A stretch of 11,960 nt of DNA from a bacterium (GTDB taxonomy: Bacteria > Zhuqueibacterota > Zhuqueibacteria > Oceanimicrobiales > Oceanimicrobiaceae), in contig JBHHXN010000159.1 in assembly GCA_046757025.1 (NCBI GenBank), forward strand, positions 1 to 11,960, given 5' to 3'. Below are positions 1 through 11,960 of this stretch, in pieces. The notes under the pieces are model-generated. The model did no database searches. It was not told the DNA's origin and saw nothing but the letters and a program-made list of their open reading frames with translations. The position numbers and the translations under genes are program-made. How positions within the stretch are numbered: position 1 is the first letter of the stretch; every line of letters begins with the position of its first letter.

Positions 1-11
1 TGTCAAAGGAG

Positions 12-31
12 ATTCCTGCATCCGCAGGAAT
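12..31. repeat. dRS3/REP-like 20-bp palindrome (ATTCCTGC-ATCC-GCAGGAAT)
   Basis: Perfect 8-bp arms at 12-19 and 24-31 with a 4-nt loop, followed by GACA. Same length and layout as the Neisseria dRS3 consensus ATTCCC-N8-GGGAAT. It lies ~40 nt past the serpin stop codon. Confidence 0.6.
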
Positions 32-68
32 GACAACTCTTTGCTGAATAGTTACAAGAAAAATTAAT

Positions 69-1295
69 TTATTCTTTAAATTCCGGAGAAACGATTTTAC
101 CCATAAACAAAATCGTCTGCGTGTGGTTTTCGCGAATCACAAACAAATACGGTCGATCCACCCTCATGAATTTGATGTGTTGATCTCCGCCAGCGCTCTC
201 TTTAATTGCCACTATGGTAACCGCCGCCGCTTCGGTGCCTTCTTCGTTGACTTCCACAAAGGTCTTGTGTTTCACGTAGCTGATGAACAAGCCGCCTGGT
301 TTGTACATGCGGGTAAAATCTGCTCCGGGTGCAAAAGCCACGCCCATGCCCAGATTGATGAGCGCCTTATTTAAAGAATCCTCGTATTCGAGCTTAAACT
401 TGGGCATCTCCAGAGTCACCGAATCTTTTTCGAAACTCTGCAGCCACTGGCTCCATTGTGCTGGCTGCAACCCATCGATAATGGCGTCCAGGTTCTGGCC
501 GGGTTTGGGTAAAAAAATCGTCATGCTGAAAGCGCCGTCACCGTACGGCAAATCCACCGCCTGAAACGTCTCGTTCTCCAGGTAATCGAACTCGCCGGTC
601 TGCACCATCATCTGGCAGGTTTTTTGCGATCCGTCCGGCAGATTGAAAAATTCCTCCCGGGTCAATTCCTTGTCGAATTCATATGTCCAGGTGCCTTTAA
701 AGTAGATGGCGTTGATCAAAAACATCACATCGGCAGGACTGATGCTGTCGAGTATCTCCTCGATTTTGCCGCGGGTGTTTTCCTTCACCCAATCGTTGAT
801 GATGTTGACGGAACTGGGATCGCTGAAATCAAGGGCTTGCACCAGGGCATTAAAAAAGATTTTATTCACATCGATGAAATCCTGCTCAAATCCGAATCCC
901 TGGCGGTACCAGATGGAATTGGCGATTTGAAAAGCCACTCTGGGATCGAGCTGCACCAGCAACTGCATGAGGCTCTGGTAGGAGCGGTTGATATCGTCCG
1001 AACTCAGGCCGGCAAATTCCAGCGTCTGCTCCATGGCGGATTTGGTTTCGCCGGCGGCGCCGTTCAGAGTCATGCCCAGGACCATGGAAACGCTCAGCGG
1101 CGAAATGAAGACATTCTCATTTTCATTCTGTTCCACCAATTCCTTAAAAAGCTTAAAGCCAAATTTATTGTCCGCATCGACGATTTGCTTTTCAAGCCTG
1201 GTCAATTCACGCACGTCCGAAGCAACGGGATTTTTACCGCATTGGGCAAATACCGCGCACAGTACCATCACGGTGATCAATTTCATCCATTTCAT
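69..1295 (-). CDS. Serpin family protein (MEROPS I4), predicted lipoprotein; serpin B, 408 aa
   Basis: Serpin motifs NVFISPLSVS, FLINAIYFKGTW, MPKFKLE, hinge EVNEEGTEAAAVT and C-terminal VDRPYLFVIRE...ILFMGKI. N-terminus MKWMKLITVMVLCAVFAQ-C. SD GAGGAG at 1306-1311. Confidence 0.97.
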   Translation of the reverse strand: MKWMKLITVMVLCAVFAQCGKNPVASDVRELTRLEKQIVDADNKFGFKLFKELVEQNENENVFISPLSVSMVLGMTLNGAAGETKSAMEQTLEFAGLSSDDINRSYQSLMQLLVQLDPRVAFQIANSIWYRQGFGFEQDFIDVNKIFFNALVQALDFSDPSSVNIINDWVKENTRGKIEEILDSISPADVMFLINAIYFKGTWTYEFDKELTREEFFNLPDGSQKTCQMMVQTGEFDYLENETFQAVDLPYGDGAFSMTIFLPKPGQNLDAIIDGLQPAQWSQWLQSFEKDSVTLEMPKFKLEYEDSLNKALINLGMGVAFAPGADFTRMYKPGGLFISYVKHKTFVEVNEEGTEAAAVTIVAIKESAGGDQHIKFMRVDRPYLFVIRENHTQTILFMGKIVSPEFKE

Positions 1296-1330
1296 GATAT
1301 ATTTTCTCCTCTAAATTATTGCATTAATTG

Positions 1331-1367
1331 ATTATAGTGGAAGCACATTTTAAATAAACAGTGCTTC
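1331..1367 (-). promoter_or_regulatory. Putative sigma70-type promoter for serpin B with overlapping operator-like inverted repeat
   Basis: Perfect TATAAT on the minus strand at 1336-1331, 35 nt upstream of the ATG. The -35 is weak (TTTATT or GTTTAT). GAAGCAC-N14-GTGCTTC at 1340-1367 straddles the -35 position. Confidence 0.5.
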
Positions 1368-1377
1368 ATACGTCCCC

Positions 1378-1430
1378 AAAAAAAGCTCCCTACATCCTGC
1401 CCCGCAAGGCGGGGAAGGACAGACACGTAG
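1378..1430 (-). terminator. GC-rich hairpin followed by U7; putative (possibly leaky) intrinsic terminator after serpin A
   Basis: Minus strand reads CTACG..TCCT-T-CCCCGC-CTT-GCGGGG-C-AGGA-TGTAG, then GGAGC and TTTTTTT (A7 on + at 1378-1384). The U-tract is offset 5 nt from the stem, which is non-ideal. Confidence 0.45.
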
Positions 1431-1467
1431 TTTTGTGTATGTTCACACAGCATCCTTCGGGCGTCTG

Positions 1468-2700
1468 TTATTGCCATTTCGGTTCCACAATTTTGCCCAT
1501 GAACAGCAAGGTTTGGGCGTTGTTGGCCGCGATGACAAATAGAAACGGCCGGTCAACTCGCATGATCACGCCCGCCGGCGGCCCGATGGAAGTCACGCCG
1601 ATTTCAACCGAGGTGGCGGCAGCGGCTTCCGTGCCTTCTTCGTTCACTTCCACAAAAGTTTTGTGCTTGACTTTGCTGATAAAAAGATTTCCAGGCCCTT
1701 CATACATGCGGCCAAAGTCCGCCTGATACGGCTCAAACGCCACGCCCATGCCCATGGCTGTGAGCACTTTTTTCAAAGCAATTTCATATTCGAGTTTAAA
1801 TTTTGGCAGTTTAAGCGCCACTTCCGTAGTGGCAAAATGGTTTAGCCATTGGCGCCAATTTTCCGGGTTTAATTCGCCGATCAAAAAATCCAAATCGACT
1901 TGCGGTTTGGGCAGCAAAATCGTCATACTGAATTTCTCCTGCCCGTAAGTCAGATTCACTGCCTGAAACAGATCGTTTTCAAAATAAGCCAAATCCGTTG
2001 TCAACTGCATCATCTTGCAAGTTTTGGAAGAACCATCGGAAAGTGTGAACTGATCCTCGATGGTTCTATCTTTATCAAATTCAATAGTCCAGTCGCCTTT
2101 AAAATAGATGGCGTTGATCAAAAACATCACGATCTCCGGATCGATCCTTTCTACGATCTTTTTGATCTTGCCGTTGGTGTTGTCGCTCACCCAGGCGTTG
2201 ATGGTGTGGACGGATTGCGGATCGTTGAAATTTAACGCAGCCACCACCGCACGGAAATAGTCCTGGTTGACAGCGAGAAATTCCTGCTTGAAGGTAAACT
2301 CCTGGCGGTACCATATAGAATTGGCGATGGTGAAATCAACCTTTGAGTCCAGTCGCGTCAACAGATCGATGAGGCTGAGGTAGGCCTGGTTGATTTCTTC
2401 GGTGGTCATGCCGGCAAATTCCAGCGTCTGCTCCATAGCCGACTTGGTCTCGCCATCGGCACCGTTGAGCGTCATCCCCAGAGCCATGGAAACGCTCAGG
2501 GGCGAAATAAACAGATTTTTGTTTTCTTCGGTTTCGTTGATGGCTTCGAACAGTTTAAAACCAAAGCCGTTATCGGCTTCCACCAGATCTTTCTCCAACG
2601 CTGTCAATTCGCGATCCACCGACGACACGGGATTGTTGGAACAATGTGCAAAAATGAGGCTCAACGCCACCACGCAAATACTCAACTGTTTGATAATCAT
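1468..2700 (-). CDS. Serpin family protein (MEROPS I4), predicted lipoprotein; serpin A, 410 aa
   Basis: Motifs NLFISPLSVS, FLINAIYFKGDW, LPKFKLE, hinge EVNEEGTEAAAATS and VDRPFLFVI. Start moved from 2727 to the ATG at 2700 because SD AAGGAG (2707-2712) precedes it. Signal MIIKQLSICVVALSLIFAH-C. Confidence 0.97.
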   Translation of the reverse strand: MIIKQLSICVVALSLIFAHCSNNPVSSVDRELTALEKDLVEADNGFGFKLFEAINETEENKNLFISPLSVSMALGMTLNGADGETKSAMEQTLEFAGMTTEEINQAYLSLIDLLTRLDSKVDFTIANSIWYRQEFTFKQEFLAVNQDYFRAVVAALNFNDPQSVHTINAWVSDNTNGKIKKIVERIDPEIVMFLINAIYFKGDWTIEFDKDRTIEDQFTLSDGSSKTCKMMQLTTDLAYFENDLFQAVNLTYGQEKFSMTILLPKPQVDLDFLIGELNPENWRQWLNHFATTEVALKLPKFKLEYEIALKKVLTAMGMGVAFEPYQADFGRMYEGPGNLFISKVKHKTFVEVNEEGTEAAAATSVEIGVTSIGPPAGVIMRVDRPFLFVIAANNAQTLLFMGKIVEPKWQ

Positions 2701-2733
2701 CGTAAACTCCTTTTTGTTTAAAACCAACTATAA

Positions 2734-3282
2734 TTATTTTATGATTTGTCTATTCAATTTGATGATTTGAATTTGGTCCACCAGCATGGCGCTGGCCACT
2801 ATGCCGCCGGCCATGAGCCTGATTTTCAAACGCCGGTTTGGCGGACAAAACAGGCTCTGCGAGGATTCATACCGGCGCCATTGCGGCTGAGTGACCTGCA
2901 TCCCGATTGACTGGAAATCTTCCAGGCCGTCGATGGTGAGAGAAACTCCGCCGCCAATAGCCAGGTCTTTGCCCCAGAATTGCAAAACGTAGTAGCCGGC
3001 ATCGGGCTGCGCCGGAAGAACAAATTCAGCATGCGGAACCACACAGCCGCCGGAAACCCGCAGAGATTGTTTGCCGCCGCTTTGCGGTGCATCGTTTGCA
3101 ATATTCATGGAGCCGTGCCCGCGCCAGCCAACGGTGTCTGCCGGTGATTCAAAGGAATTGAAATAAATGCTGCCCTGGTCGGGCGCCATGATATTTTGAC
3201 CATCCGCACAACTTAAAAAGAACAGCCATCCGACCCCCAGAACACGCAGAAAAAAAAGCCGACCAACAAGTTTTGGTTTCAT
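2734..3282 (-). CDS. Hypothetical lipoprotein, possible galactose-binding-like (CBM4/9-like) beta-sandwich
   Basis: Lipobox FLSC. Pattern FNSFE...W...GKQSLRV...YYVLQFWGK...WRRY...LVDQIQI resembles CBM-like jelly rolls (inference). SD GGGAGG lies in the last codons of the upstream gene, with a 3-nt gap between genes. Confidence 0.8.
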   Translation of the reverse strand: MKPKLVGRLFFLRVLGVGWLFFLSCADGQNIMAPDQGSIYFNSFESPADTVGWRGHGSMNIANDAPQSGGKQSLRVSGGCVVPHAEFVLPAQPDAGYYVLQFWGKDLAIGGGVSLTIDGLEDFQSIGMQVTQPQWRRYESSQSLFCPPNRRLKIRLMAGGIVASAMLVDQIQIIKLNRQIIK

Positions 3283-3285
3283 TTT

Positions 3286-3933
3286 TCAATCCTCCCGTTT
3301 GACGGAAATGCTCAACGCCCGGTTTTGAAAATCGAATACGTTCAATTCGTAAGTAAATTGGCCTTTTCCCAGCGGCGTCTCGCCCACAAAATCGATGGGC
3401 TGAATGATGAATTCGTTCCCATCGATGAACAAGCGCACATAGGCGTAACGGTAGGCGATCTCAAATGGCTGGTACGCGGTTATTTCACTGTGTTTGATAT
3501 CTCCATAAAGAGTAAGTTGATTATAAGGATCGATCTGCACGCTGGTGAAATCATATTGACTGGCATTGTGAATCCGCAGGTTGGTTTCGAATATTTCGAT
3601 GGTCGTCAATTCAATGGGGATGAGTTCTTCCGACCAGGGCGGATCCTGTGGCAAGGGCTGGCGATGGCCGCTGAACAGCACCCGCAACCCGTGCTGCTGA
3701 TAAACCTGCGGTAAATTCGACGGCAGATACCGCACGCTGGAATCACTTTCCGGTTGGATGACAAACACCGCGGCATCCGAACTTAATTTAGCGATCGTTC
3801 CTATTTCCTGGTTGATGTCGTCGCGGTCTTCGGGAAATAGCGCACAACCGCAAAGCAAAGCCACTAAAACCAGCACCACACCGAACGACCGTTGACACCT
3901 TTTCTCAAACAAATTTAAAGAGACCTTTTTCAT
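3286..3933 (-). CDS. Hypothetical two-domain lipoprotein (OB-fold-like N-domain plus AYRYAY/QPIDFVGE beta-domain)
   Basis: Lipobox LCGC at residue 30. N-domain motif RYLPSNLP...GLRVLFSG. C-domain LRIHNAS.YDF...AYRYAYVRL.IDG...QPIDFVGETPL. Tightly packed with co-oriented neighbours. Confidence 0.8.
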   Translation of the reverse strand: MKKVSLNLFEKRCQRSFGVVLVLVALLCGCALFPEDRDDINQEIGTIAKLSSDAAVFVIQPESDSSVRYLPSNLPQVYQQHGLRVLFSGHRQPLPQDPPWSEELIPIELTTIEIFETNLRIHNASQYDFTSVQIDPYNQLTLYGDIKHSEITAYQPFEIAYRYAYVRLFIDGNEFIIQPIDFVGETPLGKGQFTYELNVFDFQNRALSISVKRED

Positions 3934-3956
3934 GGCTTTTCCCGTTCAGGTTTATT

Positions 3957-4373
3957 TCACAAATACAAAAACACGGTATCCTGCACCACCGCGTTCAATT
4001 TATCCCCACGGATGTTCAAACCGATAAAATATTTCCGGGCGTTCCCCAAATTCACATCGACGCTGAGGTTGGCGGTGTTTTGCTCATCGCCGTTTTCCCG
4101 TCTGAAAATACGCAAACGGTTCTGTCCGCGCGGCAGGTAAGTGACCATCATGGCTTCCGGACCTGTGAATGACGACACATTAGAAAAGAACGCGCTAAAA
4201 ATGTCTTTTTCGTTGATATCCAAATCAATAAATTGCCCCGCAAACCCGCCCTGAAAATCGAACTGCACGGCCACCAGATTGTCATTCGATGCGGGATCCT
4301 GAGAAAGCGGATTGGAATCGCTGTCGCAGCCTATCAGCGCAAATATCAAAAGGAATAATAGAAAGTGCTTCAT
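3957..4373 (-). CDS. Hypothetical lipoprotein, 138 aa, beta-rich
   Basis: Start moved from 4406 to the ATG at 4373 (SD AGGAG at 4379-4383). Signal MKHFLLFLLIFALIG-C followed by a D/S/N/P linker. Confidence 0.82.
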   Translation of the reverse strand: MKHFLLFLLIFALIGCDSDSNPLSQDPASNDNLVAVQFDFQGGFAGQFIDLDINEKDIFSAFFSNVSSFTGPEAMMVTYLPRGQNRLRIFRRENGDEQNTANLSVDVNLGNARKYFIGLNIRGDKLNAVVQDTVFLYL

Positions 4374-4409
4374 TTTTTCTCCTGTTTTAAACGAAACGAA
4401 ATTCATAAA

Positions 4410-4715
4410 TTAATCTCTGAGTGCACGGCCCACTACCTGCTTACTTGCCACATTGATGAACACGGTAATCGGACCCAGCAGCTCCTGGTCTGTGGTGTGA
4501 AAAATCACTGCTGCTACCTCGATACCCTGCCAGACCACAAATTGCACCTCGGCCTTTCGCCAATCGCCGATGACGGTGGCTTTTTCGATTTCGGTCAAAT
4601 CTCTCCAGGCAATTTCGCGGTAGGTCATTTTTTCATCGGAAACAGAATTGTCGTTATGGCAGCCAACCGCGATAAGCAGCACCAAGATTATTATGAAATT
4701 CGTCATATTATTCAT
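4410..4715 (-). CDS. Small hypothetical lipoprotein, 101 aa (PepSY-like topology suspected)
   Basis: Signal MNNMTNFIIILVLLIAVG-C. Mature part REIAW.DL...V.F.T...LLGPI.VFIN..SKQVVG...RD reads as a helix followed by a strand meander. Confidence 0.8.
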   Translation of the reverse strand: MNNMTNFIIILVLLIAVGCHNDNSVSDEKMTYREIAWRDLTEIEKATVIGDWRKAEVQFVVWQGIEVAAVIFHTTDQELLGPITVFINVASKQVVGRALRD

Positions 4716-5037
4716 AAGACCATCTCAAAATTCAGAAAATTACTGAACAGTGGTAAAAACCGAATGTTCCAATTTAAATTTTATCTTAGAATGACATCAA
4801 ATCCAAACTACCATTGTTTTTCAAAATTCTCATAAATTAACTCTCTTCAATACTTTGGCAATTTTTTCTATTTCACATTCTTAGTAAGCACCGGATGATT
4901 GATGCGTTAAATCAATGTATTTGGCCTGCTGTTAAAAAACACTTTTCAATAAACACAAATCTAAATATCAAACACATGTCCCTTTAATCCGAAGTAATTA
5001 CTTTTATGCTATGATTCTTGGTTTATAGTTCTTTGTT

Positions 5038-6087
5038 CTAATAACTTAATCTGGCAGTAAATGCAACCCCATTGCCAACAGCAAAGACGACACCGGATTC
5101 ATAGTACTGTACACGTCCGTATGGATGCTCGGAACCACCTATTGTGTGCTCGTCCCAAGTGTTCCCACCATCTTTCGTAACGAGCGCCTTCCCATCACTT
5201 GTTACAGCAACAATATGGCCTGTATCAATTGCGTCTATGTCATAAATCGCAGCGGAACGCGAGCCAGTGTCCAAATTGCGCCAGGTTTCCCCGCCATCGG
5301 TCGTATGGTAAATTGCACCAAACAGGCCACCGAGCCATCCCGTGGATTCGTCAACGAAGTCTATACAATAATAGCGCTCCCCTTCTCCATCAGTGTTTCC
5401 AGGCAAAGGAACATCTTCCCAAGTTTCACCAGCGTTTCTTGTTTTAACCAGCAAAGCCTTACTTGGTGTGCTAAATCCAGCAGCGTAGATTGTCGTAGGT
5501 GTTGGAGCACTGATGCTAAGGTAAACCCCGCCTTTACGGAACGAATCGTCAAGTACTTTCCATGTTTTGAGGCCGTCTTCGGAGTTCAACACAACTGCAC
5601 CACCTATTTCTGAATCCTGGGCGCCAGCCCAGATAATGGATTGGTCGTCCACTTCTATATCTCTAACGATTGGGCTGCCAGCAAGCTTGGTAACTTCAAT
5701 CCAGGAAGCTCCACCATCATCCGTCCGGTAGACATTCCGGCGCATAGCAATGCCGGTGAGATTATCAAAGAAATGAACGGAATTCAAACCACCAATTGCG
5801 GCTGTAATAAGTACGCGCCGCCAGTTCTTACCACCATCTTTTGTATGGTAGACAACGCTGCTCCAGCCTGGACAGGGATCGTTTTTACGGCAGCGGGTTT
5901 TTCCAGCAACCCAACCTTCCATTTTGTTGATAAAATAGACATCCGTATAAAGATCAGTTTCATTTGGCGTAATATTATACCAGATGTCTGTTTTTCGCCC
6001 TGAGTCAAAGAGAAAATCGGAACAACCAATGACTATCATCAGAAGAATAACCATTAACATCTGCTTGAACATAGTTTTGCTTTTCAT
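5038..6087 (-). CDS. YCF48-like / BNR (Asp-box) repeat beta-propeller lipoprotein
   Basis: Lipobox VIGC. Six Asp-box-like repeats: TKDGGKNW, TDDGGASW, SEDGLKTW, TRNAGETW, TTDGGETW, TKDGGNTW, with F.D/N...GW blades. Confidence 0.9.
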   Translation of the reverse strand: MKSKTMFKQMLMVILLMIVIGCSDFLFDSGRKTDIWYNITPNETDLYTDVYFINKMEGWVAGKTRCRKNDPCPGWSSVVYHTKDGGKNWRRVLITAAIGGLNSVHFFDNLTGIAMRRNVYRTDDGGASWIEVTKLAGSPIVRDIEVDDQSIIWAGAQDSEIGGAVVLNSEDGLKTWKVLDDSFRKGGVYLSISAPTPTTIYAAGFSTPSKALLVKTRNAGETWEDVPLPGNTDGEGERYYCIDFVDESTGWLGGLFGAIYHTTDGGETWRNLDTGSRSAAIYDIDAIDTGHIVAVTSDGKALVTKDGGNTWDEHTIGGSEHPYGRVQYYESGVVFAVGNGVAFTARLSY

Positions 6088-6128
6088 GATTTTTTTTCAA
6101 TAGTACAATTATTTCCACGGTTCCATTT

Positions 6129-6728
6129 TCACGGATAACTCACGCCGTTCACAAAAGCGCTCTGCAATTGCACGTTTGGAATCCAGCCGGAATACATCTC
6201 CAAAAGTCCCACGCCCGGGGCGTACGTTTCCCAATTCTCATCGTCGATGGCTTGCGGGATGTCGAAAAAGATTTCCACACAATCCTTAAACTGCCCGGCT
6301 GGTACGGTTTTGGTGAATCCCTTCTGATTCATGATGCCATCGTATTCGCTGTAACTTTTCCAGCGGTGGCCCTTTGCCCGGCCAAAATCGATGTAAAGCG
6401 CATCCCGGCCTTGATAGTACGTATAAATCTTTGCAATCCCGGCCAGGCGATAAAACGCACTGTCCACAAAAACACTGGCGCCCTGATCAAACCGGCGCTC
6501 AAACACAAAATACTCGCGCTGACCGAGCTTCATTTTCCCGACGATTTCATACTCCCACTGGAAAGCGGGATTGCTTGTCATGGCATACTGCCACTGGTTG
6601 CCGATTTGCATGGGGAAATATCCCAGCCCGGCTTGCTCTGGTGGCAGGATGCTGTTGTCTTGATCACATCCCAATAGAAATGAAATAAGCGGAATGATCA
6701 AAATGAAATTAGTTCTTTTTCCATTCAA
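6129..6728 (-). CDS. Hypothetical lipoprotein, ~199 aa (YFP..GN.W.Y / TVPAG.F / YAPGVG family; DUF3108-like)
   Basis: The ORF track start at 6887 is probably over-extended. SD AAGGAGG at 6735-6741 precedes an in-frame TTG at 6728, giving MNGKRTNFILIIPLISFLLG-C. Motifs YFPMQIGNQWQY, TVPAGQFKDC, YAPGVGLL. Confidence 0.8.
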   Translation of the reverse strand: MNGKRTNFILIIPLISFLLGCDQDNSILPPEQAGLGYFPMQIGNQWQYAMTSNPAFQWEYEIVGKMKLGQREYFVFERRFDQGASVFVDSAFYRLAGIAKIYTYYQGRDALYIDFGRAKGHRWKSYSEYDGIMNQKGFTKTVPAGQFKDCVEIFFDIPQAIDDENWETYAPGVGLLEMYSGWIPNVQLQSAFVNGVSYP

Positions 6729-6769
6729 TTTTATCCTCCTTAACGATTCATTTGAGTTATTGAGATAAA

Positions 6770-6884
6770 GCTGGCAGCAAAAGCTAACCATTTCAAATCT
6801 CCATTCCATGAGCCGGTAGTTAGATGCCTTTTTCATGATGCAGCCAATCCGTTTGGCGGTTGAAATGGTTAACCTCGCGCCAGC
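6770..6884 (-). other. Long branched intergenic stem-loop (candidate structured RNA element)
   Basis: Perfect 12-bp inverted repeat (6785-6796 / 6860-6871), extended on the minus strand to ~25 bp by G-U pairs and GCTGGC/GCCAGC (6770-6775 / 6879-6884). Encloses two small hairpins. Confidence 0.55.
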
Positions 6885-6895
6885 CAATTTTCAAA

Positions 6896-9800
6896 TTATT
6901 TCATCAGCGCCATTTTTATCACGGAGATCTGTTCACCCACCTGCAGTTTTGAAACATAAATTCCAGAAGCTACTGCTTGCCCCCGGGCGTCTTTGCCATC
7001 CCAGCGAATTTCGTGCGGCCCGGATCTTTGCACGCCATCAACCAAAGTACGAATCTCCTGACCCAAAAGATTATAGATTTTCAGGGAAACCGCAGACGCT
7101 TTGTCGAGATGATATTTGAGCGTGGTTTCAGGATTAAAAGGATTCGGGTAGTTCTGCGCTAAACCAAACTCCCGGGGTAAATTGCTATTGGTACTGCTTA
7201 CCTGTTTAAATTGTGGATCGGTAGAATTCTCTGAGTAATCATAAATATGTCCTACACTGGCGACGAATGTGCTGTCGGATTTCTGGTTGCTGAGCAATGT
7301 TTTGAAGTTCAAAGCAGCTCCAGAAGCAAAGCTATGACTGCTCAACCCCACACGCATGCGGGGCCGGCTAAAAGCCTCATTAGATGCGAATCTCAAAGCC
7401 TGAAAATTCTTTTCGAGCTGTTTATTCAGAGGACTTTGGATTTGAAACAAAAGCTCAAGCGCGCCCTGGCCGTTTGCCAGATTTACAACTTTCTCACCGG
7501 CAACAGACAAAACCACAATCAGACTGTCGGAATCGACAGGCAGGGTAAAGTCAGCAGAAGAAAGGGCCGTCCAGGCCTGATCAGCAGATAACACGGCGGT
7601 ATCCGGCGGTGCAACCGAAAAGCTTGCCTTTGAGTAACTGCCGTCCCGGTGTTTGATCAGGAAATTCTCCAAATGCACATTTATCCAGGCGCCGGAGTCT
7701 TTATCCTTAAGGCTTACAGCCCGCATGTATTTAATATTGCCGTCTTCTCTGGTAGCCGTGTTCTCAACAAAAACTCCTGACTTGCTAAATGTGGTTGAGC
7801 TAAGGTCGATTTCATAAGGCGCTGCACTGCCGGTCGTAGCCACATATTTCGCCTGGGTGCTGCCTATTGAAAATGAAGGGTACATGCCGGCAGCAGATGC
7901 AAAACTGCTCCAGTAACTACCATCGAAGGTGCGGGTAAAAACATAAGCTGAACCTCTCCGATAGGCAATGGCCGCTTTTGCCGCAGCCAGGCCGGTAATC
8001 GTGGGCCGGTCTTCAGTCTGATAATGGAATTCATGGTAAACGCTGGTGGCGCTCCAGGTTGACATCACTTTGTGAAGAATGACTCGTGCAGAATAAAAAG
8101 AGTCGTAAGCGTCCCAGGCCACGTGGGTGCGATTTAAACTGAGATCGCCGCTGAAAGCAATGGAAGGATGAGCGTGCTGGCTCAAATTTCCAGGCAGTCC
8201 CGAAGTCAGGTTGTGAATCTGGCTCCAGCCATTGTTGTAGTAGTGAGCGATGATCTCCGAAGAGTTGGGAATCTCCGCCGTGGCATAGGCAAGCGCAGTG
8301 GTATTAGCCCACCACGGGGTGAGGGCTGGCGCTACACTGGGGGAGTTTAAAGCTGTGCCAGTGATGGTTCTGGTGGTTGGCCAGCTTGAACCGTAATTGG
8401 CGCTGTGTTTGGATTTCAAATTGCCGCCTGAGCGGTAAACTATAGCCAGGTTATTGTTTGAGGGACTGGCGATGACCGGCAGGGGATCGGAGGTTCCGAC
8501 ATTGGTGGCAAGAACCTGGCGGTTGCCCGATGGCCAGGAAGCGCCGCCGTCCGTGCTTTTGTGAAAATAGAGGTCGTGGCTGCTGCCGGTGTTGCGCTGC
8601 CAGGTGACGAGACCATTGCCATTACGCTCGGCGATGGAGGGATACCCGTACTCCCCGAGGCCATCGCTTATCCGAACATCACTGCTCCAGCTCCCGCCCG
8701 ATGAATATTTGGCATAAAAAACCTGGTTGCCGGCCTGGTAAACCAGGTGATAATTGCCGTTGCCATCGCGGGCGAGGCGGCGGCCGCCATTGTGGGCGGT
8801 GGCAAGGGGCGAGTTGCTGGTGCGGTCGGGGAGATCATCTAGGGCTTTGAGAGCGGCGGCGTGGGCGTTGATGCGGCCGTAGCCCATGTACTGGTTCCAC
8901 CCATTTCCGTCATAGGAATATTGGCCGATTTTGTCTGCGGTACTCGTAAAAATATCCGTAACCTGCTGTACAGTTAGGCTGCTATTTACATATAGAATTA
9001 AACAAGCAAGGGCGGAAACCAGGGGAGCAGAAAAGGAAGTACCGTTTATTGCGAGGTAGCTATTAGTGCCACCTGTTGTTAAAACATTAACTCCAGGCGC
9101 TGACACATCTACAAAGGGTCCGTAATTCCAGTCATCATTAAATATCTCAACCTGGTTCTGGTCGAGCTTAGTCCCGGTGACAGCGATGACACCTGGGTAC
9201 TCAGCTGGAAATATCTCGAAAGGGATCCACATTGGATCGCAAAGATGCTCATAATCAGATTCCTTATAAAATTTTTCGTTTAAAGATCTATTCCCTGAAG
9301 CTGCAATACAGATTACGCCTTGTGCGATCGCGTCGGCAATGGCCGACTCAATTTCGGGATAATTATACGGCATAACTTTACCAATCCACTCAATAGGCTC
9401 AGGACATTCCAAAAATATATCTTCCAGTGTTGCCCGTGCTGTAGTCAGGAAGCTCATGTTCATAATGTCGACAGTGGCAGCCGCATCGTTTATCTTTTGC
9501 AACAAAACTGGGACATCCTCAGGTTCAAACGTACCACCTTGGAGTCCCTGATAAGTATACAGCGAAACCTCCCAGCCCAGGCTTGCAATGCCAGTATCAT
9601 TATTCGTGACTGCCGCTGCAACACCTGCTACGCTTGTACCATGTCCGGTGACACTATTGAGTTGATCTCCGCCAGAAATCGCTAAGTCCTCATGATTTTG
9701 TTCGACGCCGTTGTCTACAACACCAATCTTGATCTCGCCGTTTCCATGGGTAATATTCCAGGCCTCAAGTGCTTTTACAGCTTCAAGGTTCCATTGCTCC

Positions 9801-10189
9801 GAAAATCTAGGGTCATTAGGGGGGTCACTTAGTAAAACAATCGATATGGGTTGATGAGCGTATTCAACTTCAGACAATTGGCGAAACGCTTGCAAAGTTG
9901 AATCTAGTTGAACAGGTTGCGCAAACCGAAAGGTAAAGAGTTGGGAAAAATCGTGAACCCGTACCAGTTCGCCCGTCCGCTTGTGTGTGCGTGTAACGTC
10001 TCCCCATTGGGCGTTAGGGTCTTGTTTTATGATTTCGATAACACCGAATTTTTGTTCAAAACTGTTGATCATCGCCAGGACATTGGAAAAATTAGGCTGA
10101 ATATCGTTCTTGGCAGCATAACGAGCGCCACGGGGCAAATCTATCACGTACTCGTTAAATTTGACCACAATGGCATCGGTATAAAGCAT
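6896..10189 (-). CDS. S8 family (subtilisin-like) serine peptidase with propeptide, Asp-box/propeller region and T9SS type-A-like / FlgD-Ig C-terminal domain; main frame of a frameshifted gene that likely starts at 10329
   Basis: Asp in IGVVDNG (9713-9715), His in GHGTSVAG (9641-9643), oxyanion Asn in AASGN (9290-9292), Ser in GTSFSAP (9035-9037). Also PNDPRFSEQW, VDVSAPG, GYGRINA, Asp-boxes STDGGASW and SANYGSSW, and C-terminal QNYPNPFNP...WDGKD..G..VASGIY. No signal peptide in this frame. Confidence 0.95.
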   Translation of the reverse strand: MLYTDAIVVKFNEYVIDLPRGARYAAKNDIQPNFSNVLAMINSFEQKFGVIEIIKQDPNAQWGDVTRTHKRTGELVRVHDFSQLFTFRFAQPVQLDSTLQAFRQLSEVEYAHQPISIVLLSDPPNDPRFSEQWNLEAVKALEAWNITHGNGEIKIGVVDNGVEQNHEDLAISGGDQLNSVTGHGTSVAGVAAAVTNNDTGIASLGWEVSLYTYQGLQGGTFEPEDVPVLLQKINDAAATVDIMNMSFLTTARATLEDIFLECPEPIEWIGKVMPYNYPEIESAIADAIAQGVICIAASGNRSLNEKFYKESDYEHLCDPMWIPFEIFPAEYPGVIAVTGTKLDQNQVEIFNDDWNYGPFVDVSAPGVNVLTTGGTNSYLAINGTSFSAPLVSALACLILYVNSSLTVQQVTDIFTSTADKIGQYSYDGNGWNQYMGYGRINAHAAALKALDDLPDRTSNSPLATAHNGGRRLARDGNGNYHLVYQAGNQVFYAKYSSGGSWSSDVRISDGLGEYGYPSIAERNGNGLVTWQRNTGSSHDLYFHKSTDGGASWPSGNRQVLATNVGTSDPLPVIASPSNNNLAIVYRSGGNLKSKHSANYGSSWPTTRTITGTALNSPSVAPALTPWWANTTALAYATAEIPNSSEIIAHYYNNGWSQIHNLTSGLPGNLSQHAHPSIAFSGDLSLNRTHVAWDAYDSFYSARVILHKVMSTWSATSVYHEFHYQTEDRPTITGLAAAKAAIAYRRGSAYVFTRTFDGSYWSSFASAAGMYPSFSIGSTQAKYVATTGSAAPYEIDLSSTTFSKSGVFVENTATREDGNIKYMRAVSLKDKDSGAWINVHLENFLIKHRDGSYSKASFSVAPPDTAVLSADQAWTALSSADFTLPVDSDSLIVVLSVAGEKVVNLANGQGALELLFQIQSPLNKQLEKNFQALRFASNEAFSRPRMRVGLSSHSFASGAALNFKTLLSNQKSDSTFVASVGHIYDYSENSTDPQFKQVSSTNSNLPREFGLAQNYPNPFNPETTLKYHLDKASAVSLKIYNLLGQEIRTLVDGVQRSGPHEIRWDGKDARGQAVASGIYVSKLQVGEQISVIKMALMK

Positions 10190-10329
10190 GCCGTCCTTTT
10201 GATAAAAGTTTCCTTCGGTGTAACATCCGGGTCGGAAATGGATTGTATTTGCGAAAACAGGCTTTCATGGAGCACTAAACAAACGAAAAAGACATAGATT
10301 ATACCTATGAATTGGATTTTTGACTTCAT
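10144..10329 (-). CDS. N-terminal (signal peptide) segment of the S8 peptidase, out of frame with the main ORF
   Basis: Strong SD AAAGGAGGA (10337-10345) 7 nt before the ATG. Sec-type signal MKSKIQFIGIIYVFFVCLVLHESLFS|Q. It overlaps the S8 frame, which is open upstream to the TGA at 10265-10267. Confidence 0.75.
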   Translation of the reverse strand: MKSKIQFIGIIYVFFVCLVLHESLFSQIQSISDPDVTPKETFIKRTACFIPMPLWSNLTST

Positions 10330-10395
10330 AATACGATCCTCCTTTCTAAGTGTAATGTTAAAAAATGATTTCAGAATGATATTATCTTTTTGTCC

Positions 10396-11895
10396 TTATC
10401 TCACTAAAATCATCTTTTTTATCTCTGTCCGTCCAGCTATGTTTAATTTGTAAAGATAAATTCCTGATGATACATCCTTCCCTCGGTCATCTTTGCCGTC
10501 CCACACCGCGTCATGGCTCCCGGGCATCACCTCCTCGTTCACTAATGTTATAATTTCTTCTCCCAGGATATTATATACCGCGAGCTGTACTTGCGCTTGT
10601 TGTGCAACCTCAAATCTTATTGTTGTGGCCGGATTAAATGGATTGGGATAATTCTGCAATAATCGAAATGATACAGGAGCCTGCTCCGGCTGTTGTTCCA
10701 CGCCAACAGCCGGGTTGTCAAAATCGAGAATGTTTGCCCATAAAATGAAATTGATGGAATTAGCTGCTTTTAACGTATTCCATACCGTATATATCTTACC
10801 GTCTTTAAGTGCAACTGTGGGGCGAAGATGCCTTAGAGTATCCACCGTTGCGCTTACTTGAAAATTATTCCCGATCCGACTACCGTCGTCGGCAAAGCGC
10901 TGTGCAACAATATTTGAACCCTGGCTATTTTTTCTCTCCCATACGACCACCAAACATCCACTACCATCTATTGAAATTGCGACCTCAGTAGTAGGGACTA
11001 GAAGGTCTTCATTGATTTGCTTGCATTCTCCCAATGGAATTCCTTCCGCATTGAAATGTCGCATATAGATGCTCACACCGGTGACAGACCTCCCCGAACT
11101 CCAAACAGCTATGAAATCACCGTTACCATTCATCACAACATCGGTATTGCGAACAAAAGGCGTATCTGGCTCTACGCTGATCAGGAATGTTGAGTCTTTA
11201 GGAACACCATTTTTTGAAAACAAACGACCAAACAATTCATTGTGACTATCTGAAAACGCTTCTCCCCAAACCACCACAAATTGGTCACTCTCAGCATGTG
11301 TGGCAATATGAGGCGAAAACTGATCGTTTTCTCTGGCTCTGTCGTCAGATAAAAGTTGATTTGGACCGATGAATTCTAAACAGGTCGAAGTGCGCTGTGC
11401 ATAAACTCCAGGTGAAAAAGGCCTTTCAAATCCCTCCCCCGCCCACAAGACAACAAAAGTGGTGTCGTCCATGAAGGCAACGTCCGGTTCAAAACGCAAG
11501 GCGTCGGAGTAGTCATCATTGAATATAAGCCGACTGGATATAGAATCCGCCTCCGGATTTAATAACCGACCAAAGATCAAATCATTGAAAGTTGCAGGTA
11601 TTGCTTGCCAGGCAACAACCACAAAGTCAGAGCGGACATCTAATACCGTATCGTCTCCAGAATCCTCGTCTATCAATCTGGGCGCTTTTATAGGCTCCAA
11701 AAGCGAATCATACAGACCGTAGTAAGTGCCACTACTATTCCACCAGACAGCGTGGAGCCGCCCCTGCTCGTCAACTACGATGTCAGGATCATTGCCTGCT
11801 TCAACTAGCACAAAATCTGAGCGAATTTGTGCCAGTACTGTATTAAAGGAACATACCCAAATCACAGTGATAAGACAAATGGTTTTGACTTTCAT
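10396..11895 (-). CDS. Secreted repeat (probable beta-propeller) protein with T9SS type-A-like / FlgD-Ig C-terminal domain, 499 aa
   Basis: Signal peptide ending VLA|Q. About 7 repeats of P.(V/I)A....F(V/I)VVW.....I..R.F...G. C-terminal QNYPNPFNPATTIRF...YNILGEEI.TLV...WDGKDDRGKDVSSGIYLYKL...KKMILVR. SD GGAG at 11902-11905. Confidence 0.92.
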   Translation of the reverse strand: MKVKTICLITVIWVCSFNTVLAQIRSDFVLVEAGNDPDIVVDEQGRLHAVWWNSSGTYYGLYDSLLEPIKAPRLIDEDSGDDTVLDVRSDFVVVAWQAIPATFNDLIFGRLLNPEADSISSRLIFNDDYSDALRFEPDVAFMDDTTFVVLWAGEGFERPFSPGVYAQRTSTCLEFIGPNQLLSDDRARENDQFSPHIATHAESDQFVVVWGEAFSDSHNELFGRLFSKNGVPKDSTFLISVEPDTPFVRNTDVVMNGNGDFIAVWSSGRSVTGVSIYMRHFNAEGIPLGECKQINEDLLVPTTEVAISIDGSGCLVVVWERKNSQGSNIVAQRFADDGSRIGNNFQVSATVDTLRHLRPTVALKDGKIYTVWNTLKAANSINFILWANILDFDNPAVGVEQQPEQAPVSFRLLQNYPNPFNPATTIRFEVAQQAQVQLAVYNILGEEIITLVNEEVMPGSHDAVWDGKDDRGKDVSSGIYLYKLNIAGRTEIKKMILVR

Positions 11896-11960
11896 TTATT
11901 TCTCCAATCTATTTTTATCTGAGTAACGTCATCTTCTGCACCCGGCTGGCCCGGCCAACC

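Follow-up and report, generated by a model that had tools for sequence, protein, structure and literature searches.

What unites a co-oriented run of genes in which a subtilase gene is followed by eight lipoprotein-type genes, the last two of them encoding serpins? We analyzed a stretch of 11,960 nucleotides (hereafter, the window), in which positions 69 to 11895 hold ten minus-strand genes, all co-oriented, with intergenic gaps of 3 to 322 bases. Two of the ten products contain FlgD_ig/Por C-terminal sorting domains (CTDs) according to Pfam, one of these being the S8 family protease, and each of the eight genes located 3' of the S8 gene starts with a hydrophobic stretch followed by Cys (lipobox-like ends FAQC, FAHC, FLSC, LCGC, LIGC, AVGC, VIGC, and LLGC), so that the gene run described in the first-pass annotation is real. 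Lipoproteins were called with a lipobox rule of our own, not with SignalP; this rule flags 624 of the 4507 ORFs in the genome, with the longest run outside the window comprising four genes, and a run of eight is expected about 0.0006 times by chance. CTD genes are common in this genome, with an xYPNPFN-type motif in 162 ORFs, as are Peptidase S8 matches (16). An integron cassette array was considered and rejected because neither attC-like sites nor an intergenic repeat family was found between the genes. The reading that we favor, with a probability of roughly 0.55, places the eight lipoprotein genes at the end of a variable sigma54-controlled array that, judging from sequence, would provide an inducible surface shield against proteases.

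The first-pass annotation had instead proposed that the S8 protease acts at the surface as an effector whose cognate inhibitors are the lipoproteins encoded downstream, by analogy with the KLIKK peptidases and potempins of Tannerella forsythia, and the adjacency and common orientation of the genes favor such a model. The S8 body with its CTD (6896..10189, minus strand; 1097 aa) matches PF00082 with 107 bits and contains the Asp-His-Ser triad motifs DNG, HGT, and GTS; the CTD matches TIGR04183, and the SprA and PorV families are represented in the genome (GldN was not found in it, by a search that also matched nothing in controls). The signal peptide is encoded in a separate minus-strand frame (10144..10329) that is out of frame with the body, with the break near 10221, both in the window and in contigs from three sequencing runs (X1 to X3), and the designation "secreted subtilase" is not confirmed for this gene. 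Among the strains compared, only one, represented by run X4, has an intact S8 gene, another point for the cognate model: one extra base behind 10221 joins, by frame arithmetic, the signal and body frames.

Gene neighborhoods in relatives speak against the cognate model. A co-oriented S8 gene was found in none of the serpin loci retrieved from 46 relatives and a serpin in none of the 13 loci of S8-like genes; S8 is present in 1 of 51 array segments, and the lipoprotein families of the window occur without S8 in relatives. The S8 orthologues of relatives follow a CTD gene and are not placed before lipoproteins, and the S8 paralogue on another contig of the same genome (C92) is broken by a stop and lacks a lipoprotein run. 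On the other side of the balance, 14 of 22 loci from cyanobacteria hold S8-serpin pairs, in G010 the S8 orthologue has, two genes behind it, a CTD gene whose product includes a weak lp1-like domain, and miropin-type serpins are described as inhibitors of subtilisin in the accessible part of one report (bioRxiv 10.1101/2025.09.05.674453). Because of the lack of synteny between S8 and the serpin/lipoprotein block, which the annotation itself had named as telling against the protease link, together with the frameshift, we reject the S8 effector and cognate immunity module as highly improbable and largely refuted. The likeness to the KLIKK/potempin layout fares no better. According to the portion of the potempin study available to us (PMC9890683), each potempin gene lies directly upstream of that for its KLIKK peptidase, one to one. 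The two systems share small outer-membrane lipoproteins encoded near CTD-secreted peptidases, but here a CTD gene precedes S8, whereas the lipoprotein genes are downstream and travel without S8; neither the inhibitor-upstream arrangement nor a conserved peptidase-inhibitor linkage was found.

The S8 gene is likely an insert rather than the cognate protease of the array. The gene preceding it (10396..11895, minus strand) encodes a 499-aa secreted protein with a CTD (FlgD_ig, TIGR04183), and an orthologue of this protein (43%) is encoded before S8 in G003. Farther upstream, the minus-strand segment 11896..11960 holds the last codons of another CTD gene, matching the end of the C92 paralogue at 91% over 45 nt; this is likely the BNR-CTD gene that the left end of contig C134 truncates. 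We read the BNR-CTD, 499-aa CTD, and S8 genes as a module that was later inserted into the array. In G012, the gene upstream of the corresponding position is directly followed by the lp1 orthologue, the order there being CarboxypepD-CTD, lp1 orthologue, and lp5 C-domain, without S8.

The serpin genes occupy the end of the run. Both products, lipoprotein serpins of type B (1468..2700, minus strand) and type A (69..1295, minus strand), are full-length matches to the Pfam Serpin family (MEROPS I4; 397.5 bits for one and 389.3 bits for the other, profile positions 2-370). Inhibitory serpins have small residues at hinge positions P12-P9. The hinges found here, EEGTEAAAAT in type B and EEGTEAAAVT in type A, are both of the inhibitory type by sequence; the predicted P1-P1' of type B is Thr-Ser, and in type A, P3-P2 is variable, being Lys-Glu in this protein. 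The two types are old paralogues in tandem, according to a tree built by a quick method only, and there are up to four serpin copies per array (in G012). The closest solved relatives of type A include miropin, the lipoprotein serpin of T. forsythia, with E values of 1e-77 or better to miropin chains. In the part of the miropin report that could be consulted (bioRxiv 10.1101/2025.09.05.674453), Lys368-Thr is given as P2-P1, so that, besides the lipoprotein nature, Thr at the predicted P1 of type B would be a shared feature; unlike miropin, the serpins of this vent bacterium form a tandem of two old paralogue types and belong to a probably regulated array of cassettes. Beyond the serpin genes, the contig ends in a dispersed palindromic repeat (1..68; 91% over 68 nt to contig C90, with more copies on C5 and C203).

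The remaining six lipoproteins (lp1 to lp6), all encoded on the minus strand, had been annotated as uncharacterized and as candidate new inhibitor families. Two of them can be assigned to folds that are not inhibitor-like: lp2 (5038..6087, 349 aa) is a BNR/Ycf48-like propeller (PF14870, 61 bits), and a BNR lipoprotein is also present in the G013 array; lp6 (2734..3282) is a CBM4/9-like beta-sandwich (TM 0.70-0.77) whose two matches in relatives both adjoin a serpin. The inhibitor proposal retains some support from weak fold likeness in lp5 and lp3. The lp5 protein (3286..3933) is a fusion of two array domains. Its N-domain, found in only one metagenome locus and 2 of 120 genomes of the phylum, has potempin A (PotA), an OB-fold barrel with an inhibitory loop, as the best, albeit weak, PDB match (E = 0.04-0.09, mature chain), and its invariant Asp aligns to D64, the zinc-binding Asp of PotA. 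The Asn-Ser-Tyr preceding this Asp in PotA is missing from lp5, as is the S1' Tyr loop of PotA, and none of four other array-family profiles matched PotA. Structure models of lp5 are of low confidence (pLDDT 31.9 alone and 45.6 with a four-row alignment). For the C-domain of lp5, assignment to BsuPI was rejected, the match being limited to the signal region. The lp3 protein (4410..4715, 101 aa) belongs to an unnamed family of 380 representatives with homologues in three other arrays; a word-based search with lp3 found only itself. Its fold resembles PepSY clusters weakly (TM 0.47-0.60, below the bar for naming), and PepSY (PF03413) is not among the 25 listed of 26 families for 112 members of the lp3 family. 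The ten best of 15 matches to lp1 (6129..6728, 199 aa) in relatives are located in arrays, where lp1 follows a CarboxypepD-CTD gene, and a word-based screen of 18 candidates for lp4 (3957..4373, 138 aa) matched only lp4 itself. Altogether, relatives of five of the six occur in other arrays. PDB searches at E<=1 gave nothing useful for lp1, lp3, the lp140 family, the C-domain of lp5, or the Emfourin-like+BsuPI protein described below.

The head of the array was found on contig C134 and comprises a sensor kinase, a sigma54 activator, a coiled-coil protein, an outer-membrane barrel, and a lipoprotein combining Emfourin-like and BsuPI domains. This contig probably adjoins the window at a distance of 204 bases, a length predicted from the C92 paralogue, and run contigs reach 234 bases past C134; of 16 CTD-like contig ends, that of C134 alone runs off. 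Alternatively, the window could be a detached piece of an array, no longer under the sigma54 promoter, the block being a neutral accumulation of surface genes at a site prone to recombination. No read or contig spanning both contigs was found, and nothing in run X4 matched C134:1-1500 although one X4 contig passes the window end by 1478 bases, which means that this strain differs there or that the join is wrong; moreover, array families also occur singly elsewhere in the genome (C71, C36, C67, and C234). Against detachment, the gap length fits to the base, the gene order of the proposed joined locus matches that in G012 and G010, and neither serpin is disrupted, the hinges of both being conserved. 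We consider detachment improbable.

The Emfourin-like+BsuPI gene comes first in the array. BsuPI (PF12690) scores 46.3 bits in the C134 protein against a cut-off of 22.9, and Emfourin (PF20242) scores 25.5 bits, under its cut-off of 27; in orthologues from G046 (35.4 bits) and G001 (30.2 bits), Emfourin exceeds the cut-off. The gene is present in 19 of 20 genomes of the family, with BsuPI over the cut-off in all five tested, and such loci were not found in scans of named genomes. BsuPI corresponds to Ipi of Bacillus subtilis, whose status as a true inhibitor is disputed, according to the available part of PMC3901451. Both known domains have matches in this gene, but here they are fused in one lipoprotein, a fusion of which no description was found in the literature searched.

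A -24/-12 promoter of the TGGCAC N5 TTGC type is located at C134:6658, ahead of this gene, and a pair of palindromic enhancer sites lies about 85-220 bases upstream of such promoters. A promoter model trained on seven loci and scored on held-out loci against shuffles passes, as promoter plus enhancer motif, in 17 of 21 held-out loci; in the genome studied here, the score is 56.9 for the training site, compared with 23.1 for the next best of 5618 candidates. The same motif precedes serpin arrays in four distant genomes (L100, L144, L086, and L169). The activator adjoining the array consists of receiver, AAA+ (GAFTGA), and HTH domains, with GAFTGA present in five of seven activators checked, including that of G000, and rpoN is present in the genome. 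Inside the window, there is no sigma54 site or enhancer pair, and sigma70-type sites are at chance level (17 against 16.0 expected). Gaps of 167-322 bases in the window and a repeat-rich 468-base gap on C134 are possible transcript breaks.

Variable arrays of lipoprotein and CTD genes are present in this family and in genomes labelled Ignavibacteria and Caldithrix; in 41 genomes, they are assembled from a common pool of lipoprotein and CTD families, the order of which varies. Because a serpin or BsuPI was the criterion for choosing array segments, inhibitor counts are inflated. Recurring domains include serpin, BsuPI, Emfourin-like, and TIMP-like (six of nine matches to the TIMP-like gene are on array or serpin contigs). 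The stacking of unrelated membrane-anchored inhibitors envisaged in the first-pass annotation gains support from these domains, in another form. The head occurs without a serpin match in G002, G003, G004, G016, G018, and G019, and 7 of 46 serpin loci lack an array-family neighbor.

Many cassettes contain no inhibitor fold (BNR, CBM-like, DUF6174, DUF2330, DUF3160, and CarboxypepD repeats). The array might be a sigma54 regulon for envelope remodelling or protein feeding, in which a minority of inhibitors guard the cell's own surface against its own secreted proteases and most cassettes bind or process substrates. The recurrence of DUF3160, DUF2330, VIT-vWA, and CarboxypepD-repeat genes, the folds of lp2 and lp6, the wealth of S8 and CTD genes in the genome, and the landing of two protease modules at this locus (S8 and an M6-like one) speak for this possibility. 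Yet the promoter is usually followed first by the Emfourin-like+BsuPI fusion or by a serpin gene, and no peptidase was detected among the scanned array proteins except the S8 of the window. We regard such a remodelling or feeding regulon as a serious though rather unlikely alternative.

Under the shield reading, one long operon would extend from the C134 promoter to the serpins of the window, provided that the contigs join, with a single transcript reaching the serpins about 18 kb away. The neighboring sensor kinase and sigma54 activator would switch the array on, the activator binding the enhancer. The signal may be proteolytic attack, possibly read via cleavage of the secreted coiled-coil protein, and, on the cell surface, the products would form a coat of inhibitors directed at several protease classes, lp5 and lp3 putatively acting on metallopeptidases. 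In Bifidobacterium breve, a serpin operon is under a two-component system inducible by protease, as reported in the available part of PMC8012564. Within that description, the two systems share a serpin gene adjoining a two-component system and a proposed protection from outside proteases. In the present locus, a sigma54 enhancer-binding protein accompanied by coiled-coil and barrel genes takes the regulator's place, and it would act on a variable array that can reach about 20 genes and in which several inhibitor-like families are represented; induction by protease is predicted, and the shield would resemble the B. breve operon but be multi-family.

More tentatively, and with less confidence than in the shield itself, one can envisage a hitherto undescribed protease alarm of FCB-group bacteria, in which a secreted coiled-coil bait and an outer-membrane barrel would signal proteolysis through the sensor kinase and sigma54 activator, turning on shuffled surface inhibitors of serine peptidases and metallopeptidases. 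In that case, the array would amount to a list of new inhibitor families, in which lp5 would be the first potempin A relative outside Tannerella and lp3 a PepSY-like inhibitor. Bacterial protease inhibitors are mostly known singly, few of them with known regulation. As the locus illustrates, a protease gene found beside inhibitor genes in a single genome may have been inserted there, and where a variable array is marked by a conserved promoter, candidate inhibitor families may be listed by position.

On its minus strand the window, an entire contig (C159) of a 5.96-Mb genome in 374 contigs, carries ten genes, for a 499-aa protein with a C-terminal sorting domain (CTD), an S8 subtilase with a CTD, six lipoproteins (lp1 to lp6), and two serpins sharing 61% identity. 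By our own lipobox rule, a lipobox-like Cys is present in all eight genes that follow S8 (lp1 to lp6 and both serpins). The rule flags 624 of 4507 ORFs genome-wide, with no run longer than four outside the window; the chance expectation for a run of eight is 0.0006, placing this run far above the genome background. CTD genes (162 ORFs) and S8 domains (16 matches) are frequent in this genome. Its export genes (C139, C11, and other contigs) include SprA and 17 PorV-family matches over the cut-off, a search of the genome gave no match to GldN, and the CTD proteins may be exported by a reduced type IX system.

The ten-gene run and its eight lipobox Cys were recognized in the first-pass annotation and stand, except that the S8 signal-peptide frame and the S8 body are out of frame with each other in the window. 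Contigs from three sequencing runs (X1 to X3), possibly the window's own source, match it at this break. A run of a different sample in the same study (X4) has one extra base behind position 10221, which joins the two frames. An S8 paralogue on C92 of the same genome contains an internal stop and is not accompanied by a lipoprotein run. In several genomes, S8-CTD genes of this kind are frequently disrupted by splits or stops (L051, L053, L060, L061, L069, and C309 of the window's genome), a pattern suggesting that they are gained and lost repeatedly.

The annotation had interpreted S8 as an effector accompanied by cognate lipoprotein inhibitors. S8 matches at E ≤ 1e-40 were found in 8 of 60 related genomes (14 matches, 13 of these loci fetched). 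The catalytic domain is present in eight of the 13, each with a CTD gene directly upstream (BNR type in seven; an orthologue of the 499-aa protein in G003). None of the 13 loci encodes a serpin, two of them stopping at a contig edge just past S8; in G010, the gene two positions downstream of S8 encodes a CTD protein with a weakly lp1-like domain. Serpins matched in 46 of the 60 relatives. The loci fetched (2-20 kb, many truncated at contig ends) cover no less than the main serpin locus of every one of these relatives, though not several secondary serpin contigs, and contain a single S8 gene, in G032, on the opposite strand and ~10 kb off. Thus, S8 does not travel with the lipoprotein/serpin block. 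Cyanobacterial loci combine a lipoprotein serpin with a co-oriented upstream S8 gene in 14 of 22 cases (L097, L104, L105, L115, L119, L121, L123, L124, L125, L129, L130, L133, L138, and L146), 13 of them within 255-1075 bases, compared with 0 of 58 other loci (local profile). This is a conserved protease-serpin pair of the kind proposed, in another lineage.

In the relatives, serpin genes belong to arrays in which small lipoproteins and CTD proteins are encoded in one orientation and which differ in content and order from genome to genome. A census of 51 array segments from 41 genomes yielded 268 proteins, 172 with a lipobox; serpin and head-gene counts are inflated because segments were picked by these genes, and the only S8 is that of the window. 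An array-family neighbor is present in 39 of the 46 serpin-positive relatives, the families being partly defined from these same loci. The array head consists of a HAMP sensor kinase, a sigma54 activator, a secreted protein of 330 aa resembling a coiled coil by eye, and a barrel-like protein of 357 aa; in Ignavibacteria- and Caldithrix-labelled loci, the array is instead upstream of the kinase. One G012 array contains four serpins. The arrays repeatedly contain an Emfourin-like+BsuPI lipoprotein (gene in 19 of 20 family genomes and 31 of 60 relatives), a CarboxypepD-repeat CTD protein, DUF6174, DUF2330, DUF3160, VIT-vWA, and TIMP-like proteins; functions given here to the Emfourin, TIMP, and PepSY domains follow general background or their Pfam names. 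The inhibitor part of the earlier interpretation survives to the extent that serpins co-occur with BsuPI, Emfourin-like, and TIMP-like members. The chief competing reading of the arrays is a regulon of wider scope, serving the envelope or protein feeding, in which inhibitors are a minority. A literature search (serpin, emfourin, BsuPI, KSB1, FCB phyla, sigma54, lipoprotein, operon, neighbourhood), with most subscription papers outside its scope, returned no relevant report of this arrangement.

Several further features of the arrays were observed. One lipoprotein family, 140 aa long and marked by a conserved SRCP..CxWxG motif, is a candidate inhibitor with no match in Pfam or PDB; it precedes serpins in ~10 arrays (L031:17926-18351 and relatives). 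A TIMP-like domain with a Cys-Thr-Cys start shares one polypeptide with an lp1-like domain and a CTD (L047:18150-19367 and L041:5497-6846). Arrays often end at a DtxR-FeoA iron uptake operon (L045, L065, L156, and L160).

In the window's own genome, C288 bears the kinase gene and shares a 55-base overlap with C134. On C134 lie the genes for the activator, the two other head proteins, the Emfourin-like+BsuPI lipoprotein, and the CarboxypepD protein, as well as the promoter and, truncated by the contig end, a BNR-CTD gene. At its right end, the window retains the final codons of a CTD gene. The gap to C134 predicted from the C92 paralogue is 204 bases, and X1 and X3 contigs reach 234 bases past C134, that is, 204 plus a 30-base overlap (its size inferred from 31-letter words). 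Among 16 CTD-like contig ends, C134 alone runs off. Against the join, X4 has no match on C134:1-1500, yet one X4 contig continues 1478 bases past the window. As judged at window positions 11021-11960 in run X4, that strain apparently carries different DNA upstream of the window, possibly reflecting cassette turnover within one species. Because the G012 CarboxypepD gene is directly followed by lp1 (56% identical) and then the lp5 C-domain, the BNR-CTD, 499-aa CTD, and S8 genes read as a putative insert. A second insert at the locus, between kinase and activator, comprises a CTD gene and an M6-like HExxH metallopeptidase with a CTD (L068:10496-14307); kinase and activator are adjacent in relatives where both were seen together.

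Upstream of the first array gene is a conserved TGGCAC-N5-TTGC type site with two TCA-N6-TGA palindromes ~20 bases apart. With a promoter model built from seven loci, the C134 training site reached 56.9 and none of the remaining 5617 genomic candidates exceeded 23.1; of 21 held-out loci, each set against 20 shuffles, 17 passed, the failures being G055, G032, G049, and G001, the last cut by a contig edge. Serpin arrays of L100, L144, L086, and L169 also have an upstream site, scoring 48-57; the window itself contains no such site. The activator carries GAFTGA, and rpoN is present in the genome. From proximity and the mode of action of sigma54 activators, we infer that the activator binds these sites. 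In 11 of the 12 loci checked, the coiled-coil gene is preceded by a further sigma54-like site, which has a weaker -12 and lacks an enhancer pair (L068:8851-8911 and orthologous gaps).

Among the lipoproteins, lp1 was matched 15 times across 12 of 60 relatives: the ten strongest matches fall within arrays, two weaker ones come after CarboxypepD-like genes, and three are elsewhere. lp2 is a BNR propeller. The lp3 family (380 representatives, no Pfam name) has a weakly PepSY-like fold, and its relatives occur in three other arrays and in one lp1-lp3 fusion. No relative of lp4 was found. lp5 matches in seven of 60 relatives, five within arrays, a sixth next to an array family, and the seventh in neither setting. 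lp6 is CBM4/9-like and adjoins a serpin in both of its matches. The window's serpins fall into two old types found across the family (support 93 and 94 in a quick tree), type A being variable at P3-P2. The lp5 N-domain profile found potempin A (PotA) as the best of 177,635 PDB sequences (E 0.038-0.086 with mature chains, 0.0043 with the signal region). An invariant Asp of this domain aligns to PotA D64, described as the zinc ligand in PMC9890683, but the domain lacks the preceding three PotA residues, including Y63. This possible kinship is a lead pointing to metallopeptidases.

Judged from gene content and promoter sequence, control of the array by the kinase, the activator, and the sigma54 promoter is most likely: the kinase would sense a surface signal, the activator would open the sigma54 promoter, and the array would place predicted serine- and metallopeptidase inhibitors, together with binding proteins, on the cell surface.
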